Shown: one piece after another, positions 1-64,000 of the stretch
Numbering within the stretch: position 1 is the stretch's first letter
How the letters are laid out: every line of letters begins with the position of its first letter
Source of the DNA: an uncultured virus (IMG/VR IMGVR_UViG_3300023174_000066)
Lineage: Duplodnaviria > Heunggongvirae > Uroviricota > Caudoviricetes
IMG/VR virus record: IMGVR_UViG_3300023174_000066
DNA: 64,000 bases
Direction: 5' to 3' (one strand)
Program-made: the position numbers and the translations under genes
The notes under the pieces: generated by a model
Told to the model about the DNA's origin: nothing
Database searches by the model: none
The model's input: the letters and a program-made list of their open reading frames with translations, nothing else

Positions 1-95
1 TTTCACTTAAGATTAGCTAACTTTTAACAAAGCTCGTTCAAAGTTCATTATAACATTTTAGATTTTATTATACAACGTATCATGTTGTACAGAAA

Positions 96-115
96 AGGCC
101 CCCCGAAGGGGCCCC
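96..115 (-). terminator. Intrinsic terminator after the leftward operon
   Basis: Minus strand reads GGGGCCCC-TTCG-GGGGGCC then TTTT. Confidence 0.7.
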
Positions 116-124
116 AATACCTGC

Positions 125-150
125 GTATAGACTTAAACTTAAGTTTATAC
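125..150. repeat. 26-bp palindrome, copy A (GTATAGACTTAA-AC-TTAAGTTTATAC); res-like or operator site
   Basis: Arms identical to the copy at 16685-16710; only the central 2 bp differ. Confidence 0.8.
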
Positions 151-633
151 GGGCCAGATATATTCGTATGTTTCAGGCCTAAATCCAGGGTCTTCTTCCC
201 ACCCAAACTGAGAGTACCACTCGTATTCCTTGCTAAGTAGGGCAGTCCGGTGGCTAGAGGCAATCTCGTCAAAGAAGGCCATGTCTCGAATCCAAGCAGG
301 GGGGTCAGAGGGGTGTGATAGGAGGTCAAGCTCTTCAGCACGAATCATTGTTGCGTGAGCCTTCTCTCCAATAGTCGAGTTAAAGCCTCGACTCTTCCAC
401 TCCTTGACCATTGCTTGGATGTAGACATACAAGGCCATCTCGTGGCCTCTCCACATCTTTACTGCTGGGTGATTCTTCCAACCTTTAGCAGGTCTAAAAT
501 TTCCCTGCGGGTCAAGCTCGAGAAGAACCATAAGGATCTGCCAGCCCTCAAGGGCGTTTTTATTTAAACGACGATTGTCTAGGTATTTAGCACACGATTC
601 AAATGATTCAGTGCTAGGCATAAATGACTGCAT
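145..633 (-). CDS. Pyrimidine dimer DNA glycosylase/endonuclease V-like protein (MSMEG_6728 family)
   Basis: MQSF..., LDNRRLNK..LE..QI, GWKNHPAVKMWRG, SHR.ALL.K..EWY, Y.WP motifs. Confidence 0.8.
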   Translation of the reverse strand: MQSFMPSTESFESCAKYLDNRRLNKNALEGWQILMVLLELDPQGNFRPAKGWKNHPAVKMWRGHEMALYVYIQAMVKEWKSRGFNSTIGEKAHATMIRAEELDLLSHPSDPPAWIRDMAFFDEIASSHRTALLSKEYEWYSQFGWEEDPGFRPETYEYIWPV

Positions 634-1236
634 TTACTCTCTTTTCTTTAGGTTAGAGCTATCGTATCCTAAAGATTCTATAAAGTCAACTAACCTAGAA
701 TTTTCTGCAATTAAAGATCTGTAAGCATGCATTCGTTTAACATTATCTCTAAGCGAAACTGCCTCTAAGTGCTCTGGATTGACACATAGTGTATTTCTAC
801 AAAGGTGGTCAATTGTCTCTCCAGGCTCTAAAGGTCTGACCAACTCTTCAAACATCACTCTATGAGCCATAACTTGACGACCCGACAAAGATATTTGAGG
901 GTATCCCCGTTTTCCTGAAACTCTGCCAGTCCAATTCCAACAGTATTCGCTTTTATCTATAGTACGTTCTAATCTATCGAGAACAGACACCTGGTTGCTG
1001 AGCTTAGTAAGTTCTTTTCCTATATGCTGCTGACGCCAGTGAGCACCGCAAAGACCTTTAGCTTGTTGGTTGTTGACGCAGTCAGTGAAAGAGCATGGTT
1101 TTTCAGACACGCTATTGCCTTTAATCACTATAGGTCTAAGCGTTTGTCCTCGCTTAATTTGACTATAGTGACCAGAGCAAACTTGTTTAGCGTAGACTAA
1201 GTTTGCGCATTTTTTATACGAACATGTTTCTGCCAT
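634..1236 (-). CDS. Free-standing HNH homing endonuclease
   Basis: CWNWTG...GYPQI...AHRVMF...IDHLCRNTLCVNPEHLEAVS..DN; two N-terminal C..C..AK..C..H repeats; start moved to the ATG 6 nt after TATAAT (1243-1248). Confidence 0.9.
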   Translation of the reverse strand: MAETCSYKKCANLVYAKQVCSGHYSQIKRGQTLRPIVIKGNSVSEKPCSFTDCVNNQQAKGLCGAHWRQQHIGKELTKLSNQVSVLDRLERTIDKSEYCWNWTGRVSGKRGYPQISLSGRQVMAHRVMFEELVRPLEPGETIDHLCRNTLCVNPEHLEAVSLRDNVKRMHAYRSLIAENSRLVDFIESLGYDSSNLKKRE

Positions 1237-1304
1237 GTCTATATTATATACCAACTACTGTAAACAGATTATATAAAACTAAAACTACAAATGCCGCACA
1301 AAAA

Positions 1305-2075
1305 CTAATTAGATGTCAAGCTAAATTCTGGACGGCGTCGATACCACTCTTCAGGGAACTTTCGATCCATAATCCACTGAGGGTAGTTGGCTTGCTCAAG
1401 CTCAATCTCTGTATAGATATCTCCAGCAAGGTCATGTCCAAAAACCCAGCAGTGCTCAAGTGCTTCGTCCACATACTCTGTGACGAGCTCTTGGTGAGCA
1501 AATCCACGAACCTTACGAATAAGGTACTGAAGATCTCCCATAGAAGTTAAGTGCCATCCCCCAAATACCTGGGGCATTTGGTTTCTTTGCCAACGAACCT
1601 TATCCAAGTCTCTTCCTGCAACATCCCCATAACGAGCGACCACAGCAGTCAACTCGTTCTTGTGGTACCAGTGGAGGCTCATGTGGTACTTAGGCATAAT
1701 CAGCCCGACTGGTTCAGTGATGTCTTTGATCTTGTCAAAGTCCACCCACTCATCTGTGTCGCAGATTAGAACTAGGTCTTCAATCGAAGGATTAAGACTT
1801 GCCAGTACGCCACTCAGCTGAGCACGCTGGTAGTAGTCGTTGTCCCAAGCATTGGCAGACTTCTGTGACTGAACCTTGTGATAGACAATCTTGTCTTCGA
1901 AGTCTTTAAAGCGTTCTCGGTTTTCTTCAAAGTAGAAAGGCTTTGGTTGGTTGGCGTACATGTGGTCGCCCTCAACAATTACAAAATTATCGACAACGTC
2001 AACGTATGTATTAAGCCGACCCTCGAGCATGTCGAGTTCTCCACCAAATGTGATGCAGTCATAGACCTTAGTCAT
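1305..2075 (-). CDS. Glycosyltransferase family 17-like (GlcNAc transferase)
   Basis: VYDCITFGGELDMLE.R, VD.FVIVE, KPFYF, QR, DTDE, GGWHLTS...K...FAHQE. Confidence 0.85.
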   Translation of the reverse strand: MTKVYDCITFGGELDMLEGRLNTYVDVVDNFVIVEGDHMYANQPKPFYFEENRERFKDFEDKIVYHKVQSQKSANAWDNDYYQRAQLSGVLASLNPSIEDLVLICDTDEWVDFDKIKDITEPVGLIMPKYHMSLHWYHKNELTAVVARYGDVAGRDLDKVRWQRNQMPQVFGGWHLTSMGDLQYLIRKVRGFAHQELVTEYVDEALEHCWVFGHDLAGDIYTEIELEQANYPQWIMDRKFPEEWYRRRPEFSLTSN

Positions 2076-2403
2076 TTTTAGTCTCTTCTTCTTTCTTAGC
2101 TTTTATCTTCTGTTTATATTCTACAGCCAGATTGCCAACAGTTTGATTTTTATAGTGCACAGTTTTGACCATGTCTGGACGGAAGCTTCTCCAAGTCTCC
2201 CCACCCTTTGGCCCACCCCACACATCAATCCACTCAGCCCCAGCCGGCGTCACAACATGCTTGATAAATCTAAATCTTCCACGCACACCTTTAATCTTTA
2301 GCTCCGTTCCAGGGGAGACGTTCCTGCCATTGATTTGCATATGGGTAGTGACAACCCAATCGTCATCTAAACGGGGTGTGTTGATTTTTCTACGTCTTAC
2401 CAT
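2068..2403 (-). CDS. Hypothetical protein (leaderless)
   Basis: 111-aa ORF; TGCTATACT -10 box 6 nt before the ATG; overlaps the next gene. Confidence 0.75.
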   Translation of the reverse strand: MVRRRKINTPRLDDDWVVTTHMQINGRNVSPGTELKIKGVRGRFRFIKHVVTPAGAEWIDVWGGPKGGETWRSFRPDMVKTVHYKNQTVGNLAVEYKQKIKAKKEEETKND

Positions 2404-2419
2404 GCTAGGAGTATAGCAC

Positions 2420-2562
2420 GAAACCCCCTAGGCACTCTTTCGAGCTTGTTCCTAGGGGGTCCGGCACTGCGGGATTCCGTGCACAGAATCCTGCTATAAG
2501 CTCGTAGCCATTACAACTACGGCGACGCTATCGAGCGCCAGCATGGACGGGTAAGTGCCATG
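2420..2562 (-). ncRNA. Candidate structured ncRNA or attenuator
   Basis: TGtTACAAT promoter (2571-2579); GGCACU/AGUGCC closing stem (2559-2554 with 2468-2463), internal hairpins, and a 10-bp terminal stem ACCCCCTAGG/CCTAGGGGGT followed by TT. Confidence 0.55.
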
Positions 2563-2580
2563 TTAGATATATTGTAACAC

Positions 2581-2606
2581 AAAACCCCCGCCGAAGCGAG
2601 GGTTTT
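2581..2606 (-). terminator. Intrinsic terminator
   Basis: AAAACCCTCGC-TTCG-GCGGGGGTTTT. Confidence 0.8.
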
Positions 2607-2773
2607 GAGTTTGAAAGTCGTGCTCACCGTTTTCCGGCTATCCACTTCCCCGTACCTACTTGAAGCTTCACTCACAGTCTCAGCTGAACTCTGCACTGAT
2701 ATCGCTCTGCCCCGATAGGCACCTACATAAATATAAGTAATAACTCCCAAGTGTTCAGTCTTGTTTGTCACTA
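2607..2773 (-). ncRNA. Candidate ~170-nt ncRNA between a -10 box and a terminator
   Basis: TACTAT at 2780-2785; stems CUGAAC/GUUCAG and UACUUAUAU/AUGUAGGUG (G-U pairs favour the minus strand); ends at the UUCG terminator. Confidence 0.4.
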
Positions 2774-2796
2774 CTAGTAATAGTACACCATTCTAG

Positions 2797-3327
2797 TTAA
2801 AAATCCAAATCGTTGTAGCGATTTAGTATTTCTTTAGCCCAACTAACTAGATCCTCAACTCGTTGACCAGATGGTTGGCTTGATACCCATATCTCTAGAT
2901 TCTCCAGCCTATTATCATCTCTTATACCATTCTTATGGTGAACATTTTCTCCAGGGAGAAGTTGTCTTCCAAGGTACTGCTCCACCACAAAACGATGCTG
3001 TAGCTGACTCTCTCTTATTCTATTAATCGTTTTTGTTCTCATTAGATAGCCACTACCATTTATATACCAGTCTCCCCACTCCCCAGGATTATTATATTTT
3101 AATGGTCGTAGTTCTCCAAACTTTTTCATTTGGTAGTTGTGACCAGAACAAAGATTATTTCCCTTGTGTGGCTTGGGACAACCATCGAAGGTGCAAGTTT
3201 TAAGTCTCGCACCCTCTCTTGGTCGTAACGTACGAAGTTCTTCTCCCCGAAGACTCATTTTATAGTGAGATTGGCAAAGATTTTTTGCGTACGACTTCCT
3301 TGAGCACTTGTCAAATGAACAATTCAT
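2797..3327 (-). CDS. Free-standing HNH homing endonuclease
   Basis: GY...QHRFVVEQYLGRQLLPGENVHHKNGIRDDNRLENLEIW; two N-terminal C.F..C...LC..H repeats; leaderless promoter at 3334-3342. Confidence 0.92.
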   Translation of the reverse strand: MNCSFDKCSRKSYAKNLCQSHYKMSLRGEELRTLRPREGARLKTCTFDGCPKPHKGNNLCSGHNYQMKKFGELRPLKYNNPGEWGDWYINGSGYLMRTKTINRIRESQLQHRFVVEQYLGRQLLPGENVHHKNGIRDDNRLENLEIWVSSQPSGQRVEDLVSWAKEILNRYNDLDF

Positions 3328-3357
3328 CTAGACAGTATAGCATATTTATGTAATAGG

Positions 3358-5060
<1,703 letters not shown>

Positions 5061-5066
5061 AATCTG

Positions 5067-5075
5067 ATTATAGCA
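5067..5075 (-). promoter_or_regulatory. Extended -10 promoter (TGCTATAAT) overlapping the nrdE stop; drives the leaderless GIY-YIG gene
   Basis: TGcTATAAT + 6 nt + ATG. Confidence 0.7.
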
Positions 5076-7185
5076 TACAAGACACGCAGTTATCTGCTGT
5101 TGTTCCGTCAAGTGCCATCTGGCGGATACGAATGTAGTAGATAGTTTTGATGCCTTTTTTCCATGCGTAAATCTGAGCACGGTTGACATCGCGAGTAGTT
5201 GCTGTGTCTTTAAAGAACAGTGTCAAAGACAGCCCCTGATCTACGTGCTGAGTTGCAGCGGCATAGATATTGATAATCGCATCAGGACCAATTTCATAAG
5301 CGTCCTGGAAATACTCACGGTTGTCGTTTGTAAGGTAAGGAGCAGGGTAGTAAACACGGCCAAGCTTTCCTTCCTTGCGAATCTCAATCTGCGATGCGAT
5401 TGGGTGGATCGACGAGGTTGAGTTGTTGATGTACGAAATGGAACCAGTTGGTGGAACAGCCTGAAGGTTCTGGTTGTAAATTCCGTGCTCACGGACAGAG
5501 CGAGCTAGCTCTACCCAGTCTGCCTCAGTCGGAATTTTAATTCCAGCCTCTTTAAAAATTTCCGACACACGAAATGTTTTTGGCACCCATGTGTGTCCAA
5601 CATACTTATCAAAAAATTTTCCACTAGCGTAGTCAGATTTTTCAAAACCAGCAAACGTTTCTTTCTTTTCAATAGCCAGCTTGTTTGAAGCAGAAAGAGT
5701 GTGGAATAAGACCGTGTAAAAATACATGTTAGTAAAATCTACGGCTTCTTCAGAGTCGTAATGCACTCTTTCACGACCAAGATATCCGTGAAGGTTCATC
5801 TGACCAAGACCGATTGCGTGCGACCGCTTGTTGCCTTCCGCAATAGACATAACCGACTCGATGTAGCTAAGGTCGGATACAGAAGTCAGTGCGCGAACAG
5901 CCGCTTCAACAGTCTTAGCAATGTCTCCACCATCCATAACCTTTGCAATGTTAAGTGACCCAAGGTTGCAGGAGATATCGTTCCCGATCTCGTTGTAGCT
6001 AAGGTCTGCATTGTATGTAGTTGGTGTGTTGACCTGAAGAATCTCAGAGCAGAGGTTAGACATATTAATACGACCCTCAATTGGGTTGGCCGCATTGACC
6101 GTGTCTTCGTACATGACGTACGGATAACCTGACTCAAACTGAAGTTCAGCAATACGCTCAAACAAAATACGAGCTTTGATTTTATATTTACGAATTTCAG
6201 GGTTGTCTACCATCTCCTGATATTTTTCAGTAACAGAGATGTCTCCAAATGGAATTCCATAGATACGCTCTACGTCATAAGGAGAGAACAAGTACATGTC
6301 CTCGTTATTCTTAGCGAGCTCAAGTGTTACGTCAGGTACGACGACACCAATGCTAAGAGTCTTAATACGAATTTTCTCATCAGCATTTTCTTTTTTGGTG
6401 TCGAGGAACTTCATGATGTCGGGGTGGTGTGCATTGAGGTACACCGCACCTGCACCTTGGCGAGCGCCAAGTTGGTTTGCATAAGAGAAAGCATCTTCAA
6501 GAAGCTTCATCACGGGGATGACACCAGAAGACTGGTTCTCAATTTTTTTAATCGGGGCACCGTGCTCGCGGAGATTGCTGAGGCTCAAAGCCACTCCTCC
6601 ACCACGCTTTGACAATTGAAGTGCCGAGTTGATACCGCGAGAAATTGACTCCATGTTGTCTTCGATTCGAAGCAAGAAGCACGAGACAAACTCACCGCGT
6701 TGCTTTTTACCTGCGTTTAAGAATGTTGGAGTTGCAGGCTGGAATCTTCCCGTAATAATTTCATCAATTAGGTTAAGTACCTGAACTTTGTCCCCCTGAG
6801 CAAGAACAAGAGCGTTCATAACAACGCGGTCTTCAAATCTTTCTAGATATCTCTCACCGTCAAAAGTTTTTAGTGCGTACGATGTGTAGAACTTGTATGC
6901 ACCGAGGAACGCGTCAAATCTAAACTTGTATGCGTAGGCATGCTTAAATGCTTCTTTAACAAACTCTGGATCATACTGGTCAAGAACTTCTTGCTCGTAA
7001 TAATCGTTGTCTACCAAGTACCCGAGCTTTTCTTCAATAGAGTGGAAGAAGACCGTGTTCTGATTTACATGATCAAGAAAGTAAGCACGTGCTGCTTCTT
7101 TATCTTTATCGAATTGAATTTTGCCGTTCTCATCGTAAAGATTGAGCATTGCGTTTAGTTCATGGTAGCTATTTTTTTGCTCCAT
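5068..7185 (-). CDS. nrdE: Class Ib ribonucleotide reductase alpha subunit
   Basis: [37 protein letters not shown]-terminal CVSCML. Confidence 0.98.
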
Positions 7186-7571
7186 AGTTGTTGGATCCTC
7201 TCAGTTACTTGTTCAACATCGTCTTGTGTCCCCAATATTTCCACTCTATGTAGAATCGGGATTTTTAGCTTATCAGAAATAATCTCTGCGGCAAGACAGT
7301 AGTGCTCACCGAAGTTAGTATTTCCTGTCCCAATAACAGCAACAGCATTGTCTCTGTTCTCAGGAATATTTAAAAATTTAATTACAGAAAGTGGCACCGC
7401 ATAGGTCCCTCTACCTGCTCCATACGTCGGGAGAATCAAAACGTATTCTTTGTCAACTAAAAGAGGGCTATCCGCATCCCATTTAACTGGAATTTGGGTG
7501 GCCTTTATCCCTAGCTTTTCTACGAATCGCTTTGTGTTGCCCGAGTAGTTGGAGAAATATACAATCTCCAA
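7155..7571 (-). CDS. nrdI: NrdI flavodoxin
   Basis: [34 protein letters not shown]. Confidence 0.95.
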
Positions 7572-7577
7572 CTAAAC

Positions 7578-7802
7578 TCACGCAGCCAGAGAGGAGATCA
7601 TGTCTGGACGGAATCCAGACCAGTGCTTGTCACCAGCAATAACAACCGGTGCTGATGCATAGCCGAGAGACTTAACATATGCCATTGCCTCATTGTCTTC
7701 CGTTAAATCAACGGTACTAAACTCAATTTCGTTTTTGTTTAGTAATTTTTTGGTGCTTTCGCACTGAACGCATGATGGTGTTGTGTAGACCGTAACAGTC
7801 AT
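7578..7802 (-). CDS. nrdH: NrdH-redoxin
   Basis: CVQC, APVV...HWSGFRPD. Confidence 0.96.
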   Translation of the reverse strand: MTVTVYTTPSCVQCESTKKLLNKNEIEFSTVDLTEDNEAMAYVKSLGYASAPVVIAGDKHWSGFRPDMISSLAA

Positions 7803-7875
7803 TTTGAGCCTCCCGGGAAAGATAAAGTAGATATGAAGAGATTACCAGTATACGGCTTTTAAGTCAAATCTATTG

Positions 7876-8206
7876 TGGACCTGGGGGTAATCGAAACCCC
7901 GTCCAACTGTGTTCATTCTGGTCTTCTACAAGCTTAGGCAAGTTAAAAAGTGTCCCTGACCGCATGTTTTGCCAGAACGGTCAGGTAATCCAAAGAGCTG
8001 TCTTTGAAAAACCGCCCCCATCTTTTCTAACTTTGACTAATCCGAAGGGGGATAAATTTAGTCAAAGTGCTTTAACAGTTTTTAGGCCGCGAGAGCGAAG
8101 GCGCTTTTAGCGTTTGCTTTTATTTTTGTGCGACACTTTTAAGAATGCACCGCAGTTTCTGCTTGCTTCATCAGACTTAAGACAGCTGTCGAATCCTGTC
8201 AGGCCC
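7876..8206 (-). ncRNA. ssrA: tmRNA with tag peptide ANAKSAFALAA
   Basis: 5' GGGCCTGACAGGATTCGAC; acceptor stem GGGCCUG/CAGGUCC with G3-U70; T-arm GGGGT-TTCGATT-ACCCC; tag ORF at 8117-8082; 3' CCA not encoded. Confidence 0.95.
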
Positions 8207-8213
8207 TTGATAT

Positions 8214-8348
8214 TTAGTTCTCTACTACTACAAGGCGTCGCTTCTCAAGATCAAACTTCTTGGGGCGCTTCTTGTTCGCCTTGCCGTTCTGTCGATCCGA
8301 GTTGCTGCCTTTGGCGGGCTTCTGTCCGCCACCTTTTCTTTTTGCCAT
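8214..8348 (-). CDS. Small basic protein (44 aa, MAKRKGGGQKPAKGSNSDRQNGKANKKRPKKFDLEKRRLVVVEN)
   Basis: Not in the ORF track; TGaTATGCT + 6 nt + ATG; stop is 7 nt before the tmRNA 5' end. Confidence 0.7.
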   Translation of the reverse strand: MAKRKGGGQKPAKGSNSDRQNGKANKKRPKKFDLEKRRLVVVEN

Positions 8349-8384
8349 GTCTAAAGCATATCACAAAAAATAATAAATAGTAAG

Positions 8385-8412
8385 TTGACAAAAAAGTTAT
8401 TAGTGCTATCAT
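8385..8412 (+). promoter_or_regulatory. SigA-type promoter for the leaderless gene at 8419
   Basis: TTGACA-16 nt-TATCAT with extended TG; 6 nt to the ATG. Confidence 0.7.
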
Positions 8413-8418
8413 AAAACT

Positions 8419-8904
8419 ATGAAAGACGAACTGACACAAGAGTATGCAGCACACATTGCACCGCATCTCGAACTTGCGAAAAAGGCTTATGGCTCAAGGG
8501 CCACTAAGTCTCCACAACACGATGCATCTCGTGAATACACGAGGCTTCTTGTTGAGTTCTACTCTAAGGGTGGAAGTCTACTGCAGCTTGCAAAAGAGCT
8601 GGACGTTACCTACGCGGGAATTAGACGTAGAGTTTTGACTGCAGAAATTCCAGCAAAAGGTAAAGGAACCAATAGCAAATCAACAGAAGCAGAAATCTCT
8701 GACGCTGCATACAGGATCCAATTTGCACGAGGATTTGCAAACACGGAAGGCGACTCTACTGGTTACCACGAAATCGTTCTTCACATTTATGAGACTGAAA
8801 AAGTCTCTTTAAACAAGATTGCAAAAGTCTTAGGAATGAGCTCGGCTAACCCGCTCTACTACGCGGTATCAAAAGCAAGAATAAGACGAGAGCAAATACT
8901 GTAA
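8419..8904 (+). CDS. Putative DNA-binding protein with two HTH-like repeats
   Basis: SLLQLAKELDVTYAGIRRRV and SLNKIAKVLGMSSANPLYYAV. Confidence 0.65.
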   Translation: MKDELTQEYAAHIAPHLELAKKAYGSRATKSPQHDASREYTRLLVEFYSKGGSLLQLAKELDVTYAGIRRRVLTAEIPAKGKGTNSKSTEAEISDAAYRIQFARGFANTEGDSTGYHEIVLHIYETEKVSLNKIAKVLGMSSANPLYYAVSKARIRREQIL

Positions 8905-8940
8905 AAAGAAAACCCCCTCAAACGAGGGGGTCTTCTTTTT
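8905..8940. terminator. Bidirectional terminator between convergent genes
   Basis: A-tract, ACCCCCTC-AAAC-GAGGGGGT, T-tract. Confidence 0.8.
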
Positions 8941-8945
8941 ATTTT

Positions 8946-9209
8946 TTAGTAGTCAGAGCTTTTTTGCTTTGACAAAGCAGCTTCAGCAGACGAAGCAAAG
9001 GCAATGTCGATCTCGTCATTGTCGAGAACGCCGTCAACAACGTATGCACGTGCAAGCGACTCGGCAACTTCCATGACGCCGACAAACGCGGCAACTAATG
9101 CAGACTGCCAAAGTTCGACACCTGCGATTGAACCAGCAGCAAGAACACCGCTGACTTTGAGGATAACAAGCGCGATAGTACGCTTGAAGATCTTCTTTGT
9201 GATTTCCAT
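8946..9209 (-). CDS. Small membrane protein (holin-like)
   Basis: Two hydrophobic helices followed by a DG.LD..EI acidic tail; GGGAG RBS. Confidence 0.6.
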   Translation of the reverse strand: MEITKKIFKRTIALVILKVSGVLAAGSIAGVELWQSALVAAFVGVMEVAESLARAYVVDGVLDNDEIDIAFASSAEAALSKQKSSDY

Positions 9210-9273
9210 GTAATCTCCCTAGGGTAGAGGTTTAGAGCCCTCTCCCAGGCGTACATATATATTCTACCGCAAA

Positions 9274-9585
9274 TTAAACATGTCGTCTTGACGGGATACC
9301 AAGATGAACATTCTCACCACGGCGCAGACGTCGACGTTGTCTCTCATTAGACATGCCCCAAATTCCGCCTATGCCTGGATTGTCTAGTGCATACTTAAGA
9401 CAACGCTCCTGGTATGGGCAGGTAGAGCAAATAGTCTTTGCTTCAATCTCATATGTATAGACAATTCTATTTAGCATGTTTCCCTCAACTGGTTCATCGC
9501 AGAAAAAAGCGTCAGGGTTTGATTCAGCGCAGGGGGGAGTTCCAAATTCTGTAAAGTCTGGGAAATCGGAAGAGAATAGTTCCAT
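9274..9585 (-). CDS. whiB: WhiB-family transcription factor
   Basis: C...PDAFF...AKTICSTCP...CLKYAL....GIWGMSNERQRR. Confidence 0.9.
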   Translation of the reverse strand: MELFSSDFPDFTEFGTPPCAESNPDAFFCDEPVEGNMLNRIVYTYEIEAKTICSTCPYQERCLKYALDNPGIGGIWGMSNERQRRRLRRGENVHLGIPSRRHV

Positions 9586-9622
9586 GTGTCATTTTTCTTT
9601 CTGTAGTTAGCCTTGAGTCTTG

Positions 9623-9781
9623 CTAAAACCCAACACCATTGTAAATAATTGTTGGTGGGTTATAAATACGCTTGAGTGGGGTTTTACACTTAGGGCATTC
9701 AATCTGCTTTTGATCCTCAGCAATGCCCCGCTCTTCAGTGTAGATGTGTTTTTTCTCACAAATGTATTCGTATGTTGGCAT
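9623..9781 (-). CDS. FmdB-like zinc-ribbon small protein (52 aa)
   Basis: Not in the ORF track; MPTYEYICEKKH...CPKCKTPLKRIYNPPTIIYNGVGF; GAGGA RBS. Confidence 0.8.
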   Translation of the reverse strand: MPTYEYICEKKHIYTEERGIAEDQKQIECPKCKTPLKRIYNPPTIIYNGVGF

Positions 9782-9812
9782 GTCCTCAGTCTATCCTCTC
9801 GTTAGTGTTATG

Positions 9813-10040
9813 TCAAATTGACAAATAGAGTGCGTCAAGAATATCTTTACACTCTTTGCAGACCGGATACTTTTCCGGGTCTCGGTGAGGTATAAATATG
9901 TAACCACACAGGGCCATAATTGCTGTCCCATTTACATATGCCTCAGTTATAAGGGCTGCTTCCGCAACATGCGTAAAAACATTCTCTCCGTCTGAGTCAA
10001 TCGTGACGGGTGCTTCCTGTATATCCAGTTCAGCAATCAT
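9813..10040 (-). CDS. DUF3039-family actinobacterial protein
   Basis: ITEAYVNGT...ALCG..FIP.RDPEKYPVCKECKDI. Confidence 0.85.
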   Translation of the reverse strand: MIAELDIQEAPVTIDSDGENVFTHVAEAALITEAYVNGTAIMALCGYIFIPHRDPEKYPVCKECKDILDALYLSI

Positions 10041-10959
10041 CTAAAATCTCCATAACTTTATCTAATTTGATTTTACCAAAGTATGAGACTAGGTCTTTCA
10101 TACCAAATGAAACATACACCATGTCGCCCACAACCACAAGCCCAGAAGCAAACTCAATCCCTGGACCTTTAAAATGAAAGCCGCGAGACATTCCAATAAT
10201 TTCCCCAAAGTCGCTATACCTAACAAAAAAATGTACGTAATCTCTAGTAGAGGTTTTCATAGTTCCAAAAGTGTTGGGATTGTATGCATAGATCTTATCG
10301 ACATAGCATTTGTGCATTAAAGATAAATAAGTTCCGTCCTCTAGTTTGTAGAGATTTGAGCTTCCCCTAAAACCTTTATATCTAGTATCTTTTGAAAAAC
10401 TTTTTATTTCGCCGTTTTTGTATATTTTATTTGCGCCGTACACAAAATCAAAATTTATATTCTCGTCAAAAGAAGACATCCAATTTTTCTCTGTTTTTTC
10501 CGCATTAGGGGAGTCCCAAAGTTTAATTAAATATGCATCTGACCCATCTAACCAAAAAGAAGCCACCTTCGGCACTGGACACTCGTCTTCTTTAATTACA
10601 GCGGTAAATTCCCACCGATTGTTTCTCCAATATATTTTCGGATCTTCCGGTCCACGAACCAAAGCATAATCAAAACCATGATATGTAATAGGAATAAAAT
10701 CAACTATGTTCAGATCTTTATCAAGTTTAGAAAAATAAGTTCTATTTTTTATAGTATTCTCTGTCAACAACTCAACTCTGTTCCCGCTATTTGTATACCA
10801 ATAATTAGAAGACCTAAACATAGCAACAAAACCTTGAGTTTCTTGGTATCCAATAGATGGATTGAAGCAAGACCACTCATGAACCTGGGGGTCAGCAAAT
10901 CGCCTAACTCTCCAAGTGTCCCCACCAAGATTGTCAAAAGTAGGTAAATTATTAACCAT
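10030..10959 (-). CDS. Beta-propeller glycosidase/phosphorylase-like protein
   Basis: FNPSI, GPEDPKI, EKNWM, RGSS, Y.H.F, IEFASGL, VSFG..D. Confidence 0.65.
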   Translation of the reverse strand: MVNNLPTFDNLGGDTWRVRRFADPQVHEWSCFNPSIGYQETQGFVAMFRSSNYWYTNSGNRVELLTENTIKNRTYFSKLDKDLNIVDFIPITYHGFDYALVRGPEDPKIYWRNNRWEFTAVIKEDECPVPKVASFWLDGSDAYLIKLWDSPNAEKTEKNWMSSFDENINFDFVYGANKIYKNGEIKSFSKDTRYKGFRGSSNLYKLEDGTYLSLMHKCYVDKIYAYNPNTFGTMKTSTRDYVHFFVRYSDFGEIIGMSRGFHFKGPGIEFASGLVVVGDMVYVSFGMKDLVSYFGKIKLDKVMEILDDC

Positions 10960-11049
10960 AGATATCAATTCTAAAGCACTTTCAAAAGTTGATAACTCGC
11001 TTATGCGGTAAAATAATAGAAGGCCTATCTCCCTCTTTTAAGGACTCTC

Positions 11050-15416
<4,367 letters not shown>

Positions 15417-15428
15417 GAGTAAGAGCCT

Positions 15429-16340
15429 ATGTACGGTAACTTTTTAGTCCCCCCGGGCATGACCCTCAGACATACGTTTTCTTCTGCTACTACAAACGCG
15501 TCAGTCAGCCTCACCGGCGCACCCGCTTTTGTCTTTGCCATCGTCATCGGCGGGGGCGGTGCGGGCGGGGGCGGCAACGCGGGAGATAGATCCTGCGGGG
15601 GCGGCGGGGGAGGAGCCATTTCTTACGGCCTTGTTCCCGCGGCAACTAGAGTGACTGTTGGCGCTGGAGGAGTGGGCGTTGTAGACGCTGACGGCGGAAA
15701 TGGAGGGTCTTCCTCCTACTCGACCCTGTACGCCGAGGGAGGCGCGGGTGGCGGTCGCGCCGCTCCCGCGACTGTTTCTGAGTATGGAGCTGGCGCTGGA
15801 GGCGCAGGAAAAAACTCTGGTGCTGGAACTACTATTGGTGGTACGGGAAGTACTCTTTGGTACAACATTGGGGGCGCTGGCGGAAACGGCCTAGCTTCTG
15901 GAGCTCCGACAGCAGAATCAGGAGACGCTGGTTCTGCCGGTGGTGGTGGCGGAGGAGCCTCAAACTCTGGAACAACAGGAGCAAACCCCGCTAACGGGGG
16001 GGACGGGGGTTCCGGTTGGACTGGTGGTGGAGGAGGCTCTGGAACTAGTCAGGACGCGACCGTGACGGGGACCAGTACTGGTGGGGACGGTGGAGGCTCG
16101 TACGCCGGGTACACGGGAGGAACTGGCGGCAGTAGGACAACAACTACTACTAGTCGAACAGCTACCGGCGGGGGCGGAGCAGGTTTCTTGGGAAACGGAT
16201 CTAACGGTGTCGGTGCGGCCGCGAGCAACGGAGCCAACGGCGGAGCAGGGGGATCCGGAGGCGGAGGCGGAGGCGGGGCTGGCGGAGTCTCTTCAACTGG
16301 CGGAGCAGGTGGAGCCGGCTGCGTTTTAATCTATTACTAA
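15429..16340 (+). CDS. Glycine-rich virion protein, paralog of the fibre C-terminal domain
   Basis: LTGAPA.V.A...GGGG..., ends GGAGGAGCVLIYY like the upstream [13 protein letters not shown]. Confidence 0.8.
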   Translation: MYGNFLVPPGMTLRHTFSSATTNASVSLTGAPAFVFAIVIGGGGAGGGGNAGDRSCGGGGGGAISYGLVPAATRVTVGAGGVGVVDADGGNGGSSSYSTLYAEGGAGGGRAAPATVSEYGAGAGGAGKNSGAGTTIGGTGSTLWYNIGGAGGNGLASGAPTAESGDAGSAGGGGGGASNSGTTGANPANGGDGGSGWTGGGGGSGTSQDATVTGTSTGGDGGGSYAGYTGGTGGSRTTTTTSRTATGGGGAGFLGNGSNGVGAAASNGANGGAGGSGGGGGGGAGGVSSTGGAGGAGCVLIYY

Positions 16341-16354
16341 AGAAAGAAATATAA

Positions 16355-16558
16355 ATGAACGTATATGCAGTAGTCAACGTCTCACAGGGGCGGGTATCAA
16401 ACATTATTATTGCCGACAGTTTGGAACAAGCACGCTCTTTAATTAACAGCGTAGTAGAAGTCACAGAACTGACTGGCCCAGCTAGAATTGGTGATTGGTG
16501 GGACGGAACGTCCTTTATGGAGAACCCTCCTGAAGACCCCGAAGAATCAGTGCTTTAA
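16355..16558 (+). CDS. Small fibre-associated protein
   Basis: YAVV....VSNIIIAD...ARIGDWWDGTSF pattern, typical downstream of glycine-rich fibres. Confidence 0.7.
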   Translation: MNVYAVVNVSQGRVSNIIIADSLEQARSLINSVVEVTELTGPARIGDWWDGTSFMENPPEDPEESVL

Positions 16559-16639
16559 TTCACAAGCTTTAGCTAACGACGGAACTACATAAGTTTTTCC
16601 GCATCCAGGGCATCGATATGGATTCTGTGGAGTTATCAT
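16547..16639 (-). CDS. 30-aa zinc-finger peptide (MITPQNPYRCPGCGKTYVVPSLAKACELKH)
   Basis: TATAAT + 7 nt + ATG; CxxC...CxxxH. Confidence 0.6.
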   Translation of the reverse strand: MITPQNPYRCPGCGKTYVVPSLAKACELKH

Positions 16640-16684
16640 TACTACAATTATACCGCGTGTTTGCTGGGCTGTGTGGTATCCTTT

Positions 16685-16710
16685 GTATAGACTTAACTTT
16701 AAGTTTATAC
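16685..16710. repeat. 26-bp palindrome, copy B (GTATAGACTTAA-CT-TTAAGTTTATAC), upstream of the kinase-recombinase operon
   Basis: Arms identical to 125-150. Confidence 0.8.
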
Positions 16711-16769
16711 GGCGTTTTTCTCTAAAATGCTGTACAAAATGATACATTCTATTATACAACTGGAGACGT

Positions 16770-17678
16770 ATGAAGCTTTACATTGCTGGCCCTATGACGG
16801 GCATGGAGGATTGGAACTTCCCCGCATTCTTCGATGCTGAAAAGCAGTTAGAAAGTCTTGGATACGCGGTGGAAAACCCAGCACGGCACGATGGCAATAC
16901 TGTTGAAGAAGCCCTGGCTACTGTCGGTACCTCAGACAACCCCGTGGAAAAGTGGGAGTTCTACGTTAAAAGAGATCTTAAATATCTACTTGAATGTGTT
17001 GGAGTAGTTTTGCTCCCAGGCTGGCAGGATTCAAAAGGTGCACGTTTAGAAGTACACATTGCAAAACAGCTTAAGATGCCTTTGTTTATTATTAGAGACG
17101 GAAAACTTGCACCAAGAATTACTTGCATCGGTTTAGCGGGCTACGCTCAGTCTGGAAAAGACACAGTTGCAAAGACTCTTACAGAAGATTTTGGATACAA
17201 AAAAGTGGCTTTTGCAGATTCTATTCGTGAAGCACTACTTGCATTAAATCCTAGAATTGAAGTTGCCGGGATGCCCATGAAACTTGTTCAGGCAGTCAAG
17301 TCTTTCGGCTGGGACTTTTTAAAGAAAGAAGACACGGGAGTTAGAGAGCTCTTACAAAAATTTGGCACAGAGGTTGGTAGAGAATTAATTGATGAAAACA
17401 TCTGGGTAAACATGGCATTGGACTCTATTCCAGACGGAAGCCGTGTTGTCTTTTCAGACGTCAGATATCCTAACGAAGCAGACGCAATTAAGTCTGCAGG
17501 CGGGTCTGTCTGGAGAGTAAATCGTCCAGACAATTTTGGAGCAAACGAACATGAGTCCGAGCATGCGTTACAAGACTACAAATTCAACATCCAAATTAAT
17601 AACGTAGATACTGTTGATTTCCTTGAAGATATTGTTGTGACACTTATGAAAGAGAACAGACACCTATGGAAGATCTAG
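16770..17678 (+). CDS. Fusion of a DUF4406/deoxyribosyltransferase-like domain and a deoxynucleoside monophosphate kinase
   Basis: KLYIAGPMTG...NFPAF...LPGWQDSKGARLE; then GLAGYAQSGKDT, FAD.IR, RELLQKFGTE, SDVRYPNE, HESE. Confidence 0.88.
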   Translation: MKLYIAGPMTGMEDWNFPAFFDAEKQLESLGYAVENPARHDGNTVEEALATVGTSDNPVEKWEFYVKRDLKYLLECVGVVLLPGWQDSKGARLEVHIAKQLKMPLFIIRDGKLAPRITCIGLAGYAQSGKDTVAKTLTEDFGYKKVAFADSIREALLALNPRIEVAGMPMKLVQAVKSFGWDFLKKEDTGVRELLQKFGTEVGRELIDENIWVNMALDSIPDGSRVVFSDVRYPNEADAIKSAGGSVWRVNRPDNFGANEHESEHALQDYKFNIQINNVDTVDFLEDIVVTLMKENRHLWKI

Positions 17679-18307
17679 CTCTTCTCTACGCTCGTGTGTC
17701 AACGCAGCTTCAGGTAAATGATGGCGTCTCTCTTGATGTCCAAGAGCGCAATTTGCAGAGTGCTGCCGAACTCGCTGGGTATACAAATGTAGAGTTGGTT
17801 AGAGAAGAAGGACGATCTGGTAAGAACATCAGTGGACGTCCAGCATTGACTGACGCCCTAAAACGTCTAGATTCTGGAGAAGCCAAAGCACTTTTTGTAA
17901 CTCGTATTGATCGACTAGCTCGATCTACTCAAGACTTTTTGAGCGTCGTAGATCGAGCCAATAAAAATGGATGGCGTCTTGTAATGCTTGATCTAAACCT
18001 TGACACCTCGACATACCAAGGTCGATTCGTTGTGACAATCATGTCAGCACTTGCCGAGATGGAGAGAGGCATCATTGCTGCTCGTCAGAAAGACGTCCAC
18101 GAAGATCGACGCAAGCGTGGTGTTGTCTGGGGCGTAGACATGGGGCCAATGAATAAGACTCCTGAAGAAGTCAAACAAAGAGTTACTTCTGAGAGGGCTT
18201 TGGGGCTTTCTTACCAGAAGATTGCTGACGGGTTGAATCGAGATCAGGTTCCGACTCAGAATGGTCGGAAGTGGTATCCGACGACGGTAAAGAATCTACT
18301 GGGATAG
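17666..18307 (+). CDS. Serine recombinase (resolvase/invertase catalytic domain + short DNA-binding domain)
   Basis: YARVST..Q, E.GRSG....RP.L, DRLARS, AEMER..I..RQ, SYQKIA..LN...PT..G.KW..TTV. Confidence 0.92.
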   Translation: MEDLALLYARVSTQLQVNDGVSLDVQERNLQSAAELAGYTNVELVREEGRSGKNISGRPALTDALKRLDSGEAKALFVTRIDRLARSTQDFLSVVDRANKNGWRLVMLDLNLDTSTYQGRFVVTIMSALAEMERGIIAARQKDVHEDRRKRGVVWGVDMGPMNKTPEEVKQRVTSERALGLSYQKIADGLNRDQVPTQNGRKWYPTTVKNLLG

Positions 18308-19058
18308 CTTTTGAAACTCCCTTGTTTACTTCACCATTCAACATAACATCTTGAGCAAAACGACCACTGAAGATGTATTCACCAGCGTGATCTACCGTAA
18401 CCCAAGGAGCGGCATAGACCGATCCACCAATCTTTCGATATAGTCGGCAGAAGTGGTAATCTTCAGACAAGAGTATGCCCTCTTCTGTGATTGACGTGGC
18501 AAAATATTCTGTAACCATGTTGTCGAAATCAAAAGAAGCATCAGGACCATTCAAAGCATACTTAGGGCAGTGAGGCTCCATCTTTTCAAAAACTTCACGC
18601 TTAATAAACATAAGACCAGTGGCAACCTCAGTAACTTCAACGGGGTGGTCAAGTCTAAATGTTGAAACACCAGGAAGCATGTTTAGTGCAAAGAACCCAG
18701 AAAAATCGGCAAGGTTTTGCTTCCCGGCGTGGACAGCTTTTCTAATGTTATCCCAGTTGATATTCTTCATTGGATAGATTCCACCAATAATATCTTTATC
18801 TGATTCAATCATTTTAATTACATCATGAGGATTAAAACCCTCATCTGCATCAACAAAAAGCAGTGCATCCGCCGCACTTTTAATAAACTCATGGGCAAGA
18901 TTATTACGAGCTCGTGTAATCAAACTTTCATTGTAGATCTTAGAAAAGGAAACCTGGTGTCCTTTTTTAGCCAGTTCAAAAGTAAGACCCATGATTGAGT
19001 CAACGTAGATGCCTTTACAGTTTCCGCCGTACATCGGCGTTGCAATTCTGATGTGCAC
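18183..19058 (-). CDS. GT-A fold glycosyltransferase-like protein
   Basis: IATPMYGG, ESLITRARN, FVDAD, ATGLMFIKREVF, LSEDYHFC, H.G. Confidence 0.8.
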   Translation of the reverse strand: MHIRIATPMYGGNCKGIYVDSIMGLTFELAKKGHQVSFSKIYNESLITRARNNLAHEFIKSAADALLFVDADEGFNPHDVIKMIESDKDIIGGIYPMKNINWDNIRKAVHAGKQNLADFSGFFALNMLPGVSTFRLDHPVEVTEVATGLMFIKREVFEKMEPHCPKYALNGPDASFDFDNMVTEYFATSITEEGILLSEDYHFCRLYRKIGGSVYAAPWVTVDHAGEYIFSGRFAQDVMLNGEVNKGVSKAIPVDSLPSSDTTSDHSESEPDLDSTRQQSSGKKAPKPSQK

Positions 19059-19196
19059 TAATACTCCTTATTATGAAGAGGTCTGACGAAAAAGAGAATC
19101 GCCAGACCTCTCTGTGCCTCTCTCCCAAGAGCACTCTTTAATTGTACAACAACTTGAGTGTAAATTTAGAGAAACCATACTAAAATCAAAAAATTT

Positions 19197-21800
19197 TTAT
19201 TGAGCCATTCGATCGGCAATACCCCAGTCAATATTTGTGTTAGAAACAATTCGAGGGTTAAGGACCCAGTTCTTAATTTTAGCTCGAGAGCCTTGCCCTT
19301 CGATATTCATACCTCTGTCTGTAAGTTTACGCTGCAGAGCAATTTGAGTCATAGCCCGCTCACCACGCTCTTCACTCCAAATTCGATAGATAGTGTAGAC
19401 CTGCTTGACTGCAATCTCTGAACCTTCTGACTCACGCATCTCCTCATTCAAGAACATACCAATACGGTCTTCGTTCTTACGGTAAATATCCGCGGCTTCT
19501 TGAACTGCAGTACACCAACCAAGAGGGTCACGAGCAGAAGAGCCGAGGTACTTAATAGCACCCTCAACTGCCCATGCAAGGACAGCGGGGAGCCCACCCT
19601 CAGCATCAAAAAGATACGCTTTAAGATCTGGATCAGGAGATTCTGGAACGTGCGACCACGGGATGGGACGGATACGACGCCACATAGCATCATCGGTAAT
19701 CATCGGTCGGTGGTTTGTGGTAATCCACAACTTAGCCTGGGCCTTGAACGTAAACGGCTTTTCACCAGGAGAACGTGCCGAGATTTCAGATGAACCAGTC
19801 AACTTCTTGACTGCGTTCTCCTTGATACGCTCCGATTCGGGCAACTCGTCAACCCAGACCATACGCCGACCGCGGAGTTCTGCCCAGTGATAGAGGTCAG
19901 TAGAGGACGTTTGCCCTCCGTTGTCAGCAAGAATGCTTGAATCAAGAGGCCAAGCATACTGCTGGGTACCAAGAGCTTTAACAAGTGCTTCAACAAAAGT
20001 GTTCTTACCTGAACCAGGTGGGCCGTATACAAGGAACATAAGGTCCTGGTTGTTGAGTCCGGTGAGCGTGTAGCCAACCGCACGCTGAATCCAGTCTTGA
20101 AGTTCTTTGTCTCCGCCAGTTGCAAAGTCTACAAACTGCTCCCAGCGGACGTTACGCATTCCAGGAGTGTAAGATACAGGAACACGTTTTGTGATGTGTA
20201 GGTCGGGTCTACCGCGCATAAGCTCCCCGGTACGAAGATTGATAACTCCGTTCATAACACCCAAAAGATATTCATCTCCGTCCCATGACTCTACGGGAAC
20301 AACAATACGAGGATCAGAGTTTGCGCTCTCAACTGCACCATTAAGACGTCCATTGCTCTTGGCTTGATTTGCCCACTTGAGAACTTCATTCTTTTTATCT
20401 TGGTCTTCGTATTTAGCAACCTCGGTAGCAATAATTGGAGGGATTCGCTTAGCAAGTTCTTTCATACCAAGATCTTCGGCATCTGGCTTCCAGTACTGAC
20501 CTTCCCAGATAAACCAGCCAATTCCAGGAGTGTATCGAACTGAAGAACCAAAAGAGTCAATCATTCGTCGTCCGTTGCCAATATCAGTCAATGATCGCTT
20601 ACCTGGAGTACCACCTTCATGCTCAGAGATAGCATCAGGATCTTTGGGGATGTCTACGTTGCCACCGCTAAATGCCTCATCAATAGACGAACCGCTATGG
20701 GCCGCGTCGGCAACTGCAGCACCAATAGTCCCAAGAAGTTGAATAGAAGGATCATCGTGCTGCTCGGCAACTTGAGCAGCGGTGGCTCGAGCTTCAGCTT
20801 GATTATTTTTTGCCCAATCTTGAGCACCTGGCCACAGCATATCCCCAACAGGGTTGTTGGCGACAAAATCAATTGCACGACGAACGTGCATGAGAAGCCC
20901 GCCCTGACCCTCAAGTTCAAGAGGTGGGCGAACCTTTTCGTGGTTGAAGCGAATCATCAAAGTTTCGACTGCAAGCTTTCCAGCCTCCGAGTCGACATTC
21001 ATCTTGTTAGCAATTGCACACGTAAGTTTGTAAACGTCTACGGCACGGGAACCTTCATCAATTCCCTCTTCCAAAAACTTATTGATGTCAACTCGGTCGT
21101 CGCCACCAAGATCTCCAAGCCAGCTCCAGTCACCAGTACCGAGAGATGTGCCGGTCCGACCACTTCCTCTACGCTTGCGAAGTGCTTCGAGCAATTCTTC
21201 GGGTGCCTCTGCCATCTCAACTTCCCAAGGAGCACAGCCAGCAGCCCAATCATAAGTAACACCAGATCCGTGGCGGCTAGGAGCAACCATTACATATCCG
21301 TTGTACTTGATATCAATACCAGGAAGACCGAAAGACTTGAGATTGCCTACAAAACTCTCTCCGTCTTGGACACGGAAGTAAATGTGACGCCCGCGGTTTT
21401 GCACTCCCTGATAGGTGTAAACACCAGTAAATGCTTCAACAGTTTTGGGTAGGTCAATTCCAATCATTTCTTTAAACTTCTCGAATGAGTCAACACCGTC
21501 AGAACGAGGGTCTATATCAATAACAATAAATCCAGACCGCTGACAGTGGACACCAATGTTATTCTCTGGATTACGTTCCCACCACGCGGAGACAGTCTCA
21601 ACGTCGTCAGTAGATCGAGTAGTCCACTCGCCAATCACCGGGTGCTTACCAATATCTTTAGGCTCTGCGTGAACACCGTTACATGTGCATCGTCCGCCGT
21701 CTGTAATTCCAAAACACGGAAGAATCTTCCATCCTTGCTGAGCGTACCACTCAGAACCACGCGCCAGCTTTTCCGTATGCGTCGTTTTAGCAGATGTCAT
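19197..21800 (-). CDS. Bifunctional primase-polymerase fused to a D5-like SF3 helicase
   Basis: GKHP, NIGV...VIDIDPR, GRHIYF, GYVMVAPS.H.SG..Y; LTDIGNG.R; GPPGSGKNTF, TTNHRP, AMWRRI. Confidence 0.93.
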   Translation of the reverse strand: MTSAKTTHTEKLARGSEWYAQQGWKILPCFGITDGGRCTCNGVHAEPKDIGKHPVIGEWTTRSTDDVETVSAWWERNPENNIGVHCQRSGFIVIDIDPRSDGVDSFEKFKEMIGIDLPKTVEAFTGVYTYQGVQNRGRHIYFRVQDGESFVGNLKSFGLPGIDIKYNGYVMVAPSRHGSGVTYDWAAGCAPWEVEMAEAPEELLEALRKRRGSGRTGTSLGTGDWSWLGDLGGDDRVDINKFLEEGIDEGSRAVDVYKLTCAIANKMNVDSEAGKLAVETLMIRFNHEKVRPPLELEGQGGLLMHVRRAIDFVANNPVGDMLWPGAQDWAKNNQAEARATAAQVAEQHDDPSIQLLGTIGAAVADAAHSGSSIDEAFSGGNVDIPKDPDAISEHEGGTPGKRSLTDIGNGRRMIDSFGSSVRYTPGIGWFIWEGQYWKPDAEDLGMKELAKRIPPIIATEVAKYEDQDKKNEVLKWANQAKSNGRLNGAVESANSDPRIVVPVESWDGDEYLLGVMNGVINLRTGELMRGRPDLHITKRVPVSYTPGMRNVRWEQFVDFATGGDKELQDWIQRAVGYTLTGLNNQDLMFLVYGPPGSGKNTFVEALVKALGTQQYAWPLDSSILADNGGQTSSTDLYHWAELRGRRMVWVDELPESERIKENAVKKLTGSSEISARSPGEKPFTFKAQAKLWITTNHRPMITDDAMWRRIRPIPWSHVPESPDPDLKAYLFDAEGGLPAVLAWAVEGAIKYLGSSARDPLGWCTAVQEAADIYRKNEDRIGMFLNEEMRESEGSEIAVKQVYTIYRIWSEERGERAMTQIALQRKLTDRGMNIEGQGSRAKIKNWVLNPRIVSNTNIDWGIADRMAQ

Positions 21801-21969
21801 ATAAACCTCCCTTGGTAAATAAAATACTACACCCCAGGCTGAAATAACTCAAGATATACTATCGAGTCACTGGATTGAAGTCAGTGTAGCACGCCTAGGG
21901 CTAATCACCAAATCCAGGTTGTTGTACAATTATATCAAGCAATCTGAGCTTTTATTTTTTAGGATACTT

Positions 21970-22299
21970 GTGCCTCTTGAGTGGATTTTCACCACTGCCG
22001 CAGTCATAACCGCTATCGGTGTGATTGTCGGCGGAATTGTTGCTATCTATAGATTAGCACAGACTATCAACAAATCTATTGGACTTGACGAAAAAGGCAG
22101 AACAATTTCCGAAAGATTAGGTAGAGTCGAGCACCAGCTCTGGGAAAATGGTGGGACCTCACTTGCTGATAGAGTAAATACAATTGAAACACACGCAATC
22201 AAAACGACGGCAGAACTAGAGATCATTAAAGATATTTTAATTGGAGCGCAATCAGCAGCCTCTCCAGTACGCAAGACACGCGCCAAAAAAGCCAGCTAG
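21970..22299 (+). CDS. Membrane protein with one TM helix and coiled coil (lysis-associated type)
   Basis: N-terminal TM segment, ENGGTSLADRV; GTG start after AGGA. Confidence 0.65.
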   Translation: MPLEWIFTTAAVITAIGVIVGGIVAIYRLAQTINKSIGLDEKGRTISERLGRVEHQLWENGGTSLADRVNTIETHAIKTTAELEIIKDILIGAQSAASPVRKTRAKKAS

Positions 22300-22370
22300 T
22301 TTAGTTGGTTTTTGGCGTTTTATGCGCTACTATGTAATAACGACGTATTTACACATTAAGGAGCTACGTT

Positions 22371-22643
22371 ATGTCTCTTTCAGAACGCTTGACCTCGGTC
22401 AGCAATAAAGAGAAAAAAACAGCCCTCTGCAAGCTGGGCGATTTAATGGCCGGAACCGAGCTGCAGATTGAAGACCGAGATCAACTTATTTCAGCAGTCT
22501 TGACACCGAGTGGCGACCCACGCCGAATCTCTAGTGACGCATTGTCGCACGCTCTTGAAGAAGAGGGCATTAGTATTTCTGGGACATCAATCACTCGTCA
22601 CCGACTAAAGCGATGCTCGTGCTTCAAGAGAGGGATCGAATAA
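22371..22643 (+). CDS. Small HTH-like protein
   Basis: LSHALEEEGISISGTSITRHRLKRCSC. Confidence 0.7.
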   Translation: MSLSERLTSVSNKEKKTALCKLGDLMAGTELQIEDRDQLISAVLTPSGDPRRISSDALSHALEEEGISISGTSITRHRLKRCSCFKRGIE

Positions 22644-23839
22644 TGAGTCTTTCCGATAAACTCACAAACTTAGTGTCTCCCGGACAGTCGGGGTCTGATG
22701 TACGCGCACTCAACACTCCCGAGGCATGGCGTCCTCGGATGGAGATTGGGGCAGACGGCGGATACATTATATCTAGCCCACGCAAGGCTGGAGAGATTCC
22801 AGATGCAGTAGATATCCTAAAAGAGTTTGAGCTCGATCCCAACTCTTGGCGAGTCGTGTCAGTTCGAAAGTCTCGTTGGCAGACATACAACGGAGAGTGG
22901 CTCGAGGCAGCTCGAATCTCCCTTGCACCTGCAGACCTATACTTTGGTGACCAGCTCGATTCCGAAGCACTTATTGATGAAATTAAAAAGTGGCGTCCAG
23001 AGCGTGGGATCAAAACTTCTACAGGAAGCGGAGCATACTTCCTCGCACCAAGTGATCAGCAGATTGGTAAAAAATCTGGAGCAGGTGGTACGGATCTTTC
23101 AGTAGAACGAATTCTCCAACTCACTGGAGCGTCAGTTAATAAGTTTGAGGCGTACAAAAAGATGGGCCTCAATCTTGGAACAATTGTTTTGGCCCTCCCT
23201 GGAGACCATGTTGAGGGAAACGTTTCTCAGAATGGGCGTCTTCAAGGTCAAGCCGCATCTGATCTCGGTATGACCGAACAAATCCGTGTAGCACGTCGTC
23301 TGCTTATGGCTCAAATTAAAGCACATGCACCTCTTGCAGAAAAAATGATTGTCCCTGTAGTTAACGGAAACCACGACGAAGTGACTCGTCAGGTAGTGGT
23401 AGACCCCGCTGACGGCTGGAACGTCGAGATTGCTTCGGCAGTTCAGGACGCCTGCGCCGAAAACCCCGCCCTGCAACACGTCGAGTTCCGCTTCCCGGCC
23501 TCCGGACATCAAACACTTACCGTTGATGTTGACGGATGTATGCTTGGAATTTTCCACGGACACCAAGCCGGACGCGACGTCACTAAGTATCTCTCTGGAC
23601 AAGCAGCAGGCCAAACTGCACTTGGTGGAGCAGACGTCTGGGTATCCGGACACTTCCACAACTTTAAGAGTATGGACATTGGCGAGCGCCTCTGGGTGCA
23701 GTGCCCCACCACAGACCCAGGATCTGACTGGTTCCGCGACCGATCAGGTATGTCCTCAAAGCCAGGTCTTTTGACAATGGTCATTGGTGGATCATATGCT
23801 CCCCGAGAGTTTATTAGCGTCCTTCCAACGAGTATTTAA
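22643..23839 (+). CDS. Calcineurin-like metallophosphoesterase/nuclease
   Basis: SDQQIGK, GDHVEG, GNHD, HGH, GHFH. Confidence 0.85.
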   Translation: MSLSDKLTNLVSPGQSGSDVRALNTPEAWRPRMEIGADGGYIISSPRKAGEIPDAVDILKEFELDPNSWRVVSVRKSRWQTYNGEWLEAARISLAPADLYFGDQLDSEALIDEIKKWRPERGIKTSTGSGAYFLAPSDQQIGKKSGAGGTDLSVERILQLTGASVNKFEAYKKMGLNLGTIVLALPGDHVEGNVSQNGRLQGQAASDLGMTEQIRVARRLLMAQIKAHAPLAEKMIVPVVNGNHDEVTRQVVVDPADGWNVEIASAVQDACAENPALQHVEFRFPASGHQTLTVDVDGCMLGIFHGHQAGRDVTKYLSGQAAGQTALGGADVWVSGHFHNFKSMDIGERLWVQCPTTDPGSDWFRDRSGMSSKPGLLTMVIGGSYAPREFISVLPTSI

Positions 23840-24252
23840 TGGCAGTAGTTTATACAGGAGGCACGTTTGACTTGTTCCATAGCGGGCATGTCAATCTTCT
23901 TAGACGCTGTTCTGAAATCGGAGAAGTTGTAGTTGCACTCAATACCGACGAGTTTATTGAGAAGTATAAAGGTAAGCCACCAGTTTTGTCATACCATGAA
24001 CGCGAGTCGGTACTCCGTGCTTGTAGATATGTAGACGACGTGGTGCCCAATATTGGTGGACCTGACTCAAAGATTTCAATCGATCTTGTTAAGCCAGACT
24101 ATATTGTTATTGGCTCGGATTGGGCTCGTCGAGACTACTACGCTCAAATGCAGTTTGATCAAGACTGGCTCGATGCACGAAGTATTGGTTTAATTTATAT
24201 TCCATATACAAAACAAATATCTTCTACGGACATCAAACAACGTTTAAAATGA
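23839..24252 (+). CDS. TagD-like cytidylyltransferase
   Basis: YTGGTFDLFHSGH, NTDEF, GSDW, ISST.IK. Confidence 0.9.
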   Translation: MAVVYTGGTFDLFHSGHVNLLRRCSEIGEVVVALNTDEFIEKYKGKPPVLSYHERESVLRACRYVDDVVPNIGGPDSKISIDLVKPDYIVIGSDWARRDYYAQMQFDQDWLDARSIGLIYIPYTKQISSTDIKQRLK

Positions 24253-24938
24253 CAATACATATTACCGTTGCATCCAATGTATATAGAGAAGATTTAAAGA
24301 AACTAGAGTACCCGTACTATGAAGATGTTCGTAACGAATTTTATAAAGTAAAGGGATTGCCTGGTCCAGCACTAACGTGGTCAGAGTATGCTCAATTTTT
24401 TAACTCATTCCCTTTAAATGAGAACATCGAGATATATGGATTAATGCACTATAGATGCGCACTAAACTTCAAATCCAACAAAGTAAAAATGAAATATTCA
24501 GAAAGAGATAGTTTTTTTAAAAAACAATCTAATCTTTTTGACAAACACAAAAATAAAATTGTTGTCGGCACTAAACTACAGTTCACAACCACAGCATGGG
24601 ACCAGTATTGCTCACCGAGCGAACACGCAGCAAACCTCCCTATTATGGAAAAAGCTTGCGAAAAATTTTATGAACTTACTGGTTATGATGCAAAGCAGCA
24701 TCTTCAATCTACTAATTACTTATATTCAAGAAATATTTTTATTTCTCCACCTGATTTTGCCAAAAGATGGTATAAAATATCACTAGAGATTGCTAAATAT
24801 ATGAATCTAATGGACTCACCGCATAAAACAGATGATCGGTGGGGAGGATTTATTCTAGAAAGATTGTTCTCTGTGTACGTCTCATTCGAGCGTGAATATG
24901 AAATTGTAGAAAGGCCGTTGGTATTTTTTACCGACTAG
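24249..24938 (+). CDS. DUF4422-like putative glycosyltransferase
   Basis: WSE, GLMHYR, N.FI...F..W, R.GGFILERL; AT-rich. Confidence 0.6.
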   Translation: MTIHITVASNVYREDLKKLEYPYYEDVRNEFYKVKGLPGPALTWSEYAQFFNSFPLNENIEIYGLMHYRCALNFKSNKVKMKYSERDSFFKKQSNLFDKHKNKIVVGTKLQFTTTAWDQYCSPSEHAANLPIMEKACEKFYELTGYDAKQHLQSTNYLYSRNIFISPPDFAKRWYKISLEIAKYMNLMDSPHKTDDRWGGFILERLFSVYVSFEREYEIVERPLVFFTD

Positions 24939-24942
24939 TGGT

Positions 24943-25455
24943 ATGAAAAAAGCTATAGTCATTGCCACGTCTGAAGGACGTGAAGATTGGGTACGAGACT
25001 GCCTTGCATCGATCCGCGTTCCTATCCCTGTAATTGTTGTTTCTACTGGTGGATACGAGCTAGGTAAAATTGAGTGGGTATTAGAAAATACTGACATCGA
25101 TCGATTTATTTTTTTACAAGACAGCGTGGTAGTTAGAAACAACCAGCTACTTATGAGTCTTTTTGACTACGATGGGTCTGTTTGTATTATGGACGATCCA
25201 GACTGCTTTGGCTCATTTATGGGTCTCTATGAAAGAGATACGTTAAACAGAATAGATATCCCAAAAGTAAACACAAAAGAGGAGTCAATCAAACAAGAGT
25301 GGCTTTGGACAAAAACATACGTTAAAGCTTGCACAAACCATATCCACCCGGTGGCCGTTCGCCACAAGGTCTTGGACACAGTCTACAAAAACGGAAGAGA
25401 AAACAGACTTTATGTCAATGACATATACGAAAAGTGGAAAGGAACGTGGATGTAA
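24943..25455 (+). CDS. Putative glycosyltransferase-related protein
   Basis: IVIATS.GR..W..DCL, YELG.I, FLQDS, EKWKGTW; lies in the GT operon. Confidence 0.55.
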   Translation: MKKAIVIATSEGREDWVRDCLASIRVPIPVIVVSTGGYELGKIEWVLENTDIDRFIFLQDSVVVRNNQLLMSLFDYDGSVCIMDDPDCFGSFMGLYERDTLNRIDIPKVNTKEESIKQEWLWTKTYVKACTNHIHPVAVRHKVLDTVYKNGRENRLYVNDIYEKWKGTWM

Positions 25456-27191
25456 TGAAGGTAGCAGTTTATACAATTGCATTAAATGAAGAGCAATTTG
25501 TAGAGCGCTGGTACGAGTCTGCTAAAGATGCAGACTACTTGCTAATTGCGGACACAGGATCAAATGATAAGACTACAGAACTTGCAAAAAAATTCGGTAT
25601 TAACGTCATTGATATCAGTGTTAAACCTTGGCGCTTTGATGATGCTAGGAATGCTGCTCTCGCTGCTCTACCTTCTGACGTGGACTATTGTATTTCTCTT
25701 GATATGGACGAGCTCCTTGCTCCAGGCTGGCGTAAAGAGCTTGAAAAAGCTTACAAAAATAAAACAACTAGACCTCGTTATCGTTACATTTGGAATTTTA
25801 ATTATGACGGCACTCCTGGTATTGAATTTGGTGGTGATCACATCCACGCTAGGCACAACTACCGTTGGAAGACCCCGGTACATGAGATACTTGTCCCAGA
25901 CAGAATTGAAGAGACCGTTAGCTGGATTGATTTAGAAATTCACCACAAAGCCGACGCATCAAAATCTCGAGGTCAGTATTTGCCTCTGTTAAAACTTTCA
26001 GTAGATGAAGACCCCCACAACGATAGAAATGCTTTTTACTACGCTCGAGAATTATTTTTTTATAGTATGTATGAAGAAGCGGCTGTAGAATTTAAGCGTC
26101 ACCTAAACCTACCATCAGCTAGGTGGGGAGCAGAGAGGGCCGCATCCTACCGGTACCTAGCCAAGTGCGAACCAGACAATGCAGAAAGCCACTTAAACAA
26201 TGCCATCTCAGAGGACCCGCAACGCAGAGAAGCTAGAGTAGAGCTTGCAAAATATTATTACGAGCAGGAAGAATGGTCTTTGTGCTATACCCAAGCAATT
26301 GCAGCGCTGGGGACCAAAGAAAAACCAATGGACTATCTTTGTGAAGATTTTGCATGGCAGTGGCTGCCGCATGACCTTGCTTGCATTTCTTCGTGGTGGC
26401 TTGGTAAGCGTAAAGAAGCATTGGATTATGAACTAGAAGCACTAAGGCACGCGCCAAATGATAGACGAATGATGGATAACTTTAAGCTAATGGTTAGAGA
26501 AGTACACAACGAAAAGATTACGGTAGCAATACCTAGCAAGTCTAATATTGATGGCGCACTTAAAGTCATTGAGTCTTTAAAACAAGACAAGCAAGTTGCG
26601 GAAATTGTGCTGATTGCAGACGGTGAAGAGTCTTACAAGAATTACAAAAAACTTTTAGCTAAGTCTGGCGTAACTCTTATTTATGCAGAAGAAGAGTCCG
26701 GTATTCATGTAATGTGGAATGCAGGAATTGGCATTGCAAGAAAAAACAAAACAGCGCTACTACTAGTTAATGACGATCTAGAACTTGATGAAGGCACTGC
26801 AGGAACTCTTGCATCGCTACTTGACTACAACAAGAACATTAGCCTGTTATCGGCAGGATACGACTCTAAACCGTTTAATACGCCCATATATAAAGTAGTC
26901 AGCAACGCTAGAGGCTGGTACAAGCAGGATGAGGGCCTCGCTGGTTGCTGCATGGCTCTGTCAGCAGACCTAGTTCAAGTCTATAACTTTGATGAAAATC
27001 TTAAGTGGTGGTTTGGAGATGACGACATTGTCAACTGGTGCGAAGACAACGCCTACGGGGTGGGAGTCACCAATCTTGTGGAGTATCAGGATAACACGTC
27101 ATATACAACACTCAATGATCCACCTAAAAATTTTAAAAAGATTACTGAAAACGACCGAAAAACTTTTGAGAAGAAGTGGAGCATAAAATGA
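25455..27191 (+). CDS. GT2 + TPR + second GT-A domain glycosyltransferase
   Basis: IALNEE, DTGSND.T, FDDARNAAL, LDMDE, VHE; TPR-like helices; C-terminal NDD...WWFGDDD. Confidence 0.88.
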   Translation: MKVAVYTIALNEEQFVERWYESAKDADYLLIADTGSNDKTTELAKKFGINVIDISVKPWRFDDARNAALAALPSDVDYCISLDMDELLAPGWRKELEKAYKNKTTRPRYRYIWNFNYDGTPGIEFGGDHIHARHNYRWKTPVHEILVPDRIEETVSWIDLEIHHKADASKSRGQYLPLLKLSVDEDPHNDRNAFYYARELFFYSMYEEAAVEFKRHLNLPSARWGAERAASYRYLAKCEPDNAESHLNNAISEDPQRREARVELAKYYYEQEEWSLCYTQAIAALGTKEKPMDYLCEDFAWQWLPHDLACISSWWLGKRKEALDYELEALRHAPNDRRMMDNFKLMVREVHNEKITVAIPSKSNIDGALKVIESLKQDKQVAEIVLIADGEESYKNYKKLLAKSGVTLIYAEEESGIHVMWNAGIGIARKNKTALLLVNDDLELDEGTAGTLASLLDYNKNISLLSAGYDSKPFNTPIYKVVSNARGWYKQDEGLAGCCMALSADLVQVYNFDENLKWWFGDDDIVNWCEDNAYGVGVTNLVEYQDNTSYTTLNDPPKNFKKITENDRKTFEKKWSIK

Positions 27192-27973
27192 CCAAAGAAC
27201 TAGTAGATATTTTTATTCAGGATCTTGAGCTAGATTCCAGTGATCAGCGGGCACTTGTCTCGTTAAAAGTTGCACTTCTAAAAACATATAACGAAAAAGT
27301 AACTGCAATCATTCCCAGCAAGTCCAACACCGGTGGGCTAATTACAGTAGTCGAGTCGCTAATGACTGACCCTGCGGTTGAGCAAATTGTTGTAGTAGCA
27401 GATGGAAATGCAGCACTTGAGCGCTATAGAGAGCTTATGTATCAATATCCAAAAGTATTGCTTACGCATGTCAGACTTGGCTCTGGGATCCACGTGATGT
27501 GGAACGTAGGATTAAATATTGCTCGAGGCCACGGCAATACCCCTATTTTTATCAACGACGACATTGTTCCCGGGCCAAACTCTTGCGGACTTCTAGCTGC
27601 ACTTTTAGCTCATAATAGTGAATACGGAGTAGTCTGCCCAGACTATGACGGAAGAGTTTTTACCGAATTAGTCCATCCTGTCTCTGAAGTCTGTGGAGCT
27701 CGCTATGACGGAACCGGCGGTCTTGGTGGGTTCTTTATGGCATTAAATAAAGACCTGGCTAAAGAGTTTTCTTTTGATGAAAGAATGAAGTGGTATTACG
27801 GTGACGACGACGTTATGCGTTGGTGTAGGTCAAAAGGTCGCATTGCTGGAATTGCAAGAGTGGCAACTTGCAGAGGAAACACTTCGTTCACAATTATTCA
27901 CGATCGACCAGAGAATTTTAACGAAGATACAATGAATGACGAAAGAATCTTTAGAGCAAAGTGGGGACTTTAG
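27188..27973 (+). CDS. GT-A glycosyltransferase, paralog of the upstream C-terminal domain
   Basis: NEKVTAIIPSKSN, GIHVMWN, NDD, FDE.MKWYYGDDD. Confidence 0.8.
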   Translation: MTKELVDIFIQDLELDSSDQRALVSLKVALLKTYNEKVTAIIPSKSNTGGLITVVESLMTDPAVEQIVVVADGNAALERYRELMYQYPKVLLTHVRLGSGIHVMWNVGLNIARGHGNTPIFINDDIVPGPNSCGLLAALLAHNSEYGVVCPDYDGRVFTELVHPVSEVCGARYDGTGGLGGFFMALNKDLAKEFSFDERMKWYYGDDDVMRWCRSKGRIAGIARVATCRGNTSFTIIHDRPENFNEDTMNDERIFRAKWGL

Positions 27974-27978
27974 GAACC

Positions 27979-28506
27979 TTAAAGAGTTTCTTTGTCTTTA
28001 GCTATTTTTGCAATTCTTGCGGCTTCAGCTTCTTTTTTCAACTTCTTTTCAGCAACTATGTTGTGGTAAGCATTTACGGCATTTGAGCTTGTGCGACTTC
28101 TCCAAACGAACTGACACTCATTGCACCTAACAAGACGCACTGTTGTCCACCGACCGCCATCCGGATTTTCCGCAATATACGGCTCTAAACTTTTAGTCGT
28201 GGCCCCGCAGTTTAAACATTGGGGATATCTATCTCTACGAATCTCTGCTCCGTCAGAGTTTACAGAAAGAGTTCTACGAATCTGGTGCTCATCTTTACCG
28301 CCCCAGATTCCCCAGATCATATTATTTTCTAGGGCCCACTTAGTACACTCTTTACGCACTGGGCATGCTGCACAAATACCTTTAGCAACAGATTTTTCTT
28401 TCGAGTCTTCAGAGAAGAAAAAGTCTTGAGCGCCTCTGTTTTCTTTCTTAGCGCACTCTCCGTCTACTTGCCAGTCCTGGCTCTTGCTTGGCTCCCAATC
28501 AGTCAC
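27979..28506 (-). CDS. whiB: WhiB-family transcription factor with a C-terminal zinc ribbon
   Basis: WQVDGEC...FFS...AKGICAACPVRKEC..WAL....GIWGG; extra CLNC...CNEC; probable GTG start. Confidence 0.9.
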   Translation of the reverse strand: MTDWEPSKSQDWQVDGECAKKENRGAQDFFFSEDSKEKSVAKGICAACPVRKECTKWALENNMIWGIWGGKDEHQIRRTLSVNSDGAEIRRDRYPQCLNCGATTKSLEPYIAENPDGGRWTTVRLVRCNECQFVWRSRTSSNAVNAYHNIVAEKKLKKEAEAARIAKIAKDKETL

Positions 28507-28843
28507 AAAGCTCCACCCATGTGACCTCAAAAATGTTGTCTACTATTTCTCCATAGTAGGTATTACCATCTTTATCACATAGGGAGAGATGTCTTTCATC
28601 ATCAATAAATCCGCAATAGCCTGTTGTGACAATCCCAGACTCAGCCAGTCTGAATGCAGCCCCTAGAGAGTCAACAGAGCCGTCTCTTTGTAGTGACGAT
28701 GCTAGCGCTCGCCTCACAATTTCATTTTCTAGGTCAATATGACCATGCGTGAAAAATATAATAGAAGAGGGCCTGGCGGGGATAAATCCCTCACCAGACC
28801 ACTCAATCCAAAGGCTTTCGCCAGCTCTAGAGTATTTTACCAT
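28499..28843 (-). CDS. Hypothetical protein
   Basis: 114-aa ORF in operon context. Confidence 0.7.
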   Translation of the reverse strand: MVKYSRAGESLWIEWSGEGFIPARPSSIIFFTHGHIDLENEIVRRALASSLQRDGSVDSLGAAFRLAESGIVTTGYCGFIDDERHLSLCDKDGNTYYGEIVDNIFEVTWVELCD

Positions 28844-28901
28844 TACGACCTTATGCGTTCAAGGTCTATTTTATCATAAAATATCTAAATTTTTGTTGTT
28901 T

Positions 28902-29117
28902 TTATGCGTCACTCATGTTCATAAGCTTTACGTAAAAAACTCCTTCATACAGATAGTCTGTGCTGTCAGATTCTTCTACATTAGCTTCAATATTAAATTT
29001 TGAAAGATCGACTAAATCTTCAGTGTTGTATAAATTTGAAATAGCAATCTGTACTTTTTTAATAAGTTCGTCCATGCTATTTGCGTTGTAAGAAAGTTTC
29101 AACGTTCCTCTAAGCAT
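28902..29117 (-). CDS. Hypothetical protein
   Basis: TAATG coupling to the upstream gene. Confidence 0.65.
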   Translation of the reverse strand: MLRGTLKLSYNANSMDELIKKVQIAISNLYNTEDLVDLSKFNIEANVEESDSTDYLYEGVFYVKLMNMSDA

Positions 29118-29539
29118 TATCGAACTCTTTTCTGTAGACTTTCGGGGCGGTAGTGAACACCATCAAGGAAGGGCTCTTTCTCATCAGTAGACTTAAAGAT
29201 GATGTCTCCTGAACGAATTGCAGCAACGATTCCTCGACGTCCATTGTGGATTTGACCAGTGCTGTCTGAGAAAGCGTCGTGACGAACACGAACAATGTCT
29301 CCCACATTTACTTGACCCCGTTGAGAATCAATCCACACTTCTTCCGTATTGATTGTTACAAGAGAGTGGCCCAAGCCTACTTGGCTAAAAATATCCAAAA
29401 TTTGTTTAGACTGCTCTTCGGGAACATCAATTTCTTCCCATGTCTTGAGAAGAGCTAGTACAGCTTTTCCAGTGCCGACTCGTACCTTTGCATCGGCAAA
29501 CTGCTGCTTAACCCACTCATAATTTATTTTTCTTGCCAT
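29117..29539 (-). CDS. Hypothetical protein with an SH3/KOW-like C terminus
   Basis: VGDIVRVR....HNGRRG.V.AIRSGDI; AAGGA RBS. Confidence 0.7.
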   Translation of the reverse strand: MARKINYEWVKQQFADAKVRVGTGKAVLALLKTWEEIDVPEEQSKQILDIFSQVGLGHSLVTINTEEVWIDSQRGQVNVGDIVRVRHDAFSDSTGQIHNGRRGIVAAIRSGDIIFKSTDEKEPFLDGVHYRPESLQKRVR

Positions 29540-30564
29540 TGGTTTCCTTCTTTCTTGGAGAGATTTAGCAAACTCTCCAGAGATTTTAGTGCTTCTTGTT
29601 TTTCAGGAATACTGTTTAGGTATTCAAGTTTTTGGCTAATAGAGAGCTTCAGACGCTGCTCAGGGGGCATAGCTTCGATTGTGGGAGCCAAATGAGACCA
29701 TGCTGGCCCAATTAGTGATGTAGTACTCCAGTCCGTATATACGGGCGTAGAGGCGTTTAGAGCCTGTATGTAGCGATATGTCCACCAAGTTTTATCGCCT
29801 TTTACAACCGAAACAAGTGCGCATGCAGACTTAGAAATTTGATCAAAAACATGCACATCATTGTTCCCCTTGGACCAACGAAGCGGAGATATTGGAAGCG
29901 AGAGCATTGAAATAAGCTTCTTAGTTTCCCGGTGTTTGAGGTCGTCAGCGCACCACTTTTCCGACTTTTCAACAAATAAAAGGTCGTTAGAGATTAAGTG
30001 TGAGTCTAAATTCACACCAAAAAGGCTGTCTCCAATGGTGGACGGAAGACTGCTTTTTACCTGGTCTTGTGGTGTCCAAGGGAGGCTTGGGTATATAGTA
30101 GTAGGCCATTGCTCATCGTTTAGACGACTAATTGCTGACCGAAGCCTGTCTTGCATAGCTTGGTTTGTCACAACGTGCTCAAAACCTTTTCTATACGAGT
30201 AGAAGCTTTTTACTAAATTTTTAGGGTTATTGTGGATTGCTTTAATGCTCACAGGAATTTGATTAGTTCCCGGGGCATCAATAAATAGCTTGAGTTTTGG
30301 ATCTTTCCACAACATATCAATAATACGAAGGGCACCGTACACTCTGTTAGAAGCAAGACTTGTGAGAGGACCGACTCCTACAAGTACGCAATCATACTCC
30401 TCTAGGTGGTGGTCAAAGATTTCAAAAGTTGGGTCTTCCCAAGTAACTTCGTGTCCTGCTTCAGTAAGAACTTTATCGAGAACTCCAGCGAAACTTAATG
30501 TACGCGAGTTATTACGACGTGACGCTTGAGGGGCAGTCATCCCTGTCAAAAAAATTTTAGCCAT
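29524..30564 (-). CDS. Hypothetical protein, possibly a GT-B-like enzyme
   Basis: N-terminal KIFLTGM...LTEAGHEVTW...YDCVLVG Rossmann-like start; WWTYRY.QAL. Confidence 0.45.
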   Translation of the reverse strand: MAKIFLTGMTAPQASRRNNSRTLSFAGVLDKVLTEAGHEVTWEDPTFEIFDHHLEEYDCVLVGVGPLTSLASNRVYGALRIIDMLWKDPKLKLFIDAPGTNQIPVSIKAIHNNPKNLVKSFYSYRKGFEHVVTNQAMQDRLRSAISRLNDEQWPTTIYPSLPWTPQDQVKSSLPSTIGDSLFGVNLDSHLISNDLLFVEKSEKWCADDLKHRETKKLISMLSLPISPLRWSKGNNDVHVFDQISKSACALVSVVKGDKTWWTYRYIQALNASTPVYTDWSTTSLIGPAWSHLAPTIEAMPPEQRLKLSISQKLEYLNSIPEKQEALKSLESLLNLSKKEGNQWQEK

Positions 30565-30623
30565 GTTGTCTTTTTCTGTGTGTGTGGGGTGCCGTCCGAA
30601 GACGACACCCCCATTTTTCCGTA

Positions 30624-31202
30624 TTAGAACGGAGCTACTGCAGGGGCAGCAACTGGTGCAGGTGCAACCACGGGGGGTGCAAATGCAGGCGCGGGTGCGG
30701 GAGCAGGCGCAGGAGCAGGAGCGGCCACAGGAGCTGCTACAAATGCCTCCGCAACAGGTGCAGTAGCTACAGGAGCAGCAGCTACACCAGGAGCGGTGAC
30801 GTAGTATCGGTTGATCTTGTTCTTGCGGTTGCCCTGGTAGACTTCCGAAGCAATCTGAGCACGGAAGGTACGACCCTGAAGGGTTGCCTCGATCTGGGCG
30901 TTGCTGGGGTTGTTGGTCGTGAAGAACTCACGAGGGATGCCCAAGGCTGCCATCTTCGAGAAAAAGATACCAAGAGCGTTCTTGTTCTCAGGTGAGATGG
31001 TGATGTTGTCCCAGATGAGACGGTTGGCGTGGGGTCCAGACTGGACCTGCGCCTTGACTGCGAACATGGTCTTGCCAGTGCTCGTGGTCTTTGCGGGTGC
31101 CTCAACAATCTTGAGGTCGTAATCGCCGTCAGGAAGCGGCTCGTAGCTACCGGAACCTTCGCCGGCGTCTTTGACCAAATCGGCCCAATTGAGTGAACTC
31201 AT
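30624..31202 (-). CDS. DUF669-family ssDNA-binding protein with an Ala/Pro tail
   Basis: YEPLPDGDY, GKTMF, G.HANR.IWDN; PAPA tail ending PF; follows the Sak4-like ATPase. Confidence 0.8.
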   Translation of the reverse strand: MSSLNWADLVKDAGEGSGSYEPLPDGDYDLKIVEAPAKTTSTGKTMFAVKAQVQSGPHANRLIWDNITISPENKNALGIFFSKMAALGIPREFFTTNNPSNAQIEATLQGRTFRAQIASEVYQGNRKNKINRYYVTAPGVAAAPVATAPVAEAFVAAPVAAPAPAPAPAPAPAFAPPVVAPAPVAAPAVAPF

Positions 31203-31238
31203 GTTTTTTTGTTTTCCTTAATCTAGAGGTGGTGAAGT

Positions 31239-31997
31239 CTAGGACTTCGGTGTTTCGGTACGCGTACCGAAGATCATGTCGAGCATACGCTCAATTCCAA
31301 GGTTTTCCTGCTCAACAATCGAGCCAAGTCTTCCTTGAACACGCTCCCCGGCTTCAACTTCTTCAGTACGTTCTACGTACATCCGGCGTGCCCGATAAGG
31401 CAAACCAGTCGGATCGGGGTTTTGGATGTTCTCAATAGCAATGTACCCAAGAACATCGTAAAAGTATGGTGCCTGAACTGCAAGTTGTCCTTGCAGATAT
31501 GGGTGCATACGATTATCCTGTCCTCGACGTGCCATTGCCGTCAAGACCACAGCCTCAAGAGGCTGCGTGGGGTGCATCGTGAGATCGCGGAGGTCACGAA
31601 GAAGCGCACCCATGTGGCGAAGAAGTTCGCCCCACTGCTGCATTTTCATCTGTTCCGTACCTGCGATGTTGTCCATGCACTTAACCTGGAGCTCCGAGAT
31701 GGAGTCAATGATCAAGGACTTGAACTGGTGCTTGCCGCTCTGAAGCCACTGAAATGCCTTCATAACGACGTCATAGTCACGAACCTGGACTACAACTGTG
31801 TCCCACGTACCGTCCGCCATTGGCGGCTCCTCACGCATGGGGTCCCAGTACTTTACGTTGATTGGAAGGAAGCGGTGGCCACCCTCCACATCAAGCATGA
31901 GACGAGGATATGGTGCTGTGACAGCAAAAGACGACTTACCGACTTTCGACTCGCCATAAACCATAAGAGTTAATGATCGCTGTACTTCAGACATCAC
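31239..31997 (-). CDS. AAA_24/Sak4-like ATPase
   Basis: YGESKVGKS, LDVEGG, IIDSISE, WG. Confidence 0.85.
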   Translation of the reverse strand: MMSEVQRSLTLMVYGESKVGKSSFAVTAPYPRLMLDVEGGHRFLPINVKYWDPMREEPPMADGTWDTVVVQVRDYDVVMKAFQWLQSGKHQFKSLIIDSISELQVKCMDNIAGTEQMKMQQWGELLRHMGALLRDLRDLTMHPTQPLEAVVLTAMARRGQDNRMHPYLQGQLAVQAPYFYDVLGYIAIENIQNPDPTGLPYRARRMYVERTEEVEAGERVQGRLGSIVEQENLGIERMLDMIFGTRTETPKS

Positions 31998-32956
31998 TCA
32001 CTTCCCTTCTTCTCTTCATCTTTTCCGTAGTAACCGTACGGGTCAGAAACCTCGTACATCTCACTGATTGCTGCTTCGGCGGCGCTTCCGTCGTCGATTA
32101 GTGGGCAAATCGTGTAAAACTGACACTTCCACTTGCAGTCCTTTGTGGGACGTGGGTAAGCCACGAAGTTTGGGTCAGCCCCCTCATCAAGTGCCTTTTT
32201 GACACCAATAAGATCACTAATTGCTCCGTGAATACGCTGCCAAAAAGCTCGCATTGTAAACACGTTGTGTCGTACTTCAATCTGCTCGTAGAAAGGTGGA
32301 CGTGCGTTAGCCGTACGCTTTACTTTCTTGAGCAGCGTGAAGATACCACCTTCGGAACGTTCGCTCGGATCTGTATTCTGAGCATGCTCCAAAAGCATGT
32401 AGGTGAGGATTTGCTCGTTCATCTGAGCCTGACTTGCAAAGTCAGAGAACGACCCACCTACGGTCTTGAAGTCGCGGAACATACGAACGCCATCATTCTT
32501 ACGGCGAACTCGCATATCCAGCTTCCCCTGAAGAATTACTTCGCCATTGAACAATGGCATTGAAATAATTTCTTCGTTGGAGATCTTATCAAGATTAGAG
32601 TCGATACCCTCTTCGTCCATCCACTGGAGGTAGCCTTCCAGCATGATACGACCAAGTTCGGCTTCTGCCTCAAGTGCAGAGGTGTCACGGAATTCAGCAA
32701 CAAGCGTGTCCATGTCCTTATTCACAAGAGCCGTGTGCGCGTCGAGCAAGTCGATGACACCGTCCGAAGAGTAGTACTGATCCAAAGCCTCATGGATACG
32801 TGAACCAAGAGCAAGAGCTCCCGTGTAGTCCTTCTTCTTTGGCATGAGACGTCGGTAGTAGTTAAGCCACCACTTACGTCGACAATCCTTAAACACCTGG
32901 ATCTCCGAGTTGGAAAGGGTGTACGGCATTCCGCCGTTTGTTATTCCTTCAGTCAT
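31994..32956 (-). CDS. Cas4/RecB-like PD-(D/E)xK exonuclease
   Basis: SNSEI..F.DCRRKW, GSRIH, GKLD...DFKT, Q...Y, C.WKCQF..IC. Confidence 0.88.
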   Translation of the reverse strand: MTEGITNGGMPYTLSNSEIQVFKDCRRKWWLNYYRRLMPKKKDYTGALALGSRIHEALDQYYSSDGVIDLLDAHTALVNKDMDTLVAEFRDTSALEAEAELGRIMLEGYLQWMDEEGIDSNLDKISNEEIISMPLFNGEVILQGKLDMRVRRKNDGVRMFRDFKTVGGSFSDFASQAQMNEQILTYMLLEHAQNTDPSERSEGGIFTLLKKVKRTANARPPFYEQIEVRHNVFTMRAFWQRIHGAISDLIGVKKALDEGADPNFVAYPRPTKDCKWKCQFYTICPLIDDGSAAEAAISEMYEVSDPYGYYGKDEEKKGSE

Positions 32957-32958
32957 GT

Positions 32959-35172
32959 CTAGAGCTTACCAGCCTTATCGTCTTTTAGCAACTCGAGAAG
33001 CTTATCCTTATCGCGAACAATCTGCTCGAAGTTGTCTGCTTTTGTTTCCAGAACTTGAAGAACTCGTTCTTCAATAGTTCCTTCTGTAACGTAATCCATG
33101 ATAATAACAGAATCATGAATCTCTGAACCAATTCGGTGAATACGGTCCAAAGCTTGTTTGTGATCAACTAGTGACCAAGGACGCTGAAGCATAATCAGAC
33201 GTCGTGCAGCTGTAAGTGTAACACCGACACCACCAGCTTGCACAGTAAAAAGAATCCATTTAATCTTTCCAGACTGGAAGTCGTCAATGGCACGAGTTCG
33301 CTCATCTTCAGTTTGGGCACCCGTGATAAGACCGTGGGCAATGCCTTCCTTAGTCATACGAGCACTCAGTAGCTCAATGAGCTGACGAGAAACTGCAGCA
33401 ACCGCGACCGAATCGTCCCCAAAGTCGCCTTCTTTAATGTCATCCATGACTGCATCGACCTTGCACGACGGCTCAGCGAGAATAATCTTCTGCTCGAGTG
33501 TCGTTTCGTCAGTCACCATTTCAGCAAAAGAGCTAGCAAACTGGTGAAGACGAGTTGTTTGGGTAAGGACGCTAGGCGCTACGACAGTCTCTCCTGCCCC
33601 TTCAAGCTCTGCAATCATGTGCTCACGCATGTCTTTATATGCTTTTGCCTGCTTTACAGACATCTCAACGTCACGACGTTCAAACATCATTTCAGGAAGC
33701 CAAGGAAGCACACGCTGCTTAAGCATGCGACGCATACGAGGATTGATTGCAGCATGGAACTCCTGCTCCATAGAAGGCTTAACACCAAGGACCATCATCC
33801 CACCAAAAGCGTTGAGCATAGTGTCAACCATACGGTCAATCCAACGAGTCTTGCTGGGCCACTCATCTGGGGACAACCAGTGGAGAATTGACCACATATC
33901 AAGAACGTTGTTTGCAACAGGAGTTCCGGTAAGAGCAAATCGAATCTCTGCATTGCCAGAAGCAGCCCAAAGCGCACGAGTCTGCTTAGACTTAGGTTCC
34001 TTAGAGCGGTGCATCTCATCAGCAATTACTGACTGGAAATCGATGACATTGAGCTCGCGCTGGTGGACTTCGCAACGAACTTCAGAGACACGATCATCGT
34101 GGCCACCGCAAGCGCTACAACGAGCAAGTGCAACAGAGCCATAAGGAGCAAGGCGCGAGTGTGAACGGAGAGACTCCCAGTTAATGACTACTACAGAGCT
34201 AGGACAAGTACAATTTTGCTCGGTCGAGCCAAGCAATGTCTCGCTCTGCTTGGTGAATAGCTGTGTTGCATCTCCTACAGAGGACTCCGCGAATTCTTCC
34301 TGTGTCGTGGCAGTGGTCAAGTACTTCTGCTGTATCAAAGCAGAGTCTGCATCTATGTTCAGCATTTGAGAAGAATTGTTCATACTGCTCAACTGTGATT
34401 CCATAGCTGGCTTCGATGTGCCGTTTTCTGGAAGAAATTGAGCGCTTAGATTTAGGCCATCTAAGACTATTTTCTCGTTGTCTTTGAGCGTATTCGGGGT
34501 TTCGCTGTCTAAGGTCTTTTTCGTAGCAGCTGCGGCACTTGTCTTTTGCATAGACTTTGAGTTTTGGGTGACATTGTGAATTTTGCATGTATTAGATTCT
34601 ATCACTTCTTGAAACTGCTTACGCCGCTGAGTTGCAGTTCCCTTGATAACCTGAACTTTTACTTCAGGCCACCACTTAGTGAACTCACGCTCCCAGTTTT
34701 TCTTAAGGGTGTTAGGGCAAACGATAAGAGCAGGAAACGGATCAGTGCCGTCTTCTTGAAGTTTTTTAAGTGCACGAATAGCCTGAGCAGTCTTACCAAG
34801 ACCAGGCTCGTCAGCAAGCAGCGCACGCTTAGCCGTAGCAAGAAACTTTACACCAGCACGCTGGTGAGGGAACAAGTCGTCGTCACCCTCTCCATCGGGG
34901 AGAACTTCAATGTCACGAAGCGCATTACTCGGGTCAACACGGGTATCACGCTCATGCGTAGCCCAAGCAGTCAAGTTAGAGCCAAGTGCAAGGTCATCTT
35001 TAAATGTAGAGCGGAGGGCAAGACAAGCTGACCAAGATACTGGCAATCTCCATTGCTGTACCTTGTTGTCGTAGCTTGCGCCAGGGATACTCTTACAGAG
35101 TTCCTTGTACCGCCAATCAGCGGTAATATAAATGTACTTACCGGACTCATCCAGTTCTACACCAACGGGCAT
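32959..35172 (-). CDS. SNF2-family helicase with a ~130-aa in-frame insertion
   Basis: LADEPGLGKT, CPNTLKKNW, DEMH, LTGTP..N, AGGVGVTLT, QALDRIHRIG; residues ~196-323 are not helicase-like. Confidence 0.93.
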   Translation of the reverse strand: MPVGVELDESGKYIYITADWRYKELCKSIPGASYDNKVQQWRLPVSWSACLALRSTFKDDLALGSNLTAWATHERDTRVDPSNALRDIEVLPDGEGDDDLFPHQRAGVKFLATAKRALLADEPGLGKTAQAIRALKKLQEDGTDPFPALIVCPNTLKKNWEREFTKWWPEVKVQVIKGTATQRRKQFQEVIESNTCKIHNVTQNSKSMQKTSAAAATKKTLDSETPNTLKDNEKIVLDGLNLSAQFLPENGTSKPAMESQLSSMNNSSQMLNIDADSALIQQKYLTTATTQEEFAESSVGDATQLFTKQSETLLGSTEQNCTCPSSVVVINWESLRSHSRLAPYGSVALARCSACGGHDDRVSEVRCEVHQRELNVIDFQSVIADEMHRSKEPKSKQTRALWAASGNAEIRFALTGTPVANNVLDMWSILHWLSPDEWPSKTRWIDRMVDTMLNAFGGMMVLGVKPSMEQEFHAAINPRMRRMLKQRVLPWLPEMMFERRDVEMSVKQAKAYKDMREHMIAELEGAGETVVAPSVLTQTTRLHQFASSFAEMVTDETTLEQKIILAEPSCKVDAVMDDIKEGDFGDDSVAVAAVSRQLIELLSARMTKEGIAHGLITGAQTEDERTRAIDDFQSGKIKWILFTVQAGGVGVTLTAARRLIMLQRPWSLVDHKQALDRIHRIGSEIHDSVIIMDYVTEGTIEERVLQVLETKADNFEQIVRDKDKLLELLKDDKAGKL
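34199..34588 (-). CDS. Endonuclease VII-family homing endonuclease nested out of frame within the helicase
   Basis: YGITVEQYE...CRLC....DHCHDTGRIRGVLCRRCN.AI.....WLDRAKLYL. Confidence 0.92.
   Translation of the reverse strand: MQNSQCHPKLKVYAKDKCRSCYEKDLRQRNPEYAQRQRENSLRWPKSKRSISSRKRHIEASYGITVEQYEQFFSNAEHRCRLCFDTAEVLDHCHDTGRIRGVLCRRCNTAIHQAERDIAWLDRAKLYLS
34596..34604 (-). promoter_or_regulatory. Internal extended -10 promoter for the nested endonuclease
   Basis: TGaTAGAAT + 7 nt + ATG(34588), matching the phage's other leaderless promoters. Confidence 0.7.
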
Positions 35173-35246
35173 TTAGTTTCCTTTTGTCTCTACGTATAAT
35201 ACTATCACATTCTAGGAAAATTTATTTCCAAAAGTGGATAGTATTT

Positions 35247-35702
35247 TTAATTTAATAATCTAGTTGGAACCCAACCAGTTTTGACCAACCTTAGCAGGCC
35301 ATGACGTATTGCGTCAAGTGCGTGTCCCGCACCGCCTCGATGCCAGTACTCTAGCTTCTTTAATTTTTCGTTGGTAAACATTGCCATTGCATCCGCTGGC
35401 TGTTGATACATAAGTAGTTCTGGGTCTCGACCCTCATCTAACATAAGAGTTTTGAGGGACCCAATAACCTCAAGGCTGTATGGGGCCTGGGCCTTCTTTG
35501 CTGTCTGAGCATTGATAGTAAACTTTTCGCAAATAACTTCAAGGCTGTCTCCATAAAGTTCAAACATCTTTCTGGCCTCAAAAACAAAGTCAGAAAACTC
35601 TACTTCACCACTCCATTCAAGGATTGGCTCAGATCCAGGGTCAAGTGAAAAAAGCGCAAGTCCGGTCATTTTCCCGGGATCGACTGCAAGTATGTGTCTC
35701 AT
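35247..35702 (-). CDS. RuvC-like Holliday junction resolvase
   Basis: ILAVDPGKMTG, ICEKF, HALDAIRH; ATGA overlap. Confidence 0.8.
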   Translation of the reverse strand: MRHILAVDPGKMTGLALFSLDPGSEPILEWSGEVEFSDFVFEARKMFELYGDSLEVICEKFTINAQTAKKAQAPYSLEVIGSLKTLMLDEGRDPELLMYQQPADAMAMFTNEKLKKLEYWHRGGAGHALDAIRHGLLRLVKTGWVPTRLLN

Positions 35703-36022
35703 GTCCAAATCACTTTTTTTACTCCTTTTCGTTTTAACTGTCCTTCGCATTTTTTACAAGGCTTTGAGTCAGCAGGCGTTCCGTCTTTACGAACACGAGC
35801 TACGTAGACCGTAGCCCCGTAAGCTTTACTTCCAGCCACAAACAATGCCGCAATTTCTGCATGCATGTGCGACTTTCTCCAACTGCCAGTTGTTTGATCG
35901 GATACCAGCTTATTTACTGCCTCACCGACAACACGCCCATTAAGGACAACAACGCAGCCGTGCCTATAACGACAACGACTCGTGTCAGCAAGTTTAATTG
36001 CTTTATTGAGGTGCTTACTCAC
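35699..36022 (-). CDS. Cytidine/dCMP deaminase-family protein
   Basis: HGCVVV, HAEIAAL, PCKKC. Confidence 0.88.
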   Translation of the reverse strand: MSKHLNKAIKLADTSRCRYRHGCVVVLNGRVVGEAVNKLVSDQTTGSWRKSHMHAEIAALFVAGSKAYGATVYVARVRKDGTPADSKPCKKCEGQLKRKGVKKVIWT

Positions 36023-37836
36023 TAGTATTTCTCGCCCCAGTTTTCGAGAGGTCCGTCAACATCTGCAGTAAGGGGAACAGACCAACCTTCTGTAGTTGTC
36101 ATACACTGTCGAACAAGCTCCTTCATTTCCTCAGCATGCTCACGAGGGGCATTGAGGACAATTTCGTCATGCACAGGGACAATGAGATATTCGGTGAGAT
36201 CTGCTTGATCTAACTTAACCAAGTTAGACTTAAACACTTCGGCAGCACCGCCCTGAATAAGATAGTTGACCAGCGTATACACTCGATCATTGTCGCAGGG
36301 AAGTCGACGGCCAGTCCACGTATTCACATAGCCCTCACCTTCAGCACGTAGTCGTCGCATACCGACGTCTTCAACTTGCTTTTGGAACGAGGTCATTCCA
36401 GGGAATCGAATGTCAAAAGCATCTGACACAGCACGCATCTGATCTTCAGGAACACCAGCGGTAAGAGCCTGCTTAGCAACACCTGCACCGTACAGACGTC
36501 CATAGACAACACCCTTAATAAGACCACGGCGCTTATCCGACTTCTGCATCGTCGGGTCTCCATAAATTTCACGACCAATTTCGGTGAACGGGTCCGACCC
36601 GGTTGCATCAGCAAGGTTAAAAAGGCTAATTAGGTTGGGATCCTGCGAGAGTGAAGCAAACATACGGAACTCAACTTGGTCGAGGTCAGATGTAATGATT
36701 ACATGGTCGTCGTCTTTAGGCAAGAACGCACGGCGTACTGTGCTGTCACCTTTAGGGAGAGTCTGGAGAGCAGGAGCCGTGATTGACATGCGACCAGTAC
36801 GAGCGCCAAGTGTCTTTACAGACGGGTGAACAAACCCATTGACATTGTCGGTCAAGAAGTTCTTAAAGTAGGTATTAGCAAGTTTATCTGCTTTACGCTG
36901 CTTAAGCACAACGTCAGCCAACTGTTGGATCTCAGGAGTTCCGTTAATCATCAGTGCCTTTATTTGGTCAGCAGATGCTGATTTCTGTCCTGAAGGAGTA
37001 AACTCAGTAATTTCAGCGCCAAGTCCTTCAAGAATTTTAACCAGTTGGATGTTGCTAGTAATCGACGCACCATATGTGTCTTTTCCCCACTGCTTTACGC
37101 GCTCGGTGTATTCAACCAACTCGTCATATTTTTTCTGAGAGTAGTCAAGGTCAATACGAGCGCCATTAAGCTCCATACGAGTGACAATTTTACGAGTAGC
37201 CATTTCAAGTTCATATGCCTGAGCGTACGGCTTACCAGGACCGCACTTTTCCCAGAACTGGTCAAAGAGTCGCATAGTAAGGATTGTATCCAAAGCACCA
37301 TATGCCCAGTAAGGCTCAAAGTTGGTGGGAACAGTTCCCCACGTCCAGCCATTCTTTGTAAGCTCTTCGTCAAGAACACTCTGCAATTGAGCGGCGCGAG
37401 GGTCAATGTACTGTGAAGTAAGGCGCTTCAAAGCACCAGAACCCAGAGGATCGATAATTTGAGCCATAATCATTGTGTCGTGCGCACGATGCCAGGGCAT
37501 ATCCCAGCGTGACTGTACGTCAAACCAGCGAGCCTCAAATGCAATGTTGTGACAGACAATCGGCCCATCAAACTTACCCATTGCTTCATAAAAAACACCG
37601 GCCCATTCATCCCAGGGGATAGACCAACCGGTCATTCCATCGCCCACCTGTACCAGGCGGAGACGCCCATGCCACGGAGACAGGGCGTCGTTACGCGGTC
37701 GTCCTGGAAATTCGCCAGTTTCAGTGTCAATTGCAATAGCATCGTGTGGCCGACGTTCTCCAAGCCACGAGATAAATTTTTCTGCTTCTTGAACGCTGTT
37801 AACAAAGTTCAGCTGTACGCCGTCAAGATTTGTCAT
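36022..37836 (-). CDS. polA: Family A DNA polymerase with 3'-5' exonuclease
   Basis: DTET, HNIAFE, DTM, YGALD; TGRMS, DLDQVEFR, K...YG..YG, NY.IQG.AA, VHDE. Confidence 0.96.
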   Translation of the reverse strand: MTNLDGVQLNFVNSVQEAEKFISWLGERRPHDAIAIDTETGEFPGRPRNDALSPWHGRLRLVQVGDGMTGWSIPWDEWAGVFYEAMGKFDGPIVCHNIAFEARWFDVQSRWDMPWHRAHDTMIMAQIIDPLGSGALKRLTSQYIDPRAAQLQSVLDEELTKNGWTWGTVPTNFEPYWAYGALDTILTMRLFDQFWEKCGPGKPYAQAYELEMATRKIVTRMELNGARIDLDYSQKKYDELVEYTERVKQWGKDTYGASITSNIQLVKILEGLGAEITEFTPSGQKSASADQIKALMINGTPEIQQLADVVLKQRKADKLANTYFKNFLTDNVNGFVHPSVKTLGARTGRMSITAPALQTLPKGDSTVRRAFLPKDDDHVIITSDLDQVEFRMFASLSQDPNLISLFNLADATGSDPFTEIGREIYGDPTMQKSDKRRGLIKGVVYGRLYGAGVAKQALTAGVPEDQMRAVSDAFDIRFPGMTSFQKQVEDVGMRRLRAEGEGYVNTWTGRRLPCDNDRVYTLVNYLIQGGAAEVFKSNLVKLDQADLTEYLIVPVHDEIVLNAPREHAEEMKELVRQCMTTTEGWSVPLTADVDGPLENWGEKY

Positions 37837-37892
37837 TTTTGTCCTTTTGTCTTTGTGTGTTTAGAGTATCACAACTTTAAAAGATACGCAAA

Positions 37893-38165
37893 CTAGTCTT
37901 CATCAAGGTCTAAATCTGGGTCTGGCAAGAAAGTAAACTCAATAATAGTGCCACCGTCATCAAACTCATTGTCGTCGTACTCTTGACTAAAATTGTCGAG
38001 AGGGTCCATAACCCCTCCAGCTATAGCAATACCAATTGCATACATAGCTTCGCGCTTGCTAAAACCAGCATCAATTAGCGCTTTACCAATCTCGTGAAGC
38101 TCCACCGCTTTCTCGTGAAGAGAAGTAGTTTCGGGGAAATTTGGGAGCTGTTCTTCAGGAGTCAT
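37893..38165 (-). CDS. Hypothetical acidic protein
   Basis: TACAAT + 5 nt + ATG; LHE....LIDAGFS..EA. Confidence 0.7.
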   Translation of the reverse strand: MTPEEQLPNFPETTSLHEKAVELHEIGKALIDAGFSKREAMYAIGIAIAGGVMDPLDNFSQEYDDNEFDDGGTIIEFTFLPDPDLDLDED

Positions 38166-38176
38166 ACTCTATTGTA

Positions 38177-38647
38177 CTACGGAATTACTTCGATCTTATA
38201 TATTGAATCGATAGCAGAGTCTTTTTCTGCAGCAGTCTCTAGTAACCGTTGAGCAACGTTTGTAAGGTATCTAGCTCCACCATCGTCGTACTTATATAGT
38301 GCTTCTAGAACTGCCTCTGGCTCATCCGAAACCTGAGCCCAGTACCGATACTTCTCTGGGAAAACAAGAGAAGCGCTTTCGTCCGGACCGCAAAGCTCGC
38401 AGGGAATAGAATCATTAACTAATTTTGCGTAAGAAATTTCTTGTAATTTGTATGTGTGAACTAGGCGGCACGCTGCGCCATGGTACACGAGAGAAACGCC
38501 AACACGAGAGAGAACATATGATCCGCTCTCAGTTCGGTACAGCTCAAACTCAATCCAGCGCGTAGATCCTCGACGCCACGAGGTTGATTTACCAAGAAGA
38601 CTTCCGTTAAACTGGAGTGTTCTGGCACCATCTTTTACTTCATACAT
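38177..38647 (-). CDS. Hypothetical protein
   Basis: 156-aa ORF, RWIEFELYRT..G.YVL.RVG.S. Confidence 0.75.
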   Translation of the reverse strand: MYEVKDGARTLQFNGSLLGKSTSWRRGSTRWIEFELYRTESGSYVLSRVGVSLVYHGAACRLVHTYKLQEISYAKLVNDSIPCELCGPDESASLVFPEKYRYWAQVSDEPEAVLEALYKYDDGGARYLTNVAQRLLETAAEKDSAIDSIYKIEVIP

Positions 38648-38651
38648 AAAA

Positions 38652-38828
38652 TTACTTTTCTTCGCTCTTGCTCTTTAACTCATCTAGCTCAGCCTGAAGT
38701 TTTTCATTGCGCGAACGTTCCATAAGTAAGAGTGCCTCTAGCTCAGCGTTGAGCCCCATAGACTTAAAAAGCTGGTCTCTAGTTACGGCTAAAACACTGT
38801 TATACAGTTCTTCATTCTTGTCAGTCAT
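38652..38828 (-). CDS. Small coiled-coil protein (58 aa)
   Basis: Not in the ORF track; AAGGA RBS; MTDKNEELYNSVL...NEKLQAELDELKSKSEEK. Confidence 0.7.
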   Translation of the reverse strand: MTDKNEELYNSVLAVTRDQLFKSMGLNAELEALLLMERSRNEKLQAELDELKSKSEEK

Positions 38829-38869
38829 ATTTTTCCTTTTGTAGTTCGTCTACCTCTATTCTACACGAT

Positions 38870-41800
38870 TTAGAGGCCACCGTTTTCTAATCTTGCTTTC
38901 AAATTATCGATTTGCTCTTGCTGAGACCGGACAACAGCTTGCAGTGCAACAACATAGGTGTGATAGCTGATACCTTCAGGATCTCCCGACTCATCGTAGT
39001 AAACAAACTGAGTCAGCCCAGCATCATGCAAATCTTCTGCAATAAACCCAATCTCAACTTTAGCCAAGTCTCCAAGATTTTCTACTTCTTTAATATATCT
39101 AAAGTCAATCGGTTCAATAGAAAGGATGGATGGAATATCTAAGCCTGCAGAAACAATATTTTGTTTATGTCTCCTTGATGACGAGGACCAGCCAATAGAG
39201 CCTGAACTGCTAACAGCCATAGCTCTGATAGTGCCGGAAGTAAGCTGGTTGCCGAAAGGACCGGACGCAAACAATGAGCCATTTAAAGTTATGGTCGTAC
39301 TGCCAGTACCAATGGTGACATTTCCGCCAAGAGGATTGATATAGAGTCGAGAAGCTGTTCCGTTGTTTACACTTTGAATTTTAGAATAAGGTAGCGTTCC
39401 GTTTGTTTGGTGCGTACTGATTCTAAGATTGCTGTCGGAAGAGAGTCCAATTTGAAATGGGTGTCCTGTAGAAGACAGGGTAGCTTCAATTTTGTTTGCG
39501 TCAAGGGCCAGTTGACCTTTTACAATGACTTTACCAATATTTTCTGGAGTAATGTAGGCAATAATAGAAGCTGAAATTGTATTAGCCGTATCTGTAGTGT
39601 CAGTGTCCGTGGCTAGGTCATACGTAACACGTGTTTTTTTAGCTGCAATTTCTACACCAGTAGATGTTTGACTAAGGATGGTGTTGATGTAGCTGTTGTA
39701 TTCTGTATACTTTACGTTTGATGTTAAAAAATCTGGGTCGAGATTTCTCAGTACTCCACCGTCAAAACGCAGGTAGTAGCTGTCACTTGGAAAAAGCCCG
39801 ATATCTACAGCTTTACCGACACTCCCGCTATAGCTGGGAATTGGTTCTGGAAGCCGAGGAAACCCCGGCTCCGGAGAGGAGATTATTGCGGAACTAACCT
39901 CTCCTCCACCACCTGCTGTATATGCTGTGGGTGAAGTGCCAAGATAGGTAGTAATTGCCGCTCTTGTTTTTAGGTTGTGGGGGAAGTCTTGGTTAGAGAA
40001 TCCTAAATAATCAATTCCATCATAAAGAACGTCCTGAGTGTCAACATCAATATTAATCCACTCTGTACCGGAAGCATAAGATATAGTGTTGGGAGCATTA
40101 GTTGCGTTTGCCCACGCATAGGATCCGGTTTTGTTTTTAGTGTCTCCGTAAAATCCTGCAGGGGAGTTTCCAAAGTTAAAGTTATCAAAGTAGGCTGCAA
40201 CGTTTCCTTCAGTCACGGTATTTGCTGTAATTTTTACACCCGTTGATGCAGTATTAGAAAAGTTTCCTTGATAGAACCACGTAGGGTATTGGATGCTAAT
40301 AGCATTTTGATTAGCTAGTCCTGTTGGGTTTAGGCGATAATACTCGTCATATAGTTTTTTACCATCTACAACAATAACTCCGTCAGATTCAATAGTTGAT
40401 GCGGGAGTAAGAGAAGTGATAACTGTACCAACGTTTGCAGAACCTGAAGTATCAAGTAAGTCGTTCATGTACTGACTCGGGTCAGCTATAGTGTAGTACT
40501 TGTTATATCCATCAGTCCATGATTGAGCCGAAGAGTCTGTCAGCACGTTGGCTAAAGAAGTGGTCGATGCTCCCCCAAGATTAAATTTAATTTCAGTTAA
40601 ATTGTACTGAGGATAGACAGCTTTATGAACTCTTCTTGCTCTCTCGGTCCCGTCCTGATTTAGTCTTCCGCTAAGTGTGACAGCCCCCGTCGCCCCTTCA
40701 TCGGCTGGGCCCGTACCAATATCAACATACATGGTTGACCCACTAATATTGATAACCCTAAAAATTCTATCAAATACAGAGCGCGCAGAGGTAAGGGTAC
40801 CACCAGTAGCGACTCTAGCAAACATATCAACTTCGCCATTAGTGCCCGTGTCGACTCCATCAACATCTAAATATACATAATCTCCAGTAGCAAAATAACC
40901 TGCGACTGTATTAGACATAACCATTGTTAGGTTTCCATTAGTGTTGTACGTAGCGGAAGAAACAGTTTTTGAAAAAGAAGAAGGAAGTGCGGGCTGATAG
41001 TCAAAGAAAATATCCATATTTAGATAAAGTTTGGTACCAGAGTAAATTTTGTTGTAATAAATAATGCTTGAGTAGTCAACGGTAGAAACAAGCATATTGT
41101 CTGTCGGTGCCGTCGTACTCCACCTAACATTCGCTGCAAAGTTACTACTTCTAGAAAATTGACCGGTGAAGGAGCCAGTTCGAGTTGCAGTTAAGGTTGC
41201 AATATTTGCTTTTGAAAAAGTAGCAGAAGAGACGTTACTATTTGACCAGCTGCCAGCATTTGAGACAGAAGCATTATTGGCAATTTCACCCGACTCAAAA
41301 CTTGGGTTGTATATAAAGTTTATTGCATCAGGAGAGGAAAATCTTATACCCTTGTTTGAGAAATAACCGTAGTTAAAGTCTTTAAGTTCGTAGTCGCGAA
41401 GATACAGACCAGCAACATCTGGAACATAGATATATGCTTCACCGCTTTCTGCGGTAAATGCAACATCTGCCGCCCCGGTTTCATTTGTCGTACCAATGCT
41501 ATATGTAAAAGTGTTGTCCGTAGTTTCGGTAACTGCTCCGGGAGAGTAGACGGTTTTGTTATATATAGAGTACGCTGTATTTGAAAAAGACACAACTACT
41601 AAGTCATTAGCTGTAAATTGATGAGAGTTTGCGGTAATTGTTACTTTGTTTGACTCCACAGAAAATCCGGTAAAAATAATTGGATCGTCTTCATATGACT
41701 TGTAGAGGCCCACATATGACCCTGCCTCTGTGTTAGAGTCAGAAGCGCCATGGTTGTAGCTTTCTAAAAATGTTCCTTTTAGTTCAGAACTTCCAAAAGT

Positions 41801-42118
41801 TCTGCTTACCGCTGGACTGCTAATATTCCAATAGCCAATTGTCCCAGTCTCAGCGTTAATATCACCACGAACAAACACGTTCCCGAACTCAGCGTCACCT
41901 GATCCATCAATCCTCCAACCATTTTCTCCAGAAAGATAATTAGAACTTTGAATTGCCTTGTCTAAAATTTCCACTTCTTCGGAGAGTTGAGAAGCACTAA
42001 TTGCCTCAGAACCTACGCCAGTGTAGCTATTTCTATTTCTAAGTTCTCTGGCATCAATGTTTAAAGACTCTAGATAGTTGCCTAGACTTTTATATTTACG
42101 AGACCGCCTACTAGCCAC
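38870..42118 (-). CDS. Tail fibre/spike with a C-terminal intramolecular chaperone (peptidase S74-like)
   Basis: GWRIDGSG.AEF, SSRRHKQNI...P..FRY...GFIAEDL...V.Y...coiled coil. Confidence 0.85.
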   Translation of the reverse strand: MASRRSRKYKSLGNYLESLNIDARELRNRNSYTGVGSEAISASQLSEEVEILDKAIQSSNYLSGENGWRIDGSGDAEFGNVFVRGDINAETGTIGYWNISSPAVSRTFGSSELKGTFLESYNHGASDSNTEAGSYVGLYKSYEDDPIIFTGFSVESNKVTITANSHQFTANDLVVVSFSNTAYSIYNKTVYSPGAVTETTDNTFTYSIGTTNETGAADVAFTAESGEAYIYVPDVAGLYLRDYELKDFNYGYFSNKGIRFSSPDAINFIYNPSFESGEIANNASVSNAGSWSNSNVSSATFSKANIATLTATRTGSFTGQFSRSSNFAANVRWSTTAPTDNMLVSTVDYSSIIYYNKIYSGTKLYLNMDIFFDYQPALPSSFSKTVSSATYNTNGNLTMVMSNTVAGYFATGDYVYLDVDGVDTGTNGEVDMFARVATGGTLTSARSVFDRIFRVINISGSTMYVDIGTGPADEGATGAVTLSGRLNQDGTERARRVHKAVYPQYNLTEIKFNLGGASTTSLANVLTDSSAQSWTDGYNKYYTIADPSQYMNDLLDTSGSANVGTVITSLTPASTIESDGVIVVDGKKLYDEYYRLNPTGLANQNAISIQYPTWFYQGNFSNTASTGVKITANTVTEGNVAAYFDNFNFGNSPAGFYGDTKNKTGSYAWANATNAPNTISYASGTEWINIDVDTQDVLYDGIDYLGFSNQDFPHNLKTRAAITTYLGTSPTAYTAGGGGEVSSAIISSPEPGFPRLPEPIPSYSGSVGKAVDIGLFPSDSYYLRFDGGVLRNLDPDFLTSNVKYTEYNSYINTILSQTSTGVEIAAKKTRVTYDLATDTDTTDTANTISASIIAYITPENIGKVIVKGQLALDANKIEATLSSTGHPFQIGLSSDSNLRISTHQTNGTLPYSKIQSVNNGTASRLYINPLGGNVTIGTGSTTITLNGSLFASGPFGNQLTSGTIRAMAVSSSGSIGWSSSSRRHKQNIVSAGLDIPSILSIEPIDFRYIKEVENLGDLAKVEIGFIAEDLHDAGLTQFVYYDESGDPEGISYHTYVVALQAVVRSQQEQIDNLKARLENGGL

Positions 42119-45100
42119 GAGTATCCACCTGCCATTCTGTAACTAACTCAAGATCAATCATTTCGGGGAAGGCTGGGCTATTTGGAACTTGAACCTTAAC
42201 ACCGTCGACGCGCCTAACAATTACATCCTTACGAGGCTCTAAAATACTGTTCATACGCTGTCTGACAAAATTGTCATTGACAATCAAAGAACAATAGTCT
42301 CCAGGATAGTATGTTCCTACTTCTGGCATAAGAGACCCGTTAACAGTAATAATGAAATCTCCAATCGGGGGTTTGGACTCTCTTAAGAATCTTTCTGCTG
42401 TTTTGTGCATATCTGCCTCTGAGTCATAGTTTCCCCAGTTGTCGACATTAATTTGATTGACTCCGACTAGCGGCCATTCAACTTTTTCTACTCTATCAAG
42501 AACTGGCCACCCCGAGTTTAAAAGGAGTGTGTCCGATGCAGCAGAAAATCTAGACCCAGCTCCAGCCCCAAGATCAGAATTATTCCCGGCAACAAAAACT
42601 CTAGTTGCAGACTCATTAGCACTTTCTGAAAAACTAACATTTTGAATATTTCCAGGATACTCGAATACCAATCTATCTGCACCAAAAGCACTTACTGGCG
42701 CATACGTTCCACGCTCTAAAACTCCGTTAGGTAGGTTTTCCAAATAATCTTTGAGAGTCTCAGGGATTCTAGGTATAAGCATAAAAGTTCGTTTAAATAT
42801 TTTTTTATTGTCTTGACCCTCAACTAAATCGCAATCAATTCGATAGTCAAAACCATCACGAGTGTTAGTGTATCGCTCTAGGTGCTCCGCTACAGAAACT
42901 AAATCACTTCCACGAATAACGTCATTAGGGAATTGAGCATTGCTGTACTCATTAGTAGAAAATTCTAGTCCACCTATATTTGAGTTCTCGGGGAACTCCC
43001 CGTAAGTGCGGGCAAGTGCAACCGGAATTTTACGAACTTGAGGGCCTATAGCCACGATACCGGACGTCGCAACATTGGCAACAGTCCCTGTTGGAGAGCT
43101 GGACAAGGCTGTATACGTAAAGGTGTTATCAGTTACGGCTGTTAATTTGACTGATTCATTGTTATTACGGAAAGCTTTGTACGCCTTGTCATAAATATAT
43201 GTAGTTACAAACGTTCCAACATCAAAGCCGTGGTCCCGTGAAACCATTGTAACAACATTGCTAGAGCTTGCTACAGCACTAATTTCTTCTGTGTTTGCTA
43301 AAGCTGAATAGTTTAAATATGCAAAACCTACGTTTGCCCCAACGGCTACTGTTGAGTACGCGTATCCAGCGCTGGGGGTAATTGCGGTAGTGATGTTTTC
43401 TGTGTCAAGATCATATGTAAATGCCGTAGTGTTGGTGATTGCCTTGATTGTTTTAATGCCGTTAAATGTGTCAGTAATTCCAGAAATAGATACAGATTGT
43501 CCAGCAGCATATTCGTGAGCCAAACTAGTAATTACGGTAGCAATTTTATTTACAACGTTTGCTCTACTGACTGCTCTGTATCCAAAAGTGGAACCAGAAC
43601 TTGTATATTCAAAAATATTATCTTCAGCAAGAGTTATATCAGAAATAGCATTAGAATTTTCAAAAGAAGAGAAGGCAACGTTTGAAAATTCTAATGATAC
43701 AGGGTCACCAACATTCAAGTCGTGATCAGTAGAGTATGCTCGAGCAGTGTTTCCTTTTCTAGAAATTCTTTCAATACTAACCTCAAGGGTTGGGATAGTC
43801 CCAACCTTAGTTTTTACTCTAGTAATTGACCCACTAGTTTTAGATGTACCGATGTTTTTTGTAGGGAGATCCTCGGTGTTAGAAGGAAGAGAGTACGACA
43901 GCTCATCAACGTCTTTGCTTACAGATTTTACTGTAAAAGTCCCGTCATAGACTTTATTTTTAAGGTCAATTTTAATTCTATCTCCAGGGACACAGTTATG
44001 TCTACGAGCAGTAGTTATAGTGACTGTGCGTTTTTTCTTTCGATAACGGACGTGACTGACCTCAATAGTGTCGTCTGGCTCCCTAATTACGCCATACTCA
44101 GGCATGTCAAAAGTAAACCACGTAGATCCATAAGGAATAACTTCTACAGATAGGGCCGTTTTACTGACATTAGCCGTGGTTCGTGACAACGTGTACTCAA
44201 TCCACGAATCTCCCGAAACTGCGTCTTCTGGGTCATAGATGTCCGAAACAACAAACTTACCTGCAACGCTAGAACTTCCAGCAACTCGAATGGAGTCACC
44301 AGGAAGAACCCCGTGAGTGCGATTTAAAAAAACTCTTGCAGTAATGCTGTTAGTAACTTGATAGTGGGTAGATGTCAAAACATCTATTGACAGAGTTCCT
44401 TCAGAGGTGTCAAGATCAACTATCTTTTGGTACCCATTATATACAGGCTTAGTCCAGTCAATACGATCCACACCTTCAACGTATACGAGATCTCCTCGCT
44501 CAAAAGAATGAATTGATTGAGTGTTAATTTTTAGTTGATTGAGCGGTGTTGCTAGCACTGCAGTATTCTGTCTAGGAGAATCAACCTTTAGTCTGCCGCC
44601 TCCAGCACTTTTAATATCATTCTTGTTAGCTGTTAAGTTAGGCTGGTAGTATTTAAAATATGTGTCAGTGGCATAGAGGATACTTACTGGAATATCGTTA
44701 TTGTTTAAGTTAGGATATTTTTTAGATTTAACTACAACTTTGTCTGATTTTTTAAACCCGTGCGGCTCAGAAGTCCACATCCACACGTATCCATCTACTC
44801 TTTTGACAAACCTAATTGATTTTTTACGAGTAGTTGAGATTTGACGAGAATCGACCAAAATAGAGTTTGTTGCGACTGGCGCAAAAGCCACGTTAGGAAC
44901 AGTAATTGACCCGGTTGCAGAAGTTTTTGCTACATCAACCCCTGAGCTGTCATAGCTGATACTTTTTTCAGTAACTTCAGTAATTGTTGCAGTTGAATCA
45001 AAACTATTGTCACTTGCATTGATAGTCACAATTTGTCCAACTACAAATGGATTTACTTGAGTGGACGCGGTTTCAGAGGTATCAAAATATACAGTTGCAG

Positions 45101-46067
45101 TGTCGTCGGCATCAACCCGAGAAACATGCGTAATAGCTAGGACTGGAATTATGTATTTAAACTGCGTAGGAGTAAGAACTTCAGAGACAATCTGAGTTCC
45201 GCAGAGTGCTTTGGTAATATTGAAAATTTCTACAACTTGACCTTTAACTAAGCTGTGCGCACTTTCTGTCGTAATAGTTACAGCATTATTAGAGGCTCCA
45301 ACTTCTGTAATTACGTTAGGCAATCTAATTCCAGGAGTAATTGTTTCGTTTGCAAATTGAGTATCTTTAAAATCAACTAATACATCTTTTAACATCTCAC
45401 GAATATACTCATAAGTATCGACTCGAGCCGACACTGTCACATTGGTATATGACCCAGAAGATGCAGGGAGTTTAGGGATACTCACCCAAAAAGTTGTTTG
45501 AGTCGGGTCTTCAAAACTACTTATAGGGTAGTACCCGCTGTACTTGACCAAGTCAGAGTCGGAAAAACTTATGTAAACTTTATTAGCGACACCATTGTCG
45601 TCTTCTAAATCTAGAGGCTTTTTTAGAATAGAATTTTTAATTGTGACTTTTGCATATCCAGCTTTAGTTGTCTTAAGAACCTCTGCCTCAAATTTAAATG
45701 AGTACGTTTTCCAGATGTTTCTGTGAGACAGGTAGCTAGTAAACTCTGCCGCAGATACCGACAAAGCTCTGGCAACTAAGTCATATGTTCTGCCCCAAAT
45801 AATTCCGCCCCAAACACAGACACCATTTCTAACCACATAAAGAGCAGTTTTACCAGGAAGAGTGCTGTTGTACAGATCTAAATCGTCAGTCTGACCTGAG
45901 ACTGTAATTGAGCCCTCAAAGGCACCAAAGTCTTTTAACTTGCGCTCATAAGAGACATCTTCAAATGGGATCTGAGCTAGAACTTCATTTGTAATTATGT
46001 CTACAGTATAGTAATCATAACGCGGAGCTGTCTCCGGCGTAGTTGATGCGTATAGGTTGTCTACCAT
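42111..46067 (-). CDS. Minor tail/baseplate hub protein with many inserted beta-rich repeats
   Basis: LYVVRNG.CVWGGIIW; FEYPGNI, GWPVLD; position after Dit; repeated T...H....GD.V motifs. Confidence 0.8.
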   Translation of the reverse strand: MVDNLYASTTPETAPRYDYYTVDIITNEVLAQIPFEDVSYERKLKDFGAFEGSITVSGQTDDLDLYNSTLPGKTALYVVRNGVCVWGGIIWGRTYDLVARALSVSAAEFTSYLSHRNIWKTYSFKFEAEVLKTTKAGYAKVTIKNSILKKPLDLEDDNGVANKVYISFSDSDLVKYSGYYPISSFEDPTQTTFWVSIPKLPASSGSYTNVTVSARVDTYEYIREMLKDVLVDFKDTQFANETITPGIRLPNVITEVGASNNAVTITTESAHSLVKGQVVEIFNITKALCGTQIVSEVLTPTQFKYIIPVLAITHVSRVDADDTATVYFDTSETASTQVNPFVVGQIVTINASDNSFDSTATITEVTEKSISYDSSGVDVAKTSATGSITVPNVAFAPVATNSILVDSRQISTTRKKSIRFVKRVDGYVWMWTSEPHGFKKSDKVVVKSKKYPNLNNNDIPVSILYATDTYFKYYQPNLTANKNDIKSAGGGRLKVDSPRQNTAVLATPLNQLKINTQSIHSFERGDLVYVEGVDRIDWTKPVYNGYQKIVDLDTSEGTLSIDVLTSTHYQVTNSITARVFLNRTHGVLPGDSIRVAGSSSVAGKFVVSDIYDPEDAVSGDSWIEYTLSRTTANVSKTALSVEVIPYGSTWFTFDMPEYGVIREPDDTIEVSHVRYRKKKRTVTITTARRHNCVPGDRIKIDLKNKVYDGTFTVKSVSKDVDELSYSLPSNTEDLPTKNIGTSKTSGSITRVKTKVGTIPTLEVSIERISRKGNTARAYSTDHDLNVGDPVSLEFSNVAFSSFENSNAISDITLAEDNIFEYTSSGSTFGYRAVSRANVVNKIATVITSLAHEYAAGQSVSISGITDTFNGIKTIKAITNTTAFTYDLDTENITTAITPSAGYAYSTVAVGANVGFAYLNYSALANTEEISAVASSSNVVTMVSRDHGFDVGTFVTTYIYDKAYKAFRNNNESVKLTAVTDNTFTYTALSSSPTGTVANVATSGIVAIGPQVRKIPVALARTYGEFPENSNIGGLEFSTNEYSNAQFPNDVIRGSDLVSVAEHLERYTNTRDGFDYRIDCDLVEGQDNKKIFKRTFMLIPRIPETLKDYLENLPNGVLERGTYAPVSAFGADRLVFEYPGNIQNVSFSESANESATRVFVAGNNSDLGAGAGSRFSAASDTLLLNSGWPVLDRVEKVEWPLVGVNQINVDNWGNYDSEADMHKTAERFLRESKPPIGDFIITVNGSLMPEVGTYYPGDYCSLIVNDNFVRQRMNSILEPRKDVIVRRVDGVKVQVPNSPAFPEMIDLELVTEWQVDTRG

Positions 46068-46097
46068 ATGTCCTCGTAATCGTCTCTACGATCTATT

Positions 46098-47723
46098 CTA
46101 CCCTAGCCAGCCGGACTTGTATTTGACATTTGCGGAAACTGGAGTGCCAGCCTGCTTCTCAATACGGATAGTGTTTGCACCGGGCTGGAGCCTGATCCAG
46201 TCAATATCAGCATCTAAAGTAGATCGAGCAGCATCAGGAAGTCCTCGATAAAGAACTGTCGTGTTGTACGTATCAATCTCAAGCGAATCTGAGTATGTAA
46301 GGTTTGCAGTAGCTAGGTCAGATGTCGAAGCGTACTGAATAATCGCGTAGCCTTCATAGACGGTACTTACATTGCTATAAGTCTTTGTATACTCAAAGTA
46401 GTTAGTACTTGCAGCAGACACGGAGTACGTTCCGTCAAAAGGAGTGCCAAGTCCGTAAACATAGACAGAGTTTGGAGCAAGGAATCCATGACTCGGTGCA
46501 CAGACGTTTACTGTATTGTTAATGAGAACTGCGTTGGCAATTGCAACTCCTGGGTCTAAATAGCTTACAGTAGTGGCTGTTGTTTCGTAGACGGTCTTAG
46601 TTCCATTTGCCGTTGGGACTCCAAGATTTGCTACAGTAATTGTGTCCCCAACAATAAACGAGTGGGCAATGTTAGTAGTTAGTGTAGTTGTTTGAGCAGT
46701 GCGAGCAATTGTTGTAACATTTGCGCTTAGGGTATTTGCTCTTAAGTTTTTCACCACGCGAATATTTTGGCCGGTAGTAATATTTCTAATATAGGCTGGG
46801 GCCGTCATAGGGCCAGTGATTGAAATTGTAACGGCGACGTTCGTTGTTCCGCTGTTTGTGACCGAGACGCTGCTTGTCCCGCCAATATTGTTTACAGCAG
46901 CAGATAGGTTTGCAAGCGTGTAGCCGTTATTTGCGTCATATTGCGAAGATAAAATCACATAGCCATTTACTGTAGTAGTCGTATCTGATGCAGTGTTGGC
47001 GTACGTAAATGTTCTACCCTCTGCGCCGACAGTGTCGATAGTGTGTGTTCCGTTAAACGGGGTTCCTAAATCAAAAATTGTAATTGAATTGCCAACGCTA
47101 AACCCGTGAGCAGCGCTGGTTGTGACCGAGACAACGTTGTCTCTACGGAAAGCTCTATCAATTTGAGTGCTTCCACCGTTCCAGCCGTACTTGATAGGAT
47201 CTCCGGATCTAAGCGGGACACTAAACTCAATCTTTCCTCGAGCATTGATGTTAGTAATAGTGGGCTTACCAACCATACGAACATACGCTGAACGCATTGG
47301 CTCTTCTTTTACCCGAAGCCAGACGCCCTTATAGACAATATCCAAAGCACTTAAAAGCTCTTGACGAGCGTATGGTGCAACGGATTTTGAGGGAGGAAGA
47401 ATTGTCCCTCTTAGCGTCATTTCTCGAGCAAGCCAACGTCCACGGACGTCATACGATCCGTCGTCAAGGCCACGGGGAATGTTAGGAACTTCGGGGGCCG
47501 GAACTTCCCACCAGCCTTCAATGTCCGTGCACACCCAAATAGTGTTGTATGTGCTTGACGCAGGGTTAGTGTCAATTCTATTAAGAACTAGATTTCCAAG
47601 AATTACGTCTCTTTCAAGTTTGAGGCCGGTAATGTAGGGGCGATCGTATGGGTCACCAAATTTAGGCTTAGTAAGGGCCTCATTGACTAGTGTCAGTTCT
47701 TTTTGTTCGTTATATTCAGTCAT
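46098..47723 (-). CDS. Distal tail (Dit)-like protein with inserted repeats
   Basis: IEGWW..P, DG.Y..., R.MTL.G, DPIKY, I.GP...., W..L.PG.N. Confidence 0.8.
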   Translation of the reverse strand: MTEYNEQKELTLVNEALTKPKFGDPYDRPYITGLKLERDVILGNLVLNRIDTNPASSTYNTIWVCTDIEGWWEVPAPEVPNIPRGLDDGSYDVRGRWLAREMTLRGTILPPSKSVAPYARQELLSALDIVYKGVWLRVKEEPMRSAYVRMVGKPTITNINARGKIEFSVPLRSGDPIKYGWNGGSTQIDRAFRRDNVVSVTTSAAHGFSVGNSITIFDLGTPFNGTHTIDTVGAEGRTFTYANTASDTTTTVNGYVILSSQYDANNGYTLANLSAAVNNIGGTSSVSVTNSGTTNVAVTISITGPMTAPAYIRNITTGQNIRVVKNLRANTLSANVTTIARTAQTTTLTTNIAHSFIVGDTITVANLGVPTANGTKTVYETTATTVSYLDPGVAIANAVLINNTVNVCAPSHGFLAPNSVYVYGLGTPFDGTYSVSAASTNYFEYTKTYSNVSTVYEGYAIIQYASTSDLATANLTYSDSLEIDTYNTTVLYRGLPDAARSTLDADIDWIRLQPGANTIRIEKQAGTPVSANVKYKSGWLG

Positions 47724-47725
47724 AG

Positions 47726-50700
47726 TTACTGCGCACCAGTCTTCTTATATCCCAAATCTGTTATAAACTTTTTATCAATATTGATGTTCACGACGGGGGC
47801 GGGGGGAGGGGGAACCGGCTTTGTGTTTTTTGAAATCGTGTCTAAAAAGCTATTTGTTTTTGTAAAACTTGAATCTTCAATTTTGACAGTATTGTCTTTT
47901 GGAGAAATTTTTACGGGAGGTGCAATATTTGTTGTCGTTCCCATAGGATTAACTGCAGCTGATCCAGCCCTATTAACCAGCGGGTTAGTGGATATCAGCC
48001 TTGCTCTGTCTGCCGCTTCCTTAATCCTAGCTTCGGCAATTTTTGTCTGCTCGCTACGGAAGTTTAAGTTTTGGACATCAGTTGCCCTCGCTGCGCCTGT
48101 CCCCGTAACAATCCTACCCTCTGAGTCAGTCTTGAATGGGCTAATTACCTTGGCCCCACCTTTCGACCCAGAAAGAGCAATCGCCACAGCAGAAGCAATT
48201 TCTTCTGTTTTTATGTCTCCGCTACGAACATTCCTACTACTAGCGGCAACGTTTACAGCACTTTGAATAAGGTTCTGAGCCGCACGGCTGTTTGGGTCTG
48301 CTAGTGTTTTGGTTACATCTGCACCCCCCTGGGACATAAGTTCACTAATAATTGCTTTAATTCCTGAAGCACCGAGATTTGCTCCTGCAGCAACTGACGT
48401 ACCTGAAATATTTCTAGCTTCTTGACGTAATCTTTCAGTCGCTTCAGCAGCTTTTTTAGGGCTTAAGCCGGCTGCAACAAAACTTTCACCAATTTCTTTA
48501 GTTTTTTCTATAGTAAGTAGTTTAGCTTTCATGTCATTTGCTTCAATAAGTTTAATTCTGTTTAACTCAGCTTGAGCAGTGATGTTAGCGCCTTCAATTG
48601 CACCAGCAACAACACTACCAAGGCCGGCAAGGCCACTGATAATTAGCCCTGGAAGTCCAGGAATAAACGATGTAAACATTGAAACAGCGCCCAAAAGCTG
48701 CGACGTTGCGCCCTGCATCGGAATTCCAACTTGAGTTGCAATTAGCTGAGGCAGCCCCAAGGCAAGAGATGCGCCAACACCTCCCACTATAGCGTTCCTT
48801 TTACCTCCAGGAACAGGATCTCCGATCCCGCCTTTGCTTAGCGCACCTACTGCAAGAGCGTTACCTGACGCTCTAACTCCTGCAGTCAATGCAGGTAGAC
48901 TGGTGGCCCCCTTAAGGCGGGCTTTATCGAGCTCCATATTTAGTTGCTGCAGCTCTAAAGTAGTTACATTTGCAGATCTAGCCATTTCCAATAATAATTG
49001 TTGGTTTCTTGATGCAGATGCTGAAAAAACAATTCTTTTCATCTCTTGGTTTGTTCTAACTAGAGCTTGAGTAAGAGTGCTTCCTTCTGTTCTTAGTGTC
49101 CTAAAATGAGACCTCAACGCTGTAATATTTGCGCTAGCCTTAAATACGGCTGCGCCCATTCCACCAACAGCAATTGCTGATTTTTCAAAAATGCCAAACA
49201 TAACCATTCCAGCTTTTCCAAACAAGAATGTGATAGCAGTGACAGCCAGAATTACTGCGTGGAACCTACCAAGAACATCGAGTAGTGGCTTTATTGTTTG
49301 CAAGAATCCAGTTAAAGTTTCAACAATTGTTGCAAGTGTGTCCATAAAAATAGTAAGAGCTACGGAATCAGAAATTGTTGCAAAAAATTTAGCAATAGAG
49401 ACTACTAATCTGGCAAACGCAGGGCTAGCCCCAACACCATCTGCAAAAAGTTTACGAAGGGGGGCGACAGCTCCTCGTAGAATGAGGAAGAAGTCTTTAA
49501 GTTCTGGCCGGTCAGCAGTGTCAAGAAGAATACCAAGCAGCTGTCCAATAGTGCTAAACGCAATAGTGGCAGTCTCTGTTGTTGTTTTAAGCCACTGAGC
49601 AAACCCAGTTGAGCCTGTAAACATTTTAAAACCTTCAGCAATTTTTGAAAGCCATTGAAGTATTACTCCACCTGCACCGGCATTTACATCACCACCCGGG
49701 AACGTTGCATTGATAATGTTTTTGATCCCGTCAAAAACTTTACCAAAAACAGCCCCGAGCCTAGCTGCAACTTCTCCAGAAAGATTGAAAAATTTAGTCA
49801 AAGACCCATCAGCAAGTCCCGACTTGGCCCACGATTCAAATCCTCGAGCAGTGCTAGTCACCCACTCAGAGAAACGCTGAGTCATAGGTGCTGCAGCACT
49901 TAATACAGCTAGCATTCCGCCAAAACCGGCAGAGACCGAGTCACCAAATGATTTAATAGATGGTACAGAGTCTGTAAAAAACTTATTAAGAAGCACTAAA
50001 TTCTCTGGATTAGTGAATCCTTCAGCAATAGTTTTCATTGCCCCGCCCATTGCAGAGCCAAGAACTGTCATTCCATTCTTAAGAGTGGGGAGCATTTTAT
50101 TTGTCACTAAAGCGACAGCTTGCTGTAGCGGCCCTAAGAATGCATCAGCAGCTGCTTCCTTAAGCTCTCTATATTTTGGTTTAATACTAATTAAGTACTC
50201 AGCAAATTTTCTTTGAGATGCTGTTAAAAGATTCATAGCCTGGTTCATTCCACCAGGATTATTTCGTTTTATAATTCCAGCTACACCTTCGGCAGCTTGT
50301 TTTGCCGTAAGCTCATTTCGAGCTTTTGCTCGTCTATAGTTTAATTCCGCTTGTTGGTACTGTAGCTCTGTCTCACGTCTAAGTCTACTGTCCGGGGGTA
50401 GATCTTGAACTCTAGCAAGCTCTTCACGAGCTCTCTCTAAGTTAAGAGCAGCGTCCATTTCACTAAGGGCGGCTTCTTCAGCATCAAACTTAAGGCCTTG
50501 AAGTTCTCTACGAGCTTGAGCAAGTGCCCTAGTGTATGCTGTTTGAGCCTGGGTGCTTTGGCTTACAGCGCCCATAATCCCCTTCATTGCAATACTGGCA
50601 ACCATAAATCCAGCCCCAACACCAGCCGCAGCCCCACCAAGAGCCACTAAAGATGAGATAGCAGCTCCGGCAACACCGACAAGCCCCATCAAACCACCAA

Positions 50701-51460
50701 CAAGTGCTCCAATAGATGCAACTACAATAGAAAGTGCAGTCTGTAGCAAATAGCCAATACGTTGCATCTTATAGAGAGAGTTGGCAGCTCGCTCAGCGCT
50801 TGATTTCACTCTGTCAATTGAAGCGCCTGCAATACCAAATCCTCGAGCAAGTTTTTGAAGAGCGTTTTCATCTTTGTGGAATTTTTGACCGATTATGAGG
50901 CCCTTTTCAAAACCACGTCTAATGTTTTCAGCAACACTTCGAGTCATATCTCGTCGGTCTAGTCTGTCCGCAAATCTACTGTGCTCGTGAGCAGCGCGAG
51001 ACAGGAATCCTTGGATGTTTCCTAGTTCTTTTTTAGTTACCTTTTCGCCCCTACGAGCCCGCTGCTCTGCCTCTGATCCAGCGTAGTCGTTGAAAGCCGC
51101 AATTCTATTACGTGCCTCAACGTTTAGGATTTTTTCAACATTTTGTAAATATTTGAGTCTTTTTATTTGCTTTTTCTGCTGCGACTCATCTGTTGCGCCC
51201 ATTTCAGCAAGTTTAGCAATTTGCTCTTCTACGGCTCCGACTTGGGCTCTTGCAGCCTCTAACGCTTGATTTACTTGACGCTTAGACATCTTGATTTTAT
51301 TTTCTTCAAGCTTTAACAAATTATCAAGTAGATCTTTGTGATTCGTTTCTACTTCAATGAGTTTTTCAGTAGCTTGAACAGCCTGACGCAGGTCTTCAGC
51401 CGCTTTTTGGGCATTTGTAGTGACTTGGATAAAAACGTCACCAATTCTCTCACCAGCCAT
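47726..51460 (-). CDS. Tape measure protein
   Basis: 1244 aa, Ala/Gly-rich helical, follows the tail chaperones. Confidence 0.9.
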   Translation of the reverse strand: MAGERIGDVFIQVTTNAQKAAEDLRQAVQATEKLIEVETNHKDLLDNLLKLEENKIKMSKRQVNQALEAARAQVGAVEEQIAKLAEMGATDESQQKKQIKRLKYLQNVEKILNVEARNRIAAFNDYAGSEAEQRARRGEKVTKKELGNIQGFLSRAAHEHSRFADRLDRRDMTRSVAENIRRGFEKGLIIGQKFHKDENALQKLARGFGIAGASIDRVKSSAERAANSLYKMQRIGYLLQTALSIVVASIGALVGGLMGLVGVAGAAISSLVALGGAAAGVGAGFMVASIAMKGIMGAVSQSTQAQTAYTRALAQARRELQGLKFDAEEAALSEMDAALNLERAREELARVQDLPPDSRLRRETELQYQQAELNYRRAKARNELTAKQAAEGVAGIIKRNNPGGMNQAMNLLTASQRKFAEYLISIKPKYRELKEAAADAFLGPLQQAVALVTNKMLPTLKNGMTVLGSAMGGAMKTIAEGFTNPENLVLLNKFFTDSVPSIKSFGDSVSAGFGGMLAVLSAAAPMTQRFSEWVTSTARGFESWAKSGLADGSLTKFFNLSGEVAARLGAVFGKVFDGIKNIINATFPGGDVNAGAGGVILQWLSKIAEGFKMFTGSTGFAQWLKTTTETATIAFSTIGQLLGILLDTADRPELKDFFLILRGAVAPLRKLFADGVGASPAFARLVVSIAKFFATISDSVALTIFMDTLATIVETLTGFLQTIKPLLDVLGRFHAVILAVTAITFLFGKAGMVMFGIFEKSAIAVGGMGAAVFKASANITALRSHFRTLRTEGSTLTQALVRTNQEMKRIVFSASASRNQQLLLEMARSANVTTLELQQLNMELDKARLKGATSLPALTAGVRASGNALAVGALSKGGIGDPVPGGKRNAIVGGVGASLALGLPQLIATQVGIPMQGATSQLLGAVSMFTSFIPGLPGLIISGLAGLGSVVAGAIEGANITAQAELNRIKLIEANDMKAKLLTIEKTKEIGESFVAAGLSPKKAAEATERLRQEARNISGTSVAAGANLGASGIKAIISELMSQGGADVTKTLADPNSRAAQNLIQSAVNVAASSRNVRSGDIKTEEIASAVAIALSGSKGGAKVISPFKTDSEGRIVTGTGAARATDVQNLNFRSEQTKIAEARIKEAADRARLISTNPLVNRAGSAAVNPMGTTTNIAPPVKISPKDNTVKIEDSSFTKTNSFLDTISKNTKPVPPPPAPVVNINIDKKFITDLGYKKTGAQ

Positions 51461-51473
51461 GTTTTTTCACCCC

Positions 51474-51902
51474 CTATCCCAGTGGTTGGTCGAGAATATC
51501 GCCAAAAGGGCGCTCGACATTGTTAGTAAGTTCCGTAGGTGGAACGTAGGCTTTTGCTTGCTTTACTCGAGGGCTGAATGGCTGAATTGGATCTTCAACT
51601 TCTTCAGGTTCTTCGATAGCACTGTCGTCAAAGTCTTTGACGCCTTCTTCTTTTCTTTCAGAGTAATACGCATAGTCGACGTTATACATGTCTTTATAGA
51701 TCTTGCTTCTAAAAACGTCTTTATACTCGGCCTCTTCAAAAGTCGAGTATCGGTGATCTTCCTCAAAAAAGAAATGGAGTACGTCTAGCATGTCAGCTGC
51801 TTCCATCTGCACCAGACGTAATCCATTTACTATTCCTTTACCGTTTACGTATGGCCATACGTTGAGGCCCCACGCTAGGAGGCCTCGGACTGCTCCAAAG
51901 GG
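51474..51902 (-). CDS. Tail assembly chaperone C-terminal extension, reached by -1 frameshift
   Basis: The -1 frame is open from just before the slippery site (PFGAVRGLLAW...) to the stop at 51474. Confidence 0.75.
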   Translation of the reverse strand, partial: PFGAVRGLLAWGLNVWPYVNGKGIVNGLRLVQMEAADMLDVLHFFFEEDHRYSTFEEAEYKDVFRSKIYKDMYNVDYAYYSERKEEGVKDFDDSAIEEPEEVEDPIQPFSPRVKQAKAYVPPTELTNNVERPFGDILDQPLG

Positions 51903-52216
51903 CGTTCTGTGTACTCCTCAATAAGCCAAGAAGTAATATCAGTTAGCGTTCCAATTGAGACAATTTTGTCTTTGCCATTGATTAGTTTGTTGAATCTTTC
52001 AAGACTTTCATCCATAAGGACCGCTTCAAAAAACTTAATAGTTGTAGCAGAAGACTTTGCTGGGTCGTCAGAGGACGAATCTGCAATAAGATCAAGAAGA
52101 GTCTTTCCCTGCATTACAGGAATACATTTAAATTCTTCTCCATGAACTTTAAAAACAATAGGTTCGCGTTCGCCTTCTGGTGAGACGTCGCTGCCAAAAT
52201 CCTTAAATCTAGCCAT
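51875..52216 (-). CDS. Tail assembly chaperone
   Basis: Position upstream of the tape measure gene; ends WLIEEYTERP. Confidence 0.85.
   Translation of the reverse strand: MARFKDFGSDVSPEGEREPIVFKVHGEEFKCIPVMQGKTLLDLIADSSSDDPAKSSATTIKFFEAVLMDESLERFNKLINGKDKIVSIGTLTDITSWLIEEYTERPLEQSEAS
51896..51902 (-). other. -1 ribosomal frameshift slippery heptamer C CCU UUG
   Basis: In-frame X XXY YYZ near the chaperone 3' end. Confidence 0.75.
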
Positions 52217-52258
52217 CGTTATTTTCCTTCTTTCATTCGTGTTTGTGGAAATCTGTTT

Positions 52259-52699
52259 CTACAGATATAACCATTTTACATTGTTTGAAAGGAAGCGATT
52301 TGGGCGATTGCCGGGATGGTTGACAGATCTGCGAATAATTTTAGTCGTGCCCTTAGAGATATAAGCCATATCTTTAGGTTGGTTTGGCGAAAAAGCTAAT
52401 GCTCTTTTGCCTCTAGGGCTAATTTTATGCGGTTTAGTTCCTTTATGGACATAGACAGCATAAGGAACATTAAATGTTCCAATTCTAATAGTTTGACCTA
52501 TAGTCGGCAAAGTTTTGTGCCCAGAGACTCTAATGCTTTTCTTCAGTCTTCCTGGAATTCCCCTATTGCCACCCCTACCAACAGGAGCATCTCTTCGAGC
52601 ATAGTGAGAAAATCTGCGAGCCCTCTTTTGAAGATCTAGCCCAACCATGCCATTAGTTTTAAAAAGAATAATTTCAACTTTTTGACCCATTGTAGGCAT
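52259..52699 (-). CDS. HK97 gp10-like head-tail/tail completion protein
   Basis: APV...GRLKKSI, YAVYVH.GT.PH.I, V.HPG..PN.FL. Confidence 0.8.
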   Translation of the reverse strand: MPTMGQKVEIILFKTNGMVGLDLQKRARRFSHYARRDAPVGRGGNRGIPGRLKKSIRVSGHKTLPTIGQTIRIGTFNVPYAVYVHKGTKPHKISPRGKRALAFSPNQPKDMAYISKGTTKIIRRSVNHPGNRPNRFLSNNVKWLYL

Positions 52700-53193
52700 T
52701 AAGGGACCGCCAGAGTCAAGTCCATACTAACGATCTGAAATCCGCCTTCTGGCTCTATAATATCTAGACTGGCAATAACACCGAGACCGTAGCTTCCGTC
52801 ATCCCACTGATCAAATAGATACAAAGATTGCATCAAAACCCACGCATCAATTGAAGATGCATATGACGCGTCTTCAATCTTTTTTCCTGATGGCGGTTTA
52901 CCGTTTTGTCCAACTACCGGAAAATTACGTGCAATACTGATAGTAACAGTGGCAGTTCTGGGCATGTTACATCTAGTTGGCTCATTAACGGGCTGCCCCG
53001 GTGCGCCAAGGTACATAGAATTTAGAGAAACAACAAGCTGGTCGCAATCAACGACAGCAGTCCCCATTGTCCAGTATTGACGAGCAGGCAGTGGAACATT
53101 GTACGATTGATAGACGTTACATACTTTTTCAAGGATGCCGTCTAGCATATTTTTAACATTTAGCGCATCTTTCGATACTTCTGTAATGTCCAC
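52699..53193 (-). CDS. Tail terminator-like protein
   Basis: Synteny; DC.QL.V, EGG near the C terminus. Confidence 0.6.
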   Translation of the reverse strand: MDITEVSKDALNVKNMLDGILEKVCNVYQSYNVPLPARQYWTMGTAVVDCDQLVVSLNSMYLGAPGQPVNEPTRCNMPRTATVTISIARNFPVVGQNGKPPSGKKIEDASYASSIDAWVLMQSLYLFDQWDDGSYGLGVIASLDIIEPEGGFQIVSMDLTLAVP

Positions 53194-53210
53194 TACCTAC
53201 CGCCTATCTA

Positions 53211-53381
53211 CTATTCTTCGTCTTCTGAAACGACGTCTTCTTCTACAACTGGCTCTGGCGCAGCAACTGGTGCAGGTGCAGAAAAGAATGCCTGCTTCTT
53301 TGGCGCAGGGGCGGCTGTTTTTGCGGCCTTAGCTCCGCCAAGCATGTCTGCAGCGGTAAAGTTTGTCTGGATTCCTGTCAT
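53211..53381 (-). CDS. Small Ala/Pro/acidic protein (56 aa)
   Basis: Not in the ORF track; AGGA RBS; MTGIQTNFTAADMLGG...EEDVVSEDEE. Confidence 0.65.
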   Translation of the reverse strand: MTGIQTNFTAADMLGGAKAAKTAAPAPKKQAFFSAPAPVAAPEPVVEEDVVSEDEE

Positions 53382-53389
53382 GTTTTTTC

Positions 53390-54502
53390 CTAACTGTATA
53401 GCTTGACCTGGAGGTTTCCAGTTTCAAGTTCGGATAAATTCACTACGTTACCAACTGTTTTGGTAGCGTAGAGAGTCCATGTCCCCGGGTCAACCGCCCC
53501 GAGAGCTTTATATGCTTCATCATATGTAATGGTGAATGCCACGGTGTTACTGACTGTGTTTGTAGCAATATTTGCAGTTTTAATGTCAATAGTACGAGTG
53601 CTTCCTGCACTCCGTAAAGTGACTACTGGAGACCAACCTGTTTGAGCAAAAAAGATGGAGACATCGGAGGATACAGCATTGGCCGAAGACCAAAATGCAT
53701 TATTACGTTGAACAATGGTCAGATCATACTGAGCATTGGCAGTAAGTACATTTGATTTTGGCGTGTAGCGACGAGCTCTTGGCTGGTCAGGTGAGAAAAC
53801 TCGAGCTCGAGCTTTTGCTCTGTCTGGGTTGACGGTCTTAAGGAATAAATCAACAGCATATAGACCGGTGCGCATTTCATCAATAAAGTCTTGACTATCA
53901 AGGAGTGTATAAGAAACGCCCTGACGAGAGATAGACGTTACACGCTGGGGAAGGGCGCAGTCTTCGTCGCCAGCCCACAGTTTAGCAAACTCAATTGCAA
54001 GTGTGCGGGCTGCCATTTTGCCTGCAGCAGGAACAACAGATCCGTATGTGTACGTAATTTCTACGTTACACGGAGTCCAAGGCACACCAGCCGCCGCTTG
54101 AATAGTTGAGTGGTCGACTAGGTAATAGCTACCTTCACTAAGAATACGACCATCTCTAGTGCGGATGGCGTGGATTTTGGTTACGGGACGCCCGCGAAGT
54201 TTAATTCGGGACTCGGGAGAGAGGCCGTCCGAGACCAATTCAGCATATTCTTGAAAGTCGGTGATCGGAATATTGTAAACCTCACCAGCAATGAGTGTTC
54301 CGTAGTAGTTTTTAGATGACGGGCCCATACGGTAGGCACGCTTAGCACAAACATATTTTTCGGTTACTGTGGTCTCGCCGGTGTACTTTCTACCAGACAT
54401 TGCCCACATAAGGTACGACGCAGTTTCGGCTGCTTCCTGGGCATACTCTGTGTTTGCATAGTCGCCAAGCTCAGAGGGCTGTATCCAAAGTGACGTTCCC
54501 AT
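53390..54502 (-). CDS. Head-to-tail adaptor
   Basis: AS.LMWAMSGRKY, TYTYG, LA.EFAK...C.LPQRVTSISRQGVS, TG...VD.F...VNP. Confidence 0.8.
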   Translation of the reverse strand: MGTSLWIQPSELGDYANTEYAQEAAETASYLMWAMSGRKYTGETTVTEKYVCAKRAYRMGPSSKNYYGTLIAGEVYNIPITDFQEYAELVSDGLSPESRIKLRGRPVTKIHAIRTRDGRILSEGSYYLVDHSTIQAAAGVPWTPCNVEITYTYGSVVPAAGKMAARTLAIEFAKLWAGDEDCALPQRVTSISRQGVSYTLLDSQDFIDEMRTGLYAVDLFLKTVNPDRAKARARVFSPDQPRARRYTPKSNVLTANAQYDLTIVQRNNAFWSSANAVSSDVSIFFAQTGWSPVVTLRSAGSTRTIDIKTANIATNTVSNTVAFTITYDEAYKALGAVDPGTWTLYATKTVGNVVNLSELETGNLQVKLYS

Positions 54503-54526
54503 ATGTTTTTCTTTCTAAACTTAATC

Positions 54527-54570
54527 GAGCGGCGCGTCGGCGTGTTTATCACACCGAGGCACGCCGCCCG
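54527..54570 (-). terminator. Long hairpin after the major tail gene
   Basis: GGGCGGCGTG.CTCGGTGTG...CACGCCGAC.CGCCGCTC inverted repeat; weak U-tract. Confidence 0.5.
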
Positions 54571-54583
54571 ATTTAGTGGTTTA

Positions 54584-55678
54584 TTAGACCGTGGGGTCCT
54601 CGTTTGATCCGATAACCCTATCAACGCTGTTGTCAGGGTTGAAGTTGATGTTACCAGGAACGTTATACGCGGTTCCCGACTCAGTGACTGAGAAGAGATC
54701 AGTTGCAGTAACTGCCGTGTACGTTGGGGTTTCTGTAGTCTCGTTGATGACAATAACGTTACCGGTAGCAGAAGCGTTAGCAACGTTAGCAGATACCTCA
54801 GAATAGGTGAAGAAGGTTGAACCGTTTCCACCTGTGACTGTAACATACCCGGCTCCAGTAGTGTCGAATGGATCTCCAAGTCCAGTAATAAGGATTTGGT
54901 CTCCAGCAACGATAGCGTTTGCAGATCCACCGGTGTAGAGGATATTTGCAACGTTAGAAGTGATAGAAGCAGCAGCAATCGAGTAGGTGTTGTTTCCTTC
55001 AGTCCACTTGTAGAATCCATTAAGACCAGTAGGTGCATAGGTTGTACGTGCGTACGAGTAAGGACGCTCAGCGGCAACCGGGTACTCCCAGCGACCATCT
55101 GGACCAGCACCAAAGAGGACATTTCCAAGGCCATAACCTTCAAACGTGGTGGCAAGCATTCCATTTTCAATTACGCGGTCACCTGACTGGCGAAGACGTG
55201 CATAGGGGAATACCCAGTGGAAGTAAGGAAGTGTCGAAGACTTACGACCATCCTTGATTGCGTGCGACCAACATTCAATAGCAACACCAAAACCAGATGG
55301 GTCGTCACCAACAGCGGGCGCAGCCCAACCAATTGACTTGCGGTTAGGCGTAGCAAAGGTTCCAAGGTTCTTTGAAAGAAGCAAACCGCCACCAATGAGG
55401 TTGGTAAGTTCAGCATCTGGTTCACAGAGTGCGAGCTCCATGGTGATACGCTTGAGTGTGTCAGGTGACTTGTAGGTCACGCAGACAACGCCGTTGGCGT
55501 TCTTTTCCGTGATTTCGTCGCCTTCTTCATATTCGGGTGTGAAGGAAAGACGCATAAAGCCGGCCGTAACGTAGCTGTTACCAGCAACGCTAGGGTCAGC
55601 GAGTGAGCCATCAGCATTCAGACGGGTGACGCGAATCGACACACCCTGAATGCTAGCAGCATATTCTTGAGTAGCCAT
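54584..55678 (-). CDS. Major tail protein with a C-terminal accessory domain
   Basis: RVTRL...G, EEGDEITEKNANG..C, LCEPD, Y.HWVFP; synteny. Confidence 0.85.
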   Translation of the reverse strand: MATQEYAASIQGVSIRVTRLNADGSLADPSVAGNSYVTAGFMRLSFTPEYEEGDEITEKNANGVVCVTYKSPDTLKRITMELALCEPDAELTNLIGGGLLLSKNLGTFATPNRKSIGWAAPAVGDDPSGFGVAIECWSHAIKDGRKSSTLPYFHWVFPYARLRQSGDRVIENGMLATTFEGYGLGNVLFGAGPDGRWEYPVAAERPYSYARTTYAPTGLNGFYKWTEGNNTYSIAAASITSNVANILYTGGSANAIVAGDQILITGLGDPFDTTGAGYVTVTGGNGSTFFTYSEVSANVANASATGNVIVINETTETPTYTAVTATDLFSVTESGTAYNVPGNINFNPDNSVDRVIGSNEDPTV

Positions 55679-55697
55679 GTAGCTATTCTCCTTGAGG

Positions 55698-56579
55698 TTA
55701 GGCTGTCAGATCTACTCTGACAGCTAGGTGGATGGATGTATCAAAGTAGACAGCCGCAGGGCGGATTGCTTTGATACGCATGTCATTCGCATTTCCCGAC
55801 ACATCATAAGCTTGTGCCAAGTTATCGTTCACCACATCAACATCGCCAAGGTAAACCTTGACAGTGCCAGTAGCGTACATCCATTTATTTGTGGCCGAGG
55901 CAGTCTGGCTGCCATCGGTCACGCTTGCTGGTCCTTGACCAGAGTAGCCACCACCGGCAATGACGGGAGTTCCGCCCATAGTCTGCAGGTGGTCTTTTAC
56001 TTTTTCGTGAAAAAGCATATTTGAGTTGCTTGATAGAAGAGCAACAACATCGCGGGTAGCGTGAATAATTCCCTGCTCACCAGCGTGTGAAGTAGTAGCA
56101 ATTGTGTGCTCTAAAAGAGCAAGGGCACGTCTTGCACTGAGTGCAGTGCCAGAGTTGAGTACGACAGCGGTGGAGCCAATAAGTGCTTTGTTGTCCTCAG
56201 ACTGGGCGATACGAACATCGCCGTTCCACAGCTCGCGCTCAATTGCTTTTTGCGTAACTCCCTCAAGCTGACGCTTAAGTCTAGCAATTCTGTCAATTCC
56301 ATTAAAACCAAGGGTAGATCTAACTTCATCAATTTCAATAAAAAAAGGTTTAATTTCGTCGTAATAGTTGACAGTGGCATTGTTTACAAGAACATAACTA
56401 TTGGTGTCTGTGTCGTCCCAGTTAGTAAGGGTGTCAACGGTTGTCTCATATTCCTGAGAAAATCCTCTAATCCATCGGTCTTCGTCAGCCGAGTTTTCAG
56501 GCTTTACGACAGCAAGTAGTCCAAAAGCGGAGGGCACAATAGCGGGTGCCTCTACAACGCCATTATTTGGGAAAGCCAT
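55698..56579 (-). CDS. Second capsid-related protein (cluster-B-like pentamer capsid protein)
   Basis: Directly after the capsid gene; PF, Q.AIERELW.G, GTPV.AG.GY, WMYATG.V; assigned by synteny. Confidence 0.6.
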   Translation of the reverse strand: MAFPNNGVVEAPAIVPSAFGLLAVVKPENSADEDRWIRGFSQEYETTVDTLTNWDDTDTNSYVLVNNATVNYYDEIKPFFIEIDEVRSTLGFNGIDRIARLKRQLEGVTQKAIERELWNGDVRIAQSEDNKALIGSTAVVLNSGTALSARRALALLEHTIATTSHAGEQGIIHATRDVVALLSSNSNMLFHEKVKDHLQTMGGTPVIAGGGYSGQGPASVTDGSQTASATNKWMYATGTVKVYLGDVDVVNDNLAQAYDVSGNANDMRIKAIRPAAVYFDTSIHLAVRVDLTA

Positions 56580-56615
56580 TATATGAATCCTTAGTGTTAA
56601 AGTCTGTGTCCTGGG

Positions 56616-56647
56616 CTACGGGCGGCCTCCCGGAGGAGGCCACCCGC
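56616..56647 (-). terminator. Hairpin after the major capsid gene
   Basis: GCGGGTGGCCTCC-TCCG-GGAGGCCGCCCGT. Confidence 0.5.
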
Positions 56648-56669
56648 AACTTCAGGGTTAATCGTAGAT

Positions 56670-58724
56670 TTACTCTTCGATTGCAGCGGCGGTAGCGCCA
56701 CCAGTGGTGTCGCGGAGGGCAGCAGCCACACCGTTAACCGAAATGCTCGTGGTAATTGCGAGCGATTCGATACCAACCTTTGCGATACCTTCGAAGGTTT
56801 CAACGAACATCTTGTAGTCGTTGGTTCCGACGAGGGTCGAGTCACGGATGATACCGAGGTCAAGAGTTCCACCATCAAGGAAGAGGAACGTGCCCTCTGC
56901 AAAGAGGTACCAGGTGAACTGGTCAGGGAACTCAAGAAGCTTGGCAGCGGAGCTACCCTGTGAGCCGAAGACGGTAAGGTCAGGGCTTGGGGTGAGCGTT
57001 ACGTTGCTGAGCGCAAGGTATCCTTCGATTTCCGAACGTGAAACACCAAGGTTTCCGTCACCGGGCATGTTGAGCGTGAGGTCAGCAGCCATGGCGTCAT
57101 AGATCCATCTAGGAACAATAGCCTGGAGCTGAGTGTCAACAGCAATACGGTGGCGTGAACGGTAAGCCGCAGAAGCTTTACGAATCTGGACAAGGAAGTC
57201 ACGAGCAAAACCAATGAGGCTAGGAGCTTCAGTGGTAACGACGTGCGCGTTCACGTTAGACGAGCCAGCACCAATCTTGGTAAGAAGATACTGCTCTGCT
57301 TCACGAGCGTGCTGAACGAGGGCAAGCTCGTTGTGACGAGCAATGAGCTCGGGGTACGCACGGGTCATGAGGTTACCGAACTGGAGCTGAAGAGTAACAG
57401 CGTCAGTTGCGACGGTGTTTTCTGCAGCAGCAGTGACGGTGTAGCTCGTCTTGGTTGCGGGGTTTGGTGTCTGAGCCGAGTCATTTGCAGCAGTCCAAAC
57501 GCCAACAGCGTTGTCGTAGGTGCCATCAGCAAACGATGGGGGGGTAACAAAGCGGACACCACCACGGTCAGCCTGGAAACGTGGCAGTGAGTCACGGACT
57601 GGGCGTTCTGTGGTTGAACCAATTCCGTAAATGTCGTACTTGACCTCGAATGGTGCAGCGTGGCCACCGGAAGCAACGAGTGCTCCTGGACCTGAAACAG
57701 CACCAATCTTGAGCATGTTTGACTCAGAATCGGATGAGAGGGTGCGGTCCTCGGGGAATGAAGTGACGATTGAAGCAACGATGTGCTGTTCTCCGTCTCC
57801 TCCGTTGACGCGGCGAAGCGAGTGGATTCGCTTTTCCATTGCCGAAGCAACTTCGCTCATGTCGGTTAGTGTCGTACCAGCGGTGTATCCAGGGATGTCT
57901 GCACCAGCGGTGATGGCTGTTGGTGCGTAGTTAACCTCGATTACAGGCTGGCGATCAGCTGGGGCTTGGAAGCCCTCTTCTGCTGAGGCGGTCACGGGGG
58001 CCTGCTCTTCCTGCTCAACTTCTTGAGCGATTTCGGTTTTTTCGGTTTCTGCTTCGACAGAGAATTCTTCTGCGTCTGCAACGGTCTCAACGACCTCCTC
58101 GACAGACTCAACGGCGTCTTCGACAACCTCTGGGTCTTCGGGGTCAGATGAAAGCTCAACGGCTTCATCTACGGATGCTTCAGTAGTTTCTTCAGTAGCT
58201 TCTACTACTTCTTCGGTAACTTCTTCAGCAGGGATTTCGGGTTCATCTGATGTAAACTCAGAACCTTCCACCGTATTAATTGACGCGTCGGCAGACTCGG
58301 TGGCGGAATAGGACTTCATGTCCTTCTTCTTCTTTTCCTCGTCCTCTTCAACAGGCATGTAACCGGTCCCTTCTTCAGGCATTTCCCCTGGCATTTCCAT
58401 AGGCATGTCTTCTGAAGGCATTTCTTCAACTGGTTCGACTGGTTCTTCAACCATGTCATCCTCCTGTACTTCCTCGCCCTTTACACGCATTGCAGCTTCA
58501 GCAGCTCGACTAGCGAGCTCCTCCATAGCTGCCTCACGGCGCTGTGTTTCACCTTTTACGGTGTCAAGCATATCGGCAAGGGTAGTCATAGCGTCAACTG
58601 ATTCAACGGTAGGCTCTTGGGATTCATAAGATTCAAACTCGCTTACGATAGCCTCTTGAAGCGTAGCGACTTGCTCGTCACTAAGCTCTGCAAGGTTATC
58701 AACTTGCGACTTAATCTGATCCAC
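56670..58724 (-). CDS. Major capsid protein with an N-terminal acidic scaffold-like region
   Basis: AAGGAGG RBS; ~260-aa acidic N terminus; ALVASGG, LP.FQADRGG, GTLDLGIIRDS.L...NDY..FVETFEG. Confidence 0.85.
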   Translation of the reverse strand: MDQIKSQVDNLAELSDEQVATLQEAIVSEFESYESQEPTVESVDAMTTLADMLDTVKGETQRREAAMEELASRAAEAAMRVKGEEVQEDDMVEEPVEPVEEMPSEDMPMEMPGEMPEEGTGYMPVEEDEEKKKKDMKSYSATESADASINTVEGSEFTSDEPEIPAEEVTEEVVEATEETTEASVDEAVELSSDPEDPEVVEDAVESVEEVVETVADAEEFSVEAETEKTEIAQEVEQEEQAPVTASAEEGFQAPADRQPVIEVNYAPTAITAGADIPGYTAGTTLTDMSEVASAMEKRIHSLRRVNGGDGEQHIVASIVTSFPEDRTLSSDSESNMLKIGAVSGPGALVASGGHAAPFEVKYDIYGIGSTTERPVRDSLPRFQADRGGVRFVTPPSFADGTYDNAVGVWTAANDSAQTPNPATKTSYTVTAAAENTVATDAVTLQLQFGNLMTRAYPELIARHNELALVQHAREAEQYLLTKIGAGSSNVNAHVVTTEAPSLIGFARDFLVQIRKASAAYRSRHRIAVDTQLQAIVPRWIYDAMAADLTLNMPGDGNLGVSRSEIEGYLALSNVTLTPSPDLTVFGSQGSSAAKLLEFPDQFTWYLFAEGTFLFLDGGTLDLGIIRDSTLVGTNDYKMFVETFEGIAKVGIESLAITTSISVNGVAAALRDTTGGATAAAIEE

Positions 58725-58857
58725 TGATCCTCCTTAAGGACAGTTGTGTGAGCGACTTTCGCTCACGGCTTAGGTCAAGGTAAAGGGACTACATATACTA
58801 GATATGAAGGCACTCCACCTACAAACAATTGTACATTGTTTTTATTTTCTTTATTAT

Positions 58858-61800
58858 TTAGGTAAGTAGACGTAGCATCTTAGCCATCTGCGATGAGATG
58901 TCTGATTGGCTGTAGACGTCGCTTCCGGACAAAAAGCCCTTTAACCCGCTAGTAACCTCTGCTGCGTCGTCTTTACCTATTTTCTTCTCAACCCGATCAA
59001 TCATGTCTTCCATGAGTTGTTGTAGGGCTGGAGGAAGATCTGAGAATCTAACTTTTTCAGCTTGATTCTTAAAAGGTAGTGGTAGGTTTGCAATAACCTT
59101 CCCTAGTTCTGCTGCAGTGTTTCGAACATTTTCTAGGGATACTTTATTTAAAGATCCTGAATCTAGGCGGTCAAGAAGTCTAATGAGCTCTTTTCCTGCC
59201 TTCGCAGCTTCTTCATAATTACCAAGACCGGTAATATTATCTACCTCTTTAATTTTTTCATTAACATCTTGAAGTCCTGAATCTCCAAGGTCTTGCTTTA
59301 GTCTTGCAAGAACTTGCCGAAACCGACCCGAAACATCGCGCGGCTGATTTACTCCAGGAGTGAACTTATATCCACGAACGGCGGGTGCTCCGTCATCTTC
59401 AGATATAGGTCCTTCAGCTGGAATTTCCTCAGCCGCGAATGCTTTTCCCAGGGCGTCCTGGGCAGCGGATAGTCGGGACTTAAGGTCTTCAGCACTGGCA
59501 GTGATTGCAGCGCTCTTTTCATTCTTCCATTTTTCTGGAATCAAGTGTCGAACATTTAGTTGTCGCGCACGCTTTTCGATGTGCTTCTTAACTTTTGCTC
59601 GATCTTCTGGGTTTGATCGTCCATAGGCTTGAATAGCATTTTTAAGGTCTTCTACGTTACTAATTGGGTATGAGCCATCAGGAAGAGCATGTCCCTTTTC
59701 AGCAAGCTTGTTTCTTTGGTCGCGTGAGATGTAGCCAAACTCAGACATCTTTCCTCTAAGCGAAGCAACTCGAGCTTCAAGTTCTTCCTTGGGGGTGACA
59801 ACATTCTCAAGTCGATTAAGTCTTGCTTGCATGTCTGCAAAAGGGTCTGACTTCATTTTTGCAAGAGTCTGTGCTCCAGCGGCAACAAGAGCCATAACCG
59901 AACCAGAAGCAACGCGAGCACGTGCAATTGGGAATCCGGGAACATTGACCTGGCAAACTGCTACGAGTTCAAGAGAACCGCGAATTGGACGCCAGTCACC
60001 TGAAGGTGCCGAAGCGCGAATTGCACGGACCTGTTCAGGAGCGGTGCCTGGTCGTAAAGAGCCGGCCACCCAAATACCGTAAGCATCTTCTCCAGCGTGG
60101 ACATCAGCAAAAGCTGAAGCAGTGTCGTCGTAGTGCTTGACGGCTTCCATAGCAGATGCTTCAAGTGAGGCGTGTCCACCCGCAAGAGTGAGCTGGCCTA
60201 CAGGAACATCGCTACCGTCATCTGCTCTAACGACCCCTGTGTGGAAGTATGCATAGCCACTACGTGACTTTGGTGGTTTAGTTCCATAGGCCATACCAAT
60301 ATGATCAACGTGCCATGCTGCAATGTGGCCAAATACGCGGCCTGTGTCGTCGACAGTAAGTGGAGTTGCCTGCTTAAGACGAGGGTTATCAAACCACTCT
60401 CTCGGCGGAACAACTGGAATTGCCCCAGCAATCATGCCGCATGCTACTAAAGCATCAGCATCAAAACTGTCCACTTCATCGACATAGATCCCGTCGGGAA
60501 CCATGTTTTCCTCCTGTTTTGTAAGATTGCCGTCTTCAAGTAGGCTAATAGAGCACTCTTGAAAAGCGGGCTTAGGTACAATTGTAGCAGCCATAACTCT
60601 GGCCTTATTTATAATAATTTTCTTCTTCTTGACTTCATCTTCACTATCTTCGGCAGCTTCTGTTTTGTCTTCAGCGGCTTCAAATTGATCCATATCTGCA
60701 GAAATGCCTCGAATAAATCCGTTTCTAACTAGACGCTCTGCTTCTCTACCGTAAGGACCGGTGTCAAACACTCCGTAAGCATCTCCCAAGCCTTCGTCAG
60801 TTCTGACAAGTCTTTCAATTTTTCCAACAACTACAGAGCCATCGTGCCCAGAAGCAGTCTTAATCTGCCACAAAAGAGGTAATGGAAGTTCGCGCATTGT
60901 AATTGAACCCTTGCGGAATTTTCTTCCATCTCCAGACTCAACATCCTCGGGGATAAGAAGACGAATGTAGAATTCAGCACCGCCGTGAGGAGAGGCATCA
61001 GCAATAATCCCAAAACGCTCTCTAGCATCGTCTGCACGTGCTGTGTTAATTGCGTTTTCAATAACTTGAGCCGTTGAGTTGACTAGTTCTGTGCTAAAAA
61101 CACTGCGCCCATTTTTTTGCTTTCCATAAAGTTGACGATTTTTTTTGTCCCCGGGCCACATTCCAGTCATTTCTTTGTGACGCAAAGAGCAATATCCTTT
61201 AGCCCTTGGGCCCATGTACTTAGATAAGTTTCTAACACACCGTGTCCAGTCACCGCCTATTCCCCAACGGATTTTTGCAGCGCCTTTTCCTCTAGTCCAG
61301 TAGCGGCGAAGCTGCTCTGCATTTCCTCTATTTCTGTCAACTCCTCCTGCGGCAACTAGAGAAAAAACTGCTTTGAAACTTTCGTCATAGGGCTTATTTG
61401 GGTCAATAATATTTAAAAATGTCTTGCCATAAGACTCTACAAAATCTTTATTTGGGCCCCACAGGACCATAAGCAGGTGATCAACACTGTGCACACCAGA
61501 GGCAGTCATGCTTGACTCGTCGACCTGAAGGAGGACATCGTTTAGCGTTGAGCTGTCTAGGGGGATAACGGGGGGAGGTGTTGCAGACTTAAAATCATTA
61601 AGAATAGTTTCATCCCTGACCCATTGGCCTTTGTCACGCTTATAGGTCATAGGAGCCGTCGACGTTGAGCTAACTGGGACAACTGCAACCAAATCCATCA
61701 CTGCCCGAGGATCGTCATCAGCAACAATTGCAAAATACATAGGCTGTACGTCAGAGTTTTCAGGAGTCATTCTAACTGACTTCTGTGCTTTAGTTTTTCC

Positions 61801-63402
61801 TACAGGGGTAGCTGCAACAATAGGCTTAGCCCAAGATTGCTCACCTACTTCTTCTTTTTTTCTTTTAAGGTTAGCTCTCCAACGTTTAAAAAGAGGGTGA
61901 TCGTATGCTTCCTTATCCTCAAACGCGGAGCTCTGAATTCCCTTTCCGCCAGCAGCACGCTGGTCTTGAACCCATGCTGGCCAGTTGTATAGAACATCGT
62001 GTAGATCGTCTGCAGTCATGGCTGGAAGAGTTCCAGGCAACTGTGCGTATGGCTGATTAATAGGAGTTCTTGGTTTAGCAAGAATTCCTGAAACATCTAG
62101 GGGTCTGCCAAGATCTTCTTGAAGAGGAGGAGCTTCTTGTCCACCCTCTTCTCTTGGTTTTGTTTTGTTTGCAGGTACGCTGACAGTCTGTCCGCCATCG
62201 GTCTGAATGGACACTTGGCCAGTAGACGGGTCTGTACCAGTGATGATACCGGAAGCAGCGGGATTACCAGCAACCGTAACACTCTGTCCTTGCTTAGCAA
62301 AACGACCAAGAGCATTTCGCATCTGGGAAGACGCATTTTGAGATCGCTCTTCTGGGCTGTAAACCTTATCCGTCGGGTTAATTCCAGCGGCAGTAAGGGT
62401 ATAATCAACAATCTCCCAGTCAATGTCCTCTGCTGCAAACATAACCAATCGAGCCTCTTCGGCATCAATTTCTGAGACAGAAATGTAGTGATCAGGGTTT
62501 TGGTGCTGCTTTGCAGCAATAATAATTGCAGAGTCCGGGTCAATCGGAATAATTGACTTCTCTACTAAATCAAACTCATCGTCTAATTCTGAATTGTACG
62601 AGTATACATCGCCATCGGACATGCCAAGATTGTCCCACTGTCCGTCGTCCCAAACATACATGGAGCTATCAATGTCTACTTTGTATAGTCGATCAATTCC
62701 AGACCCGTCCATGCGGACTCGAGCCAGGAAGTCAGGAGATGATAAGTGGCCCTCAGTCATTGCTTTAGAGAATGACTCTAGGTCGGGTCCTGGAGAGACA
62801 GATGCAGTAGTTGATTTCTTTTTGTCTTCGCGTTCAACGATTGCTTGAGCCCAGCGCCATGCAACATCGCCACCCCAAAGAGCCCACGCAATGCGTCCGT
62901 TTGAAGGGAATCCGTCTTCTCCAGGCGACCAGCCTTTCCCCTGTTTGTCTACTTCGTGCCTTGGGAAATATTTTGCAATGTGGCGAACTTTCTTGATTCC
63001 AAGTTGTCCTCCGCGGGCAAGAGTGCGAGCAGTGTTGAGACCAACCGAAGTTCCACCGCGGTTTTCTTCTTTGCGCCACTCAAGGGCTTTTTTAGCTTCG
63101 GATTGGGCACCTTTGGGGATTGTATATAGACGATCACCAGATGGGCCAGCTGCGGTAATAGTAATATTTAAATCAATTAATGAAGCTGACGCTAGTTCAA
63201 ACGAAGTAGAGAGGTCAATTTCCTCATCAGTACCCCAGATGTACTCGCTAGAGAGTTCTCTCTCTGATCCGGACTTTACAATAAGGTTGTGGTCTGTGTC
63301 GACAATTACTGCAGAACCGCCGTGAGCAAAAAGAGCTAAAGATCCATTCGTTCCTAGGAACTCAAGATCCCTACTTAAATTACTCATTAAAAAGTCCTCC
63401 AT
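58858..63402 (-). CDS. Multidomain capsid maturation protease (polyprotein-like)
   Basis: ESGDGR.F, LPL.WQ...GH.GSVVVG.I, GISAD, AT.V..PAF; GED.YGIWVAG, PSGDWR; extra ALPDGSYPI and RYW..GKGAAKIRWG domains; alternative start 63387. Confidence 0.8.
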   Translation of the reverse strand: MEDFLMSNLSRDLEFLGTNGSLALFAHGGSAVIVDTDHNLIVKSGSERELSSEYIWGTDEEIDLSTSFELASASLIDLNITITAAGPSGDRLYTIPKGAQSEAKKALEWRKEENRGGTSVGLNTARTLARGGQLGIKKVRHIAKYFPRHEVDKQGKGWSPGEDGFPSNGRIAWALWGGDVAWRWAQAIVEREDKKKSTTASVSPGPDLESFSKAMTEGHLSSPDFLARVRMDGSGIDRLYKVDIDSSMYVWDDGQWDNLGMSDGDVYSYNSELDDEFDLVEKSIIPIDPDSAIIIAAKQHQNPDHYISVSEIDAEEARLVMFAAEDIDWEIVDYTLTAAGINPTDKVYSPEERSQNASSQMRNALGRFAKQGQSVTVAGNPAASGIITGTDPSTGQVSIQTDGGQTVSVPANKTKPREEGGQEAPPLQEDLGRPLDVSGILAKPRTPINQPYAQLPGTLPAMTADDLHDVLYNWPAWVQDQRAAGGKGIQSSAFEDKEAYDHPLFKRWRANLKRKKEEVGEQSWAKPIVAATPVGKTKAQKSVRMTPENSDVQPMYFAIVADDDPRAVMDLVAVVPVSSTSTAPMTYKRDKGQWVRDETILNDFKSATPPPVIPLDSSTLNDVLLQVDESSMTASGVHSVDHLLMVLWGPNKDFVESYGKTFLNIIDPNKPYDESFKAVFSLVAAGGVDRNRGNAEQLRRYWTRGKGAAKIRWGIGGDWTRCVRNLSKYMGPRAKGYCSLRHKEMTGMWPGDKKNRQLYGKQKNGRSVFSTELVNSTAQVIENAINTARADDARERFGIIADASPHGGAEFYIRLLIPEDVESGDGRKFRKGSITMRELPLPLLWQIKTASGHDGSVVVGKIERLVRTDEGLGDAYGVFDTGPYGREAERLVRNGFIRGISADMDQFEAAEDKTEAAEDSEDEVKKKKIIINKARVMAATIVPKPAFQECSISLLEDGNLTKQEENMVPDGIYVDEVDSFDADALVACGMIAGAIPVVPPREWFDNPRLKQATPLTVDDTGRVFGHIAAWHVDHIGMAYGTKPPKSRSGYAYFHTGVVRADDGSDVPVGQLTLAGGHASLEASAMEAVKHYDDTASAFADVHAGEDAYGIWVAGSLRPGTAPEQVRAIRASAPSGDWRPIRGSLELVAVCQVNVPGFPIARARVASGSVMALVAAGAQTLAKMKSDPFADMQARLNRLENVVTPKEELEARVASLRGKMSEFGYISRDQRNKLAEKGHALPDGSYPISNVEDLKNAIQAYGRSNPEDRAKVKKHIEKRARQLNVRHLIPEKWKNEKSAAITASAEDLKSRLSAAQDALGKAFAAEEIPAEGPISEDDGAPAVRGYKFTPGVNQPRDVSGRFRQVLARLKQDLGDSGLQDVNEKIKEVDNITGLGNYEEAAKAGKELIRLLDRLDSGSLNKVSLENVRNTAAELGKVIANLPLPFKNQAEKVRFSDLPPALQQLMEDMIDRVEKKIGKDDAAEVTSGLKGFLSGSDVYSQSDISSQMAKMLRLLT

Positions 63403-63434
63403 AGGGAATAGAACATAAACACAATCGAGTGTTG

Positions 63435-63941
63435 TTATCCTATTGTATCAGTTTTACTTTTTACGGATTTTGAGGCTCGCATTAGTTGCTTCTCTAAGTA
63501 AGACTTTGGGTGCCACTTACTTGGGATTTCTCGTGTTTCAATCTCTAAAATAGCCATCTGATCTTCAAATTCTAGATCTTCAAAAAATCTAATTTTATTA
63601 TTTAAAATTTTATCAAAGACCGGTTTAAGATTTTTCCAGTCATCCGGAAAAAATTTCTTGACTGTGTCCAAACACCAAAGAATTCTTTCGGCAAACTGAG
63701 GATTAGGAAGTGAAGCGCCTAAAAATTTATACACTTCTTTTCTTAAAGAATCTGGCATTGGCACAGCAGCAGGAAGTTTCATAAAAGCATTAATTTTCTT
63801 TTTCTGCGTATCGGTATCAGACTCAGATAAACCAAGAGCACTTAGTAAATCTTCTAAAGAATTTACTCCTGGAAACCCCCAGCCCGTCATCTTTATCCAA
63901 TCAGAGGAGTATAAAGAATTATCAATGTTAATCATTTTCAT
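63435..63941 (-). CDS. Hypothetical protein
   Basis: 168-aa AT-rich ORF. Confidence 0.65.
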   Translation of the reverse strand: MKMINIDNSLYSSDWIKMTGWGFPGVNSLEDLLSALGLSESDTDTQKKKINAFMKLPAAVPMPDSLRKEVYKFLGASLPNPQFAERILWCLDTVKKFFPDDWKNLKPVFDKILNNKIRFFEDLEFEDQMAILEIETREIPSKWHPKSYLEKQLMRASKSVKSKTDTIG

Positions 63942-64000
63942 CTTCCCAATCTTTTATTTCTTTTTGTATTTCTTCCTGGTATTTTTTCATTTCCATGTCT

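Follow-up and report, generated by a model that had tools for sequence, protein, structure and literature searches.

An Endonuclease VII-type nuclease ORF nested out of frame in an SNF2 helicase gene of an uncultured freshwater actinophage

The helicase ORF and the nested nuclease ORF

The 64,000-nt stretch of DNA analysed here (the window; IMG/VR record IMGVR_UViG_3300023174_000066) carries an SNF2-family helicase ORF that encloses, on the same strand and in another frame, a complete ORF encoding an Endonuclease VII-type nuclease. This nesting (34588-34199, shifted by one frame), first reported in the initial annotation, was confirmed as a real observation by the ORF list and Pfam. The locus is composed of the following features:

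32959..35172, minus strand: SNF2-family helicase ORF of 737 codons (ORF list, Pfam, alignments)
34606..35172, minus strand: helicase part 5' of the insert, aa 1-189, with GLGKT at 34789-34803 (alignment to insertion-free relatives up to ...RRKQF(Q/A)E; contigs of runs X6 and X7 align up to 34605)
34189..34604, minus strand: inserted segment, 416 nt vs 14 nt in empty alleles, net +402 nt or 134 codons (joint in contigs of runs X6 and X7, DNA alignment to loci L003-L008)
34589..34605, minus strand: 17-nt leader from the 5' junction to the nuclease ATG, holding TGATAGAAT and read as V-I-E-S-N-T in the helicase frame (sequence)
34199..34588, minus strand: Endonuclease VII-type (DHHRN-like) nuclease ORF, 129 codons and a TAG stop, frame -1 with respect to the helicase (Pfam, AlphaFold2, Foldseek, codon-position pattern)
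34265..34351, minus strand: catalytic and zinc core of the nuclease from C80 to N108, comprising C80, C83, D91, H92, H94, R100, C104, C107 and N108 (28-sequence alignment)
34189..34198, minus strand: 10-nt trailer 3' of the nuclease stop, which together with the stop codon reads P-S-S-V-V in the helicase frame (sequence, junction in contigs of runs X6 and X7)
32959..34188, minus strand: helicase part 3' of the insert, from the VINWESL strand onward, with DEMH at 34009-34020 and the Helicase_C domain (alignments, Pfam)

Pfam analysis of the helicase ORF revealed an SNF2-rel_dom (PF00176, E=1e-38), matched in two stretches split by the insert, and a Helicase_C domain (PF00271, E=1.7e-15). Outside the insert, the protein shares 74% identity with the DNA helicase of Actinomycetia phage DSL-LC01. 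A megablast search of the helicase gene against phages gave no match; its phage relatives were found by tblastn. The insert is flanked by ...RRKQFQE and VVVINWESL and lies between GLGKT/CPNTLKKNW (aa 124-160) and DEMH (aa 385-388), which we take to be motifs Ia and II.

Helicase codons begin 1 nt downstream of the nuclease codons (helicase = nuclease frame +1), and the helicase frame runs across the insert with zero stops. The nuclease ATG (34588) is at position 18 counting from G34605 and its TAG (34199-34201) is 10 nt from the right junction; only about 27 of the 416 nt fall outside the nuclease ORF. The stop-free, S/T/Q/N-rich character noted earlier for the stretch between RRKQF and VVINWESL was borne out, with these four residues making up 57 of 136 positions in the helicase-frame insert vs 108 of 601 in the rest of the protein. 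The AlphaFold2 model of the helicase is poor (mean pLDDT 51.2, pTM 0.37, 20-row alignment) and the insert is its lowest-confidence part (block means of 21-35 vs 64-84 just before it); the placement of the insert in a surface loop therefore rests mainly on alignment gaps in relatives.

The nested ORF is a real, intact member of the Endonuclease_7 family (PF02945, E=6.4e-17, 61.7 bits vs a gathering cut-off of 23.6; residues 56-128 on profile positions 2-80 of 82). This is the sole nuclease family found in it by Pfam: HNH (PF01844-type) is absent, and the only other match, FYVE_2, is under its cut-off. In a 28-sequence alignment C80, C83, D91, H92, R100, L103, C104, C107 and N108 are invariant and H94 is nearly so, and the protein has both the zinc-binding Cys pairs and the catalytic D-H..H...N of a beta-beta-alpha-Me site. 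All five DHHRN family residues (D91, H92, H94, R100 and N108) are present, the family name being carried over to these columns from the available text of PMC6083498. The AlphaFold2 model of the nuclease has a mean pLDDT of 96.4, and the top three Foldseek matches in the PDB are T4 endonuclease VII structures (1e7l, 1en7 and 2qnf; E 3.3e-3 to 5e-3, prob 1.00), followed by Hpy99I, at TM-scores of only 0.34-0.36 and with no match at E<=0.001. A PDB sequence search with the nuclease returned weak rows only (T4 endonuclease VII, E=0.22; Hpy99I, E=0.2). The nuclease itself is absent from a collection of 5.8 billion proteins, in which eight distant proteins were found (about 36-44% identical at most, the best relative at 36%) and the host helicase is present, as a 737-aa protein recorded from 3 contigs. 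Since gene finders do not call nested ORFs, the absence of the nuclease is little informative.

Selection on the two frames was compared, as had been suggested with the initial annotation, using locus L085, where a related nuclease occupies the same site. The two nuclease genes differ at 118 of 390 nt, distributed over codon positions 1/2/3 as 31/16/71, and their synonymous sites are saturated (pS 0.84). At the amino acid level, 96 of 129 residues are identical when read in the nuclease frame, compared with 51 in the helicase frame and 50 in the third. The nuclease frame is under purifying selection, and the peptide read in the helicase frame diverges as non-coding sequence would.

An own leaderless promoter had also been attributed to the nuclease. 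The motif TGATAGAAT is indeed present at 34596-34604, 7 nt 5' of the ATG and within helicase codons V-I-E, and the leader of L085, equal in length, carries TGATAAACT, so that TGnTAnnnT is kept. It was not called by a promoter scan requiring a -35 hexamer, nor is it kept in locus L083, whose leader has a GGAGGA-type stretch in its place. The promoter and terminator scan placed one promoter-like site within the nuclease ORF (34320-34293) and two terminator-like hairpins, both counts being at the level of shuffled sequence (1 vs 1.5 and 2 vs 1.3, respectively). Inspection by eye found no well-placed Shine-Dalgarno sequence for the nuclease; the one partial match, AAGUGAU, lies 12 nt from the AUG and is poorly spaced. 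Expression by -1 frameshifting was considered and rejected, as no X XXY YYZ slippery site was seen by eye at the 5' junction.

Empty and occupied alleles and other nested loci

Alignment to helicases of related phages, a check proposed at the outset, yielded both insertion-free alleles and the exact junctions (14 nt vs 416). Eighty helicase loci were found in IMG/VR, of which 77 span the site; all 77 are empty, and three do not span it. The projected flanks are 9 or 12 nt apart in the 77 loci vs 411 in the window. Three empty loci (L003-L005) encode proteins 98-99% identical to that of the window, the 4.8-kb loci differing at 143-255 positions. Contigs of runs X6 and X7, from two other studies, contain the joint 34188->34605 with 14 letters replacing the 416; contigs of runs X3 and X4 are occupied and match the window with 0 differences. 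At least four further runs, from two studies, also contain the occupied form (0.90-0.99 of words). Close relatives are thus polymorphic for the element at a single exact site, with empty and occupied contigs in different runs. In a check for a co-conversion tract, differences between occupied and empty alleles were not enriched beside the junctions; they cluster 100-160 nt upstream. The sequence comparisons indicate that the insert is a true, recent insertion. Given the near-identity of the empty alleles, continued function of the occupied helicase stays putative in the window lineage.

A search of IMG/VR with the nuclease sequence alone gave no match; nested relatives were found there with an alignment query. 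The same helicase site is occupied in L085 (helicase 66% and nuclease 74% identical to those of the window) and in L083/L084 (35-38% and 43-47%, respectively). Homologous insertions with stops in the helicase frame would have spoken against read-through; in L085 and L083/L084, as in the window, the host frame is open and the helicase motifs are intact. At the right junction, ANWESL is preceded in L085 by ...TVVV; the corresponding residues of empty alleles are (I/V)YV. In the L083 nuclease, a W stands at the position of the second His and the N-terminal Cys pairs are missing; this lineage has possibly decayed, in which case the open host frame there would reflect host constraint, not nuclease activity. 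The nucleases of the three helicase lineages form one clade (SH-aLRT 96) in a quick tree with SH-aLRT support only, on which nesting has at least three origins.

Altogether five distinct nested cases were recognized, and in each of them the host is read in nuclease frame +1. Three lineages of SNF2 helicases, an RNA ligase, a DUF6582 protein and a TerL intein serve as hosts. For the RNA ligase (L086), a search for empty alleles showed that the best phage matches (41% identity) stop at residue 149, where the nested ORF starts; other matches extend to residue 236. In the TerL loci (L135-137) the out-of-frame EndoVII-like ORF is nested inside a true intein (Intein_splicing, E=3.2e-15).

Read-through of the insert and competing explanations

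We consider it probable, from the comparative evidence, that the insert represents a ShiLan-type element (see below), a hidden homing endonuclease gene inserted out of frame, and that it is read through without splicing. A cassette composed of the 17-nt leader, the 390-nt Endonuclease VII-type ORF and the 10-nt trailer would have taken the place of 14 nt in a phage SNF2 helicase gene. The site would be a surface-loop region bounded by the helix that follows motif Ia and by the next beta-strand. Because the net length is 3n and the +1 frame is stop-free, helicase-translating ribosomes would read straight through. The product would be a 737-aa helicase with an S/T/Q/N-rich and probably disordered loop of about 134 residues, formed with neither RNA nor protein splicing. 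Independently of the helicase, synthesis of the nuclease would start at its own ATG, at position 18 of the insert, either on an internal or leaderless transcript or by internal initiation. The nuclease may then cut insertion-free helicase alleles of co-infecting relatives, repair copying the cassette in, as suggested by its distribution. This is the best-supported reading of all the comparative evidence: the tolerated read-through loop without intron or intein, put forward in the initial annotation as an inference, finds support in the empty alleles, the 3n length, the open frame in three lineages, the selection on the nuclease and the lack of intron and HINT signals.

How far the open frame exceeds chance depends on the level at which it is considered. 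In neighbouring genes of the window, stops occur at 4.2% of +1-frame codons, which gives P=3e-3 for 134 open codons. With the nuclease amino acid sequence fixed, the +1 frame is open in 39% of synonymous resamplings (P=0.39, host codon usage), and permutation of the gene's own codons gives P=0.40; the open frame in the window alone is thus not improbable at the codon level. The six nested ORFs have 0 stops each in the +1 frame and 9-13 in the +2 frame, compared with at least one +1-frame stop in 63 of 64 free-standing homologs (mean of 4.8 per 100 codons). In amino-acid-level propensity for +1 stops, the six nested proteins are all among the lowest 8 of 64, a comparison of whole nested ORFs with matched parts of free-standing ones that may be biased. 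Stop depletion, a check proposed with the initial annotation, is seen against homologs and not at the codon level; it lies in the amino acid sequence. Of the dual coding claimed originally, the open frame holds in all three helicase lineages, and the codon-level tuning was overstated for this copy. A stop arises in the +1 frame only where a codon with TA or TG at its end precedes one that begins with A or G, and the amino acid sequence of this lineage provides few such pairs. The host would always be in nuclease frame +1 as the only cheap frame.

The 39% figure also lends something to the idea that in this phage lineage the insertion has impaired the helicase or put it out of use, with the frame open by luck and the loop not functionally tolerated. 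A 3n length arises by chance in one insertion of three, and the insertion is recent, leaving little time for decay. We nevertheless regard this as improbable, since the same site carries this arrangement in helicases of only 66% and 35% identity whose motifs are intact, the host frame is still stop-free at saturated nuclease synonymous sites, and the occupied form recurs in the further runs mentioned above. All relatives found (419 IMG/VR stretches and 1761 phage records) retain the helicase itself.

Introns and inteins are the usual vehicles of homing endonuclease genes that occupy conserved genes. The insert could accordingly be removed after all, by a self-splicing intron overlapping the ORF or by unrecognised protein splicing, giving a mature helicase that lacks the loop. 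The helicase-frame insert of the window contains a Cys close to its beginning and Asn-Cys towards its end, and related EndoVII-like genes do sit out of frame in true inteins, both in the TerL loci and in the cases available from bioRxiv 10.1101/2025.01.02.630785. Searches for splicing elements speak against such removal, in agreement with the initial annotation, which had seen neither an intron core nor a HINT domain. Rfam covariance models for group I and group II introns gave nothing at E<=10 on both strands of 33500-35300 (the sole row was a snoRNA, E=4.6), and the nuclease ORF leaves only the few nucleotides noted above for an intron; a 3n length and a host frame open in three lineages would moreover be needless for one. 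With a threshold of E<=10, no HINT or intein family matched the host-frame insert of the window, L085 or L083, the control L135 scoring 3.6e-16, and no HINT domain was found in L086 and L163. The last helicase-frame residue preceding C-T-C differs among the lineages (window, N; L085, S; L083, R), which departs from the terminal residues conserved in inteins (C/S at the N-terminus; N at the C-terminus, followed by C/S/T). Being no better conserved than the stop-filled third frame, the insert peptide cannot encode a conserved splicing fold. Splicing is thus very unlikely, and with no HINT in any of these five loci the read-through peptide should remain in the host protein.

That the nested ORF is a domesticated, non-mobile Endo VII-type junction resolvase or packaging nuclease in a fixed gene overlap would fit the naming of PF02945 after the T4 resolvase, the structural matches to T4 endonuclease VII and the purifying selection, but is hardly credible for an ORF that is missing from 77/77 spanning helicase loci, including the 98-99% identical ones, that adjoins an ORF (35247-35750) which is the counterpart of the 'RuvC-like resolvase' of DSL-LC01 and Pumpernickel, that in L083 has a GC content of 0.51 in a helicase of 0.67, suggesting an immigrant, and that has all the DHHRN residues of a motif found also in the proven homing endonuclease F-CphI, as described in the available text of PMC6083498.

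Relation to known systems and significance

Read-through nesting has close published counterparts, and the novelty implied by the initial annotation does not stand: the same lifestyle was published in 2025 (PMC11855218; bioRxiv 10.1101/2025.01.02.630785, as far as their available texts go). The present case adds an Endo VII-type nuclease in an SNF2 helicase. The ShiLan domain and the Pacc40 gp60 insertion are hidden out-of-frame HNH endonucleases in DNA methylase genes of mycobacteriophages (Arsenault, Gosselin, Gogarten, Genes 2025, PMC11855218). According to the accessible part of that article, ShiLan shares with the helicase insert (i) a 3n insertion in a conserved gene, with a stop-free host frame and the nuclease in frame 3, (ii) a start codon at insertion position 18 and a stop near the 3' edge (in ShiLan, in the last few nt), (iii) no intron or intein signal and an in-frame peptide without a recognisable fold, and (iv) sporadic occurrence among close relatives; leaderless initiation has been proposed for ShiLan too. 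The two differ in nuclease (HNH with zinc fingers, 195 aa, vs Endonuclease_7/DHHRN type, 129 aa), host gene (a methylase its authors deem dispensable vs an SNF2 helicase of the replication module), start codon (GTG vs ATG) and source (cultured mycobacteriophages vs an uncultured freshwater actinophage). The terms endonuclease VII and SNF2 have 0 occurrences each in the accessible text of PMC11855218.

EndoVII-like genes lying out of frame inside inteins are reported in the available part of bioRxiv 10.1101/2025.01.02.630785. These cases have in common with the helicase insert the nuclease family, same-strand nesting in 'frame 3' and an open host frame, and their architecture is reproduced by the TerL loci L135-137. 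In the preprint cases, however, the nuclease is flanked by an intein splicing domain, which presumably excises the peptide made by read-through, whereas no HINT was found in the helicase insert. As described in the available text of Fang et al. (Mob DNA 2018, PMC6083498), F-CphI is a DHHRN-family homing endonuclease with an Endo VII catalytic motif. The helicase-nested nuclease shares this motif and, putatively, the mobile-nuclease lifestyle in phages, a likeness by motif and not by sequence alignment; F-CphI is a free-standing gene and not part of another coding sequence.

T4 endonuclease VII (gp49, PDB 1e7l/1en7) is the best structural match (E=3e-3, prob 1.00) and belongs to the same Pfam family. 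It is a Holliday-junction resolvase of 157 aa encoded by a normal stand-alone gene, unlike the nested 129-aa nuclease; the two superpose at a TM-score of only 0.36, and gp49 has nothing that corresponds to the N-terminal helices and Cys pairs of the nuclease. In Aeromonas phage Aeh1, the HNH gene mobE is reportedly embedded in nrdA, a genes-in-pieces arrangement said to have been described by Gibb and Edgell in 2007. Both systems place a homing endonuclease gene within an important phage gene, with neither intron nor intein and with the host function kept (putatively so in the helicase). The nrdA gene of Aeh1 is split into two reassembling polypeptides; the helicase host frame is continuous and needs no split.

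Tentatively, we propose that read-through nesting could be a third general strategy of homing endonucleases beside introns and inteins, with a simple coding rule and pre-adapted Endo VII cassettes. By this rule, +1 stops would need only the codon pairs NTA followed by R or NTG followed by A, and some Endo VII lineages may have evolved amino acid sequences that leave the +1 frame intrinsically stop-poor. If true, the cassette (leader, ORF, trailer, 3n) would be a portable unit able to settle wherever a gene has a tolerant loop, one of the three insertion phases being suitable. The +1 frame shared by the five nested cases, the repeated origin of nesting and the low +1-stop propensity of the six nested proteins speak for this proposal. 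The frame-3 rule, combined with amino-acid-level stop depletion, would offer a simple, testable account of the geometry in the published cases.

As gene callers skip same-strand nested ORFs, such elements are systematically missed and the extra 'loops' annotated as host protein. Tolerated insertion sites may in turn mark permissive loops in helicases, ligases and terminases. The splicing-free hidden-nuclease lifestyle would not be confined to HNH genes in a dispensable mycobacteriophage methylase and would include Endo VII-type nucleases too; it would reach a conserved replication helicase of uncultured freshwater actinophages and persist across helicases down to 35% identity.

Nested endonuclease gene and its signals

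The SNF2-family helicase gene of the window encloses a second ORF, which is the core of a short cassette with the following features:

Features of the helicase gene and its cassette
32959-35172, minus strand: SNF2-family helicase ORF, 737 codons (ORF list and Pfam)
34589-34605, minus strand: leader, 17 nt (sequence and contig junction)
34588, minus strand: nuclease start codon, ATG (sequence)
34199-34588, minus strand, the same as the helicase: nested Endonuclease_7 ORF, 129 codons (ORF list and Pfam)
34199-34201, minus strand: nuclease stop codon, TAG (sequence)
34189-34198, minus strand: trailer after the nuclease stop, 10 nt (sequence and contig junction)

The large ORF matches SNF2-rel_dom in two stretches (E=1e-38) and Helicase_C (E=1.7e-15), and the nested ORF matches Endonuclease_7 (PF02945; E=6.4e-17, 61.7 bits vs. 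a cut-off of 23.6), with the helicase codons starting 1 base downstream of those of the nuclease. The initial annotation had described a complete endonuclease VII ORF inside the helicase gene, on the same strand and shifted by one frame; by coordinates and Pfam match, this ORF is real. Ten other same-strand nested ORFs of at least 90 aa in the window, none with a Pfam match, served as a control and indicate that it is not a random open frame. The structural model of the nuclease is very confident (mean pLDDT 96.4), its best PDB matches being T4 endonuclease VII (E=3e-3, prob 1.00, TM 0.36) and then Hpy99I, and the nuclease retains every conserved Cys, D, H, R and N column. Among proteins with the Endo VII motif, DHHRN is a proven homing endonuclease family (PMC6083498).

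The leaderless promoter proposed for the nuclease fared less well: its motif, TGATAGAAT, is present 7 nt before the ATG, but a consensus scan calls no promoter there, and the related locus L083 has GGAGGA, 10 nt upstream, in place of the motif. Locus L085 (IMG/VR), carrying the same cassette, has TGATAAACT at the matching position, and in the other nested cases the upstream stretch is GA-rich or resembles TATGAT. The leaders of the window and L085 are identical at 13 of 17 positions, about the level of the ORF, so their similarity is no evidence of constraint. A terminator-like hairpin of 8 pairs (34216-34236, minus strand) lies within the 3' end of the nuclease ORF, mid-helicase; such hairpins occur at shuffle level and, by eye, its stem is not kept in L085.

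By gene content the window is a tailed actinophage-like genome, encoding WhiB, a family A DNA polymerase, a RuvC-like ORF, a PD-(D/E)XK nuclease, AAA_24, ribonucleotide reductase and tail genes. Besides the nested gene it holds three free-standing homing-endonuclease-like genes (634-1254, 2797-3327 and 4311-5189, all on the minus strand), of which two are HNH_3 (E=8e-10 and 1.6e-9) and the third bears NUMOD3 (E=1.1e-14). The NUMOD3 ORF sits between the genes for the small (3358-4374) and large (5068-7185) ribonucleotide reductase subunits, overlapping both ends. A 1335-aa ORF (11409-15416, plus strand) with 14 collagen triple-helix repeat stretches (E=4.3e-80) likely encodes a fibre protein, and a serine recombinase (17666-18307) is located near it.

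Empty and occupied helicase alleles

In cultured relatives every helicase match is in two pieces, with the middle absent; the nearest by helicase are Actinomycetia phage DSL-LC01 (74%) and Microbacterium phage Pumpernickel (62%). Relatives show a gap of about 134 residues in the protein alignment between ...RRKQF(x)E and (x)V(x)NWESL. The helicase has relatives in 419 IMG/VR stretches; among the best 80 of these, 77 span the insertion site, where each has 9 or 12 nt separating the projected flanks vs. 411 in the window. Three such empty loci (L003-L005) encode proteins 98-99% identical to that of the window and differ from it at 143-255 positions over 4.8 kb. Judged from these alignments, the segment in the window helicase is an insertion, and a recent one.

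Both alleles were also recovered from public sequencing runs, which gave the exact junctions. In runs X3 and X4, contigs show the occupied form and match the window without a difference, one X4 contig spanning 34119-34639. In contigs of X6 and X7, which come from two other studies, 34188 is linked to 34605 by 14 different letters where the window has 416, so the net insertion is 402 nt (134 codons). The empty alleles read KQF-AEEAD(I/V)YV-INWESL and the window KQF-QE-[insert]-SSVVV-INWESL; by this comparison the target site is both interrupted and altered. The 737-aa helicase protein is recorded from 3 contigs. The 90 nt adjoining the junction are nearly identical between occupied and empty alleles, and a cluster of about 9-10 third-position differences lies at 34699-34762, 100-160 nt upstream of the junction.

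The absence of a group I/II intron core and of a HINT domain, as initially annotated, was borne out. No Rfam intron matched 33500-35300 at E<=10, and the nuclease ORF takes up all but about 27 nt of the insert; an intron is very unlikely on these grounds. An intein is equally unlikely, since the helicase-frame peptides of the window, L085 and L083 match no HINT/intein family at E<=10 (the intein-bearing control L135 scored 3.6e-16 in the same search), and the would-be C-terminal Asn is N, S or R across three helicase lineages. The proposed read-through of the helicase across the insert, with the nuclease presumably expressed on its own, is thus well supported by comparison, namely by the empty alleles, three open-frame lineages and the lack of a splicing signal. 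Overall confidence in the helicase model is low (pLDDT 51.2), and it is lowest at residues 195-323 (block means 21-35), which are flanked by a helix (180-194) and a strand (326-331).

Constraint on the two reading frames

The cassette of L085 lies in a helicase 66% identical overall to that of the window (flanks 65% and 72%), and the two nuclease ORFs align without gaps, with 118 mismatches in 390 nt. Nuclease codon positions 1/2/3 account for 31/16/71 of the mismatches; translated in the nuclease frame the two ORFs share 96/129 residues, vs. 51/129 in the helicase frame and 50/129 in the third, and pN and pS in the nuclease frame are 0.16 and 0.84. The third frame holds 12-13 stops and the helicase frame none. 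This pattern indicates purifying selection on the nuclease as a protein, and a helicase-frame peptide that drifts as non-coding sequence would, apart from never gaining a stop.

In neighbouring phage genes, stops make up 4.2% of +1-frame codons (P=3e-3 for 134 open codons) and 10.9% of +2-frame codons (P=2e-7). When codons were resampled synonymously with the nuclease amino acid sequence fixed, the window kept an open +1 frame in 39% of trials, and the other nested cases did so in 4% (L085), 10% (L083), 1.2% (L086), 1.4% (L135) and 14% (L163); permutation of own codons gave 0.40, 0.15, 0.26, 0.06, 0.53 and 0.06 for the window, L085, L083, L086, L135 and L163, respectively. There is therefore little codon-level tuning in the window copy. 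Free-standing homologs, by contrast with nested ones, carry at least one +1 stop in 63 of 64 distinct cases (mean 4.8 per 100 codons). With one common codon usage, 1.1-1.75 +1 stops per 100 codons are expected in the six nested proteins vs. a free-standing median of 2.46, and all six are among the lowest 8 of 64; whole nested ORFs were here set against matched parts of the others, which may bias the ranking. The stop depletion appears at the amino acid level. Resampling puts an average of 4.5-15 stops in the +2 frame, which explains why the host frame is the nuclease frame +1 in every case.

The sole free-standing homolog without a +1 stop, L144 (2690-3370; GC 0.61), has a 227-codon open +1 frame across the nuclease, with no Pfam match, and thus may be another nested case.

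Recurrence and published parallels

An Endo VII protein alignment query yielded 80 loci in IMG/VR and a metagenome scan 2 loci, each of which was scripted for another stop-free frame across the nuclease. In every long nested case the host used frame +1 of the nuclease:

Loci with nested nucleases (host; identity of the nuclease to that of the window)
L085: SNF2 helicase; nuclease 74%
L083/L084: SNF2 helicase, 35-38% identical to that of the window, same site; nuclease 43-47%
L086: RNA ligase (PF09414), ORF 170-1303, nested ORF 616-1065 (frame -1); nuclease 41-44%
L163: 1018-codon ORF with DUF6582, 1406-4459, nested ORF 2722-3255 (frame -1); nuclease 30-36%
L135-137: terminase large subunit, ORF 1997-4390, nested ORF 2863-3351 (frame -1) in a true intein; nuclease 31-32%

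No intein domain was found in the L086 and L163 hosts, and in the L086 RNA ligase the PF09414 profile is stretched over residues 41-372. The L135-137 terminase has an Intein_splicing domain at aa 250-479, with the Endo VII gene within the intein region. A quick tree groups the three helicase-borne nucleases in one clade (SH-aLRT 96), and the nested state requires 3 changes vs. 5.8 in shuffles (0/500 as low). The L083/L084 nuclease (nested ORF 2998-3414) has a GC content of 0.51 vs. 0.67 in the surrounding helicase, which suggests an immigrant. W stands in for its second catalytic His (D-H-x-H), an 8-residue Cys-rich insert comes next, and the N-terminal Cys pairs are missing; this copy may therefore be in decay with its host frame still open. 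Two loci with an empty helicase site (L056 and L061) have a free-standing 205-aa Endo VII-type gene (338-955) between the DNA polymerase and a RuvC-like gene, with some 550 nt from there down to the helicase, so nested and free-standing forms coexist in this phage group.

A splicing-free hidden nuclease of this kind was already described in 2025. The paper on the "ShiLan domain" (PMC11855218) reports an HNH gene lying out of frame within a mycobacteriophage methylase: the host frame has no stop, the nuclease is in frame 3 with its GTG at position 18 and its TAA among the last four bases, neither intron nor intein is present, and a loop is predicted. In the window cassette, the ATG is likewise at position 18, the stop comes close to the end of the insertion, and the nuclease uses frame 3 of the host. 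The lifestyle is the same, whereas the nuclease is HNH there and Endonuclease_7 here, and the host a methylase there and an SNF2 helicase here. In two preprints the same research group described genes resembling endonuclease VII that lie in frame 3 within inteins (bioRxiv 10.1101/2025.01.02.630785), an architecture matched by the L135-137 terminase, and an out-of-frame nuclease in a cyanobacterial dnaX intein (bioRxiv 10.64898/2026.09.14.751524). Full-text literature searches returned no description of an SNF2 helicase harbouring a nested Endo VII-type gene without an intein, although preprint supplements could contain cases. The window case thus differs in nuclease family and host gene, and its host, an SNF2 helicase, is possibly more important than the one previously described; our analysis adds the frame rule, stop depletion at the amino acid level and recurrence across host genes.

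Follow-up and report, generated by a model that had tools for sequence, protein, structure and literature searches.

How can a helicase gene hold a second gene in another reading frame while its own frame stays open, and what is the role of the Cys and His residues that stand at the two ends of the inserted segment? These questions are raised by a locus in the 64,000-nt stretch of DNA analysed here, referred to as the window, which comes from an uncultured virus of the Caudoviricetes (IMG/VR record IMGVR_UViG_3300023174_000066). The layout of a hidden nuclease gene that is read through in the host frame is already known from mycobacteriophage methylases (2025); the new part is the Cys/His bracket around it.

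A nuclease gene nested in a helicase gene

The host gene (32959–35172, minus strand) encodes a protein of 737 aa that belongs to the SNF2 helicase/ATPase family, with a SNF2-related N-terminal domain (Pfam SNF2-rel_dom, E 1e-38) and a Helicase_C domain (E 1.7e-15). Its matches among PDB sequences are ISWI/Snf2 ATPases (E 1e-35). The helicase is part of a freshwater actinophage replication module, and its neighbors include PolA, a dCMP deaminase domain, a PD-(D/E)XK nuclease and AAA_24.

The insert occupies positions 34189–34604 (minus strand), where 416 nt stand in place of 14 nt of the empty allele, giving a net gain of 402 nt or 134 codons. It lies in a loop between a helix ending in RRKQF-x-E and a strand with the sequence V-x-V-I-N-W-E. 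Both the filled and the empty allele are present as DNA contigs in public freshwater sequencing runs. Contigs of runs X6 and X7 join position 34188 to 34605 with 14 other letters between them, and both junctions of the filled allele occur in contigs of runs X2 and X3 with no differences. Among the 22 public runs listed, no RNA run contained the stretch.

The distribution of the insert is sporadic. It is missing from all 43 aligned IMG/VR helicases and also from the helicases of DSL-LC01 and Pumpernickel, and three of the 43 are 98–99% identical to the host in protein and 95–98% in DNA. The length of the loop at this site varies among relatives, for example in Pumpernickel. When the host-frame insert of the window was used as query, an identical copy (P0001) was the sole match. 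A profile built from two insert sequences likewise gave a single match (P0010) among 1.84 billion representatives, a set in which an allele with the insert would stay hidden if it had been grouped with an empty one at 50% identity.

Nested within the insert is an ORF of 129 aa (34199–34588, minus strand) in frame +2 relative to the helicase. It matches the Pfam family Endonuclease_7 (PF02945) with an E-value of 6.4e-17 and 61.7 bits, against a cut-off of 23.6, and is a predicted homing endonuclease of the recombination endonuclease VII family (HNH superfamily). The D-H-C-H...C-x-x-C-N core aligns with free-standing relatives, residues D91, H92, C93, C104, C107 and N108 are invariant in an alignment of eight sequences, and a Y-L motif near the C-terminus is conserved across the family. 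The start codon (ATG, 34586–34588) lies 16–18 nt into the insert. The stop codon (TAG, 34199–34201) lies 10 nt inside the 3' limit of the insert and overlaps the helicase codons for P324 and S325. The nuclease gene fills the insertion, taking up 390 of the 416 nt. By its sequence features the 402-nt insertion is a mobile, recently acquired Endonuclease VII-type homing endonuclease gene, which is predicted to sit in a surface loop of helicase lobe 1. The original prediction had spoken of a low-complexity insert; that there is an insert was borne out, and its host-frame peptide is more aptly regarded as a by-product that arises when this nuclease gene is translated in the helicase frame.

No Shine-Dalgarno motif was found before the nuclease ATG in the window, and there was no promoter-like site upstream of it. 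A single terminator-like hairpin occurs inside the 3' end of the nuclease gene and is not kept in the homologous insert described below. In a collection of 5.8 billion proteins the read-through helicase is called, and the nested nuclease is not called as a gene. The nuclease peptides have nothing close in IMG/VR, no match to PDB sequences at E ≤ 0.01 and no second copy within the window. Apparent nested matches in a 'DnaB helicase' (Rumpelstiltskin, Gabriela) turned out to be free-standing genes downstream of dnaB.

The only other homologous helicase insert found, designated L083, is diverged, with 38% identity to the window in the helicase, 43% in the nuclease and 35% in the host-frame insert. 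In tblastn searches of 50,697 phage records with either nuclease, only relatives of less than 60% identity over most of their length were detected. The L083 insert as query found only itself, and no close relatives of the L083 helicase were detected in IMG/VR. The kinship of the two inserts is based on a shared block of 13 residues and 43–48% identity rather than on the nuclease tree, since in a quick tree search the backbone was unresolved and the window–L083 pairing joined two long branches. The GC content of the L083 insert is 50.6% vs. 66.7% for the surrounding helicase gene, and GGAGG occurs 10 nt upstream of its nuclease ATG. A direct repeat of 8 nt, with one copy at each end of the window ORF, was considered as a splice or recombination signal and dropped because it is not conserved in L083.

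Cysteine and histidine pairs at the insert ends

In the helicase frame the insert opens with C196-K-I-H199 (34576–34587, minus strand; codons 196–199) and closes with C321-T-C323-P324 (34201–34212, minus strand; codons 321–324), the latter preceded by N320. Reading of the minus strand confirmed both halves of this bracket as originally described, including the overlap of the Cys codon with the nuclease start and the position of the second half next to the nuclease stop: the TGC of C196 consists of the TG of the nuclease ATG and the next base. The four residues C196, H199, C321 and C323 are the sole Cys and His residues in the 136-residue insert. They form two closely spaced pairs (C196-x2-H199 and C321-x-C323), which at the sequence level is the 2+2 ligand pattern of a structural zinc site. 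A DNA pattern covering both halves of the bracket had no match in IMG/VR.

Conservation in homologous inserts, on which the original prediction had made its case depend, is seen in L083. This insert keeps all four residues, with C-P-I-H at the 5' end and C-T-C-P at the 3' end, in addition to six further Cys or His residues in its middle. From one homologue (n = 1), this weakly suggests that the putative zinc ligands are conserved, and the L083 bracket is not a fully independent event because its ancestry is shared with the window insert.

Two unrelated inserts lacking an intein have similar pairs. The insertion in Pacc40 gp60, whose borders are defined by the uninvaded Brocalys allele, starts in the host frame with C-R-C-L-C-H and ends with C-P-C-D, exactly at the borders; its nested protein has no Pfam match at E ≤ 0.001. 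The methylase insert of Applejack has C-D-C and C-S-W-C near its ends, 15–20 residues inside the insertion borders, and both are missing from the uninvaded Tote allele. In Abrogate the nuclease core is gone by an in-frame deletion and both Cys pairs are retained. Applejack-type inserts are at least 97.6% identical across 18 full-length records. In the four elements together, terminal zones of 25 residues, a size picked after the data were seen, contained Cys or His at 20 of 200 positions, compared to 12 of 468 in the middle parts (Fisher p 9e-5). With L083 left out and one start-codon-forced Cys removed for each +2 element, the counts were 14/150 and 6/378 (p 1e-4).

Relatives of the nuclease that reside in inteins served as controls. 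Among 81 Endonuclease VII loci examined, 26 were out-of-frame and nested in inteins. None of 20 intein-nested relatives, which are also in frame +2 and have the same Y-L motif, had CxxH or CxC in the host frame where the nuclease begins or ends; these 20 amount to about one observation, because they form a single clade.

The best reading of the bracket is in our view a functional metal clasp, most likely for zinc, a proposal that we consider about as likely to be right as wrong. It is preferred because the residues are retained in L083, because Pacc40 and Applejack have pairs at the insert ends, and because such pairs are lacking in the 20 intein-nested relatives. The original proposal, in which one Zn is held by four ligands and joins the two ends of the loop, is thereby partly supported, by the conservation in L083 and by the 2+2 brackets in two unrelated inserts. 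On this reading, the nuclease gene landed in the surface loop of helicase lobe 1, where it lies in frame +2 and the helicase frame is open from one end to the other. The element would be removed from neither RNA nor protein, and the helicase would be made with a 134-residue, probably unstructured loop. C196, H199, C321 and C323 would then bind one metal ion, most likely zinc, which ties the loop entry to its exit and thereby preserves the RecA-like fold. The bracket would be a device of the selfish element, located in the host frame, that renders the insertion harmless, with the clasp replacing intron or intein splicing.

Alternatively, the bracket may be a functionless by-product of the nuclease start codon and of NTG codons near the nuclease C-terminus, with its recurrence in L083 due to ancestry, the other cases due to coincidence, and the loop merely permissive. 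We regard this as rather unlikely, although several observations agree with it. In +2 nesting, a C or T after the ATG or GTG makes the host-frame codon a Cys codon, and TGA is forbidden, so that C196 is nearly forced. The insert has four Cys and His residues in total, not far from the 4.7 that back-translation predicts, the Y-L motif is conserved for nuclease reasons, the hydropathy of the host-frame peptide (see below) bears no sign of optimization, and the variable loop length in relatives such as Pumpernickel fits a tolerant site.

The remaining residues are less easily explained in this way. At the 3' end the nuclease residues are L-Y-L-S in the window and M-Y-V-S in L083, whereas the host-frame C-T-C-P is identical. 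In L083 the motif is built from a Met and a Val codon of the nuclease; in the window C321 and C323 arise from two Leu codons, which are the only TTG codons among the nine Leu codons of the nuclease. When the synonymous codons of the nuclease were shuffled and only sequences with an open helicase frame were kept, H199 and the C-x-C survived in 162 of 15751 cases (1.0%). For L083, with its own protein and codon set, the bracket survived in 383 of 10529 open shuffles (3.6%). At least two Cys or His residues in both the first and the last eight residues were found in 63 of the 2835 open samples obtained by back-translation with phage codon usage. Furthermore, the intein-nested relatives have no Cys at these positions despite the same Y-L motif and frame, and Applejack reaches its Cys pairs via a different frame offset.

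A further possibility is that the insert ends are conserved for the sake of the nuclease instead of the helicase. They would act as signals at the RNA or DNA level, either for starting and stopping translation internally or in homing and recombination, and their reading as Cys/His in the host frame would be incidental. Conservation between the window and L083 indeed begins exactly at the nuclease ATG, the preceding 16–20 nt not being conserved, and how hidden nucleases are translated is posed as an open question in section 4.3 of PMC11855218. Still, we consider such signals improbable. The L083 ORF continues for 15 nt past C-T-C-P, so the position of this motif does not depend on the stop codon. 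Within the 3' motif the single base difference leaves the helicase residue unchanged and alters that of the nuclease, and the unrelated nucleases of Pacc40 and Applejack would not share signals, yet they have the same host-frame pattern.

The open host frame and tests for splicing

The helicase frame has no stop over the 134 codons of the insert and its register is kept, and the same holds for L083. In the real genes of the window, a 134-codon stretch of the +1 frame is open at 118 of 12745 positions. If the nuclease was back-translated with phage codon usage, the host frame was open in 2835 of 30000 samples, vs. 7931 of 20000 when the nuclease's own codons were shuffled. The difference indicates that the codon set of the nuclease itself avoids host-frame stops. 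The hydropathy of the host-frame peptide was at the 98.6th percentile of codon shuffles for the window and at the 73rd for L083. Since the peptide is not more hydrophilic than shuffled ones, there is no sign of a general optimization of the host frame, and this idea was abandoned. Indirectly, the sequence data make it very probable that the insert is read through without splicing.

Removal at the RNA level would be expected if the nuclease ORF were housed in a self-splicing intron, either group I or of an unknown type, with the open helicase frame as an accident. HNH genes are frequent passengers of group I introns in phages (PMC11855218, section 3.5). Against this, neither the window nor L083 matched an Rfam intron family at E ≤ 10, and the predicted RNA fold of the insert had a z-score of −0.27, no better than shuffles. 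There is no space for a ribozyme core because the ORF takes up 390 of the 416 nt, and an intron needs neither an open frame nor a length that is a multiple of three, yet both helicase inserts have them. An intron is accordingly very unlikely.

Even less probable is a cryptic protein-splicing element that is cut out of the translated helicase, perhaps with the metal site rather than a HINT fold as its template. The window does have the C196...N320|C321 arrangement of intein termini, the Pacc40 insertion spans Cys to Asp followed by Thr, and related nucleases reside in true inteins. However, L083 has an Arg ahead of the 3' Cys in place of Asn, Gln or Asp, and the absence of the Asn from the homologue argues against an intein. 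A Pfam search of the host-frame insert, with a threshold as loose as E ≤ 10, gave no Hint or intein domain; applied to 20 terminases that host related nested nucleases, as positive controls, it detected Intein_splicing in all 20. Block B and the penultimate His are absent, as H199 is the only His of the insert, and there is no room for a splicing domain because the insert consists of the nuclease ORF plus about 26 nt. The original judgement that the resemblance to intein termini is unlikely to reflect self-splicing was therefore right. A bolder variant, in which the clasp unites Cys1 and the +1 nucleophile and permits excision of the loop without HINT, is equally far-fetched because of the Arg at the L083 junction.

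Relation to known systems

Hidden out-of-frame HNH endonuclease insertions whose host frame is read through have been described for mycobacteriophage DNA methylases (ShiLan domain) by Arsenault, Gosselin and Gogarten (2025, PMC11855218), and Applejack gp54/gp55 is such a case (PMC12613952). As far as the available sections describe them, these insertions resemble the helicase insert in being sporadic and recently moved, with a host frame that is open throughout and a nuclease in another frame of the same strand. They also share a start codon a few nt into the insertion, a stop within about 10 nt of the 3' end, and the lack of an intron or intein signature and of an obvious ribosome binding site. 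The differences are that the host gene in the window encodes a SNF2 helicase and not a methylase, that its nuclease is of the Endonuclease VII family (PF02945) and not a PF01844-type HNH protein, and that the phage is from a low-GC freshwater setting. We found no mention of host-frame Cys/His pairs in the available parts of PMC11855218 and PMC12613952.

Pacc40 gp60 is reported as a helicase-methylase insertion with a hidden 160-aa ORF (PMC11855218, section 3.6). Judged from that section, it is similar to the window in having a +2 nested ORF without an intein in an SF2 helicase region; by our own reading of the sequence, it also has Cys/His clusters in the host frame at both insertion ends. Its nested protein is unrelated, the ligand pattern is different and richer, and a true intein is present elsewhere in the same protein.

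Gosselin, Arsenault and Gogarten (bioRxiv 10.1101/2025.01.02.630785) reported inteins of actinophages in which an endonuclease VII-like homing endonuclease is encoded out of frame ('frame 3'), and a dnaX intein with a +2 LAGLIDADG ORF is known as well (bioRxiv 10.64898/2026.09.14.751524). In the portions accessible to us, the actinophage inteins agree with the window in nuclease family, +2 offset and a host frame that is open across the nuclease gene. There the intein removes the junk peptide, whereas the window has no intein and the junk would stay in the helicase. The intein-nested clade, unlike the window, has no Cys/His bracket.

We tentatively propose, as an idea somewhat more doubtful than the clasp in the helicase itself, that homing endonuclease genes without intron or intein carry their own split metal clasp in the host frame. 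Such a clasp would pin the read-through peptide into a closed loop and would be a third, convergent route to harmlessness beside RNA and protein splicing, with the helicase, Pacc40 gp60 and Applejack as examples. If correct, the clasp would account for the survival of an essential replication enzyme with a foreign loop of 134 residues and no splicing, and selfish genes could evolve protein-level features in a frame that they do not use themselves. Cys/His pairs around an unexplained insert would then be a signature by which annotators can recognize missed hidden nucleases. The arrangement would also be a natural, portable loop-out module for placing large payloads in enzymes by protein engineering.

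In the zinc clasp between CD4 or CD8 and Lck the ligand pattern is CxC plus CxxC. As in that complex (PMC12198760, as far as available), two short Cys motifs from separate segments would share one zinc. The putative clasp in the window differs in that a single chain would supply both motifs, where an inserted loop begins and ends, and in that a His is among the ligands, whereas the CD4/CD8–Lck clasp joins two proteins.

Outside the insert, 29 residues downstream of the bracket, the helicase has a native CxxC...CxxH motif (C352, C355, C367 and H370; 34063–34119, minus strand). These four residues are invariant in an alignment of 44 helicase sequences and are kept in the L083 helicase; the helicase of DSL-LC01 has lost two of the four.

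Insertion into the helicase gene

The helicase ORF (window 32959-35172, minus strand; 737 aa) was assigned from Pfam matches to SNF2-rel_dom (E 1e-38) and Helicase_C (E 1.7e-15). It lies in a replication module with the order DNA polymerase A, dCMP-deaminase-domain protein, 167-aa ORF, SNF2 helicase, PD-(D/E)XK nuclease and AAA_24 recombinase, which is the gene order of Actinomycetia phage DSL-LC01. The 167-aa ORF, for which no Pfam match of its own was found, stands where DSL-LC01 has an annotated RuvC-like resolvase. The genome is an actinophage-like one from freshwater with a window GC content of 45.7%. At 11409-15413 on the plus strand it encodes a 1335-aa protein, probably a tail fibre, with 14 collagen triple-helix repeat stretches (Pfam E 4e-80); within these repeats a 273-codon alternative frame is open by composition alone.

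The insertion point is a short loop leading from a helix ending in RRKQF-x-E to the strand D-V-Y-V-I-N-W-E, between two blocks that can be aligned to solved ISWI/Snf2 ATPases. The helicase has a native CxxC...CxxH motif (C352, C355, C367 and H370; 34063-34119, minus strand) that is invariant in 44/44 aligned sequences and lies 29 residues downstream of the insert; in lobe 1 it probably forms a structural zinc site. It is also present in L083, the sole other locus found with a homologous nested insert, and two of its four residues are lost in DSL-LC01.

The insert was acquired recently and is mobile. When IMG/VR was scanned for relatives of the helicase, the matched stretch did not exceed 1815 nt in any of the best 80 of 419 stretches, and the insert was missing from all 43 aligned helicases picked from these 80 as full-length. 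Among these 43 are three near-identical helicases (L003-L005) sharing 98-99% protein and 95-98% DNA identity with that of the window. The helicases of DSL-LC01, with 75% identity, and of Microbacterium phage Pumpernickel, with 62%, were likewise free of the insert. Both alleles were found in public freshwater sequencing runs: contigs from X2 and X3 span the two junctions without differences, and contigs from X6 and X7 link 34188 to 34605 via 14 other letters. These empty junctions give a net gain of 402 nt (134 codons), with 416 nt in place of 14 nt. Relative to the empty alleles, ca. 7 nt of the left flank and 15 nt of the right flank are changed, as expected if invasion altered the target site. 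Eight third-codon-position differences from all of L003-L005 are clustered at ca. 34723-34762 (helicase gene 410-449), 110-150 nt upstream of the insert, and may represent a co-conversion tract of the homing event.

The nested nuclease and the Cys/His bracket

Within the insert, in frame +2 relative to the helicase, lies a 129-aa Endonuclease VII ORF (34199-34588, minus strand; Pfam Endonuclease_7 E 6.4e-17) whose core D-H-C-H...C-x-x-C-N aligns with free-standing relatives. No Shine-Dalgarno motif was found upstream of its ATG; the L083 nuclease start is preceded by GGAGG at 10 nt. The original prediction proposed that four residues at the insert ends, read in the helicase frame, share one Zn. 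Their positions proved exact on the minus strand: C196-K-I-H199 is encoded at 34576-34587, its Cys codon combining TG from the nuclease ATG with the following base, and N320-C321-T-C323-P324 ends at 34201, overlapping the nuclease TAG. These four residues are the entire Cys/His content of the insert in the helicase frame. Within the nuclease ORF, at its 3' end, a terminator-like hairpin with an 8-bp stem (34216-34236, minus strand) immediately precedes the C-T-C-P codons; it shows no obvious conservation in L083. An 8-nt direct repeat, GCAAAATT, occurs after the nuclease ATG (34580-34587) and again just before the C-T-C codons (34211-34218, minus strand); it is not found in L083 and is probably due to chance.

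A metagenome scan with the nuclease retrieved L083 and the identical L084. In L083 the host helicase, also of the SNF2 family, has 774 aa and 38% identity to that of the window; in the same loop it carries a 138-aa Endonuclease VII in frame +2 (L083:2498-2914; 43% identical, Pfam E 8e-13). Its host frame is likewise open across the insert. The insert has a GC content of 50.6% vs 66.7% for the helicase gene, which lies in DNA of 66% GC, and is thus foreign in L083 as well. Read in the helicase frame, it starts with K-C-P-I-H and ends with R-C-T-C-P, so that the predicted conservation held for all four putative ligands in this single homologous case, with inserts only 35% identical in that frame. 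The L083 nuclease has no counterpart of the N-terminal Cys-rich segment of the window nuclease, and its core reads D-H-D-W with an extra Cys-rich loop vs D-H-C-H-D-T-G-R in the window; the L083 nuclease may belong to another subtype, or be decaying.

The main rival to a metal clasp, which we consider possible though rather unlikely, is that the bracket arises as a side effect of the nuclease frame and has no function. C196 is nearly forced by ATG followed by C. C321 and C323 are encoded via the only two TTG among the nine Leu codons of the window nuclease. At the 3' end the nuclease reads L-Y-L-S in the window vs M-Y-V-S in L083 with an identical C-T-C-P in the helicase frame, and the sole base change within these codons is silent for the helicase and alters the nuclease. 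Among synonymous-codon shuffles with an open frame, the full bracket was retained in 162/15751 for the window and 383/10529 for L083.

The open host frame

The insert is very probably not an intron, nor is it likely to be an intein. When the window and L083 were scanned against Rfam at a permissive E<=10, no intron family was matched; the RNA fold of the insert was no better than that of shuffles (z -0.27), and the nuclease ORF takes up 390 nt of the insert's 416. In the host frame of the insert, Pfam gave neither a Hint nor an intein domain even at E<=10, and the same library identified Intein_splicing in 20/20 terminase hosts of related nested nucleases. L083 has Arg in place of the Asn preceding C321, which speaks against a splice junction and agrees with the earlier view that self-splicing was less likely. 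The helicase frame crosses the insert in register and without a stop; splicing would need neither.

How surprising the open frame is varies with the null model. A 134-codon stretch in the +1 frame was open in 118/12745 cases (0.9%) for the real genes of the window; the frame was open in 2835/30000 (9.5%) when the nuclease protein was back-translated with phage codon usage, and in 7931/20000 (40%) when the nuclease's own codons were shuffled. The nuclease codon set itself avoids host-frame stops, which fits a long nested history. Judged from the sequences, read-through without splicing is very probable; a functional metal clasp would be about an even prospect, since C196 is near-forced, the homologous comparison is a single one, and no general optimisation of the host-frame peptide was seen.

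Nested nucleases with and without inteins

This kind of nested nuclease is already known. Arsenault, Gosselin and Gogarten 2025 (PMC11855218) describe the ShiLan domain of mycobacteriophage methylases, an insertion with a stop-free host frame and no intron or intein signature, whose nuclease has a translation route the authors call unknown; Pacc40 gp60 is their second case. Out-of-frame Endonuclease VII in actinophage inteins is reported in a 2025 preprint (bioRxiv 10.1101/2025.01.02.630785), and a +2 LAGLIDADG ORF in the dnaX intein in another preprint (bioRxiv 10.64898/2026.09.14.751524). The helicase element combines the two types, having an Endonuclease VII gene and no surrounding intein, and this combination in a helicase host is new. 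In the main text of three publications on out-of-frame or hidden HNH insertions, we found no mention of zinc, metal, cysteine or a clasp other than for the zinc fingers of the nucleases themselves. What the window case contributes is a mixed Cys/His bracket in another host gene and another family of nuclease, a test of its conservation on two diverged inserts, and the contrast to relatives nested in inteins.

For this contrast 81 Endonuclease VII loci were collected, of which 27 sit inside a longer ORF: L083, and 26 in frame +2 within ORFs of ~800 aa (e.g. host L086:1344-3737 with nuclease L086:2189-2827; others among L092-L151). Twenty of the 26 hosts were tested, the other six looking like near-duplicates, and all 20 were intein-bearing terminase large subunits by Intein_splicing, with a terminase domain match in 18 (not L118 and L130). 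A host-frame CxxH or CxC at the nuclease ends occurred in 0/20 of these loci, also in frame +2. Because a quick tree groups them into a single clade, they count as roughly one observation. Both ends of their nuclease ORF overlap conserved intein blocks, and the type is common here in low-GC environmental phage contigs.

From the sequences compared, the Cys/His bracket pattern appears to recur in unrelated intein-less elements and to be missing where an intein is present. Two other intein-less cases could be identified from publications. The Pacc40 gp60 (helicase-methylase) insertion, delimited as C254 to D415 against the uninvaded Brocalys allele, starts with C-R-C-L-C-H-G-D-I-H and ends with H-A-G-A-Q-C-P-C-D, exactly at its borders. 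In Applejack the methylase gp54 hosts the nested gp55, a PF01844 HNH nuclease in frame +1, and the insert has C-D-C six residues past the nuclease start and C-S-W-C eight residues short of the nuclease end; neither Cys pair occurs in the uninvaded Tote allele. The methylase of Mycobacterium phage Abrogate (L170:601-1755) carries a 'mini' Applejack-type insert in which an in-frame deletion has removed the core of the nuclease and the two ends with C-D-C and C-S-W-C are kept, and Oogway has the same form. Across four elements, Cys/His made up 20/200 residues in terminal 25-residue zones vs 12/468 in the central parts (one-sided Fisher p 9e-5, zone size chosen post hoc). With L083 left out and one start-forced Cys subtracted per +2 element, the counts were 14/150 vs 6/378 (p 1e-4, with the same post hoc zones).
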